The notes under the pieces: model-generated
Told to the model about the DNA's origin: nothing
Seen by the model: the letters and a program-made list of their open reading frames with translations, nothing else
The model's database searches: none
Program-made: the position numbers and the translations under genes
Shown: positions 1-64,000 of the stretch, in pieces
How the letters are laid out: each line of letters begins with the position of its first letter
Numbering within the stretch: position 1 is the first letter of the stretch
NCBI GenBank assembly: GCA_038212275.1
Contig: JBBQUR010000018.1
Location: 40,987 to 104,986, forward strand
Source: Planctomycetota bacterium
GTDB taxonomy: Bacteria > Planctomycetota > B15-G4
DNA length: 64,000 bases
Reading direction: 5' to 3'

Positions 1-345
1 GGCCGCACCCAACTCGATGTAGATGTGACTCGTGCGCTTCTTGATCGGCATGGCCCGTCCGCGTGAACCCGCACGCCAGCGGGCGGATCCACCGAGCAGC
101 GGGCCCTCGTCCACGCGCGCCAGCGAGACGCGCAGGTGATTCGGGTCGATGTTCGTGTCCTGCTCGGCATTGGCAACGGCGGAACGCACCACCTTGCCCA
201 CCATCACGGCCGCACGCTGCGGCGAGTGATCGAGCACGACGAGCGCGCGGTTCACCGGCATTCCCCGGATCATGTCCACCACGAGGCGCGCCTTGCGCGG
301 AGCGGTCCGCGCGAAGCGATGACTGGCCTTGTATTCGGTTGCCAT
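1..345 (-). CDS. rplV: 50S ribosomal protein L22 (3' end runs off the window)
   Basis: Not in ORF track. ATG at 345 directly follows the rpsS stop; reads MATEYKASHRFARTAPRKARLVVDMIRG...DEGP...KKRTSHI; expected S10-operon position. Confidence 0.95.
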   Translation of the reverse strand, partial: MATEYKASHRFARTAPRKARLVVDMIRGMPVNRALVVLDHSPQRAAVMVGKVVRSAVANAEQDTNIDPNHLRVSLARVDEGPLLGGSARWRAGSRGRAMPIKKRTSHIYIELGAA

Positions 346-648
346 TTACTTGCTCGGTGCCGCAGGAGACGACGTCTTCATCGCCTCCTTCTTGTTGGTG
401 TGACCGCGGAAGGTGCGGGTCGGCGCGAACTCGCCGATCTTGTGGCCCACCATGTCCTCGACCACATACACCTTCACGTGCGTGCGGCCGTTATGGACCA
501 GGAAGGTGTGCCCCACGAAGTCGGGCGTGATGGTGCAGGCGCGCGCCCAGGTCGTGATCGGCTCGCGCCGAGTCTCCTGCGACATGCGCATCACCTTCTT
601 CTCGAGGTTGCCGTCCACGAACGGCCCTTTTTTCAGACTTCGACTCAC
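346..648 (-). CDS. rpsS: 30S ribosomal protein S19
   Basis: [11 protein letters not shown]...VHNGR...[13 protein letters not shown]. Confidence 0.98.
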
Positions 649-660
649 GGGTTACCTCGC

Positions 661-1488
661 CTACTTCTTGCGCTTGCGCACGATCATGCGGCCGGACGTC
701 TTGCGCGGATTGCGCGTCTTGCCGCCCTTGGACAATACGCCGCTGGGCGAGCACGGCTCGCGACCGGCCCCCTGCCGACCCTCGCCGCCGCCGAGCGGGT
801 GAGCGTAGGGCGACATCGCCGAGCCGCGCACGTACGGGCGCCAGCCCTTGTGCCTGTTGCGACCGGCCTTGCCGATGGACACCAGCGCGTGATCGAGATT
901 GCCGACCTGGCCAAGCGTTGCGCGGCACTCGACGTGCACCTTGCGCATCTCGCCGCTGGGCATGATCACCGTCGCGTAGCTGCCTTCGCGCGACGCGAGG
1001 CGGATGACGCATCCTGCGGAGCGGCCGAGCCTCGCGCCGCGGCCCGGCTCGAGCTCGACGCAGTGGATCTCGGCGCCGAGCGGCATCTTCGACAGCGGCA
1101 ACGCGTTGCCGATCGTGGGCTCGGCCTGCGGACCGGACATCACCTTGGCGCCCTGGACCAGCCCGAGCGGAGCGATGATGTAGTCCTTGCGCCCGTCGGC
1201 GTAGTGCAGCAGCGCGATGCTCGCGGAGCGGCCCGGGTCGTACTGCAGCTCCGCGACCGTGGCCGGCACTCCGTCGTGGTTACGACGGAAGTCGATCATG
1301 CGGTACATGCGCTTGTGTCCACCGCCGCGGTGACGCGAGGTGATGCGGCCGTGAGCGTTGCGCCCGTAATGGCGGCGACGCGTTTCGATCAGCGACTTCT
1401 CCGGCCCGCCCTTCGAGAGCGCTGCATCACGCAGCACGCTTCCGGAACGGCGGCCTGCGGAGGTCGGCTTGTACTTGACGATGCCCAT
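661..1488 (-). CDS. rplB: 50S ribosomal protein L2
   Basis: [34 protein letters not shown]. Confidence 0.99.
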
Positions 1489-1773
1489 TTACAGGAACTC
1501 CACCGTGTCGCCTTCGGCCAGTGTCACGACCGCGCGCTTCCAGTCGGGGCGCCGGAACTTGCGCGGCCCACGACCCTTGAACTTCCCGTTGCGCACCATC
1601 GTGCGCACGTTCAGCACCTTGACCTTGAAAAGCGTCTCGATGGCGCCCTTGATCTGGATCTTGTTCGCGTCGGGCGACACCAGGAAGGTGTAACCGTTGT
1701 GGGCCGTGGTGATGTCCGTGCCCTTCTCGGTGATGAGCGGCCGCCGCACGATGTCATGCGCGTCGTTCTTCAA
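1489..1773 (-). CDS. rplW: 50S ribosomal protein L23
   Basis: RPLITEK...ANKIQIKGAIE...WKRAVVTL; TTG start. Confidence 0.97.
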   Translation of the reverse strand: MKNDAHDIVRRPLITEKGTDITTAHNGYTFLVSPDANKIQIKGAIETLFKVKVLNVRTMVRNGKFKGRGPRKFRRPDWKRAVVTLAEGDTVEFL

Positions 1774-2438
1774 GCGGCACCACCCTTCGCGGACGCACCC
1801 TGCAGGGCGGCGCGCTTCGACACGGTGAACCGGGACATGACGGCCGTCCAGGCATCATCCACCATCACGAGCTTGCGGTGAGCAAGCACCTGATGGGCGT
1901 TGAGGTCGCTCGCGCGCACGACCGAAACCTTCGGGATGTTGCGGAAGGACTTCCAGAGGTTGGAGTTGTCCGTCGGAAGCACCAGACAGACGGAACCATC
2001 GCACTCGAGAGCCTTGAGTGCGGAGGCGGCCAGCTTGGTCGACGGCTTGGTGAAGGCCGTGGAGGAAAGCGCGAGCACCTCGCTGTCCCGGAGCTTGCCG
2101 GAAAGCGCCGTACGCAGCGCCTCGCGCAATGCTTTGCGCGGCACCGAAAAGCCGAAGTCGCGCGGACGCGGGCCGAAGATGACGCCGCCGCCGCGCAGCA
2201 GCGGCGAGTTGCGATCGCCGCGCCGGGCGTTGCCGGTGCCCTTCTGCTTGTAGGGCTTGTTCTCGGTGTAGTTGGTCTCGCCGCGCGTCTTGGTGCAGAC
2301 GGTGCCCTGGCGCTTGTTGGCCTCGTACATGCGCACGACTTCGCGCAGCAGCCGGACCTTGACCTTGTCCCCGAGCGAGGCGCCATCCACGTTGGCCGTG
2401 GTGACCTTCCCGCCGTTCCAGTTCTTGACGGTGCTCAC
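1770..2438 (-). CDS. rplD: 50S ribosomal protein L4
   Basis: RQGTVCTKTRGE, KPYKQKGTGNARRG, GGGVIFGPRPR. Confidence 0.98.
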   Translation of the reverse strand: MSTVKNWNGGKVTTANVDGASLGDKVKVRLLREVVRMYEANKRQGTVCTKTRGETNYTENKPYKQKGTGNARRGDRNSPLLRGGGVIFGPRPRDFGFSVPRKALREALRTALSGKLRDSEVLALSSTAFTKPSTKLAASALKALECDGSVCLVLPTDNSNLWKSFRNIPKVSVVRASDLNAHQVLAHRKLVMVDDAWTAVMSRFTVSKRAALQGASAKGGAA

Positions 2439-3076
2439 GAGTTGCCACCCTTCGGCTGACGCGTGCTGAGCCGGACGAGGACGACACTGCCGTTGTTTCC
2501 CGGCACCGCTCCCTTGACCAGCATCTGGTTGGTTTCCTTGTCCACCGCGACGACCGCGAGGTTCTTGATGGTCACCCGTTCGTTGCCCATCTTGTTGGCC
2601 ATGCGCTTGCCCTTGAGCACGCGCCCGGGGTGCGTGTGCATGCCGATCGAGCCGGGCTTGCGGACGTTGTCGCTGCCGTGACCCGCCGGACCGCGGCTGA
2701 AGTGGTGCAGCTTGATGGTGCCCTGAAAGCCCTTGCCCTTGCTCGTGCCGATCACGTCGACGTAGCTGCCGACGGCGAACAGCGTGCAGTCGAGGACCGA
2801 GCCAACGGCCTGCTCACCCGCCGGGCCGCGCACCTCGCGGAGCGTGCGACGCGCCTCGACGCCGGCCTTCGCGAACTGGCCCGCGAGCGGCTTGGTGAGG
2901 AGCTTCGGGCGGATGGTGCCGAAGCCGAGCTGGACGGCTTCGTAACCGTCACGCTCCATGGTCTTCACGGCCATGACCGTGTTCGGACCGAGATCGATGA
3001 CCGTGATCGGGACGCGATTGCCGTCCTCGACCCAAGTCTGCGTCATGCCGCGCTTCTTGCCGATCAGCGTGTTCAT
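2435..3076 (-). CDS. rplC: 50S ribosomal protein L3
   Basis: Start re-assigned to ATG 3076 (MNTLIGKKRGMTQ); DGYEAVQLG, SKGKGFQG, KGAVPG. Confidence 0.98.
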   Translation of the reverse strand: MNTLIGKKRGMTQTWVEDGNRVPITVIDLGPNTVMAVKTMERDGYEAVQLGFGTIRPKLLTKPLAGQFAKAGVEARRTLREVRGPAGEQAVGSVLDCTLFAVGSYVDVIGTSKGKGFQGTIKLHHFSRGPAGHGSDNVRKPGSIGMHTHPGRVLKGKRMANKMGNERVTIKNLAVVAVDKETNQMLVKGAVPGNNGSVVLVRLSTRQPKGGNS

Positions 3077-3078
3077 CG

Positions 3079-3387
<309 letters not shown>

Positions 3388-3621
3388 GCTCGCTCGAATC
3401 AACCCGTGGCACGCCGGGCGTGGCCACTTGCTGCGGGACGGATGTCGCTCTCCGCCGCGACAACCGCGCCGAAGAGTTGCCGGCCTTGCCCCCGTTCCAG
3501 GGCAGGTCCGGTCACCTCGAATGGGACCGGGAGGGCCCGACTTCCACTTTGACGTGGAGGTCTGGTCACCGGTCAGTCGGATCCCCGTGAGGGAATTCCC
3601 ATTCAGGGTGAAAAGCGGGCG

Positions 3622-3649
3622 ATTCTAAGAAGCGCCGTCTCCGAGTCAA
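3622..3649 (-). promoter_or_regulatory. sigma70-type promoter of the S10 operon
   Basis: Minus strand TTGACT-N16-TAGAAT with an AT-rich tract upstream, about 230 nt before rpsJ. Confidence 0.75.
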
Positions 3650-3759
3650 AAAGAATCTTCGGGAAGTGCTGGATTCGAGACCCGGCAGCCGCCCGAAGGC
3701 CCCCCCGCTGCGGCGCCTCGGAGTTCGAGGACCGTGGGCGGCGGGCGACCGCCTTTCGC

Positions 3760-5814
3760 TCAGTTCAGCAGATCGCGGGCGATCCGGTCCGGCACGGGCT
3801 CGTAGGTGAGCGGTTCCACGGAAAACGTGGCCCGCCCCTGGCTGAGTGACCGCAGAGCGGTCGAGTAGCCGAAGATCTCCGACAGCGGGACGGAGCCCCG
3901 GACGATGGCCGGATCGGCGTCGGTGACCAGCAGGCGCACCCGCGCCCGTCGGCCGTTGAGGTCGGCGTTCACTCCGGGCAGGAACTCCAGCGGGCACCGG
4001 ATCTCGAAGTCCATCACGGGCTCGAGCAGGACGGGCTGGGCGGCCGCGAGAGCCTGCTCGAAAGCCAGGTGTGCCGCATGCGCAAAGGCCGTGTCGTTGC
4101 TCCCTTGCTCGCGCATGACGCCGCCGAGCAGCGTGACCCGGACTCCGGTGAGCGGGTAGCCGATCGCTCCGCCGCCGGCAACGGCGCTCTTGACGCTCGA
4201 TTCGATCGCCGCGTGGAACTGCAGCGGCACCTGCTCCTTGTTCATCTGGTTCACGACGACGAAGGGCACCGCAGACGGGTCGGGCTCGATGCGCAGGCGA
4301 ACGCCGGCATACATGCTGCGCGTGGGCAGCACCTTGTCGAAAATCGCTTCGCCCTCCGCCGCCTGGCGGATCGTCTGGCGGTACGCGACGCGCGGCTCGC
4401 CCACGCGGATCTGCATCTTGAAGTCGCGCTCGATGCGGTGTCGCAGGATCTCCAGGTGCAGCTCGCCGACACCAGAGATGAGCATTTCACCCGTTTCCGC
4501 GTGGTGCGACCACGTGAACGTCGGATCGTCGCGCGACAACAGCCCGAGCACGTTCACGAGCGCGTCTTTGTCCTTCACGCTCCACGGCTCGATGGACATC
4601 GAGATCACCGGCTCCGGGAAGTGCATGCCCTCCAGCACCACGGGCCGGGACTTCTCGCACAGCGTGTCACCCGTCGCAGAGACCTTGAGGCCCACGACGC
4701 CGACAATGTCGCCGGCTTCCGCGCGCTCGACCGCTTCCTTGTCGTCGGCGTGCATCACGTAGAGCCGGTTGACGCGCTCGGTCTTGTCCGTGCGCGGGTT
4801 CCACACCTGATCCGACAGCTTGAGCGTCCCGGAATAGAGGCGCACGAAAGCCAGGTCGCCCTTGCTGTCCCACAGCGTCTTGAAGATGAGCGCGCAGAGC
4901 GGCCCCTTGGGATCGGGCGGCACCTCCACCGGCGCCTCGTCGTGCGGATGCAGGCCGCGCGCCGGCGCCGCCTCGGTCGGTGCGGGCAGGAAGGCCGCGA
5001 CGGCATCGAGCAGCGGCTGGACGCCGATGTTGCGGAAGGCGGAGCCGCACAGGACGGGTGCGAAACTCGAAGCGAGCGTGCCCGCCTTGATCGCCGCCAG
5101 GACGGCCGGCAGCGGCGCCTGCTCCTCGTGCTGCAGGTAGACCTCGGTGAAGCTGTCCACCTCGTCGGCAAGCGTCTCGAGCAGCGTGTGCCGCGCGAGC
5201 TGCGCTTCTTCCAGCAGTTCTTCGGGAATGTCGCTCTCGATGATGTCCTTGCCGAGGCTCTCTTCGGTGAAGCGAAGCGCCTTCATCCGCAGCAGGTCGA
5301 TGACGCCGCAGAAGGACTTCTCGGCGCCCCACGGGAGCTGCAGCGGCAGCATCCTCCGCTGCAGACGCTCGCCGGCATCCGCGACCACGCGATCGAAGTC
5401 GGCGCCGGTGCGGTCGAGCTTGTTCACGAACACGAGGCGCGGCACGGCGTACTTGTCGGCCTGATGCCAGACGGTTTCGCTCTGGGCCTGCACGCCTGCC
5501 ACGCCGCAGAGCACCACCACGGCGCCGTCGAGCACGCGCAGGCTTCGCTCCACCTCCACGCCGAAGTCCACGTGCCCGGGCGTATCGATCACGTTGATGC
5601 GGTGACCCTTCCACGCGCAACTCGTCGCGGCCGACGTGATCGTGATGCCGCGCTCCCGTTCCTCGGGCAGGTAGTCCATCCGGGCTGTGCCCTCGTGAAC
5701 CTCGCCGAGGCGATGACCGCGTTCCGTGTAGAACAGGATGCGCTCGGTCAGCGTGGTCTTGCCCGCATCGATGTGGGCGATGATGCCGATGTTCCGGATG
5801 AGCGAGCGCTTCAT
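3760..5814 (-). CDS. fusA: Elongation factor G, divergent (EF-G2-like) paralogue in the str operon
   Basis: [32 protein letters not shown]; domain IV loops diverged; start ATG 5814 follows GAAGGA. Confidence 0.93.
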
Positions 5815-5815
5815 C

Positions 5816-5860
5816 GCGATGTCCTTCCGGGCGATGTCCTTCCGGGCGATGTCCTTCCGG
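5816..5860. repeat. Three exact tandem copies of a 15-mer (minus strand CCGGAAGGACATCGC) directly upstream of fusA
   Basis: gcgatgtccttccgg at 5816, 5831 and 5846. Confidence 0.95.
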
Positions 5861-6117
5861 CGAACGTCGGCGGTGCGCGACGCCGGGTGCAACGCATGGC
5901 AACCGGCGCCAGCCGTCGGCCCCACCGACACGATCGGGACGCCCGAGTGCCGCAGATGCGAGTCACCCAGGCACCGGTCTCGCAGGCACAGGCTTCGCGA
6001 GCGAGGGGGCTGCGCGCGGGGACGGCGTGCAGCGCGACGGCTGCTCTCAGCGCCCCGGCCGGCACCGGGCGCCGCGCGGAATGCCCGCAGCGCTGGATGT
6101 CGGCCATGAGTGAACGA

Positions 6118-6591
6118 CTACCACGCGAAGTGGGCGTAGGCCTTGTTGGCCTCAGCCATCTTGTGCGTGTTCTCCTTCGTCGTGAAGGCAACGCCCTGCT
6201 GATTGAACGCGTCGTACAACTCCTCGGCCAGACGCCTGCCCATCGGCTTGCCCTTCTTCTTGCGGGCTGCCGAGATGATCCAGCGGATGGCCAGCGCCTG
6301 CTGGCGCTCGCGTTTGATCTCGTGCGGTACCTGCAGCGTGGCGCCGCCGACGCGCTTGCTGCGCACCTCGACGACCGGCTTCACGTTGTTGAGCGCCGTG
6401 CTGAACACCTCGAGCGGGTCCTGGTCCGGCACCTTGGTCGCGAGGCTGTCGATGGCGGTGTAGAACACGCCACGCGCAGCAGTCTTGCGGCCCTGGTGCA
6501 TGAGGCAGTTGATGAACTTGCTCGCCAGCTTGCTCTGGTAGCGCGAGTCGGGCTCAAGGAAGCGTGCGGTGGATTTGAACTTGCGGGGCAT
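6118..6591 (-). CDS. rpsG: 30S ribosomal protein S7
   Basis: VEVRSKRVGGATLQVP, HKMAEANKAYAHF. Confidence 0.99.
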   Translation of the reverse strand: MPRKFKSTARFLEPDSRYQSKLASKFINCLMHQGRKTAARGVFYTAIDSLATKVPDQDPLEVFSTALNNVKPVVEVRSKRVGGATLQVPHEIKRERQQALAIRWIISAARKKKGKPMGRRLAEELYDAFNQQGVAFTTKENTHKMAEANKAYAHFAW

Positions 6592-6627
6592 GCGTGGGTT
6601 TCTCTGCAGCGCGGGAAGCGCGAGGGA

Positions 6628-7002
6628 TCAGGTCTTCGGGCGCTTGGTGCCGTACTTGCTGCGGCTCTGCTTGCGATCCGCGGTCGACGCCGCGTCCATG
6701 GTGCCGCGAATGATGTGGTAGCGAACGCCGGGGAGATCGCGCACGCGACCGCCGCGGATCAGCACGATCGCGTGCTCCTGCAGCGTGTGCTTCTCGCCCG
6801 GAATGTAGGCGGTGATCTCCTTGCCGTTGCTCAGCTTGACGCGCGCGATTTTCCGCAGCGCGGAGTTCGGCTTCTTCGGCGTCTGGATCTTGACCTGCAG
6901 GCACACGCCGCGCTTGAACGGGCACTTGTCCAGCACGGGCGACTTGGACCGATTGGGAAGCTTGGAGCGACCCTTGCGGACGAGTTGGTTGATGGTGGGC
7001 AT
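6628..7002 (-). CDS. rpsL: 30S ribosomal protein S12
   Basis: [28 protein letters not shown]. Confidence 0.99.
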
Positions 7003-7041
7003 GAGAAGTCAGGCATCCCGGACGCGGAAAACGAGCCACAC

Positions 7042-7070
7042 ATTCGATCAATCGAGCCCTCGCCGGTCAA
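7042..7070 (-). promoter_or_regulatory. Putative sigma70 promoter of the str operon
   Basis: Minus strand TTGACC-N17-TCGAAT, about 40 nt before rpsL; weak -10 match. Confidence 0.5.
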
Positions 7071-7180
7071 GGCTGAGGGCTGCATTTCGGCGCGGACAGG
7101 CCTGTGGTCGGGCCCTGACTGACGCCCGTGGATGGCGGCAGGGCTCACCCTGCCCGCCCCCACGCTTCATGTTCCTGTCT

Positions 7181-11305
<4,125 letters not shown>

Positions 11306-11345
11306 GTGAGTGTTCCCCGTGGAAGTCGCGTGATCTGACCCGAGG

Positions 11346-15026
<3,681 letters not shown>

Positions 15027-15142
15027 GGGCGGTCCCTGAGCGGAGGAAGGGGTCGCGGATCAGCGGAGACGCAACGGAACGCGGATCGCACCTGTGAGGA
15101 GCGTCCGCGAGTCCGTTGCGGTGAGAAGAGCCGGGGAGGTGA

Positions 15143-15550
15143 TTACTTGACCTCGACGGTCCCGCCGTTCTCCTCGAGCTCCTTCTTGATCTTCTCGGCC
15201 TCGTCCTTGGTGACGCCTTCCTTGACCGCCTTCGGGGCGGCCTCGACGAGATCCTTGGCCTCCTTGAGACCGAGGCCCGTGATGGCGCGAACGGCCTTGA
15301 TCACCTGAATCTTCTTGTCGCCCGAGCCCGTGAGCATGACCGTGAAGCTGGTCTTCTCCTCGGCCGCGGCAGCGCCGCCCGCCGCCGGAGCAGCGGCCAT
15401 CATCATTCCACCACCCGCGGCCGGCTCGATGCCGTGCACGTTCTTGAGGTAGTCGGAAAGCTGCTGGGCATCGAGCAGCGTCAAGCCGACGATCGAGTCG
15501 CCGAGCGTCTTGATGCTGGCCTTGTATTCCATGGTGGCTGCGTCGGACAT
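15143..15550 (-). CDS. rplL: 50S ribosomal protein L7/L12
   Basis: EEKTSF...[34 protein letters not shown] before ATG 15550. Confidence 0.97.
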
Positions 15551-15615
15551 GTCTGATTCTCTCCTTGAAGAGGCCGTCTGGGCCTCGCGCGCTTGAAAAG
15601 GGTTGAAGTGTCGGA

Positions 15616-16173
15616 TCAGGCCGAAGGGGCCTGAGTTTCCAGGTTCGTGACGTGTGTCTTGATCGCTCCGGCAATGCGGCTGCCGGCGGCGCGGATCTGG
15701 CTGTTCAGTCGGGCGCCCGGCGCCATGATCTGGGCAACGATGCGACCCTGGACCTCGCGCTTGCTCGGCATCTTGTCCAGGCGCTTGGCCTCGGCCGGCG
15801 ACAGCACGACGCCGTCGAGCACGCCGCCCTTGATCACGGGCAGCTCGGCGCTCTTCTCCTTGCGCCATGCGGAGACGACCTTGCTGGCGGCAATCGCCAC
15901 GCAGTCCACCGACTTGCCGGTCTCACCGACGATGATCGCGGCCGGACCGTCGAAAAAGCCTTCCGTGGCGGCATAGCCGCGCGCGGCCAAGACCCGCTTC
16001 GCCAGCGCGCCCTTCAGCACCTGCATGCGCAGGTTGCTCTCGGCGAGCTGCCGACGGAACTTGCCGTCGTCCTGCACGGACATGCCGAGCGGCTGGATGA
16101 AGAGAGCGTCGAGCTTGTCGCCGAGCAGCGACTCGTACTCGGCATTGATGGCGACATTCAGTGTGTTCGGCAT
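15616..16173 (-). CDS. rplJ: 50S ribosomal protein L10
   Basis: Lies between rplA and rplL; IKGGVLDG...[18 protein letters not shown] before ATG 16173. Confidence 0.9.
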
Positions 16174-16195
16174 GGGATCTCTCCGTGGCGGCCGG

Positions 16196-16885
16196 TCAGG
16201 CCGCCGGCTCCACCAGCACGCCCGGGCCCATGGTGTTGGCGAGCGATACCTTCTGGATGAACTGTCCACGAGCCGACGCCGGTCGCAGCGCGTTGACCGC
16301 GCCGAGGAAGGCCCGGATGTTTTCGACGAGGTTCACGTCGTCGAAGGATTTCTTGCCGACAGGCGCGTGCACGGTGCCGGCAGCGTCAGCGCGGAACTCG
16401 ATCTTTCCGGCGCGAAACTCCCGGACGGCCTTCTCGACGTCCGCCGTGACCGTGCCGGACTTCGGCGTCGGCATCTTGCCCTGGGGACCGAGCACCTTTC
16501 CGAGCTTGCCCACGCCACCCATCATGTCGGGCGCCGCGATGGCCACGTCGAACTCGGTCCAGCCGTCGCTGACCTTCTTGACGAGTTCGTCGGCGCCGAC
16601 TTCGACGGCGCCGGCCTTGCGCGCGGCCTCCTGCTTGGCTGGATCCTTCACGAAGGCGATGACCCGGAGCGTGCGGCCGGTGCCGTGCGGCAGCGAGACC
16701 GCGCCTCGCACAGTCTGCTCGGTCTTCTTGGAGTCAATGCCGAGATTGACCGCGATATTCACGGTCTCGTCGAACTTCGGACCCTTGGCCTGCTTGAGGA
16801 GCTTGATGCCGTCCTCAAGGCTGTAGACCTTGCCGATCGTGACCAGCTTGCCGTTCGCGAGCACGCGCTTGCCTGTGGTGACCAT
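16196..16885 (-). CDS. rplA: 50S ribosomal protein L1
   Basis: KFDETV, VRGAVSLPHGTG, LGPQGKMPTPK, TMGPG. Confidence 0.98.
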   Translation of the reverse strand: MVTTGKRVLANGKLVTIGKVYSLEDGIKLLKQAKGPKFDETVNIAVNLGIDSKKTEQTVRGAVSLPHGTGRTLRVIAFVKDPAKQEAARKAGAVEVGADELVKKVSDGWTEFDVAIAAPDMMGGVGKLGKVLGPQGKMPTPKSGTVTADVEKAVREFRAGKIEFRADAAGTVHAPVGKKSFDDVNLVENIRAFLGAVNALRPASARGQFIQKVSLANTMGPGVLVEPAA

Positions 16886-16944
16886 GCTTGACTTCTTCCT
16901 TCAATCCCGGCCCGTCGGACCGACTCGATCTGTTCGCCTTCGAC

Positions 16945-17370
16945 TTAGCCTTCGACCCGAATGCCCATGGACCGTGCGGTGCCGGCCACCATGCGGGCCG
17001 CCGCATCCACGTCGCGCGCGTTCAAGTCGCGCATCTTGATCTGCGCGATCTCGCGCACCTGCGCACCCTTCACGGTGCCCACGTTCTCGCTCGCGGCAGC
17101 GCCCTTCACCACGCCGGCAGCCCGCTTCAGCAGGACAGACGCCGGGGGCGTCTTCATGATGAAGGTGTAGCTGCGGTCGGTGTAGATCGTGATCTCGACC
17201 GGGATGATGAGGCCCATCTGGTCGCGCGTGGCGTCGTTGTATTCCTTGACGAACTGCCCGATGTTCACGCCGTGCTGGCCGAGCGCAGGGCCCACCGGGG
17301 GCGCAGGCGTGGCCTGGCCTGCAGGCATCTGCAGCTTGACGAGTGCCTTGATTTCTTTCTTGGGTGCCAT
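16945..17370 (-). CDS. rplK: 50S ribosomal protein L11
   Basis: [28 protein letters not shown]. Confidence 0.99.
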
Positions 17371-17392
17371 CTTTGTTGCTCCGCGGCTCTCG

Positions 17393-17959
17393 TCAGGTCG
17401 ACTCGACCTGCCAGTATTCCAACTCCACCGGGGTCTCTCGGCCGAAGATCGTGACGATCACCCGCACGAGACCCTTGGCGTCGTTCACTTCGTCGACGAC
17501 ACCGTTGTATGACTCGAAGGGTCCTTCGTTGATCTTGACCCTGTCGCCGACCTTGAAGTTGATGCGCAGCGCGGGACGCTCGTCCGTCTTGCGCATGCCC
17601 ACGAGGATGCGATCGACTTCGTGCGCGTCCATTGCGACCGGCGTGCGATCCGAACCGACAAAGTCGCCGATTCCCGCGGTCTCGCGGATCACGAACCAGA
17701 CGGCTTCGGGGATCTTCCCCTCCTCGTCGAGGTGCATCTCCACCATCAGGTAGCCGGGGTACAGCTTGCGCTGGATGACCTTCTTCTTGCCGCCCTTGAT
17801 CTCGGAGACGGACTCGGTCGGCACCAGGACGTTGGGAACGAGGCCTTCGAGGCCCTCGTTCTTGAGGCGCTGGACGAGCTTCTCGCGCATGCGGTTCTCG
17901 AGATTGCTCGGAACCCGCAGGACGAACCAGCGTGACGGCGTGACGGCGTGGCTTTCCAT
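17393..17959 (-). CDS. nusG: Transcription termination/antitermination factor NusG
   Basis: [15 protein letters not shown] motif [25 protein letters not shown] 17959 overlaps the secE stop. Confidence 0.97.
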
Positions 17960-18402
17960 CAGAACACGTACTTCACCATGACCTCGTTCAGCAACCAGTC
18001 CATGCCGGCGAGAATGACGGTGAAGAACACCATCACGCCGAGGATCACAAGCGATGACTTCCACGTCTCATCGAAGGTCGGCCAAGTGCACTTGCGCATC
18101 TCGGTCTCGCACTCGATGAGCATGTCCGCGACCTTGGGCTTGTTGTGGAACCACAACAGCACCCAGAGGACGGCGCCGGCCACCAGCAGCGCGATGAGCA
18201 GCGCCGGCGTGATCGGCAGGCCCAGCACGGGCACCGGGCCGCCCGACAGATCGCTCACGAGCATGCCCGGGTTGCTCTCGTCCCCGCGGAACGAGATCAG
18301 GTAGTAGTACAGCGTGTGGCAACCAAACGCCCCGAGCGCCGCCAGCAGCAAGAAGCTGGACGTGCGGGCGTAGGTGCCTTGATCAGCCTTGTACTTCACC
18401 AT
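17959..18402 (-). CDS. secE: Preprotein translocase subunit SecE (extended, about 3 TM)
   Basis: LIECETEMRKCTWPT SecE motif followed by a TM segment; lies between tRNA-Trp and nusG. Confidence 0.93.
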   Translation of the reverse strand: MVKYKADQGTYARTSSFLLLAALGAFGCHTLYYYLISFRGDESNPGMLVSDLSGGPVPVLGLPITPALLIALLVAGAVLWVLLWFHNKPKVADMLIECETEMRKCTWPTFDETWKSSLVILGVMVFFTVILAGMDWLLNEVMVKYVF

Positions 18403-18493
18403 CGCGGTCGATCTGGTTTCGGTGAACGGGACTTGTTGTTCGCGGCTCGTGACCTGCCGGATCGTCGCGCGCGCGAAACGTCCGGTTTCGGTT

Positions 18494-18570
18494 TGGCAGG
18501 CCAGGGGGGATTCGAACCCACAACCCTCGGTTTTGGAGACCGATGCTCTACCAGTTGGAGCTACTGGCCT
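18494..18570 (-). tRNA. tRNA-Trp (CCA)
   Basis: AGGCCAGTAGCTCCAACTGGTAGAGC, anticodon loop CTCCAAA, GTTCGAATCC, encoded 3' CCA. Confidence 0.97.
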
Positions 18571-18588
18571 TGCATGCGTGCGGAGTCG

Positions 18589-18753
18589 TTACTTCTTCTT
18601 TTCCTTGTGCATGGTGTGCTTGCGCAACCGGGGGCAGTACTTCATCAACTCCAGCTTCCACTGCGCCTTTGCAGGCTTGCGGAGCGTGTAGTTGCGGTCC
18701 CCGGTCTCCGTGCACTCGAGGAAGACAACGATGCTGCTTTTGCCCTTGGCCAT
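18589..18753 (-). CDS. rpmG: 50S ribosomal protein L33
   Basis: Not in ORF track (54 aa): [23 protein letters not shown]...[22 protein letters not shown]. Confidence 0.96.
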
Positions 18754-18759
18754 GACTGA

Positions 18760-19959
<1,200 letters not shown>

Positions 19960-20121
19960 GTGGCCTACTTCTCCTTCAGCCCTGCGCGCACCGGCCGGTG
20001 CACGAGGTGTGGTCTGGACTGTCTGGGTTGAATCTTTCGTGTCCACGACGGCCGTCGGGCCGAAGGGCGCTCAGTAAGTTCGTGCTGATTGTTCGTCGGT
20101 ACGTCGTGCGTGGCTGGCCGC

Positions 20122-20196
20122 TGGAGCTGCTGATGGGATTCGAACCCATGACCTCGTCCTTACCAAGGACGTGCTCTACCCCTGAGCCACAGCAGC
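20122..20196 (-). tRNA. tRNA-Thr (GGT)
   Basis: Cloverleaf with anticodon stem CGTCC/GGACG, loop TTGGTAA, 3' CCA. Confidence 0.96.
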
Positions 20197-20235
20197 CCGT
20201 GTGTATCTGTCCTGACTCGCGGCTGCCATCACCGC

Positions 20236-20309
20236 TGGAGCGGGTGATGGGAATCGAACCCACGTGACCAGCTTGGAAGGCTGGCGCTCTACCATTGAGC
20301 TACACCCGC
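20236..20309 (-). tRNA. tRNA-Gly (TCC)
   Basis: GCGGGTGTAGCTCAATGGTAGAGC, loop CTTCCAA, 3' CCA. Confidence 0.96.
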
Positions 20310-20428
20310 GTGTCCGGGGCCGTCCGTCGCTCGCTCCGTAGTGTCCGACCTCCTCGTCCTGGCCTGCTGTGCTTTGATGCTGATGTTCGGTCTGCGCGGG
20401 TCGCGCGTCGCGCGCGTTGCCGGCCGTA

Positions 20429-20513
20429 TGGTGGGTGGAGCAGGATTCGAACCTGCGTAGGCGAAGCCAACGGGTTTACAGCCCGTCCCCTTTAGCCACT
20501 CGGGCATCCACCC
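20429..20513 (-). tRNA. tRNA-Tyr (GTA)
   Basis: GGGTGGATGCCCGAGTGG, loop CTGTAAA, long variable arm, 3' CCA. Confidence 0.96.
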
Positions 20514-20677
20514 CGGTCTTGGGTGCTCTCAGGGTTGCTGCTGCTGATGATCCGTAGCGTTCGGCTCCTGCTGCACTGCCTGTCCCGGACAGCCTTCACC
20601 GCCCTGCGCCTCATCGGTTGCGAGTTCTGCGCACCCTCTTGCCAGACTGCAGCTCCGTGTGCCGCATCGCAGCTGCC

Positions 20678-20753
20678 TGGAGCTAGCGATGGGACTCGAA
20701 CCCACAACCTCCGGTTTACAAAACCGGAGCTCTGCCAATTGAGCTACGCCAGC
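20678..20753 (-). tRNA. tRNA-Thr (TGT)
   Basis: GCTGGCGTAGCTCAATTGGCAGAGC, loop TTTGTAA, 3' CCA; completes the canonical Thr-Tyr-Gly-Thr-tuf order. Confidence 0.96.
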
Positions 20754-20804
20754 GCTCTCGCTATCCGCGCAGGGAAGGATTTTGACCTTCCGAGAAAAGG
20801 GGGG

Positions 20805-20833
20805 ATCGTAGCGATGCCCGAGGGGTGCGTCAA
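20805..20833 (-). promoter_or_regulatory. sigma70 promoter of the tRNA-tuf operon
   Basis: Minus strand TTGACG-N17-TACGAT followed by a C-rich discriminator-like tract. Confidence 0.8.
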
Positions 20834-20841
20834 CCACCGCT

Positions 20842-22047
20842 TCATGGCACTTTCCGGCGATTCGCTGCACTCGTGCTGCGCCGCCGGACGGATCTCCCGA
20901 AGCGCCGCGCGATGAGGCGGCGCTGGCCTCCCAGGGCATGTCGCACTTCGGCCCAGGTGTCGCCACCCGTCTTCTCGAGCAGGGCGTCCAGGACGACCAG
21001 TGCAAGCATCGCCTCTCCCACCACGCTGGCGGCCGGCACCGAGGTGACGTCCGAACGCTCGAAGAAGGCCTGCGCCGGCTCGCCGCGCTGGTAGTCCCAC
21101 GAGGCGAGCGGTCGCGCCAGCGTGGGGATCGGTTTCATCCACGCGCGCGCCACCAGCACCTCGCCATTGCTCATGCCCGCTTCCAGGCCACCGGCTCGAT
21201 TCGAAAGTCGAGTCGGTCCCGAGGAGCCCGGCCGCCCGACGGCATCGTGAACCCGGCTGCCGCGCCCCGACGCGCCCGCCACTCCGTCGCCGAGTTCGAC
21301 GGCCTTGATGGCCGGGATGGACAGCAGCGCCGCACCGAGCCGACTGTCCAGGCGCGAACCGAAGTCCTCCAGCGAGCCCAGCCCTGCCGGCACTCCGAAG
21401 GCCAGCACCTCGAAACGGCCACCCAGCGTGTCACCTGCGCGCCGCGCCGCCAGCACGGCGTGCTTGAAGCGCCCTTCCAGGGAAGCATCCAGTGTGAAGA
21501 AATCCGACGCATCCCGCCGACGCCGTAGCGCGGGCAGTGCCCTGGCAGCCACGGCGGAGGCACGAGGCTTGCCGACGACGCCTCCCAGCTCCAGCACGTG
21601 CGCGAGCGTCTCGATGCCGAGCCTTTGAAGAAAGGACGCCGCCAGCGCGCCGGCCGCCACGCGGGCGGCGGTCTCACGCGCCGAGGCGCGCTCCAGCACG
21701 GGCCGCATGTCCAGCAGGCCGTATTTCTGCGCCCCGGCCAGGTCGCCGTGCCCGGGGCGGGGGCGATGCAGGGCGGGCCTTGCGGCCAGCGAGTCGTCGC
21801 GATTCCAGACGGCGAGGAGCAGGGGCGCGCCGGTCGTCCGGCCGCGGTGCACGCCGGCCAGGACATCCACCCGATCGCGCTCGAGTTGCTGACGTGAGGA
21901 ACGGCCGAATCCACCCTGACGGCGGGCCAGCCATCCGTCGATGAAGGGCGCATCGAAGGGCACGCCCGCGGGAAAACCACTCACCCGGGCAAAGATGCCG
22001 CGACCGTGCGACTCGCCCGCCGTCTGGACGGACAGCCGCCTCAGCAC
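20842..22047 (-). CDS. aroC: Chorismate synthase
   Basis: TAGESHG, RPRPGHGDL, ERASARETAARVAAGA, NRAGGLEAGMSNG, KPIPTL, ERSD; start GTG 22047. Confidence 0.96.
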   Translation of the reverse strand: MLRRLSVQTAGESHGRGIFARVSGFPAGVPFDAPFIDGWLARRQGGFGRSSRQQLERDRVDVLAGVHRGRTTGAPLLLAVWNRDDSLAARPALHRPRPGHGDLAGAQKYGLLDMRPVLERASARETAARVAAGALAASFLQRLGIETLAHVLELGGVVGKPRASAVAARALPALRRRRDASDFFTLDASLEGRFKHAVLAARRAGDTLGGRFEVLAFGVPAGLGSLEDFGSRLDSRLGAALLSIPAIKAVELGDGVAGASGRGSRVHDAVGRPGSSGPTRLSNRAGGLEAGMSNGEVLVARAWMKPIPTLARPLASWDYQRGEPAQAFFERSDVTSVPAASVVGEAMLALVVLDALLEKTGGDTWAEVRHALGGQRRLIARRFGRSVRRRSTSAANRRKVP

Positions 22048-22664
22048 GGGGACAGCGGGGCGGCCGAGGTGTGCACGGCCCCCGCCACCGCAGCTGCCGT
22101 GTCGTGGCCTGGCCGTGCCGGGACCTGATGGCGCGCCGGGGCGCCGTGACCGGCCTTCGCTTCGCGCAGGATCGGCGTGCCGGGCCACCCCAGAAAGAGC
22201 CATTGCGGAGCAAGCGCAAGGGTGAGGCAGGGAGCCGCGCTGCATCCGGACGCGCTGCTGGCGTCATCGCTCCGGCTGACCTCGCTGCGAGTGATCGCCG
22301 CGAAGAGCGTCTGCACATCCGCCAGCAGTCGCTCGAGTTCGAAAGGCTTGCGGAGCACCCCGACGATGCCTGGCTCCGCGAGGATCGCGCGCTCCGTTGG
22401 CACATCGAGAAAGGCGGACATGAGCAGGAAGGGCGCGCTCAGGCCTCGCGACTCGGCTTCGCGCAGCAGCTCGAGTCCCGTCATGCCGGGCATCGTCATG
22501 TCGGTGAGCACCAGAGCGATGCCGCCGCGCTCCATGCGCTGCAATGCCGACGGGCCATCCAGGGCGATGTCCGTGGTCAAACCATCGCGCGTGAGGACGG
22601 CGCACACGAGCCGCGCCACGGAAGGATCATCATCGACCACGAGCACCGATCGATTCGCGCCCAC
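22041..22664 (-). CDS. Response-regulator receiver-domain protein with a low-complexity C-terminal tail
   Basis: VLVVDDD, LTDMTMPGMTG, SA, KPF; GAGGAG RBS before GTG 22664. Confidence 0.85.
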   Translation of the reverse strand: MGANRSVLVVDDDPSVARLVCAVLTRDGLTTDIALDGPSALQRMERGGIALVLTDMTMPGMTGLELLREAESRGLSAPFLLMSAFLDVPTERAILAEPGIVGVLRKPFELERLLADVQTLFAAITRSEVSRSDDASSASGCSAAPCLTLALAPQWLFLGWPGTPILREAKAGHGAPARHQVPARPGHDTAAAVAGAVHTSAAPLSPC

Positions 22665-22861
22665 TCGCCCTCCTCGCGCACCCGGCGAACTGTCCGGGGC
22701 GATCCTTGCATCTGAACATGCTGCCGCCCGCCAGTCCACCTGCACGGCGTGGCGTCGGCCCCCGCCGCGCTCACCCCCTTGAGGACGTGAAGCCCTCGCC
22801 CGGCCCGCCTGCAGCTGCGGGCTGCTACGATCGCAGGCTCCTTCCTGCACCGGAGTGATCC

Positions 22862-24007
22862 GTGAGATTCGGTACCAAGGCCATCCATGCCGGGCAGCAC
22901 CCGGATCCGACCACCGGCGCGATCATGACGCCGATCTACTGCACTTCGACCTACGTGCAGGAGTACCCCGCCGTCGTGAAGGACGGCTACGACTACAGCC
23001 GCGGCAAGAACCCCACGCGAACTGCGCTGCAGGACAACCTCGCGGCGCTGGAGGGAGGCAGCCACGGCCTGTGCTTCAGCAGCGGCCTCTCCGCCATCCA
23101 CGCCCTGCTCTCCACGCTGTCGCCCGGAGATCGCGTGGTCTGCGGCAACGACCTCTACGGCGGAACGTTCCGGCTCTTCCGCCGCGTGTTCGCGCCCTAC
23201 GGCCTGAAGTTCGACATCGTCGACACGACCGATCTCGACGCGACCGCGGGCGCGCTGGAGCAGCCCTGCAAGTTGCTCTGGCTGGAAACGCCGACCAATC
23301 CGATGCTGCGCGTGACCGACCTCGCCGCGGTTGCCGCGCTGGGACATCGCGCCGGCGCGCTCGTCGCCTGCGACAACACCTTCGCGTCGCCTTTCCTGCA
23401 GCAGCCGCTCTCGCTCGGCTGCGACGTCGTCATGCACAGCGTGACCAAGTATCTCGGCGGCCACAGCGACGTCGTGCTCGGCGCACTCGTGCTCAACGAC
23501 GCCGCACTGGCCGAGCGACTCGCCTTCGTGCAGATGGCGGTGGGCGCGGTTCCGGGCCCGATGGACTGCTTCCTCGTGCTGCGCGGAACGAAGACGCTGC
23601 ACCTCCGCATGGAGCGGCACTGCAGCAATGCGCGGGCCGTGGCGCAGCACCTCGTGCGCCATCCGCGCGTGGCGCGCGTCTTCTACCCGGGGCTCCCCGA
23701 GCATCCCGGCCACGCCGTCGCCAGGCGGCAGATGCGCGACTTCGGCGGCATGCTGTCCTTCGTGCTCAAGGGCTCGGTCGAGGACGGCATGCGCTTCACC
23801 AGCAAGACGAAGGTCTTCTCACTGGCGGAGAGTCTGGGAGGCGTGGAGTCGCTCATCGAGCACCCGCCATCGATGACGCACGCGTCGATCCCGGCGGAGC
23901 AGCGTCGCGCGGCGGGGCTCGAGGACGGACTCATCCGACTCTCGGTCGGCGTGGAGGACGTGGAGGATCTGCTCGAGGACCTCGATCAGGCGTTCAAGTC
24001 CACCTGA
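22862..24007 (+). CDS. Cystathionine gamma-lyase/synthase (Cys/Met metabolism PLP enzyme)
   Basis: YSRGKNPTR, ETPTNP, DNTF, HSVTKYLGGHSD, AESLGGVESL, RLSVG. Confidence 0.95.
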   Translation: MRFGTKAIHAGQHPDPTTGAIMTPIYCTSTYVQEYPAVVKDGYDYSRGKNPTRTALQDNLAALEGGSHGLCFSSGLSAIHALLSTLSPGDRVVCGNDLYGGTFRLFRRVFAPYGLKFDIVDTTDLDATAGALEQPCKLLWLETPTNPMLRVTDLAAVAALGHRAGALVACDNTFASPFLQQPLSLGCDVVMHSVTKYLGGHSDVVLGALVLNDAALAERLAFVQMAVGAVPGPMDCFLVLRGTKTLHLRMERHCSNARAVAQHLVRHPRVARVFYPGLPEHPGHAVARRQMRDFGGMLSFVLKGSVEDGMRFTSKTKVFSLAESLGGVESLIEHPPSMTHASIPAEQRRAAGLEDGLIRLSVGVEDVEDLLEDLDQAFKST

Positions 24008-24016
24008 ACGCGGTGA

Positions 24017-24325
24017 TCAGTCGTCGTCCCCCGCGGTCGAGGCAGGGCTCTGCGTCGTGACGCACTCGCGCATCACGCGGCCGACCTTGAACTTCACGAC
24101 ATTCTTGGGCGGCACCGAGACCTTCTCGAGTGTGCGCGGATTCTGAGCCCTTCTCGCGCGGCGCGGCTTGACCTCGAAGACACCGAAATCGCGGAACTCC
24201 AGCCGGTTGCCCGCGGCGAGCTCTCGAACGATCTCGTCCAGGAACAGCTGGATGATGTCCTTGGTCACGACCTTCGTCTGGCCGGTGCGTTCGGCGATCC
24301 GGTTGACGAGGTCCTTCTTGGTCAC
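24017..24325 (-). CDS. IHF/HU-family DNA-binding protein (start uncertain)
   Basis: TKKDLVNRIA...RLEFRDFGVFEV...AQNPRT...VKFKVG. Confidence 0.92.
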   Translation of the reverse strand: MTKKDLVNRIAERTGQTKVVTKDIIQLFLDEIVRELAAGNRLEFRDFGVFEVKPRRARRAQNPRTLEKVSVPPKNVVKFKVGRVMRECVTTQSPASTAGDDD

Positions 24326-24526
24326 TGTGCCGGGGGCTGAAAGACCCGGCTCCCCCGCCGCCGACGGTTCGTGGCCACCCGCCCTGGGACTGCTCTGTGC
24401 ACCTGCCTTGAAGTTGGCGCTCACTACCGGTGCTGCTCCATCCGGGGCTGGGCCGCAGATCCCTCGTCCGGCTGCGACAAACTCCTGCCGCTGCGTGACA
24501 TGCGACCCACCCATCACTCCCGGGCG

Positions 24527-24554
24527 AGCATAGCTGCTGGCAAGTACTTGTCAA
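24527..24554 (-). promoter_or_regulatory. sigma70 promoter with overlapping palindrome upstream of IHF/HU
   Basis: Minus strand TTGACA-N16-TATGCT; palindrome CAAGTACTTG at 24541-24550. Confidence 0.65.
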
Positions 24555-24562
24555 GCAAGCGG

Positions 24563-25045
24563 TTAGGACGTCGCTGCGGGATCTTCGGCGCGGCCGCCGG
24601 GGCGCTGACGGCTGTCCAGAACCACCGTGAAAGGCCCGGCATTCACGAGGTCCACGGCCATGTCGGCGCCAAAGCGCCCCTCGGCCACGGTGTGACCTGC
24701 CTCGCGCAGCCGACGACCCAGGATGTCGATCAGCACCCGTGCCTCCGCAGGTGGAGCCGCGCCGGAGAAGGACGGTCGTCGGCCCTGGCGCCAGTCGGCT
24801 GCCAGCGTGAACTGCGGCACGAGCAGCACCGCCCCTCCGATGTCCGCGAGGGCGAGATTCGTCTTGCCGGCCGCATCTTCGAAGACGCGCAGGGCGGAGA
24901 TCTTGTCCGCGAGCCAGAGGGCGTCGTCCGCGAGGTCGCCTCTCAGCGCACCGGCCAGCAGGCACACGCCCACACCGATGGCGCCGACCGTCTCGCCTCG
25001 CACGTCCACCGAGGCGCGCGAAACGCGCTGCAGCACGACGATCAC
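24563..25045 (-). CDS. dtd: D-aminoacyl-tRNA deacylase
   Basis: LQRVSRASV, PQFTL, GRRPSF, FGADMAVDLVNAGPFT. Confidence 0.96.
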   Translation of the reverse strand: MIVVLQRVSRASVDVRGETVGAIGVGVCLLAGALRGDLADDALWLADKISALRVFEDAAGKTNLALADIGGAVLLVPQFTLAADWRQGRRPSFSGAAPPAEARVLIDILGRRLREAGHTVAEGRFGADMAVDLVNAGPFTVVLDSRQRPGGRAEDPAATS

Positions 25046-25063
25046 GCGACGCTCACGCGCACG

Positions 25064-26065
25064 TCATGCGTGGGCCGGGCGCCCGGCCAGGCCGACCGCC
25101 TCGCGGGCGCGGGCGACCACCGCCTGCGCCTCGGCGCGTGCGCGCCGGCCGCCGTCGCCGAGGATCTGCTCCAGCGCGTCGGGATCGGAGGCCAGTTGTC
25201 GCCGCCGTTCCCGCGCCGCACCGAAGCGCTCGTCGATGGCTGCGAGCAGCGCCTTCTTGGCGTCGCCGTAGCCGTAGCCGCCGCGGCGCAGCGCGTCGGC
25301 CATGTCCGCAGCCGCCTCGGGCTGCGCCACCAGCCTGTACAGCTGGTACACGCTGCACGTGTCGGGATCCTTCGGCTCGTCGACGCCGCGACTGTCCGTC
25401 TTCATGGACATGACCGCCTGCTTCAGCTGCTTTCCCTCGGCGAACAAGTCGATCGTGTTGCCGTAGGACTTGGACATTTTCTGGCCGTCGGTGCCGGGCA
25501 CCACCTCCGCCCGCTCAGCCAGCCGCGCGACGGGCCGCCTGAACACCTCGCGACCGTACGCCGCGTGAAAGGCATCGGCGATGTCGCGCGCCATCTCGAG
25601 GTGCTGCACCTGGTCCTTTCCGACGGGCACCACGTCGCTGTCGCAGGCGAGAATGTCCGCGGCCATCAGGACCGGATAGAAGAAAAGCCCGCTTCGCGGC
25701 GCGATGCCGCGGGCCAGCTTGTCCTTGTACGACGTCGCGCGCTCGAGAAGCCCCATCGGCGTCACCGTGGAGAGAAGCCAGGTGAGTTCACACACCTCGG
25801 GCACATCGGACTGCCGGAAGAAAGTGGCCCTGGCCGGGTCGAGGCCCAGCGCAAGGTAGTCGAGGGCCACGTCGCGCACCCACTCCGCGAGCTTCGCGCG
25901 GTCCTGCACGGTGGTGAGCGCGTGGTAGTCAGCGATGAAGTAGAAGGCCGAGCCCTCGTCCTGCAGCGCGATGTGCTGCTGCATCGCACCGAAGTAGTTG
26001 CCGAGATGCAGCTTGCCGCTCGGTTGCACGCCCGACAGGATGCGGGGCTTGCGCGGGGTGCTCAT
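25064..26065 (-). CDS. trpS: Tryptophanyl-tRNA synthetase
   Basis: SGVQPSGKLHLGN, YPVLMAADIL, VPVGKDQVQH, KMSKS. Confidence 0.98.
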   Translation of the reverse strand: MSTPRKPRILSGVQPSGKLHLGNYFGAMQQHIALQDEGSAFYFIADYHALTTVQDRAKLAEWVRDVALDYLALGLDPARATFFRQSDVPEVCELTWLLSTVTPMGLLERATSYKDKLARGIAPRSGLFFYPVLMAADILACDSDVVPVGKDQVQHLEMARDIADAFHAAYGREVFRRPVARLAERAEVVPGTDGQKMSKSYGNTIDLFAEGKQLKQAVMSMKTDSRGVDEPKDPDTCSVYQLYRLVAQPEAAADMADALRRGGYGYGDAKKALLAAIDERFGAARERRRQLASDPDALEQILGDGGRRARAEAQAVVARAREAVGLAGRPAHA

Positions 26066-26090
26066 CGGATCGGGCGGCACCGGCGCACGC

Positions 26091-27509
26091 TCAGGTCGAG
26101 CTCTGCACGAGACCGACGTAGCGCCGGAATCGCTGCAGCAGCAGGCTGGGTCGCCGCAACTCGCGCAGGATGCGCGACGGGCGCATGTAGAAGCTGCGAT
26201 ACGCCTTGCGGATGGCCGCAGAGACCTGGGCGTCGCTCATCGCCTGCGCCACACCCACGGGCGTCGTGCCGCTGAACTTGCTGAAGTCGAAGTCCTGCTC
26301 ACGCGCAGCACGCGATTCCTTGTACAGCTTGGTATCGGGGTAGGGCGTGACGGCGGTGAACTGCACGGTGTCCGGGTTGAGGAACACGGCGAGATCCATC
26401 GTCTGCTGCGCCATGTCCGGCGTTTCCTCCGGGAAACCCAGCATGAAGAAGGCCCGCGTCGCGATGCCGTGGCGCCTGGCCGCGTCCACGACGATGCGCG
26501 CGTGCTCGTGCGTCTTGATCTTGCCGCGGCTGTATTTCTTCTGCAGTTCCTCGTTTCCGGACTCCACGCCGAAGGACACCGACACGCAGCCGGCGCGCGC
26601 CATCGCGGCCAGCAACTCCTCGTCCAGCGTCTTGATCGCCGTCTCGCACTGCCAGCGCAGGTCGAGGTCGGCGGCCGTGAGCAGCCCGCACAACTCGAGC
26701 AGGCGTTCGCGACTGCTGGCGAACAGAGGGTCGCGGAAAACCACGTTTCGCACGCCCAGTACCTGCCGGATGTGGCGCAGTTCCTCGAAGACGTTCTGCG
26801 CCGAGCGTCCGCGCCACGGAATGCCCTGCGCGACGACGTAGCCGCAGTAGGTGCAGTTGATCGGACAACCGCGCGAGCTGGCCACCGTCTGGATGGGGCC
26901 GTCCATGGTCGGGATGCGGTAGGTCTCGAGCGGCAGCAGGTGGCGGGCCGGGAGCGGCAGCGCATCGAGCGCGTCTCCCTTGAGCAGCGGGCGGTCCGCG
27001 TTGTGGACGACCTCCTCGCCGCGCCTGACCGAGAGGCCGGCCACCGCCAGCGGGTCGGCTCCTGCGGCCAGCGCCGCCACGAACTCGGCCACCGTGTGCT
27101 CGGGCTCGCCGCGCACCACGGCATCCACGCGCGAGTGGTGCATGGCCATGTCGGGCACCTTGCTGCCCTGGCTCCCGGTGATGAAGGTGAGCGTGCCGGG
27201 CGCGCGTTCCTTGATGCGATCGACGAGCTTGAGGTCGAGTTCGATCGTGGCGCTGCTCGTCGCGAGGCCCACCACCGGCGGGACGCTGGCGCCGATCCCT
27301 TCCAGCACCTGATCCACGCTCAGGCCCGTGCCCTCGGCGTCCACCACCGTCACGTGGTGGCCGTCGCGCTCCAGCATGGCGGCCACGTAGAGCAGGTCGA
27401 GCGGCGGGTAGCAGAGCCCCTCGCCCACCACCATGCCGAATCCGCCCATCAGGCCTCGCGAGACGCGCTGGCTGGGGGGCGGCGGCGGGTTGATCAGCAG
27501 GATGTCCAT
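26091..27509 (-). CDS. B12-binding-domain radical SAM protein (HpnJ-like architecture)
   Basis: PPLDLLYVAAML, RGEPE, SSRGCPINCTYC (CxxxCxxC), GVESG, FMLGFPEET; GGAG RBS before ATG 27509. Confidence 0.9.
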   Translation of the reverse strand: MDILLINPPPPPSQRVSRGLMGGFGMVVGEGLCYPPLDLLYVAAMLERDGHHVTVVDAEGTGLSVDQVLEGIGASVPPVVGLATSSATIELDLKLVDRIKERAPGTLTFITGSQGSKVPDMAMHHSRVDAVVRGEPEHTVAEFVAALAAGADPLAVAGLSVRRGEEVVHNADRPLLKGDALDALPLPARHLLPLETYRIPTMDGPIQTVASSRGCPINCTYCGYVVAQGIPWRGRSAQNVFEELRHIRQVLGVRNVVFRDPLFASSRERLLELCGLLTAADLDLRWQCETAIKTLDEELLAAMARAGCVSVSFGVESGNEELQKKYSRGKIKTHEHARIVVDAARRHGIATRAFFMLGFPEETPDMAQQTMDLAVFLNPDTVQFTAVTPYPDTKLYKESRAAREQDFDFSKFSGTTPVGVAQAMSDAQVSAAIRKAYRSFYMRPSRILRELRRPSLLLQRFRRYVGLVQSST

Positions 27510-27686
27510 GGGTCTCCGCATGTTATCACCGACACGGCACTGCCGACGCCGCACGGGACGCCCCTGCGCATCCTGCGCCACGAACTTGAGCGTCGCAAGC
27601 TGCTGTTCAGGCGCGACTTGCCTGCAATCGGCTGATCGGGGAGCCGAACAGGGCGCTGCACCAGTGACGCACAGCGAGGACCTGAA

Positions 27687-30600
27687 GTGAACGACGCCAA
27701 TAACGGCAGGCCCGTGCCCGGGCAGCCGCACACGCATGCGCCTGAAGGATCGGCACCCCGGCGCCGGCCGGGTATCCCGCACCTCGTGGCCGGGGCCATC
27801 CCCTGCGCGATCGGTCTCGTGCTGATCCTGGCGGGCGTCGATGCGCCGTCCCGCGATCGCGGCGCCGGCCCCTCAAACCTCCAGCGCTCGGAGGCTGCCG
27901 CCGCGGTGGCGACGCCGAGTCGTGACGAGCTGCCGCAGCCCGGCTTCACCATGCCGCGGCTGGAAGCCGAGTTCGCCGACCGGCATGGGCCGGTGGCGCT
28001 CGGCGGCGACATCGTCCTCGAGGGGCTCCGTGACCAGGAGCCCTCGGCAGAACTCGACGTCAAGCAGCAGAACAGCGTCGACAAGCTGTTGTCCAAGATC
28101 GCGAAGCAGGAAACCAAGATCAGCACCAAGCAGGAGCAGATCGCGACCTACGACGCGGAGCTCGCCCTCGCGCAGCAGGCGCTGCTCGATGCGGAGGCCC
28201 TGCCGCAAAGCACCCCCGCCGAGATCAAGGCCAGGGACAAGGCCATCAAGAAGGCCCATGCCGCGCTGCTCAAGTGGCAGAAGAAGATCGACAAGGCCAA
28301 CGCCAAGATCGATGTCTCCGAAGGCAAGATCGTCAGCTACCAGGCGCAGATCGAGGAGCTCGATCCAGGGAATGATGCAGCGGGCGGGGACCCGGGCGAT
28401 GAAACGCCGCCACCCGATCAGGACGGCAATGGCGACGACGGCCAGAGCACCCCCAGCGGCGGCGTGGTCTCCGTGCCGCTCATCGTGAAGGAAGCGCTGC
28501 CGTCGGGCATCACCGGCCTCACGCGCACGGGGGCGATCTCCACCTTCGGCATTCCGTTCGCGGAGTCCGACCAGGTCGGTACCGTGAACGGACGCCCCGC
28601 ACTTTCGGTGCTCAACTCCGAGACCTGGCAATTCCGCGCACTGGCCACCTGGCCGAGCGGCTACGTCAAGTGGGCGCTGGTAGACGTCGCCGCGGACGTG
28701 CCCGCGGGCGGCGCCAACACCTCGCTCGAGATCCTCAACGGGGTGGGACGCTCGAGCCCCGACGACATCGCCTTCGACAACGGCAACCTGATCACCGTGA
28801 ACACGGGCGATCTCGTGATGCAGATCAGCAAGACGGGCTTCGACGTCTTCCACCAGGTCTGGGTCGGCGGCACGCAGATCGTGGCCGCGGGTGCGAGCGG
28901 CGGCATCGTCGGGGTCGCGGTCGACGGCACGACGCTCATCGTGCCCAAGCCCGGCTCGGTGACGGTGGTCGTCGAGGAGAACGGCCCCGCACGCGCCGTG
29001 GTGCGCGCCGACGGCATGCTGCACACGCTCTCCGGCCAGGACCTTTTCGACTTCACCTGCCGCATCATCGCGCGCGCAGGCAGCAACGACGTGCAGGTGG
29101 ATTTCACCGTGCGCAACGCGAACATCAACATGCCGCATCACGTGGTCATCGACAGCCTCGGCATCGTGACCCGGGTGACCACCGGCGCCGACGCCGTGGC
29201 GACACTGAGCAAGCACAACGGCCCCTTGACCTCGCCGATGGCGCCGTCGGACTCGATCTTCCTGCACCAGGCGCAGAGCTCCGCCTACGCGTACAACACG
29301 GTCTACACGATGCTGGGCCAGGACGGTTATCAGATCGTGAAGAACGGCACGCCGCTCTACGCGCTCGGTGACAAGACGAAATACCCCCTGCACGGCTACG
29401 CCGACCTGACCGGCGCCACGGGCGGCGTCACCGTCGCGTACAAGGACATGCCATACAAGTCGCCCGCATCACTGGAGATGTTCGGCAACGGCGATGTGCT
29501 GGCCGGTCTGTTCTCGTCGAAGCACGAGCCCGGACACTTCTGGACCTTCACCTGGCGCCAGCATGAGAGCCGCACCGTCAGCTTCTCATTCCATGCGGGC
29601 CAGGGCGGCAATCCCGCCGCGGTGGCGACGGCCCTCGACCTGCCCGTCGTCGGACGCGCCGCGGACTACCTGCAGTACGACCGCACGAAGGTGCTGCCTT
29701 ACCGCCTGGTCACTCTTGCGCAGGAGAACCAGGCCTTCGCCGCGATGGGCCTGAACTATTCGGTCAGCGTGCACAACCTGTATCAGGTGGTGACCCGCTA
29801 CCTCTACGCGCACGAGACCGGCGGCAACAACAACCACGACAGCGTCGAGCGCCAGCTCGGAGGCGAGTGGTTGCGGCAGGGTTATGGCGGGCAATACCTC
29901 ACGGGCCTGGATCTCGCTCTCTACAAGAGCGAGTGGCAGATCCGGCGCAGCGACAACTTCCTCGACAAGAACGATCCCGGACCGGCCAACCCGGAACTTC
30001 CGCACGAGTCCGGCTTCGAAGGCGACTACGAACATCGCTACCTCGACGGCATCATCCTTGCGTACTGGCTCACCGGAGACCCCCGCTTTCGCGACGCGCT
30101 CTTCGACGACGGCGAGATCCTCAACCACCTCTACTTCTATGCGCAGGAGCGCGGCATGGTGCAGAGCCTGCGCGCGATCGCGCTGGTCGGAGAGTTCACG
30201 GGCGACCCGGGCGGCCTGCTCAAGGCCGAGCTGAAGGCCTGGCTGCAGACGTACTGCACCAAGATCGTCGACATCACCGTGCCGGACCCGTACCTGATCG
30301 GCTGGGGCTGGCAGGCAGCGCCCGGCCAGGGTACGCGTCGATTCTTCGCGACCAACGTGGGTGCGAACTCCGCACCGCCTCAGGGCGAGAACTACACGTC
30401 ACGCGGTTTCTTCGCCGCCAGCCTCGCGCCGCTCGGGATGTATCACGCCGCGCGCTGGCTCGGCACCGCCGATCCGCAGGGAGCGCTCGCACGCGCACGC
30501 CTCTCGGACCTTGCCTACTTCACGCGCGAGGAGCTCTATCCCTACAAGGCAAATCCGGCTGCGCGCTACCTCACCTACAACTACGGCATGAACAGCAAGC

Positions 30601-30833
30601 AGTCCCTGATCAGCGAGACCACCGACTTCCATCCGCTGATGCTCGGTTTCGGAGAGGCCTTCAAGGACTCGGGCGACGTCAAGTACATGCAGCGGGCCGT
30701 GGAAGAGTTCGAGGGCTTCGCCGCGCACGACAACGGCGAGTACTCGAACAACCTCTACAACATCGAAACGCGCCTCGACGTGCAGCACTTCCTGCGCACC
30801 TACCTCGACTGGATCGGGGCGGGCCAGAACTGA
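27687..30833 (+). CDS. Large exported protein: TM/signal segment, coiled coil, acidic linker, then polysaccharide-lyase-like (PcRGLX/YetA-like) region
   Basis: Hydrophobic stretch AIGLVLILAGV; K/Q/E/A heptad region; TFGIPF...QFRALATWPSGYVKWALVD and EENGPARAVVR resemble PcRGLX/YetA N-terminal and sandwich domains (from memory). Confidence 0.6.
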   Translation: MNDANNGRPVPGQPHTHAPEGSAPRRRPGIPHLVAGAIPCAIGLVLILAGVDAPSRDRGAGPSNLQRSEAAAAVATPSRDELPQPGFTMPRLEAEFADRHGPVALGGDIVLEGLRDQEPSAELDVKQQNSVDKLLSKIAKQETKISTKQEQIATYDAELALAQQALLDAEALPQSTPAEIKARDKAIKKAHAALLKWQKKIDKANAKIDVSEGKIVSYQAQIEELDPGNDAAGGDPGDETPPPDQDGNGDDGQSTPSGGVVSVPLIVKEALPSGITGLTRTGAISTFGIPFAESDQVGTVNGRPALSVLNSETWQFRALATWPSGYVKWALVDVAADVPAGGANTSLEILNGVGRSSPDDIAFDNGNLITVNTGDLVMQISKTGFDVFHQVWVGGTQIVAAGASGGIVGVAVDGTTLIVPKPGSVTVVVEENGPARAVVRADGMLHTLSGQDLFDFTCRIIARAGSNDVQVDFTVRNANINMPHHVVIDSLGIVTRVTTGADAVATLSKHNGPLTSPMAPSDSIFLHQAQSSAYAYNTVYTMLGQDGYQIVKNGTPLYALGDKTKYPLHGYADLTGATGGVTVAYKDMPYKSPASLEMFGNGDVLAGLFSSKHEPGHFWTFTWRQHESRTVSFSFHAGQGGNPAAVATALDLPVVGRAADYLQYDRTKVLPYRLVTLAQENQAFAAMGLNYSVSVHNLYQVVTRYLYAHETGGNNNHDSVERQLGGEWLRQGYGGQYLTGLDLALYKSEWQIRRSDNFLDKNDPGPANPELPHESGFEGDYEHRYLDGIILAYWLTGDPRFRDALFDDGEILNHLYFYAQERGMVQSLRAIALVGEFTGDPGGLLKAELKAWLQTYCTKIVDITVPDPYLIGWGWQAAPGQGTRRFFATNVGANSAPPQGENYTSRGFFAASLAPLGMYHAARWLGTADPQGALARARLSDLAYFTREELYPYKANPAARYLTYNYGMNSKQSLISETTDFHPLMLGFGEAFKDSGDVKYMQRAVEEFEGFAAHDNGEYSNNLYNIETRLDVQHFLRTYLDWIGAGQN

Positions 30834-30864
30834 CGCGGGCGAGGGCAGGCCCCGCGCGTGCGGT

Positions 30865-31611
30865 TCAGCGCGCGGGCTTGCGCAGCACGGCGAAGAGCGA
30901 CACGCCGAAGGGCAGGTTCACGCGCTTCTCGAGCGCGATCTCCGTGGCGGTGATGGCGCCCGCGAGCGCTTCGACGGGCGCAGGCATCGGCACCGCGAAG
31001 TCCGACGTGGCCGCGTGCGCGTCCCCGCCGGCGAGGCGTCGCCACCGGCGCAGAGCGAACACCGGCAGGAACAGGGTCATCGAGCTGTAGCTCACGCGCT
31101 CCGCGACGTAGCCCACGCCGGTGAGGCGCCCCCGGAACTGGCCGCGCCGGTAGCGGCGCCTGTGCTGGTAGGCGTCGTCGTGCGGGCTCCACAGGCTCAT
31201 GAAGGCCGGCACCGTGGCGATGAGCACGCCGCCCGGACGCAGGACGCGGAAGGTCTCGGCCATCGCCGCGATGTCGTCGTCGAAGTGCTCGAAGGCGTCC
31301 AGCGCGAGCACGACATCGAAGCTGCCCTGCGCGAACGGCAGCGCCATCGCATCGCCCTTCACGAGGCGCGTGATGCCGCGCTGCCGGCACAGCCGGATCG
31401 TCTCGTCCGAGATGTCGATGCCGCGGATCCGCCCGAAGTCCGCCAGGAAGCGGAAGGACATGCCCGTCGCGGAGGCGAGGTCGAGAATCTCCAGCGGCCG
31501 CTGCGGCGGCGCGAAGCGCAGCAGTCCGGAGCGCACCAGCTCACGCCTCCCGCGATACCACCAGTGCGTTTCCTCGACCGCGAACATCCGGTCGAATTCG
31601 GCGGTATTCAC
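30865..31611 (-). CDS. Class I SAM-dependent methyltransferase
   Basis: EETHWWYRGRR, ILDLASATG, LPFAQGSFD, RVLRPGG, TVPA...WSPHD; GTGA overlap with the upstream gene. Confidence 0.9.
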   Translation of the reverse strand: MNTAEFDRMFAVEETHWWYRGRRELVRSGLLRFAPPQRPLEILDLASATGMSFRFLADFGRIRGIDISDETIRLCRQRGITRLVKGDAMALPFAQGSFDVVLALDAFEHFDDDIAAMAETFRVLRPGGVLIATVPAFMSLWSPHDDAYQHRRRYRRGQFRGRLTGVGYVAERVSYSSMTLFLPVFALRRWRRLAGGDAHAATSDFAVPMPAPVEALAGAITATEIALEKRVNLPFGVSLFAVLRKPAR

Positions 31612-32720
31612 TCCGGGCCGACGCGCGTGCGGGCCGCGTGCTCGAAGGCCATGATCACGCGCGTGACCATGACCATGCAGAGGAAGCTCCCGCCCAGCAG
31701 CAGGTAGCGGTAGCCGGGGGGCGCGAACGCCGCCAGGATGCCGACGCCGGCGAAGAAGATGCCCAGCCCCCACAGGATCACGACGGCCTCCACCGAGGTG
31801 AATCCGGCGCGCACGAGCCGGTGACTCAGGTGATGGTTGTCGCCGAGGTAGATCGGCCGCTTCTCGAACACGCGCATCAGCACCACGAAGGCCGCATCGA
31901 ACAGCGGGACGCTCATGATGAGGACGCCCGGGATGAGGTTGCTGATGCCGATGTCGAAGACGTTCTTGTCGGGGAAGCCGCGCACCATGTCGAACTGGAT
32001 CCAGCCCATCAGGAAACCGACGAACATGCTTCCGGCATCGCCGAGGAAGACGCGCGATCGCGGGAAGTTCCAGGGCATGAAGCCCAGCAGCCCGCCGACC
32101 AGAAGCACCGCGATGAGCAGCGTGCGCACGCTGTTGCCGCTGCCCAGGTACACCAGCGAGGCGAGGAAGGCGACGATCGACAGCCCCGACATCAACCCGT
32201 TCATGTTGTCCGAGAAGTTGAACGAGTTGACGATGGTCAGGAACCAGCACAGGAAAAAGAGCTGGTAGAGCCACTCGCCGGCCGTGCCGCCCTCCAGCAG
32301 CAGCCGCCACAGGTGCGGCCACGCCAGCACGAGCACGCCCGTGATCTGGCCCGCGAGCTTGAGCTGGAAGGCCATGCGGTCCTTGAAGACGTCATCGATC
32401 AGGCCGATGAGGAAGATGATCCCGGCGGCCACGAGCACCGACAGGATCTCGTGCAGCTTGAGGTCCACGGTCAGCGAGTCCTGCACGAGGCGATCGACCG
32501 ACAGCAGGCCGATGGCCACCGCCAGGAAGACGCCGACGCCGCCGAGCAGCGGCGTCACCTTGCCGTGCTGCTTGCGCCCGCCCGGGTGGTCCACGATGTT
32601 GCAGCGCCGCGCTACCCAGATGCACACCGGCACCACGACGAGCGCCACAAGAAAGGCCACGCTGAGGCCCTGCGCCGCCATCGTCATCACCGGACTCAAA
32701 GCAAGCACGCTCCACCGCAT
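31608..32720 (-). CDS. MraY/WecA-family polyprenyl-phosphate sugar-1-phosphate transferase
   Basis: DHPGGRKQH, PLLGG, GLIDD, NFSDNMNG, FLGDAGS, HHLSHRL; multi-TM. Confidence 0.92.
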   Translation of the reverse strand: MRWSVLALSPVMTMAAQGLSVAFLVALVVVPVCIWVARRCNIVDHPGGRKQHGKVTPLLGGVGVFLAVAIGLLSVDRLVQDSLTVDLKLHEILSVLVAAGIIFLIGLIDDVFKDRMAFQLKLAGQITGVLVLAWPHLWRLLLEGGTAGEWLYQLFFLCWFLTIVNSFNFSDNMNGLMSGLSIVAFLASLVYLGSGNSVRTLLIAVLLVGGLLGFMPWNFPRSRVFLGDAGSMFVGFLMGWIQFDMVRGFPDKNVFDIGISNLIPGVLIMSVPLFDAAFVVLMRVFEKRPIYLGDNHHLSHRLVRAGFTSVEAVVILWGLGIFFAGVGILAAFAPPGYRYLLLGGSFLCMVMVTRVIMAFEHAARTRVGPE

Positions 32721-32813
32721 CGAACGAACAGCGACGAATCTACCTTGCGCGAGGTAGCCGGGCTACTCCGGCGACGACAGACCTCCCGTTCTCCGCCGCG
32801 CACGGCCGACCGG

Positions 32814-33875
32814 TCAGGTGGCAAGGCTCAGTCCGCGGCGGGCGAACCAGTCGAACACGCCGTCCACCTCGCACAGCACCTCAGCCAGCGAGCTCTCCTC
32901 GTTCACGGCGAAACGCTTCAGCTCCAGCCGCGGCGTCCTGCTGTCGTTGAAGCCGGGCATCGCCGTGATCGCGCTCGTGAACCCGAGTTCTCCGAGGATC
33001 TGCAGCGTGGCGGGGTTGTAGTCCCACGTGCGCCCGTAGGGATAGGCGAACGTCGGCACCGCGTGCCCCAGCCAGGCCTGCAGGTCCCGCAACGAGCCTT
33101 CGATTTCGCGCCGCTGTTCCGCGGCGTCCAGCGACGAAAGCACGAGGTGATTGACGGTGTGGGCGCCGACCTCCACACCGGCCCGATCGAGCGCGCGGCA
33201 CTCCTCGGGCCCCAGGTAGACGGAGCGCGCCAGGCTCGCGTCGTCGCCGCCGATGGCGCGGAAAGCGATGTCGAGGATCCGGTCGCGATCCGCGGCCGCC
33301 AGTTCATACTTGAGCACGCGCTTGAGCTGGTACTCGGCCGCGACCGGGTCGGTCGGCAGGGCCGACAGGTCCGTCTTCAGGCCGGCACCCTGCAAGTGGC
33401 CGGCAATCAGCTCCGCGAGCTTGTGCGGCCCTTCCTTGTGCAGCACCCAGAAGTAGTGGTGCAACCAATTGAGCGTGCCGTGCATCGGGCCGGTCTGGAC
33501 GTAGATCGTCGCCGTCGCCTCGTGGCGCTGGAGGATCGGCAGCAGCCGGTCGAGGTTGTCGCGATAGCCGTCGTCGAAGGTCAGCACGAGCTTGTCCGCC
33601 GGCCGCTCGCCGCGCTGCAGTGCCCCGACCATGCCGCTGACGGTCAGCGTGCCGTAGCCGGCTCGCCCGAGCGCGTCGAGCAGCTCCTCGAGCTTGCCTT
33701 CGCTGACCTTCATGTGGCCGGGCAGGTAGTCCGTCTCGGGCGGATTCCCGACGTTGTGGAACATGAGCACCGGCACGCCGGAGCGGCTGGCCCGGAATCG
33801 CCGTCTCAGGCCCGTGACGTGGAAGAGCGTGGCAAGCGTGCTGCGCAGTGCGCGCTTGATGCGATGCTTGATCAT
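32814..33875 (-). CDS. Polysaccharide deacetylase (CE4/NodB-like)
   Basis: VLMFH, LTFDDGY, GAHTVNH, FAYPYG; start ATG 33875. Confidence 0.92.
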   Translation of the reverse strand: MIKHRIKRALRSTLATLFHVTGLRRRFRASRSGVPVLMFHNVGNPPETDYLPGHMKVSEGKLEELLDALGRAGYGTLTVSGMVGALQRGERPADKLVLTFDDGYRDNLDRLLPILQRHEATATIYVQTGPMHGTLNWLHHYFWVLHKEGPHKLAELIAGHLQGAGLKTDLSALPTDPVAAEYQLKRVLKYELAAADRDRILDIAFRAIGGDDASLARSVYLGPEECRALDRAGVEVGAHTVNHLVLSSLDAAEQRREIEGSLRDLQAWLGHAVPTFAYPYGRTWDYNPATLQILGELGFTSAITAMPGFNDSRTPRLELKRFAVNEESSLAEVLCEVDGVFDWFARRGLSLAT

Positions 33876-33906
33876 CCGTGTTCGCGTTCGGGTTTCGGTG
33901 TGTGGC

Positions 33907-34992
33907 TCACGAGGACATGTGCTCCGCATCGCGATCGCCGTCGGCCAGGTGCCAGCAATGCATGGCAAAGGCGTCGGGCGGGACATCGGTGCGACAGCCG
34001 CGCACGATGAAGGGGAAGATATCCCGGAAGGGCCGCTCGCGCGAAGGCCGCTCCCAGCCCAGTTCCCGCAGGGCCGTCGAGGCGGGATCGTGGTCGAAGA
34101 GCAGCGCGCTGGCCTCCTCCATCCCCCGCGCGCCGGCCATGACGGTGAACGCGAGCAGCAGGGTCGCGCGGGCCGACGCGTCCGCGGCAAGATGGTCCAC
34201 CAGGAAGGCATGCCCCGCCTGGAATTCCGCGACGACGTAGCCGCGCAGCGCGCCGTCCGCCGCGACGAGCCCCAGGCATTCCTGTCGCCGGCTCGGCGTG
34301 TCCACGTAGCGCCAGTTGAGCCAGTCGGCGGAACGCACGCCGACAAGCCCGCTCGCCGGAGCGCATGCCTCGAAGAGCCGGTCCACGCGCTCGTCGAAGC
34401 GCGCCAGCCGCACCAGCTCGGCGGCGCCGCCCCCGGCCTTCGAGCGCGCCAGCAGTGCGCGATGGCGCCAGCCGAGTCCCACGTCGAGCAGCGGTGCGAA
34501 CACCGCCGCGAGCGGCCCCAGACGCCCCGCCCGCAGCAGCGAGCGCCGGCTGCGGAAGCGCCGGCGCAGCAGCGGCGCATCGCCGATGTGCTGCCAGCCG
34601 TTGCGCAGGAAACCCTTGAGCGACAAGCGGCCCGAGTAGGCCCATACGGTGGGAAACCCGGCCACGCCGGCTGCGGTGCACACCTCATTGTCCAGCCCCG
34701 TGAAGATGCCCTGCCCCTGCCACTCGGGAAGCGTCATCGCATCGCTGGCCTGCATCAACAGCAGCGGACGCCCGTCATGCAGAAAGCGCCGCGGCACGTA
34801 GCTGTAGCTGCCCACCACGGCCCCGGACTCGTCGCAGGCGACGCGCGAGATCGCTGGGCCGTCCGGATTGCGCAGATACTTCCAGTCGAAGGTCGCGTCG
34901 TCCTTCGACTTCCGGAAGCAGACGTTGAACAGGTGCGCCTGGGCGGACAGGTCCTCCGGCCGTGCGGCGCGCACGGAGAACGCCCGCTTCAT
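33907..34992 (-). CDS. GNAT-family acyltransferase (two-domain)
   Basis: FDWKYLRNP, DAMTLPEWQGQGIF (acetyl-CoA motif A), RSADWLNWRY. Confidence 0.8.
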   Translation of the reverse strand: MKRAFSVRAARPEDLSAQAHLFNVCFRKSKDDATFDWKYLRNPDGPAISRVACDESGAVVGSYSYVPRRFLHDGRPLLLMQASDAMTLPEWQGQGIFTGLDNEVCTAAGVAGFPTVWAYSGRLSLKGFLRNGWQHIGDAPLLRRRFRSRRSLLRAGRLGPLAAVFAPLLDVGLGWRHRALLARSKAGGGAAELVRLARFDERVDRLFEACAPASGLVGVRSADWLNWRYVDTPSRRQECLGLVAADGALRGYVVAEFQAGHAFLVDHLAADASARATLLLAFTVMAGARGMEEASALLFDHDPASTALRELGWERPSRERPFRDIFPFIVRGCRTDVPPDAFAMHCWHLADGDRDAEHMSS

Positions 34993-36221
34993 GCGCCGGC
35001 GACGCCCGCGGCCAGCCGCGTCTTGTCGCTCACCTCGCGCACGGCGCGCTCGGCGTCGCGCGGCTGCAGCTCGTTCTGCCAGCAGCCTGCGCGCGCGTGG
35101 CTCTCGATCAACGTCGGCCGTCCCTCTCCGTCGTCGCCGGCGTGCAGCACGCGGACATGCGCGTGCACCAGCATGCGCCGGTCGGCGAACCAGCGCTGCC
35201 AGGCCGCCAGGATGTCGCGCGTGTGGCCGGGGCGCCCGATGACGTGCTGCACGACAGCGGTCATGCCGGTGACGCGGATGACATCCACGGCGCTCTCGAG
35301 GCGGGCGCGCATCGGGTCGTCCATCGGCGCCGGTCCCGGCGCGGACGGATCCACCGGCGGGCAGACGAGCACCTCGCGGCAGCCGCCGTTCGCGAGCGTG
35401 ACGGCGGCCATCGGGTCGAGGTGATCGGCGCGCACGCGGCAGCTCCACGGCACGCCGGGCGCGACGCCGAACATGCCGCGCGACAGTCCGCGCACGAGCT
35501 GGATGTCCTGGCAGAGGTCGCGATCCGTGAAGACGATCCAGCGCGCTCCGCTGCGATGCACCGCGTGACGGACCTGCGCGAGGCCGCTCGCCAGTCCCTC
35601 ACGGCCGCACACCACGTCCGCCCTGCGCACACCGTCGGGGGCGTGCGCGTCGAGCGCGTCGAGCGGCAGGACGTGCCAGGCAGGCAGCACGCCGGGAAAA
35701 TCCTCGGGACGGTCGGCGGGGAGCGGCGGCGTCGCGACGATCTGCCCGTCGAGGCGGTGGAGCAGCCCCGGCACGTGGTCCGGCCGCCACGTCCCGACGA
35801 GCGAGGCGTGGCCGAGCCCCATGAGCGCGCCGGACAGGCGCGGAAACGTCGCCAGCAGTTCGCGCCCGTAGCGGGCGGCCAGCGGCCCCGCGGCAAGCAC
35901 GGGCCCGGTGCCCGGCCAGCCCGACAGCACGGAGCGCAGCGGGGCCGCGTTCGGGACCGGATTGTCGGCGATGAAACTCCCGCCCGCCCACAGCAGCACG
36001 AGGTCCGCCCGCCACAGCCGCACTTCGCGGCGCACGACACGGCTTCCGAGCTTTTCGCTGTCCTGGTCGAGGAGCCGCACTTCGGCGCCGAGGTGCAGCA
36101 GCTGCGCGGCCAGCAGCACCGCATCGCGCGGCGGCAGGCCGCGCGCCTCGGAGCTCGCGAAGCGCAGCCCGCGCGTCGGCGTGCGCGTGACGACGATGGC
36201 AATGCGCCAGCGCTGGTTCAT
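34989..36221 (-). CDS. Degenerate B12-binding radical SAM homologue lacking CxxxCxxC
   Basis: Colinear similarity to 26091..27509 (PPRDAVLLAAQL, LPAWHVLPL, IVFTD, WSCRVR...GC, HVIGRPGHT) but no cluster motif; ATGA-coupled on both sides. Confidence 0.7.
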   Translation of the reverse strand: MNQRWRIAIVVTRTPTRGLRFASSEARGLPPRDAVLLAAQLLHLGAEVRLLDQDSEKLGSRVVRREVRLWRADLVLLWAGGSFIADNPVPNAAPLRSVLSGWPGTGPVLAAGPLAARYGRELLATFPRLSGALMGLGHASLVGTWRPDHVPGLLHRLDGQIVATPPLPADRPEDFPGVLPAWHVLPLDALDAHAPDGVRRADVVCGREGLASGLAQVRHAVHRSGARWIVFTDRDLCQDIQLVRGLSRGMFGVAPGVPWSCRVRADHLDPMAAVTLANGGCREVLVCPPVDPSAPGPAPMDDPMRARLESAVDVIRVTGMTAVVQHVIGRPGHTRDILAAWQRWFADRRMLVHAHVRVLHAGDDGEGRPTLIESHARAGCWQNELQPRDAERAVREVSDKTRLAAGVAGA

Positions 36222-37576
36222 CCTCGGGTCGCTCCCGCCTCGGTCGTGTGCGTGTCGTCCTGCGTCGCGCCCGTCCCGGGGACAGGGCTGCCTCCAGTGT
36301 GTGTCGCGGAGGCCCCGCTCGCCAGCACCTGCCGATACACGGAGAGCGAGCTGTCGATGGCGGCCTCCATGCCGAAGACTTCCTGCGCGCGCCGCCGTCC
36401 CGCCTCGCCGAAGCGCCGGCTCAGTTCGGGGTCCTGCAGCAGCTGGAGCAGCCGGTTCGCGAGAGAATCCACCTGCACAGGATTCACGAGGAAGCCGGTG
36501 ACTCCATCGACGACCACATCCGCGGGGCCGCCCCACATCGAGGCTACGACGGGTCGGCCCGCCGCCATCGCCTCCAGATTGATGAGCCCGAAGGACTCGA
36601 AGCAGAGGGAGGGCGTCGCGACCACGTCGGCCACGCGGTAGGCGGCGCGCAACTCGTCGCCGGCGAGCCAGCCCGTTGCGAGCAGGCCATCGGCGATGCC
36701 GAGCCGCGCAGCCAGGCCGGTCATCTCCTCGTGGAAGCCGGGCAGCGATTCACCGACCGTCAGCAGCACGGCGGAGGGCAGGTGCCGGCGCACGAGAGCC
36801 AGCGCGCGCAGCAGCTCGAGACCACCCTTGAGCCGGTCGAGGCGTCCCCCGTAGAGGATGACCGGACGGTTCTCGAGGTGCAGGCGCTGTCTCAGCGCCG
36901 CCACGACGGACTCGTCCACGTCACCGGCGCCCGCCGGCAGGCCGTTCCAGATCGTGGTGCAGGGGCCGATGCCGTTCTGTGCGAGCGCGGCGCCCATCTC
37001 GTCCGAGACGGCCACGAGCCGGTCCACGTCGCGGGCAAGCACCTTCCGGATCGTGCGATTGCGGAAGGGGTTGTATCGGCCGCGCACGCAGAGTGCGCAC
37101 TTCACCGGGCCGTTGCGATAGACGACCGGATCGCCCGGACGCAGCCGCTCGTCGAGGTGGCAGAACATCTTCTGGTGACACACCGGCATGATGTCGTGGA
37201 TGTGCAGCACCACCCTGGCGCCGCCACGACGCGCCGCGGCCAGCGCCGCGTACGACAGGTGGATGTGCAGGTTGTGCACGTGCACGACATCGGGCCTGAA
37301 GGCGGCGACGGCCCGCTCCATCGCGGCGACGCCGGGCGCATTGTCGAGGCTTCGCCACGCGCGGAAGCGCAGCGGATACGCCGGCGACGGCTCGACGCGC
37401 ACCTCCACACCGCCTTCGCGAAAGATCCTGGCGGGCGCCCCCTGCGCAGCCTTGTCCTGCGTGGTCGAGAGAAATCCGACCTCGTGCCCGCGCGCGGCGA
37501 GGCCTTCCGCGATGCGCACGGCGACGCCCGCAGCGGAGCTGCGTCCGTAGAGGTCATTCGCCAGCAGGATGCGCAT
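36218..37576 (-). CDS. Glycosyltransferase family 4
   Basis: PDVVHVHN, GRLDRLKG, PSLCFESFGLINLEAMAAGRPVV. Confidence 0.93.
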   Translation of the reverse strand: MRILLANDLYGRSSAAGVAVRIAEGLAARGHEVGFLSTTQDKAAQGAPARIFREGGVEVRVEPSPAYPLRFRAWRSLDNAPGVAAMERAVAAFRPDVVHVHNLHIHLSYAALAAARRGGARVVLHIHDIMPVCHQKMFCHLDERLRPGDPVVYRNGPVKCALCVRGRYNPFRNRTIRKVLARDVDRLVAVSDEMGAALAQNGIGPCTTIWNGLPAGAGDVDESVVAALRQRLHLENRPVILYGGRLDRLKGGLELLRALALVRRHLPSAVLLTVGESLPGFHEEMTGLAARLGIADGLLATGWLAGDELRAAYRVADVVATPSLCFESFGLINLEAMAAGRPVVASMWGGPADVVVDGVTGFLVNPVQVDSLANRLLQLLQDPELSRRFGEAGRRRAQEVFGMEAAIDSSLSVYRQVLASGASATHTGGSPVPGTGATQDDTHTTEAGATRG

Positions 37577-37738
37577 GCCGGGATCCGTTGTCGCCTGTCG
37601 TGCGGGTGGATCTCAACCGCAATCCGTCGCGGTCACCCGAGCGGCGCCGGAGCACGTCCCGGCTGCGGACGCTCCGGGGCCCGGACCGTGAGGCCCGATC
37701 AAAGCTCGCGAGGGCGCCGCAGGGAGCCGGAGGAGTCC

Positions 37739-39190
37739 TCAGATCTCCACGCCGGCATCGCTGATGGCGGCCGGCGCCTTCACCTTGCCGAAGCTGAACG
37801 CGCGCGCAAGGCGGGCCTTGCCCTCGTCCTTGTTCTCCCAGTAGTAGCGCATGCGCGCCAGGAAGCGTCGCGTGCGGGCGGGCCGCATCTCGTACCAGGC
37901 CTCGTAGTCCTCGACCAGCGTGCGCTTGATGCGGTTGAGCGCGTCGTTATCGAAGTTCTCGTGGATGTAGGGGCTGCGGTCGCTGTCCACGTATTCGGTC
38001 TTCACCAGCGTCGGATCGATGCGATCCTTGAACTGGTTGAACGAGGCCGTGGCCGTCAGCGGGTTGAAGAGCGAGGTGCGCACGCGGTCGGGCATGCCCT
38101 CGCGCAGCACGGCCGCCGTGTTGTCGATGTCCTCCATGGTCTCGCCGGGCGTGCCGACGATGAGGAAGACCTTGGTCCAGATGCCGGCGCGACGCGTGAT
38201 CTTCAACGCCTCGACGACCTTCTCGACCTTGTAGTCCTTCACGAGAGTGTCGAGGCTGCGCTGGCTGCCCGACTCCACGCCGAAGTACATGCGGTTGAAG
38301 CCGGCGCGCTTCATGGTGTGCGCCATGTCGTAGTCGAGCATGTCCACGCGCGTTTCGCAGGACATGTTCAGCTTGAGCCCGCGGGCGATGATGCCCTCGC
38401 AGATCTCGTAGACGCGCTTCTTCTGGCACGTGAACAGCTCGTCGATGAAGAGCACGTTTCCGGGCTGGAAGGTGTCGTGGATGAGCTGCAGCTCGTCGAG
38501 GATGTTCTTGACGGAGCGCGTGCGGAAGCCGCGGCCGGTGAGCTCCTTCTGGCAGAACACGCAGCGGAAGGGGCATCCGCGGCTCGTGAAGATGTAGAAG
38601 AGCTTTTCCTTGTTCATCGCGGCGTAGCGATCGAAAGGCAGCTTGTCCCACGCCGGGAACGGAATGCGATCGAGGTCCTTGATGAGCGGCGGCTGCGGCA
38701 TGGTGTGCCGGGTGCCGTCCGCGCGGTCGAAGGCGATGCCGGGCACCGCACCGAGGGCGTCGCGGCCCTGCTCCACCCCGCGCATGAAGTCCACGATGCT
38801 GTCCTCGGCCTCGCCGCCGATGACGTAGTCGATCGCCTTGCTGTCGAGGAAGGTGTCCACGTCCACGGTGGCGTGCGGGCCGCCCATGACGGTGATGAGC
38901 CTGGGGTTGTAGCCCTTGGCCTTCTGGGCGTAGCGGATGGCGCGGTTCACGTGCGGCGTCAGCGCGGAGAGGCCGAGGATCTCGGCCTTGCGCAGGAAGT
39001 TGTCCACCTCGGCCTCGGTGCAGACGCGCTCGTCGCAGCACTCGACGTCGCAGCCGGCCTGCTTGAGGATGGCCGCGAGGTAGATGATCCCGAGCGGCAT
39101 CGCGATGAAGAAGTCGTCCTGCCCAGGGGGCGTGACATACATCAAGACGATCTTCTTCTTGGTGACGGTGGCGGAAGTCGCTTGGGTCAT
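37739..39190 (-). CDS. B12-binding radical SAM protein (class B methyltransferase-like)
   Basis: PLGIIYLAAIL, GGPHAT, GEAE, TSRGCPFRCVFC, GVESGS, GTPGET; start ATG 39190. Confidence 0.92.
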   Translation of the reverse strand: MTQATSATVTKKKIVLMYVTPPGQDDFFIAMPLGIIYLAAILKQAGCDVECCDERVCTEAEVDNFLRKAEILGLSALTPHVNRAIRYAQKAKGYNPRLITVMGGPHATVDVDTFLDSKAIDYVIGGEAEDSIVDFMRGVEQGRDALGAVPGIAFDRADGTRHTMPQPPLIKDLDRIPFPAWDKLPFDRYAAMNKEKLFYIFTSRGCPFRCVFCQKELTGRGFRTRSVKNILDELQLIHDTFQPGNVLFIDELFTCQKKRVYEICEGIIARGLKLNMSCETRVDMLDYDMAHTMKRAGFNRMYFGVESGSQRSLDTLVKDYKVEKVVEALKITRRAGIWTKVFLIVGTPGETMEDIDNTAAVLREGMPDRVRTSLFNPLTATASFNQFKDRIDPTLVKTEYVDSDRSPYIHENFDNDALNRIKRTLVEDYEAWYEMRPARTRRFLARMRYYWENKDEGKARLARAFSFGKVKAPAAISDAGVEI

Positions 39191-39246
39191 GTGGGACACC
39201 GGGGTGTGAGACGGAGAGGAACTCAGGTCGCGGCGGGCCTGCGGAA

Positions 39247-40602
39247 TCACGAGCGCTGCAGTCTAGCCCGTCGGAAATACGCAGCCATATATACCAGATG
39301 GAACAGCCCGACGGCCCGGCCGAGCCCGGCGGCCGCAGCCACCCCTATCGGCCCGAACCAGTGTCCGCCAAAGAAGATCCCGAGCACCACGAGCGCCGCC
39401 AGCAGGAAGTTGAACGGCACGGCCTGCCTGAGCTTGCCACTGTAGATGTAGAAGGCCTCGACCACGCAGGTGAATCCGATGAACAGGTTGCCTGATGTCA
39501 GGCACAGGTAGTACCTGAAGCTGTCCTCGGCTCCCTCGCCGTAGAAGTAGCGGATCACGACCCACATCACCGGGATGGACAGCAGCGTCGCGACCACCAT
39601 CACACTGCCCGCGATGAGCGACACGCGCTTCAGGAGCCCGCCCATCTGGTCGAAGGGCGTGTCCGCATTGGCAACCTTCAGGCCCAGCGCCGGAAGCAGG
39701 GCCTGGGTGACGCCGCCCATCGCCAGCCCGAGCCCCCACGAGAGCACGTAGGCGATGCTGTAGGCGGCATTGGCGTGAAAGGCCTCGCCCGAAGCCTGCA
39801 GCGTCGCCAGCGCCGGGATGAGCAGCATGCCGAAGCGGGGCACGAGCGTATTCATGCTCTTGTTGAGCGCCAGCAGGTACGAGAGCCCGAACACCTGCCT
39901 GATCCTGGCCCCCGGGATCGCCCTGACGACTTCGCCGAGCGGCGGAGGCGCCAGTCGCGGGTCGCCCAGTTGCGAACGCCGGTAGAAGTGCAGCGCGATC
40001 GCCCCCGCCAGTGCCATGTGCACGAGGAACGCCCAGACCACGCCGCCCACGCCGTAGCCCGACTGCAGCGCGAAGTAGACGAGCCCGAGCCGCAGCATGT
40101 TCGTGCTGATGTCGAACCACGCGAAGGAGCGCATCTGTCGCGTGCCCTGAAGCGCGACGACCGTCAGTCCGCGAACCACCTCGAACAGGCCCGCCACGCA
40201 CAGCAGCGCCGCCCAGTGGCCGACCTGCGGATCATCGTAGAAATGGTCGGCGACCGCCGGCCCGAACGCGAAGCCCAGCGCGATGACCAGCACCGACGAC
40301 ACGAGGCCGATCTTCAGCATGGAGGCCAGCGCGTTGACGCATGCCGCGCGATCCCGGCGACCGATCGCCTCGCTGTAGCGCGACACCGCGGCGTTGACGA
40401 CGCCCATGCTCACGAGGAAGTACGCGAACATGAAGATCTCGCGCGCCGTGTTCCAGCGCCCCATCTCGGTCATGCCGAGGAAGCGCTTGGTCAGCACCGA
40501 CGTGATCAGGTAGCCGCCGCCCGTGACGAAGGTGGCCAGTTGGAGCACGAGCGCATCGCGCACGAACTTCTTCTGGTGCAGTGCCTTGAGCTGCCGCCTC
40601 AC
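39247..40602 (-). CDS. Wzx-like oligosaccharide flippase
   Basis: About 12 hydrophobic segments; RFLGMTEMG resembles the flippase N-terminus; glycosyltransferase context; GTGA overlap. Confidence 0.78.
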   Translation of the reverse strand: MRRQLKALHQKKFVRDALVLQLATFVTGGGYLITSVLTKRFLGMTEMGRWNTAREIFMFAYFLVSMGVVNAAVSRYSEAIGRRDRAACVNALASMLKIGLVSSVLVIALGFAFGPAVADHFYDDPQVGHWAALLCVAGLFEVVRGLTVVALQGTRQMRSFAWFDISTNMLRLGLVYFALQSGYGVGGVVWAFLVHMALAGAIALHFYRRSQLGDPRLAPPPLGEVVRAIPGARIRQVFGLSYLLALNKSMNTLVPRFGMLLIPALATLQASGEAFHANAAYSIAYVLSWGLGLAMGGVTQALLPALGLKVANADTPFDQMGGLLKRVSLIAGSVMVVATLLSIPVMWVVIRYFYGEGAEDSFRYYLCLTSGNLFIGFTCVVEAFYIYSGKLRQAVPFNFLLAALVVLGIFFGGHWFGPIGVAAAAGLGRAVGLFHLVYMAAYFRRARLQRS

Positions 40603-41798
40603 GTCGGGCGCCCGGTGGCGAGCAGCTCGTCGTAAATGGCGCGCACGCGGCGCGCCGCCCCGTCCCAGGTCTGTCCCTCGGCGCGCGCGCGACCCGCGCG
40701 CCCCATGCGCGCCGCCAGGGCTGGATCCCGCGCCAGCGCAACCAGCGCGCCGGCCAGGCCGTCGCTGTCCTCGCGCTGCCGCAGGAAGCCGTTGCTTCCG
40801 TCCGTGATCGCGTCCTCCGCCCCGCTGTCCGCCACGCCCACGACGGGGCGCTCCGCCGCGCCGGCCTCGAGGAAGACCAGGCCGAAGGCCTCGAAGCCGC
40901 CCTCGTCGCTGGTCATCGGCGTCAGCATGAATGCCGTGCAGGCGCGCATGAGCGCGACCTTGCGCGCCTCGCTGACGTTGCCGAGAAAGTGCACATGCTC
41001 TCCGGCCCCGGCTTCCGTGATCTGTGCACGGAGCGCAGTGTAGTAGGGATCGCCCTCGGTGTAGCGCCCCACGATCGCGTAGTGCAGCGACGGCTCCTGC
41101 TTCCATGCGCGCAGAAACGCCGGCAGCGACGTGGTGTATCCCTTGCGCTGCTTGACCTCTCCCACGCACAGCACGTACGGCGACGGCACGCCCGGAAGCT
41201 CGGAACCCGCGGCTTGCACGGCGTAGTCATCCGGTGCACAGCCGTAGGGGACGACCTCGGCGCCGTGCGGATCGGCCACGCGCCGCACCTGCTCCAGCGC
41301 GAAGCGACTTCCCGTCAGGAATCGGTCCGTGCGCCGGAACATCCAGCCGATGAGCCTGCGGTGCACGGGCATCGCACACGGCGTGACGGAGTAGGTGCCG
41401 TGCCCCGACACCACGACGGGCCGCCGCGTCATCCGTGCGACGAGCACGGCCAGCCAGCCCATCGGGTAATCCGAGAAGCTGTGCACGACGTCGGCGCGCC
41501 CCGCGGCGCGCACGAGCGCCGGCAGCGACAGGAGCAGCACGCGCGCCAGCTTCGGCACGCTGAGAAAAGGAAAGTGATCCATCGGCAGCACGGCTTGCAC
41601 CGTGACGCCCTGCGTCGGCAGGTCGGCCGAGAGTCCGCGATGACCGCGGCCGGTGAAGACCTCGATGCCGTCGCAGAGCGGCGCGAGGCTGCGCAGCGTG
41701 CCGACGCCGTAGCGGCCCACGCCATCCACCTCCGAAAGCGAGTGCGTGAGCACGAGCACGCGCGGCCGGCGCGCCACCGGCCCGGGCACGGTGCTCAT
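40599..41798 (-). CDS. Glycosyltransferase family 4
   Basis: VGEVKQRKG, FEAFGLVFLEAGAAERPVV; start ATG 41798. Confidence 0.92.
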   Translation of the reverse strand: MSTVPGPVARRPRVLVLTHSLSEVDGVGRYGVGTLRSLAPLCDGIEVFTGRGHRGLSADLPTQGVTVQAVLPMDHFPFLSVPKLARVLLLSLPALVRAAGRADVVHSFSDYPMGWLAVLVARMTRRPVVVSGHGTYSVTPCAMPVHRRLIGWMFRRTDRFLTGSRFALEQVRRVADPHGAEVVPYGCAPDDYAVQAAGSELPGVPSPYVLCVGEVKQRKGYTTSLPAFLRAWKQEPSLHYAIVGRYTEGDPYYTALRAQITEAGAGEHVHFLGNVSEARKVALMRACTAFMLTPMTSDEGGFEAFGLVFLEAGAAERPVVGVADSGAEDAITDGSNGFLRQREDSDGLAGALVALARDPALAARMGRAGRARAEGQTWDGAARRVRAIYDELLATGRPT

Positions 41799-43534
41799 GA
41801 GCCACCCGGGGCGTAGCGCCAGCAGCGGATCCACGGGCCCGGCCGTTCGTAGCGCCAGAGCTGCACGAGGGCGAAGGACATGTCCGTGGGCAGCGCCGCC
41901 TCGGAGGGCGGGCTGTGCCCGGTGGGCGACAGCTCGTACACGAGCTGTCCATGCGCGGCATTCCACTCCGTGACGGGAGCGCGCCGCAGCTCATCGGGCT
42001 TGCGGTCCACCTGCACGTAGAAGCCGACCTTCCAGGCGCGCAGGAAGTCGCCGAAGGCCATCGGCACCGCACCGGCGAGGTAGTCGGTCGGGTAGTAGCT
42101 GTCGAACTTCCAGAAGCGCGAGATCGGGACGAGGGCGCGCGCCTCGGGCGGCGTCGGCCGGCCCATGCCTTCGTGCTCGAGCACCCGCTCCTCCTGCCGG
42201 TTGATCCACACGAGCGGCGCCAGGGCGCGCACCGACGCGGGAGTCGGCAGCAGCGGCGGCCCGTAACCATCGAGGCACACGACCTCGTCGGGCCCGATGA
42301 GCGCGGGCAGTTCGCGCGCCGCCCGCGTGCGGGTGTCTTCGCGCCCCAGCACGAGGTCGAGTCGCGCGGCCTGGCACAGCGGCAACGCAAGCGCCATCGC
42401 GGCCAGGGTGGCCCGTGTGCGCGGCCACTCCATCCGCGCCGAGGCCAGTTCGCCCAGAGCCCAGGCGGCGCCGAGCGCGAGAAAGGGTGCGGCGGGAAGC
42501 AGGTAGCGCACGTGCGCGCCATCGTAGGCCAGGAAAAGCAGCGTGATGCCCAGCGCCGGCAGGCACAGCACGAGGCGCGCGGCATCGCGCCGCGTGCGCC
42601 ACAGTCCGGCGAGCCCGAGCAAGCCGACGGCGACGAGCACCGGGTCGTAGCCGAACCAGGCGCGCGCCGTGGGCCATGCGAAAGTGCCGCGCAGCGCGCC
42701 GACATCGAAGGCCTGGCCGCCGATGTCCATGGCCGCATCCGCATCGAGCTGTCCGGCGATCTGTCCCTTGCCGGTGTCCGCGCCGTACACCAGCAGGTAC
42801 GGATATCCGACGCAGAGCAGCACGACCACGCCGGCCAGCAGCCCGACGAGCACCGGCCAGACGCCAGGCCGCCAGCAGAGCAGCGCCAGTGCGACCACGC
42901 CGAAGAACAGCGCGCCGACCGGATGCGTAGACGCCGAGAGCGCCGCGCAGACGAACGCGAAGGCCACGTCGCGCACGCGTCGCTGCGTGCGCAGCCGCAG
43001 GCTGGCCCAGAGGGCGCATGCGCCGAACGCGGTCATCGGCGCCCAGGGGCGTTCGGTGTGCGCGTACTGCACGACCAGCAGCGACGTGCCCGCCAGGAGC
43101 GCGGCCACCGCGGCCCTGCCCCGTGTCCAGTCCAGGCAGCGCGCGGCACGATAGGTCGCGAGGGGCAGAAGCAGTGTCAGCAGCGCCGAGACGAGGCGCG
43201 CGCCGAACCACGCAAGACCGGGGTCATCGAACACGGCCTCCGCGAATTCGCCCGCACCGTGCCAGCGCCCCGTGACGCGCCCGAACACGAAGGTGGCCGA
43301 CACCGCAGCCAGATCCGCATACGGCAGCAGGTACGGATACGTGGTGTACTCGCCCGACGGCGGCACGAGCGCCTGCAGCGTGCCGACCTTGCCGGCGCCG
43401 AGGTCGCGCGCCATGCCGAGCGCGCACTTCACGGCGTGATCGTCGGGCACGTAGCGCTGCGGCAGTCCGTGGCCCAGCGAGAGGAAGAGCAGCGCGGCCA
43501 CCACCAGCATCACCGCGCGCAGCGGGTGCGTCAT
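41795..43534 (-). CDS. ArnT/PMT-like (GT-C) membrane glycosyltransferase
   Basis: N-terminal TM then PDD, ARLVSALL, many TMs, RYLLP, DTR before a soluble C-terminal domain; start ATG 43534. Confidence 0.7.
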   Translation of the reverse strand: MTHPLRAVMLVVAALLFLSLGHGLPQRYVPDDHAVKCALGMARDLGAGKVGTLQALVPPSGEYTTYPYLLPYADLAAVSATFVFGRVTGRWHGAGEFAEAVFDDPGLAWFGARLVSALLTLLLPLATYRAARCLDWTRGRAAVAALLAGTSLLVVQYAHTERPWAPMTAFGACALWASLRLRTQRRVRDVAFAFVCAALSASTHPVGALFFGVVALALLCWRPGVWPVLVGLLAGVVVLLCVGYPYLLVYGADTGKGQIAGQLDADAAMDIGGQAFDVGALRGTFAWPTARAWFGYDPVLVAVGLLGLAGLWRTRRDAARLVLCLPALGITLLFLAYDGAHVRYLLPAAPFLALGAAWALGELASARMEWPRTRATLAAMALALPLCQAARLDLVLGREDTRTRAARELPALIGPDEVVCLDGYGPPLLPTPASVRALAPLVWINRQEERVLEHEGMGRPTPPEARALVPISRFWKFDSYYPTDYLAGAVPMAFGDFLRAWKVGFYVQVDRKPDELRRAPVTEWNAAHGQLVYELSPTGHSPPSEAALPTDMSFALVQLWRYERPGPWIRCWRYAPGGS

Positions 43535-44730
43535 CGGCTGCCCCTGACGGTCAGTGTCCGGCGCAGGAAGGCCGCCACCGCCTGACCGCGCGCGCTCCAG
43601 TCGAAGGCGGAGACTTCCTCGAGCGCGGCGGTGGCGAGCCGGCGCCCGCGTGCGCCGTCCGCGAGCAGGGCGGCCACTCCCGCGGCGAGCGCGACGGGAT
43701 CGTCCGGCGCCACGAGCACCGCGTCGCGGTCGTGCGTCAGCACCTCGCGCAACGACGGGATGTCGCTGGCCACGATCGGCCGGCGGCTCGCCATCGCCTC
43801 GAAAAGCTTGAGCGGTGAGGTGAAGCGCGCGGAGATTTCCTCCTTGCCGCTGTTCGGCAGCACGACGACATCGCCGCCGGAAAGGTGAAAGGGCACCGTC
43901 GCGTGCGGCACCGTCCCCGCGAAGTGCACGCGTCCCGGTGCCACGTGCTGCGCGAGCCCGACGACGCGCGGCAGGTTCTGTGCGTCGCCGCCGACGACGA
44001 GCAGTTGCGCGTCGGGCAGGTGCGCCATCGCCTCGATGAGCGTGTCCACGCCCTTCCACGGATAGAACTGGCCCGCGTAGACGAGTGTCGGCTTCTCGGG
44101 CAGGTGCAGATGCCGGCGCGCCGTCACCGCATCGGGCATGCCGGCAAAGCGCGCCAGGTGCACGCCGTCGCGCGCGACGAGAATCCGCTCGCGCTCGATG
44201 CCCGAGGCGACGAGGTCGTCACGCAGGGCATCGCTGATCGTGATGAGCGCCGGAACGCGGGCCAGCAGGCTGAGGGTCTGCTCGCGCCGCGGTCCCGGGG
44301 CCGGCAGGCTGTGCACCTCCGCGGCGAGGCGGGCGACGTCGGGCTGGCGCAGCCCCTTCAGCAGGACGGCCAGCGTGTAGTGGTCGCGGACGAGGATGCC
44401 GGCATCGCGCTCGACGGCGGCGCGCGCCAGGGCGCGCCACGCGAACGTCACCGACTGCAGCAGGAAGGGCACGCGCTGGAAGCGCTGCGGAAACATGTCG
44501 ATGGTGTCGAAGCTCGCGAGGCGCTGCACCCCGAAGGTATGGCGCACGCCGTAGTGCGCGTAGGTGTCCGTGTCGCGATAGGGAAAGCGGCGCGGCACGA
44601 CCACGTCCACGTTGAGCCCCGTCGCTGCGAGGGCCTCGGCCATGGCGGCCACCTGGATGCCGTGAGCGCGCGGTCCCGGGAAGCGGATGTTCACGACGAG
44701 GTTCACGCGCGACAGGTGGGAGCGATTCAC
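43531..44730 (-). CDS. Glycosyltransferase family 4
   Basis: YAGQFYPWKGV, SPLKLFEAMASRRPIVASD. Confidence 0.92.
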   Translation of the reverse strand: MNRSHLSRVNLVVNIRFPGPRAHGIQVAAMAEALAATGLNVDVVVPRRFPYRDTDTYAHYGVRHTFGVQRLASFDTIDMFPQRFQRVPFLLQSVTFAWRALARAAVERDAGILVRDHYTLAVLLKGLRQPDVARLAAEVHSLPAPGPRREQTLSLLARVPALITISDALRDDLVASGIERERILVARDGVHLARFAGMPDAVTARRHLHLPEKPTLVYAGQFYPWKGVDTLIEAMAHLPDAQLLVVGGDAQNLPRVVGLAQHVAPGRVHFAGTVPHATVPFHLSGGDVVVLPNSGKEEISARFTSPLKLFEAMASRRPIVASDIPSLREVLTHDRDAVLVAPDDPVALAAGVAALLADGARGRRLATAALEEVSAFDWSARGQAVAAFLRRTLTVRGSR

Positions 44731-44927
44731 GCGGGCATCAACCGGTCAGGCCGGACCTTCACGCTCGGAAGCTCAGTCGGTACGGCGAGGAACGCTGCGG
44801 GCACGTCGGGGCGACTCCGCCCCCGGCAGGCCGGCACGGTGCCACGACGCGCGGCACGGGGGGCCGCCGCTGCGTCGCCGCCACGGTGTGTGGCAGCCGG
44901 TGCATACAGTCCTTAATCTCCGCACCG

Positions 44928-46553
44928 ATGTCGAGCTTTGCCACTGTCCTCCGATCCTCGTGGCGATGCGGCGGGCCGGCGGCGCTGGCGGCGCTCGCGT
45001 GGTGGATCGCAGCCTGCGCGTCGCCCGATGCCGGCCAGCTGCCGACGTCAGCGGACCGTGCCGGGCACGCCATCGTGCTCGCAGCCCTGCTGGTCTGCCC
45101 CGGCTGGGGCCTGCTGCGCCTGCTGTCCTCCATCGATCGGCGCTTCGGCATCGCAGCTGGTTCGCTCTGCCTCTCCCTGCTGCTGCTCGGCCTCGCGGGG
45201 CCTGCGGGAGCGGCGCTCGCGCCCCGCTCGGTGCATGCGCTCACGCTGGTGCTCGCGCTGGCCGGCGGCGTGCGACAGCTGCTCTTCAAGCGCTGGCAGC
45301 AGCGGCAGCCCGCCCACCCCGAGCCGATGCCGTTGTGGCCGACGCGGCTGCCGCTGTGCGTCGCCATCCTGCTGCTCGCACTGGCGGCCGTGTGCCTGGC
45401 CGCGCCCGGCGCCGGCACGTCCGGCCATGCCGAGTTCCCGGCTTCGTCGGAAACGGCACCGGCGATGGCACCGGCGATGGCAGTCGCGACGGATGACGCT
45501 GCCGCCGGCCACTTCCACGCCGAGACCCTCCGCGTGCTCGTGGCGGTCGGCGCTCTGCAGCCCGACGAAGCCAGGCGGCTCGTCGCTGTGGCCTGCCTGG
45601 CCGCGGTGCTGCTCTTCGCGGCGGAAGCCATCTCGCGCCTGCGCGGCAATCGCGGCGCACCTCTGGCCATGCTCGCGCTGCTGCTCGCCTGCCAACCGCT
45701 CGGCGTCCCGCTCGCGCTGCTCGGCAGCGGCCCTCCGTGGTCCGTCGCGCACGCGACGGACGCGCTGGCCGCCGCGGCCGCCGACGGCAGACTCGGCGGC
45801 GCACTGCGGCCCTTCCTCGACGGCAGCCCGCTCGTGCTGTCGCTCGCCTTCACGGGGATGCTGCTCTCGACCACGCTGTCCGTGCTGCGGCGCGCGAGCC
45901 ACCACGTGCCGCGGCTCGCTGCGGCCGCCGCGTTCGGGCTCGTGGTGTCGCTGCCGGAAGCCGCCTTCGTGCTTCTGCCGGGCTGGATTCTCGGCGTGTG
46001 GTGGGCGCACCGCATGTGCCGCGCCGCCGCCAGCGCCGACCCGACCTCCGTGGCCACGACACGCCGACCGGGCGAGCCGGTGCTGCTGCGTGCGCCGTTC
46101 TGGGCGCTCGCCCTGCCGATCGGCGGCGCCGGCGTGCTGGCCTTCTGGTGGACGGGCGCCACGCTGCCGCAACCTCTCGGCTCGACGTCCGCCGGCGCCG
46201 TGACGCTGCAGCTGCTCGTCGGCGTGATGCCGTGCGCCGTGCTCTTCGTGCCCGGCGTGCGCCAGCTCAACGCGAGCCCGGGCCGCGAGGCATACCTCTT
46301 CATGGGCGTCATGCTCGGCGCGCTGCTCGGCGGACTTCTCTGCGTGCTTCCCGGGTTCTCGCCGGGCGCGGGCGACACGCTCGCCCGGCTGCTGTGCCTG
46401 CTGCTGGCGGTGCCGGTGGGCAATGGTGCGCTGGCGCTCATGGATCGCCACGGCAGGCGCGCGCGCCTCGCGCTGCTGCTCGGCGTGCTCGCCGTGCTGC
46501 CCGGCGCGCTGCTCCTGCTCAGGTCGGCCAGTGACCCGAGATGGTCAGGGTGA
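44928..46553 (+). CDS. Hypothetical polytopic membrane protein
   Basis: More than 12 Leu/Ala-rich hydrophobic segments; divergent from the GT operon; 35-bp convergent overlap with the next gene. Confidence 0.6.
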   Translation: MSSFATVLRSSWRCGGPAALAALAWWIAACASPDAGQLPTSADRAGHAIVLAALLVCPGWGLLRLLSSIDRRFGIAAGSLCLSLLLLGLAGPAGAALAPRSVHALTLVLALAGGVRQLLFKRWQQRQPAHPEPMPLWPTRLPLCVAILLLALAAVCLAAPGAGTSGHAEFPASSETAPAMAPAMAVATDDAAAGHFHAETLRVLVAVGALQPDEARRLVAVACLAAVLLFAAEAISRLRGNRGAPLAMLALLLACQPLGVPLALLGSGPPWSVAHATDALAAAAADGRLGGALRPFLDGSPLVLSLAFTGMLLSTTLSVLRRASHHVPRLAAAAAFGLVVSLPEAAFVLLPGWILGVWWAHRMCRAAASADPTSVATTRRPGEPVLLRAPFWALALPIGGAGVLAFWWTGATLPQPLGSTSAGAVTLQLLVGVMPCAVLFVPGVRQLNASPGREAYLFMGVMLGALLGGLLCVLPGFSPGAGDTLARLLCLLLAVPVGNGALALMDRHGRRARLALLLGVLAVLPGALLLLRSASDPRWSG

Positions 46554-48396
46554 CGGCGCCCCCGCGCGCTGCCAGGGTCACGACGCCCCCACGGAGTCGG
46601 GCGCTGCCGCCGTCGCAGGCGAGCGTCACCTCCGTCAGCGCGGCGGGCACGCGATAGCGCACGGCGCCGTGCACGTCCTTCAGCTGCAGCGTGTCCGACA
46701 GCGCGACCCGGTCCTCGAGAAAGCGCACCTGGCGCACGGTGGTCGCTCCGGGCCAGCGGCGACCGTCGCGGTCCGCGAGGGCGCCGTCGAAACGCACCTC
46801 GTCGCCGTCGACGTGCTGGTCCGTCGCGAGGTCGAGGTGGCTCGCGAGCCACGGCGAGGCCTCGGCCCAGCTGCGCAGCACGACGTGCCTCCACGGATAG
46901 AGGAGCGCATGCAGCGGCCGGCGCGCGCGCCATTCGACCGACGTGACGAACAGCCGGAAACGGAGGTCGCTCCGATCCGTCGACAGCACCGAGCGCAGGC
47001 GCGAGAGCCGACCCGGCGCGCCCGCGGGCCGCAGCAGGAAGCTGCCCTCGCGCTGTCGCCGGAAGCGCACGCGCGGAACGAGTTCGCGGCCGCGCGCGAC
47101 GCGCTTGTCGGGCATCACCACCAGCGACTGGAGCTGCCCCCCGCCCGCGTCGCAGCCGAAGAGATTGCCCGGACGGCGGTGCCGTCCGCGCAGCACCGCG
47201 ACGCAGCGCGGGCGCTCGACGTGCACGAGACCCGACTGCGGCAGATCCAGCGTGAACGGCGGCCGCGGCATGCCCTGCAGCGGCACGTCCGCCAGCACGC
47301 GCGCGACCCAGGCCGCGTGCGCGCTCCAGAACACGCGGCACTGGAAGTTGACGCCCCTGCCGTGGTGGCTGAGGACGCCTCCGTCGGTGTCGAGGTGCGC
47401 GATCCACTCCTCCATGACGCGCCCCGCCTCGTTGAGGTAGAGCGCGCTGCGCTCCGGGAACGCGCGCGCGCCGCGATGCAACGCCCACGCATCGAAGGGA
47501 TGGCTCGCGACCTCGTAGTCGCTCTCCCAGTACCAGGGCTTGGCTTCGTTGGCGAGCACCTTGCGGTAGTTGCCGTCGCGCATGGCCACCAGCGCATCGA
47601 GCGCGGCTCGCAGCCGCTCGCGCGAGTGCTCATCGAGGCTCACGCCCAGCACCTCGTGGATGTAGAGCACGAAGCCCGGCGTGCGCGAGTGATAGAAACC
47701 GGACGTGTCCGAGAGCCCCGGATGCGTGCAGTCCCTGCTGCCCAGCGGGATGTAGGGCGCCACGCCGTCCGGAGCGAGTTCCGACAGCGCGAGCGCGCAA
47801 CCGGCGAGCGCGTCCGCGGCCCAGTCCTGCCGGCCGAGCAACCGCGCGGCGCGCGCCACGCCGGTGCCGGCCCACAACCGCTGCGCGGGAATCGGCTTGT
47901 CGCGCGCACTCTGGCGGAGGTATCCGTCGACGTGCTGCTCCAGCGCGTCGCAGCAGCGGTCGCGCTCCGCGGAGCTGAAGGCCTCGGGCGCCTCCTGCAG
48001 CAGCGTCGCGATCGTGTCCGCGCACGCGCCGCCGTCGATGCTGTTCGTGCTCGCGTTGGCCGGGTCCGCGCGTCCGGGCAGAAAGACGGGCACCTTGCTC
48101 TCAGGGTCCGGGCCGAGCATGTCCACGGCGCGCAGCACCTGTCGCCTGGCCCGCGCGAGATAGAAGTCCTCGCGCGTGTAGCGCCAGTTCTCCAGGTTGA
48201 TGATCGCGCCGTAGACGTTCTTGCCCGTGTGCTCGACCCGGTGCCGCGGACAGAAAAGCACGCCATCGGGGCGCGTCTGCCGCTCGAGAAACTCCGAGAG
48301 CCCGCGCAGGATGCCGAGCCGCAGCGCGACCTGGTCGACGAGCCGCGTGCGGCCTTCCCCGGCCGCGACCTCGTGATGCGGGACGACGTCGCTCAC
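46519..48396 (-). CDS. Hypothetical protein, possibly heparinase II/III-like fold (helical N-terminus, beta-rich C-terminus)
   Basis: GTGA-coupled to the upstream GT; protein-like composition; DLPQSGLVHV marks a helical-to-beta transition; fold call is an impression only. Confidence 0.55.
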   Translation of the reverse strand: MSDVVPHHEVAAGEGRTRLVDQVALRLGILRGLSEFLERQTRPDGVLFCPRHRVEHTGKNVYGAIINLENWRYTREDFYLARARRQVLRAVDMLGPDPESKVPVFLPGRADPANASTNSIDGGACADTIATLLQEAPEAFSSAERDRCCDALEQHVDGYLRQSARDKPIPAQRLWAGTGVARAARLLGRQDWAADALAGCALALSELAPDGVAPYIPLGSRDCTHPGLSDTSGFYHSRTPGFVLYIHEVLGVSLDEHSRERLRAALDALVAMRDGNYRKVLANEAKPWYWESDYEVASHPFDAWALHRGARAFPERSALYLNEAGRVMEEWIAHLDTDGGVLSHHGRGVNFQCRVFWSAHAAWVARVLADVPLQGMPRPPFTLDLPQSGLVHVERPRCVAVLRGRHRRPGNLFGCDAGGGQLQSLVVMPDKRVARGRELVPRVRFRRQREGSFLLRPAGAPGRLSRLRSVLSTDRSDLRFRLFVTSVEWRARRPLHALLYPWRHVVLRSWAEASPWLASHLDLATDQHVDGDEVRFDGALADRDGRRWPGATTVRQVRFLEDRVALSDTLQLKDVHGAVRYRVPAALTEVTLACDGGSARLRGGVVTLAARGGAVTLTISGHWPT

Positions 48397-49445
48397 TCGC
48401 GCGGCTCCATGTCGGAGACCATGCGCGGGATGAGGCGCGACAGGTCGTGATCGCGCCGGACCAGATCGCGCAGCCGCTCGCCGAGCGCGGCGGCGTCGGT
48501 GTCGTTCATCGCCATCAGACGCAGCAGGCCGGCGGCCAGGTCGGCCGGATCGTTCTGGCGGAACATGAGCAGCGGCGCGAGTTCGGGGCCCAGCAGCGGC
48601 GTGAAGGACTCGTTGCACGTGAGCGGCAACGTGCCGCAGGCCATGGCCTCGAGCACGACCTTGTCCACGCTGCCGGTGCGGCTCGCATTCACCATGACGC
48701 GCGCGCGTCGCATGACCTCCGCCACGGCCGGCCACGGAACCGCGCCGAGGAAGTTCACCCGCCCGGGAAAGAGGCGCGCAGCCGTCTCGTGCAGCGCCGC
48801 GCGGAAGGGCGCATCACCCGGCAGGAGAATCTCGCCAGCGATTTCGGTCCGCGGACACTCCGGCAGCAGCGCGAGCGCCGCGAGCAGTTCGTCCTGGCCC
48901 TTGCTCGGCGCGAGCCGCCCGACGGTGAGGACGTCCACCGGCCGGGGCCGCGGCCCCGCGACGAAGTGCCTGCAGTCGATGCCGTGCCCGGTGACGACGC
49001 GCACGCCGTGCCTGGCCTTCAGGCGGAAGGATTCCTCGCTCGCCGTGAAGACCTTGCGCACCAGCGGCACCGCGAGGCGCAGGTTGCGGTCGACGCCCTT
49101 GTGCGTGTACCAGAGGTAGATGGGGATGCCGCGCGGCACGACGACCGGCGCCGCATAGAGCACGAACTTCGGGACCATGTGCGCCCACACCGCGTCGGGC
49201 CGCCGGCCGCCGCGCAGCCCGGTGAGTCCGCCAACAAGCCGGCGCAGCATCGTGAGATGCCCGCCGCCCTCGTCCTTGCCCAGCGACCGCACGTCCACGT
49301 GGCCGGGCAGCGACACGGTGCCGACGCGCTGCGCGAAGACGGTGAGCCGGTCGACGTGGCGCGCGAACTCCTCGCACCAGCCGTGGAAGAAGCCGAGCAC
49401 CGCGTCCTGGCTGTCGAGAACCTGAGTCAGGATGACGAGATGCAT
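48393..49445 (-). CDS. Glycosyltransferase family 4
   Basis: GHGID, VGRLAPSKG, GSVDKVVLEAMACG. Confidence 0.9.
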   Translation of the reverse strand: MHLVILTQVLDSQDAVLGFFHGWCEEFARHVDRLTVFAQRVGTVSLPGHVDVRSLGKDEGGGHLTMLRRLVGGLTGLRGGRRPDAVWAHMVPKFVLYAAPVVVPRGIPIYLWYTHKGVDRNLRLAVPLVRKVFTASEESFRLKARHGVRVVTGHGIDCRHFVAGPRPRPVDVLTVGRLAPSKGQDELLAALALLPECPRTEIAGEILLPGDAPFRAALHETAARLFPGRVNFLGAVPWPAVAEVMRRARVMVNASRTGSVDKVVLEAMACGTLPLTCNESFTPLLGPELAPLLMFRQNDPADLAAGLLRLMAMNDTDAAALGERLRDLVRRDHDLSRLIPRMVSDMEPRE

Positions 49446-50656
49446 GCCGCACGAGTCTGCGTTTCCCCGGCGGGATTCTCCAGTCGCACCGGGCGCAGTT
49501 CCGCATAAAGCGCGGCGAGCGCGGCGGCCACGGCCTCCGCATCGTGCCTCGACAGGTCGGTGGCGCGCGCGCCCGCGGACAGTTGCGCGCGCAGCGCGTC
49601 GTCGGCGCAGACCGCGCCGAGCGCCGCGGCCAGCGCCCGTGCGTCTCCGGACGGCACGAGCAGGCCCGACGCGCCGTGCACGAGCAGCGACGGGACGCCG
49701 CCCACCGCCGTCGCGACGACGGGAAGGCCCGACTGCAAGGCCTCGACGATGACCTGCGGCAGACCCTCGTGCGCGGAGCTGAGCGCCACGACATCCAGCG
49801 CGCCGTACACCGCGCCGAGCTCAGCACGCGGCGGCAGCCAGGCTGCGCCCGGCAGCGCGGCCACGCGCGCGCGCACCGCCTCGCCGCAGGGCCCGTCGCC
49901 GACGACCAGCAGCCGCGCGGCTGGCGCCCGCGCGACGACCTCCGGCCACGCCGCCAACAGCAGCTCCACGCGCTTGACGGGCGCGAGGCGCCCCACGCAA
50001 CCGACGACGACATGACCGGACGACCAGCCCAGGCCGGCGCGCAACGCGGCTCCGGCGGTCGCATCCGGTGCCGTGCGCAACCGGTCGATGCCGGGCGGCA
50101 CGACGACATACTGTTCCGCACGCCCCACGCGATGCTCGGTCAGCAATTCGTCGCGGATCTCTCCGGCCACCGCGATGAGCCTGTCGGTGCGCGCCGCCAG
50201 GCGGCGCTCGCTCAGACGGAAGGCCGCCGCCACCGGCGCGGCGAAATAACCGGAAAGCACATGACCGTGATAGGTGTGCACCAGCGCGGGGCGGCGCGCC
50301 CCGGACGCGTCGGGACCGCCGGTCGGCCCGCCCGCAGCGAGCCGTCCGAGCAACCCGGCCTTTGCCGTGTGCGTGTGCACGATGGACGGCCTGTGCTCGG
50401 CCACGAGGCGGCGCAGTTGTCGCAGCACGCGCAGGTCGCGGAGCGGATGGATCGCGCGACCGAGGTCGGGCAGCACGTGCACGTCGACACCCAGCGCGCG
50501 CGCCTCGTCCAGCAGTTCGCCTTCGCACGATTCCGCGCGACCGGTGACAAGCAGCGTGCGCCAGCCGCGGCGGCGCAGAGGTGCGTCGATACGCAGCACG
50601 TGCCGAGCGGGCCCGCCGACGTTGAGGCGCGCGATGATGCGCAGCACGTCGATCAT
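49427..50656 (-). CDS. Glycosyltransferase family 4
   Basis: IARLNVGGPARH, VHTHTAKAG, VGRLAPVK, EGLPQVIVEAL. Confidence 0.93.
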   Translation of the reverse strand: MIDVLRIIARLNVGGPARHVLRIDAPLRRRGWRTLLVTGRAESCEGELLDEARALGVDVHVLPDLGRAIHPLRDLRVLRQLRRLVAEHRPSIVHTHTAKAGLLGRLAAGGPTGGPDASGARRPALVHTYHGHVLSGYFAAPVAAAFRLSERRLAARTDRLIAVAGEIRDELLTEHRVGRAEQYVVVPPGIDRLRTAPDATAGAALRAGLGWSSGHVVVGCVGRLAPVKRVELLLAAWPEVVARAPAARLLVVGDGPCGEAVRARVAALPGAAWLPPRAELGAVYGALDVVALSSAHEGLPQVIVEALQSGLPVVATAVGGVPSLLVHGASGLLVPSGDARALAAALGAVCADDALRAQLSAGARATDLSRHDAEAVAAALAALYAELRPVRLENPAGETQTRAACISSS

Positions 50657-50807
50657 CGCGCCGCCTCCGCAGGCGGCGGGCTGCGCCGCAAAAGAGCAGC
50701 GCGGCGGAGGGCACCGCGTGTGCCTCGTATCCGCCGCGCTCGTTGCACGTCGATCATGTCGCGTTGGACGTCGCCGTGAAGCAGCGACGTCCCGCGCTCT
50801 CCTCGGT

Positions 50808-50845
50808 TCGCCCCGGCCGGATCGCGTGCGATCCGACCGGGGCGA
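50808..50845 (-). terminator. Strong hairpin downstream of the HU gene (no U-tract)
   Basis: TCGCCCCGG-C-CGGATCGC / GCGATCCG-A-CCGGGGCGA inverted repeat, 20 nt after the stop codon. Confidence 0.5.
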
Positions 50846-50864
50846 TGCCGGAGAGCCGCGAGGC

Positions 50865-51200
50865 TCAGACCATCGACTTCAGGGCCTTGACCGGCTGGGT
50901 CTTGACGACCTTCCGCGCGGGCTTCGCCTTGAACATCATCTCCTGGCCCGTGAAGGGGTTGATGCCCTTGCGCGCCTTGGTGGCGGGCTTCTTCACGACC
51001 TTGATCTTGACCAGGCCCGGAAGCGTGAACACGCCGGGGCCCTTGCCGCCGAGATCCTTCTTGATCAGGTTGCCGACGTTGTCGAACACCGACGCGACCT
51101 GCTTGCGCGAAAGACCGGTCTTCTCGGCGACCGTCTTGAAGATGTCGGACTTGGTGCGCGGCTTGGTGCCGCCGTTGCTCGAAGCTGTGTTGTTGGCCAT
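50865..51200 (-). CDS. HU-family DNA-binding protein
   Basis: TKSDIFKTVAEKTGLSRKQV, FTLPGLVKI, GINPFTG, KAKPA; AAGGA RBS before ATG 51200. Confidence 0.93.
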   Translation of the reverse strand: MANNTASSNGGTKPRTKSDIFKTVAEKTGLSRKQVASVFDNVGNLIKKDLGGKGPGVFTLPGLVKIKVVKKPATKARKGINPFTGQEMMFKAKPARKVVKTQPVKALKSMV

Positions 51201-51478
51201 GGGTTCCTTTTTTTGACTCCTGGAAACAGATCTCGATTCGAGATCGCGGCCTGACAGTACAGGCGGAAACGGCCGACTCAAAAGAAATTGCCTGCAATTC
51301 CAGCAGTTTCTGAGCCGCTCGAATCGGGCCTGAAAGCAGCCGTTATCCGGTCGCGGGAGACCGCCCGGCGAAGCGTCGGCACGCGCCCGTCGCCGGTCGT
51401 CGCCCCGGCGCTCCGCAGGTGGCTCGCGTCAGCGCGCGCGAGGATCCGGCGACTCCCGGAGCGACGCGGGGAGCGTGA

Positions 51479-51564
51479 TGGAGGCGCCGGGAATCGAACC
51501 CGGACGGCCCGTGAGGGCCAGGGGATTTTAAGTCCCCTGCGTCTGCCTGTTCCGCCACGCCTCC
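51479..51564 (-). tRNA. tRNA-Leu (TAA); CCA not encoded
   Basis: GGAGGCG/CGCCTCC acceptor stem, anticodon arm GGGGA-CTTAAAA-TCCCC, long variable arm, GGTTCGATTCC. Confidence 0.94.
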
Positions 51565-51595
51565 CTGCCCGATCGGCCTGTTTTCACCGTGCTTT

Positions 51596-53308
51596 TCATG
51601 CCCGACGCTGCTCGCCGGCCAGCTCCGCGCGGCGCTCGAGCTCCTGACGCAAGAGCTCACGCCGCAACACTTTGAGCACGCTGCTGCGCGGCAGCGTCGT
51701 GCGGAATTCCAGCTCGCGCGGCAGCTTGTAGGCGGCGAGATGCTGGCGGCCGAACGCGAGCAGGTCGGCCTCCGTGACCGAGGCGCCGGGGCGCTTCACG
51801 ATGAAGGTTTTCACGATCTCCCCCCGCTCCGGATCGGGCACGCCGATGGTGGCCGCCTCGAGCACGGCGGGGTGGCCGGCGAAGGCGTGGTCCACCTCGT
51901 CCGGGTAGACCTTGTAGCCACCCACCACGATCATTTCCTTCTTCCGGCCGACGATGCGGAAGTACCCGTCGGCGTCTCGCGAGGCGAGATCGCCGGTCGC
52001 GAACCAGCCGTTTTTCAGGGCGGCGGCCGTCTCCTCGGGACGGTTCCAGTAGCCGGCCATGACCTGCGGGCCGGCCAGCAGCAGCTCGCCCTCGCCACCC
52101 ACCGGAAGCACGACCGACGCGTCGTCCGTGGACACGATGCGTGCATCCGTGTCCGGAAGCGGCAGGCCCACGGTGCCGATGCGGCGCTCGCCGGACACCG
52201 GGTTCACGTGCGTGGCGGCGGTGGTCTCGGTGAGGCCGTAGCCCTCGAAGATGCGTCCGCCGGTGAGCTGCTCGAAGCGCTGCAGAGTATCGAGCGTGAG
52301 CGGCGCGCTGCCGGAGAAGCAGCCCTTCACGCTGCGCAGGTCGTAGCGCTCGACGTCCGGCAGACGCGTGATGGCGCTGAACATCGCCGGCACGAGCGCG
52401 AGCACTGTCACGCGCTGCCTGTCGATGAGCGACAGCAGGCCGCGCGTGTCGCGCGGGTCCGGCACGAGCACGATCGCGCCGCCGATCCACAAGGGGAGAT
52501 CGAGGCACACCGTGAGGCCGAAGACATGGAAGTACGGAAGCGCTGCGAGGAAGACGTCGTGCCCGTGCTCGAGCGTGGTGAGCCACGCGACGAGCTGCTG
52601 GGATCCGCACGAAAGATTGCGATGCGTGAGCATCGCGCCCTTCGCGCGGCCGGTCGTCCCTCCGGTGTACTGCAGCATCGCGATGTCGTCGAGCTGCGCG
52701 ACGTCGGTGCGCGGCGCGTCGCTGCCGCGCGCGAGCAGCGAGCGGAAGTGCAGCACGCCGGACCGCTCGGGGATGTCCGCGACGAGCGGCGGCGTGCGCC
52801 GTGCGAGCACGCGCCGCGCGATCAGGCGCTTCCACCACGGAAAGAGGTCGGGCATCGAGCACACGATCCAGTGCTTGACGGGAACGCGGGCGGCCAGCGT
52901 GACGAGCCGGTCCTTCCAGCCCGCATCGAGCACGAAGGCGTGACTGATCCCCGCGTCCTGCCACTGGTGCTCGATCTCGTCGTCGGTGTAGATCGGGTTG
53001 GTGAGCACGGCCTGCGCGCCCAGCGAGAGCGTCGCGCAGAAGGCGATCACGGTCTGCGGCGAATTGGGCAGCTGGATGGCGACGCGCGTGCCGGGACCGA
53101 CGCCAAGCGAAGCCAGTCCGGAGGCCGCCCGATCCACCAGGCGCTGCAGGGCCGCATAGCGGATCACGGTGCCTTCGAAGATCAGCGCCGGCCGCTCGGG
53201 AAAGCGCCGCGCCGAGCGACGCAGCGCCGCCGGCATCGTGAGTTCCTCGTAGGTGAGCGACGCCGGCACTCCCGCGTCGTAGCGGCGATGCCAGTCGCGC
53301 GCTTCCAC
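51596..53308 (-). CDS. fadD: Long-chain fatty-acid--CoA ligase
   Basis: LQYTGGTTGRAKG, EGYGLTET, TGD, GRKKEMI; start GTG 53308. Confidence 0.9.
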   Translation of the reverse strand: MEARDWHRRYDAGVPASLTYEELTMPAALRRSARRFPERPALIFEGTVIRYAALQRLVDRAASGLASLGVGPGTRVAIQLPNSPQTVIAFCATLSLGAQAVLTNPIYTDDEIEHQWQDAGISHAFVLDAGWKDRLVTLAARVPVKHWIVCSMPDLFPWWKRLIARRVLARRTPPLVADIPERSGVLHFRSLLARGSDAPRTDVAQLDDIAMLQYTGGTTGRAKGAMLTHRNLSCGSQQLVAWLTTLEHGHDVFLAALPYFHVFGLTVCLDLPLWIGGAIVLVPDPRDTRGLLSLIDRQRVTVLALVPAMFSAITRLPDVERYDLRSVKGCFSGSAPLTLDTLQRFEQLTGGRIFEGYGLTETTAATHVNPVSGERRIGTVGLPLPDTDARIVSTDDASVVLPVGGEGELLLAGPQVMAGYWNRPEETAAALKNGWFATGDLASRDADGYFRIVGRKKEMIVVGGYKVYPDEVDHAFAGHPAVLEAATIGVPDPERGEIVKTFIVKRPGASVTEADLLAFGRQHLAAYKLPRELEFRTTLPRSSVLKVLRRELLRQELERRAELAGEQRRA

Positions 53309-53310
53309 GT

Positions 53311-54555
53311 TCAGGAACCCGCGGCGGCCTGCGGCGTGCCGGCCGGCGGGACCGGCGGCGTCCAGCCGGGCAGCGCCTCGAACACGGCGGCGGCGCCCAT
53401 GCCCCCGCCGACGCACATCGTCACGACGCCGAAGCGCTGCTTTCGGCGATGCAACTCGTGCAGCAGGGTCGTCGTGAGGCGGCTGCCGGTGGCGCCCAGC
53501 GGATGCCCCAGCGCGATCGCGCCACCGTTCACGTTGACGCGATCCTCGCGCAGGCCGAGCGTGCGCACGCAATGCAGCGCCTGCGACGCGAAGGCCTCGT
53601 TGAGCTCGAAGAGGTCGATCTGGTCCATGGTCAGCCCCGCACGCGCGACGGCGGCCGGCACGGCGTGCACCGGCCCGATGCCCATGAGTCCGGGCGGCAC
53701 GCCGACGACCGCGTAAGAACGCATGACGGCCATGGGTTTCAGTCCCAGCGCTGCGGCACGCTCTTCGGCGAGCAGCAGGAGCACGGCGGCGCCGTCGCTC
53801 GTCTGGCTGCTGTTGCCGGCCGTCACGGTGCCGCCGGTGCGGAACACGGCCGGCAGCTTCGCGAGGCCCTCGGCGCTCGTGTCGCGGCGCGGCCCGTCGT
53901 CGGCCGTGACGACGGACTCGTCGATCACGACACCGCCGCCCTGCGGTGCGGGGCGGGCGACGCGCACCGCAACCGGCACGATCTCGTCGCGGAATCGGCC
54001 GGCGGCCGCTGCGGCCAGCGCCTTGCGATGGCTGCCCAGCGCGAAGGCATCCTGGTCGGCTCGCGAGACCTTGTATTGCTCCGCGACACGCTCCGCCGTG
54101 AGCCCCATGCCGATGTAGGCATCCGGCTCGAGGTTGGCGAGTGCTGCATTGGGCCGGAAGACGTGCCCGGTCATCGGCACGAGCGTCATGGACTCCAGCC
54201 CGCCAGCCAGGATGGCTGTCGCCGCGCCGCTGGCGATGCGCTCGCTGGCCTGCGCGATGCTCTGCAGGCCGCTGGCGCAGAAGCGGTTGACCGTCATCGC
54301 CGGCACGCTCTCCGGCAGGCCGGCTGCCAGCACGACGAGGCGCGCGACGTTGAGTCCCTGCTCCGCCTCGGGAAAAGCGCAGCCGAGAATCAGGTCCTCG
54401 ACCTCCGCCGGGTCGAAGCCCGGGGCGCGTGCGAGCGCCGCACGCAGCGCGACGACGGCGAGGTCGTCGGGCCGCACGCGGGAAAAGCCGCCGCGACCGG
54501 CGCGCGTCACGGGCGTGCGCGCCGCCGACACGATGACCGCGCGGGTGGCCGTCAT
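53311..54555 (-). CDS. fadA: Acetyl-CoA C-acyltransferase (thiolase)
   Basis: NRFCASG, NEAF, GHPLGATG, MCVGGGMG. Confidence 0.94.
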   Translation of the reverse strand: MTATRAVIVSAARTPVTRAGRGGFSRVRPDDLAVVALRAALARAPGFDPAEVEDLILGCAFPEAEQGLNVARLVVLAAGLPESVPAMTVNRFCASGLQSIAQASERIASGAATAILAGGLESMTLVPMTGHVFRPNAALANLEPDAYIGMGLTAERVAEQYKVSRADQDAFALGSHRKALAAAAAGRFRDEIVPVAVRVARPAPQGGGVVIDESVVTADDGPRRDTSAEGLAKLPAVFRTGGTVTAGNSSQTSDGAAVLLLLAEERAAALGLKPMAVMRSYAVVGVPPGLMGIGPVHAVPAAVARAGLTMDQIDLFELNEAFASQALHCVRTLGLREDRVNVNGGAIALGHPLGATGSRLTTTLLHELHRRKQRFGVVTMCVGGGMGAAAVFEALPGWTPPVPPAGTPQAAAGS

Positions 54556-54696
54556 GGCTGCCTCCGCAAGGCGTGCATCACGGCGGACCCGCGCGCGCCC
54601 GAGGTCGCGGGGGCCGCGCGCGCCGCGTCGAGCGGGCTGCGGGCGCGGGTGGAACTGTTCGTCGCACGTCGTAGGGTCATGGCGGTCGGTCTCATC

Positions 54697-57132
54697 TCAG
54701 TTGCGCAGCGGCTTGCCGGTGGTCAGCAGGGCTTTCATGCGCGCGTGCGTGAGCGGCTCGCCCGCGAGCGAGACGAAGGCCTCGCGCTCCAGGTCGAGCA
54801 GGTGCTGCTCGGACACGCGCGTCGCGTGGGCGACCTCGCCGCCGCAGAGCACGTGCGCCAGCCTGCCCGCGACGGCCGCGTCGTGATCGCTGATCATGCG
54901 TGCTTCGAGCATGTTCCACAGCGCGACGTGCAGCGCGGCGATGCCGGCGCCGCCGAGTACGCGCAGGTCCTGCCGCGGCGGGCGCGGGCGGTAGCCGTCG
55001 CGTGCGGCATCCAGCACGGCCTGCCGGGCCGCGGAGAGCAGGCGCTCGCGGCTGGGCACGATGCGGTCCGCGGCGCTCAGGAAGGAGAGCTCGCGCGCCT
55101 CGAGCGCGCTGCCGCTCACGCGCCCCATGGCCACGTTGCGGAACAGGCGCTGCACGAAGGGCAGCAGATCCACGTGCTCGAGATCCTCGGGCAGCGAGGC
55201 ATCGAGCCGTCGCACCAGTTCCTTGCAGCCGCCGGCCGCCGGGATGAGCCCCGCGCCTGCCTCGACCAGTCCGATGTAACTCTCCGCCGCGGCGCACACC
55301 CGCGTGGCGTGCAGCAGCATCTCGCAGCCGCCGCCGAGCGTCATGCCCTGGCAGGCGAGCACGACGGGCCGCGGACCGTGCTGGATGGCCTGATTGAGCT
55401 GCTGGAATCCCGACACGAGCTGGTTCAGCGCCTGGAAGTTCTTCGCTTCGGCCAGTGCGAGCACGAGGTGCAGGTTCGCGCCCGCGGAAAAGTGTTCGCC
55501 CTCGTTGCCGATGACCAGGCCGCGCCACGCGCTGCCCCGGTCTGCCAGCAGGCGCAGCGCCTTGCCGAGCAGCTCGCCCGTGTGCTGCCCGATGACGTTC
55601 ATCCGCGTGCGGAATTGCAGGCAGAGCACGTCCTCGCCGAGATCGATCAGCGCCGCCTCGGCATTCTTCTCGACGACACCGCCGGCACGCACGCGGTCCT
55701 CGAGCAGCAGCACGCCGTCGCGCGGCGGCACGCGCACGGCGCGAGCGGCGGCCGGATCGTAGGCGAGCAGCCCCGCCGGATCGCGCTGGTAGAAGCTGGT
55801 CGCGCCACTCTGCAGCAGCGCCGTCACGAGCGGCGGCACGCGTTGGCCCGCACTCGAGAGGCGCTGCGCCGTGGCCGCGACACCTGACTGATCCCACAGC
55901 TCGAAGGGCCCGGCCGTCCAGCCGAAACCCCAGCGCAGTGCGCGGTCCACCGAGACGATGTCGTCGCTGATCTCCGGCACGCACTGCGCGGCGTAGGCGA
56001 GCGACGCGCCGAGGTGGTTGCTCAGCAGCGCGGCCGCGCGCGGGGCAACCTCGGCGAGCGCCGCCATGCCGGCAGCCGGGTCCGCTGCGCGCGCGACCTT
56101 CTCGAGCCCGGGCCACGCCGGCTCCGGGAGGGCGACGTAGTCCAGCGTGGCGGGGTCCAGCATCTGCAGCACCGAGCGACCCCCGCTCTCGAGCTTGCGG
56201 TAGAAACCCGCGCCCGTCTTCACGCCGAGCTGCTTGCGCTCCACGAGCTTCACGAGCAGTTCGGGCGGCGCGAAGGGCGCGCGCGCCGGCTCGGGCAGCG
56301 CGGCGTGGAGGTGCTTCGTCACCGCGAGCAGCGTGTCGAGGCCCACGAGGTCCGCCGTGCGGAAGGTGGCGCTGCGCGGACGGCCGATGAGCTCGCCGGT
56401 CAGCGCATCGATCTCCGCGACGCTCGCCTCGCCGCGCTGCAGCGTGCGCAGCAGGTGCAGGAACGAGAAGGTGCCGAGCCGGTTCGCGATGAAGTTGGGC
56501 GTGTCCTTGCAGGTCACGCAGCCCTTGCCGAGCACCTGTTCGGCAAACTCCGCGAAGGCGGGCAGCAGGCCGGCGTCGGTGTCCGGGCCCGACACCAGCT
56601 CGAGCAGGTGCAGGTAGCGCGGCGGGTTGAAGAAGTGCGTGATGAAGAAGCGCCGCGCGCGTTCGGGCGGCAGCGTCGCGGACAGCTCCTTGCACGGCAG
56701 TCCCGAGGTGTTGCTCGTGAGCAGCGCGTGCGGCGCCAGGTGCGGCACGATGCGCTCGAAGAGCGAGCGCTTGATGCCGAGATCCTCCACCACGGCCTCG
56801 ATGACCCAGTCCGCGCCGGCGAGCTTCGGAAGGTCGTCCTCGAGGTTGCCCGCCGTCACGAGCGCCACCGCACGCGGCGACTGGAAGGAGGCGGGGTTGG
56901 AGCGCAGTGCGCGCTGCACGCCGTCGCGCGCGAGCCGGCTGCGCACCACCGCGTCCTTCAGCGTCAGGCCAGCAGCCTGCTCCCTGGGCAGCAGGCTGCC
57001 CGGCACGACATCCAGCAGCAGCACCGGGATGCCGCAGCTGGCCAGATGGGCCGCGAGTCCGGCACCCATGACTCCGGCGCCCAGCACCGCTGCGCGCTCG
57101 ATCTGCAGACGCTCGACCACGTGCTCGGTCAC
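54697..57132 (-). CDS. fadN: 3-hydroxyacyl-CoA dehydrogenase/enoyl-CoA hydratase (FadN-type domain order)
   Basis: GAGVMG, SNTS, HFFNPPRY, DTPNFIANR, FSAGANL, LGGGCE, TGKPLRN. Confidence 0.9.
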   Translation of the reverse strand: MTEHVVERLQIERAAVLGAGVMGAGLAAHLASCGIPVLLLDVVPGSLLPREQAAGLTLKDAVVRSRLARDGVQRALRSNPASFQSPRAVALVTAGNLEDDLPKLAGADWVIEAVVEDLGIKRSLFERIVPHLAPHALLTSNTSGLPCKELSATLPPERARRFFITHFFNPPRYLHLLELVSGPDTDAGLLPAFAEFAEQVLGKGCVTCKDTPNFIANRLGTFSFLHLLRTLQRGEASVAEIDALTGELIGRPRSATFRTADLVGLDTLLAVTKHLHAALPEPARAPFAPPELLVKLVERKQLGVKTGAGFYRKLESGGRSVLQMLDPATLDYVALPEPAWPGLEKVARAADPAAGMAALAEVAPRAAALLSNHLGASLAYAAQCVPEISDDIVSVDRALRWGFGWTAGPFELWDQSGVAATAQRLSSAGQRVPPLVTALLQSGATSFYQRDPAGLLAYDPAAARAVRVPPRDGVLLLEDRVRAGGVVEKNAEAALIDLGEDVLCLQFRTRMNVIGQHTGELLGKALRLLADRGSAWRGLVIGNEGEHFSAGANLHLVLALAEAKNFQALNQLVSGFQQLNQAIQHGPRPVVLACQGMTLGGGCEMLLHATRVCAAAESYIGLVEAGAGLIPAAGGCKELVRRLDASLPEDLEHVDLLPFVQRLFRNVAMGRVSGSALEARELSFLSAADRIVPSRERLLSAARQAVLDAARDGYRPRPPRQDLRVLGGAGIAALHVALWNMLEARMISDHDAAVAGRLAHVLCGGEVAHATRVSEQHLLDLEREAFVSLAGEPLTHARMKALLTTGKPLRN

Positions 57133-57269
57133 CTCATGTTGCTGGCGATGATGCGGCGGCTGGTCCGGCGCGCGCTCCGGGCGCACGAACCGATGAGGTC
57201 CGCGCGCGGCGGGCGATCATGCCATCCCGCACGGCGACATGCAGCCGTGGTGCGTCGACCGGAGTGACT

Positions 57270-58817
57270 TCAGTGGCCGGGGCCCTCTCCCGTGCTGCCT
57301 GGTGACACGTAGAACGAGAGCCCGCGGATGTTCTCGTCCACGCTCAGGCCGTGCTGCAGCGGCGGAAAGGCGCGCTGGCGGCAGTCCATGCGCTCGCAGA
57401 GACGGCAGGTCACGCCGATGGGCACGGCGGCATCCAGGTTGGCCAGCTGCAGGCCGTCGGCGTAGACGAGCTCGCGCGCGTACCGGACGTCGCAGCCGAG
57501 GCCGATGGCCAGGCGGCTCTGAGGCACCCGGAAACCGCCGCCTTCCTTGCGCACCGTGCGGGCCATGCAGAAGTAGGCCGTGCCATCGGGCATCTGGGAG
57601 AGCTGCGTGCGGATGAAGCCGGGAGAGAGGAAGGCCGTGTGCACGTTCCAGCGCGGGCAGCTGCCGCTGTAGCGGGCGAAGCGGATGCCGCTGGCGGAGA
57701 AGCGCTTGCTGATGTTGCCGGCGATGTCCACGCGGATCATGTGAAAGGGGACGCCGGAGGCGCCGGGACGCTGCAGCGTGGTGAGCCGGTGGCAGATCTG
57801 CTCGAAGCTGGTGCGGAAGCGGTGGCCCAGGAGCTCGATGTCGTAGCGCACGGAGCGCGCGGCCGAGAGGAAGGCGTCGTAGGGCATGAGCACCGCGCCG
57901 GCGAAGTAGTTGGCCAGCGCCACGCGCGCGAGGACCTCGCTGTCCTTGCCACCCAGCCGGCCCTGCGACAGGTAGCGATCGAGCACGGGGCGGAAGCCGA
58001 GCAGCGCGATCTGGTGCGCCAGCTGGAAACTGCGGCTGCGCGGCGGCAGCACTTCGGACAGCAGCAGGCGCCGTTCGGCCGGATCGAAACGGCGGACCAT
58101 CGTCCGCGCGAGATCGCTCGGCACCACGTCGACGCGCACGCGGTGGACGCGTGCGAGGTACTCGACGAGGTGGCGGTCGATGTCGCCCGCGCCGAGGTCG
58201 GCGTCCCGCGCGAGTTGCTCGGCCGCCGCCTCGAGATCGGGGAAGTGGTTCAGGTTGTCCTGAATGAAGTCCGAGACGTCATCCTCGGGCGGCGGCGAGG
58301 CCGTGGAGCCTGCCGCCCCGTTCATGCCGGGCACCGGCATTCCTCCCGCCTGGCGGTCGTCGCGCACCGCACGCCAGGCCCGGTACAGGCCGAGGATCGC
58401 GCGCCCCATCGCGTTCGAGGCCGACGCCACTTCGGTGATGTCCGCGGGGCGCAATTCGTAGGACGCGAAGAGCGGGTCGCCGAACATCTCCGCAAGTTCG
58501 GAGCGCAGGCGCGCCTCGTCTTCGGGCGCGAAGGCGGTGAGGTCGCTGCCGAAAATCTGCGCCAGCTGCAGGAGCAGTCGTGCTGTCACCGAGCGCTGGT
58601 TGTGCTCGATGTAGTTGAGGTAGCTGGCCGAGATGCCCAGCCTCCGGGCCAGTTCCACCTGAGTCATGTCCCGGTCGCGCCGCAGGCTGCGCAGCTTGCT
58701 CCCGAGCAGCAGCTTGCGGCCGGCGCCGGAGACGGCTGCGCGACGCTTGCGCGGGGCGCCCGAGACCTTGGTGCGCGCACCGCGCGCGCCGCCTGCGGGT
58801 TGCTTGCGAGCGGCCAT
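57270..58817 (-). CDS. RamB/ScfR-family XRE transcriptional regulator
   Basis: HTH LGISASYLNYIEHNQR, FQLAHQ, ANYFAGAVLMPY, HRLTTLQRPG, GNISKR, CPRW, CRLCERMDCRQRA. Confidence 0.93.
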   Translation of the reverse strand: MAARKQPAGGARGARTKVSGAPRKRRAAVSGAGRKLLLGSKLRSLRRDRDMTQVELARRLGISASYLNYIEHNQRSVTARLLLQLAQIFGSDLTAFAPEDEARLRSELAEMFGDPLFASYELRPADITEVASASNAMGRAILGLYRAWRAVRDDRQAGGMPVPGMNGAAGSTASPPPEDDVSDFIQDNLNHFPDLEAAAEQLARDADLGAGDIDRHLVEYLARVHRVRVDVVPSDLARTMVRRFDPAERRLLLSEVLPPRSRSFQLAHQIALLGFRPVLDRYLSQGRLGGKDSEVLARVALANYFAGAVLMPYDAFLSAARSVRYDIELLGHRFRTSFEQICHRLTTLQRPGASGVPFHMIRVDIAGNISKRFSASGIRFARYSGSCPRWNVHTAFLSPGFIRTQLSQMPDGTAYFCMARTVRKEGGGFRVPQSRLAIGLGCDVRYARELVYADGLQLANLDAAVPIGVTCRLCERMDCRQRAFPPLQHGLSVDENIRGLSFYVSPGSTGEGPGH

Positions 58818-58898
58818 GTCGACTCTCCGCAGGATGGGGCCAGCGGCTGGAGCCGACGGCGCGGGACGCGTGCCCCGCGCCTCGTATCGGCGCCAGAC

Positions 58899-58945
58899 TT
58901 GACAGGCTTGACATGTTGACACGAACTGCAGGCGCATTGTTGACG
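58899..58945. promoter_or_regulatory. TTGACA direct-repeat cluster in the regulator/aceB divergent intergenic region
   Basis: TTGACA at 58899, 58908 and 58916; TTGACG at 58940. Confidence 0.65.
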
Positions 58946-59067
58946 ATATTATTGCCTGCACCAAAAGGACTTATGGCCAAAAGCACGATAGGATTGCACA
59001 CGTCGCAGGAGCCGCGGCGGGCAGCCTGAACGGATCCGCGACACGCACCTCGGTCAGCACCACGACG

Positions 59068-60708
59068 ATGACAGACGTGAATCTCTCCGCTGTTCGCGCC
59101 AGCGCTGTCGCCGGCGTTCCGGGCGTGGCCGTGCTCGGCGCCCGCAGCGCCGCCACCGCCGCCGTGCTCGATCCCGCAGCACTCGCGTTCGTGGCGGACC
59201 TGCAGCGGCGCTTCGGCGCACGGCGCCAGGCACTGCTCGCGGCGCGTGCCGCGCGCGCCGTGCGACTCGACGCCGGCGAACGCCCCGACTTCCTGGCCGA
59301 GACGGCTTCGCTGCGCGCGGCCGACTGGAAGGTCGCCCCGCTCCCCGACGACCTGACCGACCGGCGCGTCGAGATCACCGGTCCAGTGGACCGCAAGATG
59401 ATCATCAACGCGCTGAACTCCGGCGCCTCGGTCTTCATGGCAGATTTCGAGGACAGCACCTCGCCCACATGGGCCAACGTGACCGAGGGGCAGCTCAATC
59501 TGCGCGACGCCGTGCGCGGCGACATCGAATTCCTCGCGGACAACGGCAAGCACTACCGGCTCGCTCCGCGGACGGCCACGCTCATGGTGCGCCCTCGCGG
59601 CTGGCACCTGCCCGAGAAGCACGTGCTCGTGGACGGTCAGCCAGTCTCCGCCTCGTTGTTCGACTTCGGCCTGTTCTTCTTCCACAACGCGCGCGCCCTG
59701 CTCGCACGCGGCACGGGCCCGTACTTCTACCTGCCCAAGCTGGAGAGCCACCTCGAGGCCCGACTCTGGAACGACGTCTTCGTCGCGGCGCAGTCCGCCC
59801 TCGGCATCTCGCGCGGGACGATCAAGGCCACCGTGCTCATCGAGACGACGCTCGCGGCCTTCGAGATGGACGAAATCCTCTTCGAGCTGCGCGAGCACAG
59901 TGCCGGCCTGAACTGCGGCCGCTGGGATTACATCTTCAGCTTCATCAAGAAGTTCCGCGCGCGCCCCGAGTGCGTGCTGCCCGACCGCGCCAGCGTGGGC
60001 ATGACGCAGCACTTCCTGCGCAGCTACAGCCAGCTGCTCATCCGCACGTGCCATCGCCGCGGCGTGCACGCGATGGGCGGCATGGCCGCGCAGATCCCCA
60101 TCAAGGGCGACGTGGCGCGCCACGAAGCCGCGATCGCGGCGGTCCGCGCGGACAAGAAGCGCGAGGTCGCCGACGGTCACGACGGCACGTGGGTCGCACA
60201 CCCGGCCCTCGTGCCCGTGGCGCGCGAGATCTTCGACGCGTCGATGCCCGGCAGAAATCAGATCGCTACGCGCACGCGCGACGACGTCGTCGTCAGCGCG
60301 CAGGACCTCCTGACCGTTCCGCGCGGCGCGATCACGGAGGCAGGGCTGCGCCAGAACGTCAACGTGGGCGTGCAGTACCTGGCCGCGTGGCTCGACGGCT
60401 CGGGTTGCGTGCCGCTGTTCGACCTCATGGAGGATGCGGCCACCGCCGAGATTTCGCGCGCACAGGTCTGGCAGTGGATCGCGCATCGCGCGGCGCTCGC
60501 CGACGGCCGCATCGTGGACGCGACGTTGTTCCGCGCCGTGCTGCGCGAGGAGCTCGACCGCATCCGCACCTCGATCGGCGCGGCGGCCTTCGACGCCGGC
60601 CGCCAGGTCGAGGCCGCCGAACTCTTCGACCGACTCGTCACCGCACCGACGCTGCCCGACTTCCTCACGCTCACCGCCTACGACAGGATCGTGTCCGTCC
60701 CGGCCTGA
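59068..60708 (+). CDS. aceB: Malate synthase A
   Basis: [59 protein letters not shown]. Confidence 0.97.
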
Positions 60709-60785
60709 AGGCAGCGCGGCGCGTCACACATCCGGCTCTTCCACCACCACCACCCACCACGACTCTCTTCTCAGGACGAACTTCC

Positions 60786-62063
60786 ATGTCGACCACGCAT
60801 CGCAACGATCACGCCAACGGTCACGGGGGCGCGCCGCGCTGGACGGGCATCCGCCGCGACTTCTCGCCCGCCGACGTCCAGCGGCTGCGTGGCTCGATCA
60901 CCATCGAGCACACGCTGGCGCGCCTCGGCGCCGAGCGCCTCTGGAAGCTGCTGCACAGCGAGCCGTGGGTCGCCTCGCTGGGCGCACTGACCGGCAACCA
61001 GGCCATGCAGCAGGTGCGCGCGGGACTCAAGGCCATCTACCTCTCCGGATGGCAGGTGGCGGCCGATGCGAACAATGCCGGCCAGATGTATCCCGACCAG
61101 AGCCTGTACCCGGCCAGCTCCGTGCCGGACGTCGTGCGCCGGATCAACCGGACGCTGCAGCGTGCGGACGAGATCCAGCACATGGAGGGCAAGGGCGACA
61201 TCCACTGGTTCGCCCCCATCGTCGCCGACGCGGAGGCCGGCTTCGGCGGCCCGCTCAACGCCTTCGAGCTCATGAAGGCCATGATCGAAGCCGGCGCCGC
61301 GGGCGTGCACTTCGAGGACCAGCTCGCGTCCGAGAAGAAGTGCGGCCATCTCGGCGGCAAGGTGCTCGTGCCGACGCAGACCTTCGTGCGCACGCTCAAC
61401 GCCGCGCGCCTCGCCGCCGACGTGATGGACGTGCCGACGGTGCTCGTCGCGCGCACCGATGCCGACAGCGCGCAGCTGCTCACGAGCGACGTCGACCCGC
61501 GCGACCACGCCTTCCTCACGGGCGAGCGCACACCAGAGGGATTTTTCCGCATCACGGGCGGACTCGACTGCGCCATCGCGCGTGCGAAGGCCTACGCCCC
61601 GTATGCGGACCTGCTGTGGTGCGAGACCAGTCACCCCGACATCGACGAGGCGCGCCGCTTCGCCGAGGGCGTTCACGAGGACTTCCCGGGCAAGCTGCTC
61701 GCCTACAACTGCTCGCCGTCCTTCAACTGGAAGGCCAAGCTCGACGGCGCGACGATCGCTTCGTTCCAGCGCGAACTCGCGGCCATGGGCTACAAGTACC
61801 AGTTCGTGACACTGGCCGGCTTCCACAGCCTGAATCACGGCATGTACGAGCTGGCGCGGGGCTACAAGGACCGCGGCATGGCGGCCTACTCCGAGCTGCA
61901 GCAGGCCGAGTTCGCCAGCGAGGCCAATGGTTATTCCGCGACGCGGCACCAGCGCGAGGTCGGCACCGGCTACTTCGACGAGGTCGCGAAGGCGATTTCG
62001 GGCGGACTGGCCTCGACCACCGCGCTGTCCGGCTCCACCGAGGAGGCGCAATTCCGGCGCTGA
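60786..62063 (+). CDS. aceA: Isocitrate lyase
   Basis: [39 protein letters not shown]; start ATG 60786. Confidence 0.98.
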
Positions 62064-62080
62064 GCCACCCTGAATGATTC

Positions 62081-62272
62081 TTCGGCGCTTCCGGCTGCTT
62101 CGGAGGCGTCGAACGGTTCTCGCAGCCGGCTGCTTCGGCTGCGCCTTCCGTCTCGCGTCGCCCGGCTGCTTCGGGCGACGACTCTCCCGCCGGCTCCGTC
62201 ACGCCTCGCGCGTGCCGGAGCCGGCACTCTTTCCGGCCGGACACCTGACCGGACGCCAGACCGGACTCGCAA
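62081..62272 (+). repeat. Phased hairpin array (3x CCGGCTGCTTCGG core), a fourth hairpin and 3x CCGGAC; candidate structured RNA
   Basis: Cores at 62091, 62126 and 62162, each with a different self-complementary stem; CCGGAC at 62237, 62249 and 62261. Confidence 0.75.
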
Positions 62273-62391
62273 CGCAGGCAGCCCTCGTGGCCGGCCGCCG
62301 CCGACACCGGGCGCGGACGAGCGAGGGATGGCGTCGCCCCGCCACCATGCGCTAGCGTGACGCCTCCCTTCCCTCTGCAGAGGATGCCCCG

Positions 62392-63303
62392 ATGCGCAGC
62401 GCCGCCATGATCACCAGCCTTGTCCTTGCCCTCGTGCTGCCCGCCACCACGCTGCACGCACAGGATGCGTCCGCCGCCGGTGCCGCCCCCGCCGCCAAGG
62501 CGATGCCGGAGCTCGACCCGCTTCCGTCCCCCATGCCGGGAAAGCCGCTGCCCGAGAAGGCCGAGGTGAAGACGACCGAGTCCGGCCTGCGTTACGTGGA
62601 ACTCGCCGCGGGCGCCGCGGCCACGGCCGACAAGCATCCCGCGAAGCAGGACAAGGTGCGCGTGCGCTACGCCGGCTATCTCGAGAACGGCACGCTGTTC
62701 GACAAGACCGCTGAAGACCGCGATGCGACCTTCGGCGTGTCCCAGGTGATCAAGGGCTGGACCGAAGGCCTGCAGCTCATGTCGCCGGGAAGCAGCTTCA
62801 AGTTCATCATCCCGTGGAAGCTCGCCTACGGCGCCGGCGGCCGCCCGCCGAAAATCCCGGCCAAGGCCAACCTCATCTTCGACGTGGAACTGCTCGACAT
62901 AGAAGCCCTCCCGGCGCCGCCCGAGATGCCCGCCTTCGTGCTCCCGCCCGACAGCGAGCTCACCACGACGCCCAGCGGCCTCAAGTACAAGGTGCTGCGC
63001 GCCGCAGAAGGCCCCAAGCCCCTCATCACCGACGCCGTCACCGTGCACTACGCCGGCTGGCTCACTGACGGCAAGCCCTTCGACAACAGCTACGAGCGCG
63101 GCGAGCCCGCGAGTTTCCCGCTGAACGGCGTCATCAAGGGCTGGGGCGAAGGCCTGCAGCTCATGCCCGTCGGCAGCAGCTTCCTCTTCGTGATTCCCTC
63201 GGACCTCGCCTACGGCGATGCCGGTTATTCCGGCGTCATTCCCCCGAAGGCGCCGCTGGTGTTCGTGGTGGAGTTGCTCAAGATCGGGGGCGCGGGGCGC
63301 TGA
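62392..63303 (+). CDS. Exported FKBP-type peptidyl-prolyl isomerase with two tandem FKBP domains
   Basis: Signal peptide; two copies of SGLxY...VxYAG...VIKGWxEGLQLM...IPxxLAYG...FxVELL. Confidence 0.95.
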   Translation: MRSAAMITSLVLALVLPATTLHAQDASAAGAAPAAKAMPELDPLPSPMPGKPLPEKAEVKTTESGLRYVELAAGAAATADKHPAKQDKVRVRYAGYLENGTLFDKTAEDRDATFGVSQVIKGWTEGLQLMSPGSSFKFIIPWKLAYGAGGRPPKIPAKANLIFDVELLDIEALPAPPEMPAFVLPPDSELTTTPSGLKYKVLRAAEGPKPLITDAVTVHYAGWLTDGKPFDNSYERGEPASFPLNGVIKGWGEGLQLMPVGSSFLFVIPSDLAYGDAGYSGVIPPKAPLVFVVELLKIGGAGR

Positions 63304-63390
63304 GCCGGGGACGGCTTTGTTTCGCTTCCGCGCCGGGGGTGCTGACCGCGCTGAGGCGAGGGAGAAGGTGAGTCGCTTGGGGCGGGGGGT

Positions 63391-63495
63391 GCGCGGGGCG
63401 GGAGGATTGTCCGGCGCTGCGCCCGTGGGGCGGACGGACGCGTAGAGGTTCCGGGAGCGGCGCCCTTCGCGCCGGACAAACCTCCCGTCCCGCGC
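63391..63495. repeat. 105-bp element with 27-bp terminal inverted repeats (REP/MITE-like)
   Basis: 63391-63417 versus 63469-63495 match at 25 of 27 positions as reverse complements. Confidence 0.75.
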
Positions 63496-63797
63496 TCGCC
63501 GAGGCAGGCTTTTCCGTGCCAGGCTAGGCGGTCAGCACTCCCGGCGCTTGGGCTTCACGACGCCGTCGCACGCCCGCTGAGGTTGAACGTCCGGACGGCG
63601 AGCGCGCCCGGCCCGTGTCTCGGGCGGAGCGGTGGCTCAGACGAATGACGGCGGTCCGCCGGAGCGTGAGCGCTGCGAGGTCGTGTGTCGCCGAACTGCG
63701 AAGTCGTGTGCTGCCCAAGTGCGAGTCGCTTCAGCGGACGCGTTCCGTCTCCGCCACTGCGTGACGCATTCGCTGTGCCTGCCGCCTGTCATGGTCA

Positions 63798-63981
63798 TCC
63801 CGCGCTGAGCAGCACTTGCTGGGAACTACGCGTTGAGAGGCACGCGCCCAGCATCTCGTGCTGAGCGTCACGCGCGAGGCGTTCCGCGCTGCGCCGTGCA
63901 CGCCGAACATTGCCCGCTTGAGGATTCCGTTCTGATCATTGAGTGCTGAGCATTCCGCACCTGAGCATCACGCGCCGAGCA
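63798..63981. repeat. Degenerate tandem array, about 13 copies of a 14-nt unit (consensus about TCACGCGCTGAGCA)
   Basis: Units in register, e.g. tcccgcgctgagca, tctcgtgctgagcg, ttccgttctgatca, ttgagtgctgagca, tcacgcgccgagca. Confidence 0.7.
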
Positions 63982-64000
63982 CCGCAATCTCCCCATCCCC

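What the first reader, a model, noticed from the sequence alone, without database searches (positions are those of the whole stretch)
62081..62225. Phased three-hairpin array with identical loops but different stems behind aceA: candidate protein-titrating RNA
Seen: the 13-mer CCG-GCTGCTT-CGG occurs at 62091, 62126 and 62162 (spacing 35 and 36 nt). Each copy caps a hairpin whose stem sequence differs but still pairs: TTCGGCGCTT/AGGCGTCGAA, CGCAG/CTGCG and CGTCGC/GCGACG. Two G-T oppositions in the first stem pair only as plus-strand RNA, i.e. the aceBA sense. A fourth hairpin (GCCGGCTCCG/CGGAGCCGGC) follows. Known: conserved loops on variable stems is the design of CsrB/RsmY-type sponge RNAs, but those use GGA loops. 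Inference: a 3'-UTR-derived sRNA or multivalent binding platform for an unknown RNA-binding protein linked to glyoxylate-shunt expression. I do not recognise the family.
Basis: partly seen in the sequence, partly recalled or inferred. Interest (0 to 1): 0.75.

Follow-up and report, generated by a model that had tools for sequence, protein, structure and literature searches.

The report
Conserved-loop hairpin array behind aceA
Right after the isocitrate lyase gene sit three RNA-type hairpins with different stems but an identical loop, and the same design follows the same gene in two other uncultured bacteria, which points to an undescribed control element of the glyoxylate shunt whose binding partner is unknown.

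Summary
CCGGCTGCTTCGG occurs three times (62091, 62126, 62162, + strand). Each copy caps a hairpin with a different stem, starting 18 nt after the aceA stop, and a fourth, terminator-like hairpin follows.

These are the only three exact copies in the 4.65 Mb assembly, and no other locus there scores with a hairpin model, so this is not a REP family. Rfam has no match.

Two other sequences carry the same design directly after aceA:
- a metagenome contig (L219, aceA 93% identical) with five hairpins;
- a MAG of another class of the same phylum (L109/G041) with five hairpins.

All 13 hairpins keep the cap G-G[CUGCU]U-C (one has CCGCU), while 8 of 10 stem pairs show changes on both sides. Between the window and L219 the caps are 39/39 identical; the rest of the 3' region is 42/108 identical.

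The array was not found in the other 41 genomes of the window's class, nor in G041's family-mates.

Best reading (about 0.45): a structured aceBA 3'-UTR element whose loops are read by a trans-acting factor. The sponge idea, the strand and transcription remain untested. It looks like a candidate new RNA motif with three known loci and no expression data.

The parts
57270..58964 (-). ScfR/RamB-type transcription regulator, divergent from aceB (context)
   Evidence: Pfam ScfRs 4.2e-68, Peptidase_M78 1.6e-19, HTH_3 4.7e-12
59068..60708 (+). aceB, malate synthase (context)
   Evidence: Pfam MS_TIM-barrel 1.5e-114, MS_C, MS_N
60786..62063 (+). aceA, isocitrate lyase, 425 aa, stop TGA at 62061-62063
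   Evidence: Only in-frame start after aceB; Pfam ICL 5.7e-103
62081..62113 (+). Hairpin 1: 13-14 pairs, cap CCGG-CUGCU-UCGG
   Evidence: -21.9 kcal/mol; model R1 36.9 bits
62121..62143 (+). Hairpin 2: 9 pairs, same cap, different stem
   Evidence: -15.6 kcal/mol; R1 35.4 bits
62156..62180 (+). Hairpin 3: 10 pairs, same cap, different stem
   Evidence: -19.1 kcal/mol; R1 42.4 bits
62189..62234 (+). Hairpin 4 (62189-62225, other loop) plus ACTCTTTCC tail: probable end of the aceBA transcript
   Evidence: Folds. The outer 10-bp stem and the CTCTTTCC tail are kept in L219. It does not meet the U-tract rule of the terminator scan.
62392..63303 (+). FKBP-type peptidyl-prolyl isomerase gene downstream (context; not kept in L109)
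   Evidence: Pfam FKBP_C 3.6e-55. An FKBP-sized ORF also follows the array in L219. In L109 the next gene is convergent.

Best explanation
The array is a selected, structured RNA element in the 3' untranslated end of the aceB-aceA (glyoxylate shunt) transcript. It consists of three to five hairpins, mostly 35-36 nt apart. Their stems are free to change as long as they pair. The cap G-G[CUGCU]U-C is held constant because a trans-acting factor reads it.

The factor is most likely a protein and possibly a multimer, given the repeated phased sites. Its binding would set the fate of the aceBA mRNA: protection from, or exposure to, decay from the 3' end, or its translation.

Shown: the hairpins, their uniqueness in two genomes, their recurrence behind aceA, covariation in the stems and invariance of the cap.

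Inferred: that the region is transcribed with aceA, that the + strand is the active one, that a factor binds, and what the binding does.
For: 1. Uniqueness.
- There are only 3 exact caps in G000.
- The hairpin model R1 gives 35-42 bits for these three; the next best hit in the genome is 22.6 bits, E 0.64.
- In G041 the paired-cap pattern matches only at the aceA locus.

2. Recurrence behind aceA, 3 of 3 arrays in the aceA orientation.
- L219 has aceA (93.4% aa identical), then five hairpins, the same terminator-like hairpin, and an FKBP-sized ORF.
- L109/G041 has five hairpins between aceA and a convergent ORF that reads like a glycine dehydrogenase subunit. That name is my reading of the translation; no family search was run. 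The element therefore goes with aceA, not with the downstream gene.

3. Covariation over the 13 hairpins.
- 87.7% of cells are paired, against 63.3% in shuffles (0 of 500 shuffles reach it) and 37-55% with slid partners.
- 8 of 10 pairs have changes on both sides.
- The two cap pairs are invariant (G-C 13/13, G.U 13/13).
- Loop CUGCU occurs in 12 of 13 hairpins and CCGCU in 1.

4. Window versus L219: cap columns are 39/39 identical, against 42/108 for the other 3'-region columns (30 of them gapped). The stems of orthologous hairpins 1 and 2 are replaced, yet they still pair.

5. Not coding: cap offsets of 35, 53, 41 and 77 break any reading frame.

6. Precedent that aceA is controlled through its 3'UTR: C. 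glutamicum aceA, RNase E/G. I read passages of the review PMC5502269; I did not read the primary paper.
Against: - There is no evidence of transcription. The only run holding the stretch is a DNA run that may be the source sample, and the RNA-library contigs laid cover conserved aceA coding sequence of other organisms.
- No partner was identified.
- There are only three loci, and two are close relatives. Hairpins within one array are paralogues, so the covariation counts are not independent events.
- The distribution is patchy. The array was not found in the other 41 genomes of the class, in G035, whose aceA is 90.6% identical, or in G044/G045, family-mates of G041.
- The aceA tree does not group the array-bearing genes (3 changes needed).
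- Stem G.U versus A.C counts (3 versus 5) do not tell the strand.
- The L219 array as a whole folds no better than shuffles (z -0.99, 31 of 200).
Confidence: 0.45

Rival explanations
1. Passive 3'-end hairpins. The array only blocks 3'-to-5' exonucleases or helps termination of aceBA, as REP hairpins do at operon ends, and no specific factor reads the loop.
For: The hairpins are GC-rich and stable (-12.9 to -24.9 kcal/mol). They sit at the end of a gene and are followed by a terminator-like hairpin. In another family of the order, aceA is followed by a plain 35-nt tandem repeat of hairpins with a different cap (L021). This suggests that hairpin arrays arise easily at this site.
Against: A passive barrier needs no fixed loop, yet the 9-nt cap is kept in 12 of 13 hairpins (13 of 13 at 8 positions) across two classes, while the stems and linkers turn over. 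None of hairpins 1-3 has a U tract.
Confidence: 0.2
2. Sponge or 3'-UTR-derived sRNA. The array, on the mRNA or cut off it, titrates a global RNA-binding regulator, so that high aceBA expression feeds back on other genes.
For: It offers several identical sites on one RNA, which is the design of CsrB/RsmY/RsmZ and of CrcZ (recalled knowledge). The array sits between the stop codon and a terminator-like hairpin, so a stable 3' fragment could arise.
Against: A global regulator should have other targets with the same capped hairpin. None scores in G000 beyond the array and none appears in G041 by pattern. There is no GGA in the loops, no promoter-like site (sigma-70 consensus only) and no RNA data.
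Confidence: 0.12
3. RNA-RNA pairing. The exposed loops pair with a complementary stretch of another RNA (an sRNA, the aceB leader or a stable RNA) by loop-loop or loop-linear contacts.
For: GC-rich 5-7-nt loops suit kissing contacts. In the window the aceB leader holds GGGCAGCC (59019), which could pair with 8 cap bases. The SRP RNA of G000 holds GGAGCAGCC, which could pair with all 9.
Against: The leader motif is absent upstream of aceB in G041. With three matches in 3.5 kb against roughly 1.4 expected (my estimate from base composition), it is not enriched. The one strong hairpin in G000 with the complementary loop AAGCAGC lies inside a long open reading frame. The SRP match was found post hoc and lies in a structured region.
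Confidence: 0.1
4. DNA-level repeat without RNA function: a decayed tandem repeat, or binding or recombination sites read on DNA.
For: The dominant cap offset of 35-36 nt (7 of 10 offsets) and the intact 35-nt tandem repeat behind aceA in L021 fit an origin by tandem duplication.
Against: Decay of a tandem repeat does not preserve pairing while replacing both arms, nor keep 39/39 cap bases while the rest is 42/108 identical. A duplex DNA site would not require complementary flanks. The pattern had no match in viral contigs.
Confidence: 0.08

Closest known systems
Iron-responsive elements in the transferrin-receptor mRNA 3'UTR (IRE/IRP), and bacterial aconitases that bind 3'UTRs (recalled knowledge, not from a call)
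   Same: Several hairpins in one 3'UTR have a fixed loop and free stems. They are read by one protein and control mRNA stability of a metabolic gene. The enzyme link (aconitase, isocitrate) is close to aceA.
   Different: The loop is CUGCU closed by G.U/G-C, not CAGUGN with a bulged C. No binding protein is known here. The resemblance is one of design only.
CsrB/RsmY/RsmZ-type sponge RNAs
   Same: Many hairpins carry the same loop motif on one RNA.
   Different: There is no GGA in the loops. This is not a separate gene with its own promoter, because it starts 18 nt after the aceA stop. There are no Rfam hits.
REP/BIME hairpins at operon ends
   Same: GC-rich hairpins clustered after a stop codon could stabilise the upstream mRNA.
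   Different: REPs occur in tens to hundreds of copies in both orientations. Here there are 3 copies at one locus on one strand in G000 and one locus in G041.
Corynebacterium glutamicum aceA 3'UTR (RNase E/G-dependent decay); passages of the review PMC5502269 read
   Same: Same gene and same place: the 3'UTR governs aceA mRNA level.
   Different: That UTR is 63 nt with a single-stranded AU-rich cleavage region and one terminator. Here the region is about 170 nt with three to five capped hairpins and C/U-rich linkers in a 70% G+C genome.
ToxI-type antitoxin RNA repeats of type III toxin-antitoxin systems (recalled knowledge)
   Same: The repeat period is about 35-36 nt, and a terminator-like hairpin precedes the next gene.
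   Different: ToxI units are near-identical throughout and precede a toxin gene. Here only the 13-nt cap repeats, and the next gene is an FKBP isomerase or a convergent gene.

Membership tests
CsrB/RsmY/RsmZ sponge RNAs | GGA (ANGGA) motifs in hairpin loops | tested here: not met
   All loops are CUGCU (12 of 13 across the three arrays)
CsrB/RsmY/RsmZ sponge RNAs | Match to the curated covariance models | tested here: not met
   cmscan of 61500-62900 against 4227 families found no Csr/Rsm family. The best hit of any kind has E 0.64 and lies far below its gathering score.
CsrB/RsmY/RsmZ sponge RNAs | Independent sRNA gene with its own promoter | tested here: inconclusive
   No sigma-70-like site in 61900-62500, but that consensus is not validated for this phylum. 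Hairpin 1 starts 18 nt after the aceA stop.
REP/BIME | Many dispersed copies in both orientations | tested here: not met
   3 forward and 0 reverse exact copies. The hairpin model finds no other hit above 22.6 bits in G000.
Iron-responsive element | CAGUGN loop with a bulged C five pairs below | tested here: not met
   The loop is CUGCU, and no conserved bulge appears in the alignment of the 13 hairpins
Iron-responsive element | Bound by aconitase/IRP | not testable with these tools
   Needs a binding assay
Intrinsic terminator | GC-rich hairpin followed by a U tract | tested here: not met
   0 terminator-like sites in 61900-62500. Hairpin 4 has only CTCTTTCC after it.
Type III toxin-antitoxin antitoxin repeats | Near-identical tandem units next to a ToxN/AbiQ-type toxin gene | tested here: not met
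   Only the caps repeat. The downstream gene is FKBP_C or a convergent gene.
Coding repeat or small ORF (62074-62355, 93 aa) | Repeat offsets that keep a reading frame | tested here: not met
   Offsets are 35 and 36 in the window, 35, 36, 41 and 77 in L109, and 35, 53, 35 and 35 in L219
Candidate new motif: aceA-3' capped hairpin array | Two or more hairpins capped G-G[CUGCU]U-C within about 300 nt after an aceA stop, in the same orientation | tested here: met
   Window 3, L219 5 (one with CCGCU), L109 5

The most novel reading that the evidence does not exclude
The array is the RNA half of a dedicated post-transcriptional switch of the glyoxylate shunt, a bacterial counterpart of the IRE/IRP-transferrin receptor system. 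It would bind the phased CUGCU loops multivalently and couple aceBA mRNA stability to the state of the isocitrate branch point.
Probability: 0.1. Interest if true: 0.85.

Novelty: new variant of a known kind. Interest (0 to 1): 0.58.

Why it matters
The split of isocitrate between the TCA cycle and the glyoxylate shunt is a classic control point. It is known to be controlled by transcription (IclR, RamB/ScfR), by enzyme phosphorylation and, in one actinobacterium, by 3'UTR-dependent decay.

A gene-specific array of hairpins with a fixed loop, kept across two classes of a phylum in which RNA-based regulation is almost unstudied, would add a new kind of control to this branch point. It also gives a concrete bait, a 9-nt cap, for finding an unknown RNA-binding factor.

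The practical reach is limited for now. There are three loci, all from uncultured organisms, and no expression data.

Tried and rejected
1. REP or dispersed repeat: rejected.

2. Known RNA family: no Rfam match.

3. Paper searches.
- A search for the cap strings listed 15 of 1,068 papers. From the titles and abstract starts, the two that hold the 13-mer concern an RNA-structure probing method (PMC11614387) and G-quadruplex fluorescent aptamers (PMC6650947); the rest looked unrelated. Listing only, nothing read.
- Searches on aceA/UTR and on Planctomycetes structured RNAs gave the C. glutamicum precedent and nothing on this motif.

4. DNA homology in 40 relatives: only the aceA coding part aligns.

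5. Pattern scans.
Most hits are in-frame coding repeats. Three loci passed a stem test, and only L109 is an array of this kind.
- The metagenome scan gave 30 loci. Only L219 is of this kind; the others are plain tandem repeats in which the whole unit repeats.
- The phylum sample covered 401 genomes, 39 with a pattern match. Among the loci fetched, only G000 and G229 (the same genome as G041) pass. L171 looks like a proline-rich coding repeat. Matches without a fetched locus were judged from the printed strings only, and 7 were not listed.
- In the class of G041 (339 genomes, 23 with a match), none of the 26 fetched loci passes.
- Viral contigs: 0 matches.

6. Model R1 over the 42 genomes of the class: 11 relatives have single hits at E up to 0.05. 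Of the 9 loci fetched, 6 showed a capped hairpin.
- L251, L252, L254 and L259 lie inside long high-GC3 reading frames.
- L253 reads as coding.
- L256 is intergenic and could be chance.

7. 5'UTR-3'UTR pairing through GGGCAGCC: not conserved in G041.

8. A complementary-loop hairpin at C31:1010 lies inside a long open reading frame.

9. Expression.
- One run (probably the source sample, DNA) holds 0.74 of the words; all others hold 0.07 or less.
- Four RNA-library runs laid at 85% likeness cover 61568-62043, which is aceA coding sequence of other organisms.
- X17 shows depth 1-4 over 62078-62213, but the pieces are not listed. This counts as no evidence either way.

10. More of the L219 contig could not be fetched because the record is not held.

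11. The aceA tree of 23 rows (quick method, LG+G4; L011 left out as too short; the G041 row covers residues 16-282 only) does not group the array-bearing genes. It therefore supports neither a single origin nor transfer.

12. Earlier findings of this scan: nothing for this place or sequence.

Full report
**What is there.** The window carries, on the + strand, aceB (59068-60708; malate synthase domains) and aceA (60786-62063; ICL family 5.7e-103). Upstream and divergent from aceB lies an ScfR/RamB-type regulator (57270-58964). An FKBP-type isomerase gene starts at 62392.

Hairpin 1 begins eighteen bases after the aceA stop. The exact 13-mer CCGGCTGCTTCGG lies at 62091, 62126 and 62162. Each copy caps a hairpin with its own stem: 62081-62113, 62121-62143 and 62156-62180. 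A fourth hairpin with another loop (62189-62225) and the tail ACTCTTTCC follow.

RNAfold closes the cap into a 5-nt loop CUGCU on a G.U and a G-C pair. The + strand folds at -100.2 kcal/mol (z -6.07, 0 of 200 shuffles as good) and the - strand at -95.8 kcal/mol (z -4.35, 1 of 200).

**Not a dispersed repeat and not a known family.**
- The assembly (4.65 Mb, 70% G+C, 91% complete) holds only these three exact copies, all forward. The reversed-pattern control gives five.
- Hairpins with a GCTGCTT loop and at least seven pairs number four in the genome, and three are here.
- A covariance model built from the hairpins scores these three at 35-42 bits. Nothing else in the genome scores above 22.6 bits (E 0.64).
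- Rfam gives nothing near a gathering score.
- The three-copy pattern has no match in viral contigs.

**Relatives.** The genome belongs to a small class of one order, with 42 species genomes, mostly incomplete. In 40 relatives only the aceA coding part aligns. The aceA-downstream regions of 20 of their loci that I read show single hairpins or the next gene, not this array. Pattern and model searches of the whole class found no second array.

Two arrays of the same design turned up elsewhere.

L109 is a contig of a MAG that its record calls an uncultured Planctomycetales bacterium. The genome search places it in the same phylum as the window but outside its class (G041 = G229). Five hairpins capped GGCTGCTTC follow the aceA stop there and lie before a convergent gene. 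That gene reads like a glycine dehydrogenase subunit; I inferred this from the translation and ran no family search. In that genome the pattern matches nowhere else. On another contig it has the same regulator-aceB-aceA layout.

L219 is a 68-kb metagenome contig with aceA 93.4% identical to the window's. It has aceB upstream, five hairpins (four with the identical 13-mer and one with CCGGCCGCTTCGG), the same terminator-like hairpin with the tail CTCTTTCC, and then an FKBP-sized ORF.

The other hits of the collection scans are coding repeats or plain tandem repeats in which the whole unit, not just a cap, is repeated.

**Is the structure selected?** All 13 hairpins fold on their own (-12.9 to -24.9 kcal/mol). 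Aligned on the cap, eight of nine cap positions are invariant and the ninth differs once. Counts for the ten pairs nearest the loop:
- 87.7% of cells are standard pairs, against 63.3% in shuffles (0 of 500 reach the observed value) and 37-55% with slid partners.
- Eight of ten pairs have changes on both sides (30 cells).
- The two cap pairs never vary.

Between the window and L219, cap columns are 39/39 identical. The other columns from the stop codon to hairpin 3 are 42/108 identical, with 30 gapped. The stems of orthologous hairpins 1 and 2 have been replaced altogether and still pair.

Cap offsets are 35 and 36 in the window, 35, 36, 41 and 77 in L109, and 35, 53, 35 and 35 in L219. The caps therefore cannot be a conserved peptide in the 93-aa ORF that overlaps them.

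Three cautions apply. Hairpins within an array are paralogues, and two of the three arrays are close kin, so the counts overstate independent events. The L219 array as a whole is no more stable than shuffles of its very G+C-rich sequence (z -0.99); L109 gives z -6.82. There are only three loci.

**Strand and transcription.** Outside the invariant G.U of the cap there are 3 G.U and 5 A.C oppositions.

The better argument is orientation. All three arrays face the same way as aceA, directly after its stop. In the window and L219 the genes on both sides are on that strand. No sigma-70-like promoter lies in 61900-62500, though that consensus is unvalidated for this phylum.

I could not show transcription. 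One run, probably the source sample, holds the stretch as DNA. The RNA-library contigs I laid cover conserved aceA coding sequence of other organisms.

**Mechanism.** A fixed cap on freely changing stems, found only behind aceA in each genome that has it, is best explained by a factor that reads the loop on the aceBA transcript and sets its fate (confidence about 0.45). The repeated, mostly 35-36-nt phasing suggests multivalent binding.

The rivals are:
- passive stabiliser or terminator hairpins (0.2; this does not explain the fixed loop);
- a sponge or 3'-derived sRNA (0.12; no other targets with this cap were seen);
- pairing with another RNA (0.1);
- a DNA-level repeat (0.08).

For the RNA-pairing rival, a complementary octamer in the window's aceB leader is not conserved in G041. 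The SRP RNA of G000 carries a 9-mer that could pair with the whole cap, but that is a post hoc find.

A 35-nt tandem repeat of hairpins with a different cap directly behind aceA in another family of the order (L021) suggests that such arrays start as tandem duplications at this site.

**Distribution.** The array is patchy. It is absent behind the aceA closest to the window's outside L219 (G035, 90.6% identical) and behind aceA of G041's family-mates G044 and G045. On an aceA tree of 23 rows the three array-bearing genes do not group (3 changes; G041's row covers residues 16-282 only). The evidence does not decide between an old element with many losses and repeated gain.

**Comparison and novelty.** In design it resembles the IRE cluster of the transferrin-receptor 3'UTR and the Csr/Rsm sponges. 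In position it resembles REP hairpins. [quoted passage not shown] It fails the defining features of each family that I could test (see Membership tests).

I rate it a new variant of a known kind: a candidate new cis-acting RNA motif specific to aceA in uncultured members of one phylum. Interest is moderate to good. The comparative signal is clean, but the family is tiny and its partner and effect are unknown.

Noticed in passing
L021 1157-1485 (aceA sense is the minus strand of the locus; genome G016, same order, family f2): The aceA stop is followed at once by a 35-nt tandem repeat of 9.5 units (92% matches). Each unit can form a CCGCCGG-UUU-CGGCGG type hairpin. It has the same period as the window's array but another cap. 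Model R1 scores only 12-16 bits.
   Followed up: partly
L182, minus strand, about 1420-1790 (genome G098, same phylum): A noncoding 38-nt tandem repeat of about nine units contains CCGGCTG(C/T)TTCGG. It sits next to what looks like a tRNA gene, and no aceA is nearby.
   Followed up: partly
L222 1230-1319 (metagenome contig end): A 34-nt tandem repeat in which each unit holds the hairpin GGCGCG-GCTGCTT-CGCGCC. The units are identical, and no aceA lies on the 1.3-kb contig.
   Followed up: no
L256, minus strand, 1501-1533 (genome G033, same order): A single hairpin with the identical 13-mer cap lies between the stop of a FixJ/NarL-type response regulator (my reading of the translation) and a convergent gene. 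It could be chance (E 0.017 in that genome).
   Followed up: partly
window 57270-58964 (-): An ScfR/RamB-type regulator (HTH_3, Peptidase_M78, ScfRs) lies divergent from aceB. The same layout occurs on contig C41 of G041, where the aceB leader is strikingly AT-rich.
   Followed up: partly
L263 1501-1596 (G000 contig C6:60239-60334): The SRP RNA of the window's genome carries GGAGCAGCC, which could pair with all nine cap bases (8 Watson-Crick pairs and 1 G.U). Found post hoc and probably chance.
   Followed up: no
L013, L014, L015: about 130-260 nt after the aceA stop (genus g24): After a long terminator-like hairpin, the three loci share a conserved stretch (GGGGTATACTCCCGCGCTTTTGA... followed by a hairpin-forming leader) ahead of the next gene. 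It may be a promoter plus structured leader.
   Followed up: no
window 60740-60760: The aceB-aceA spacer holds a CCA/CCACC run (CCACCACCACCACCCACCAC) ahead of a weak AGGA-type ribosome-binding site.
   Followed up: no
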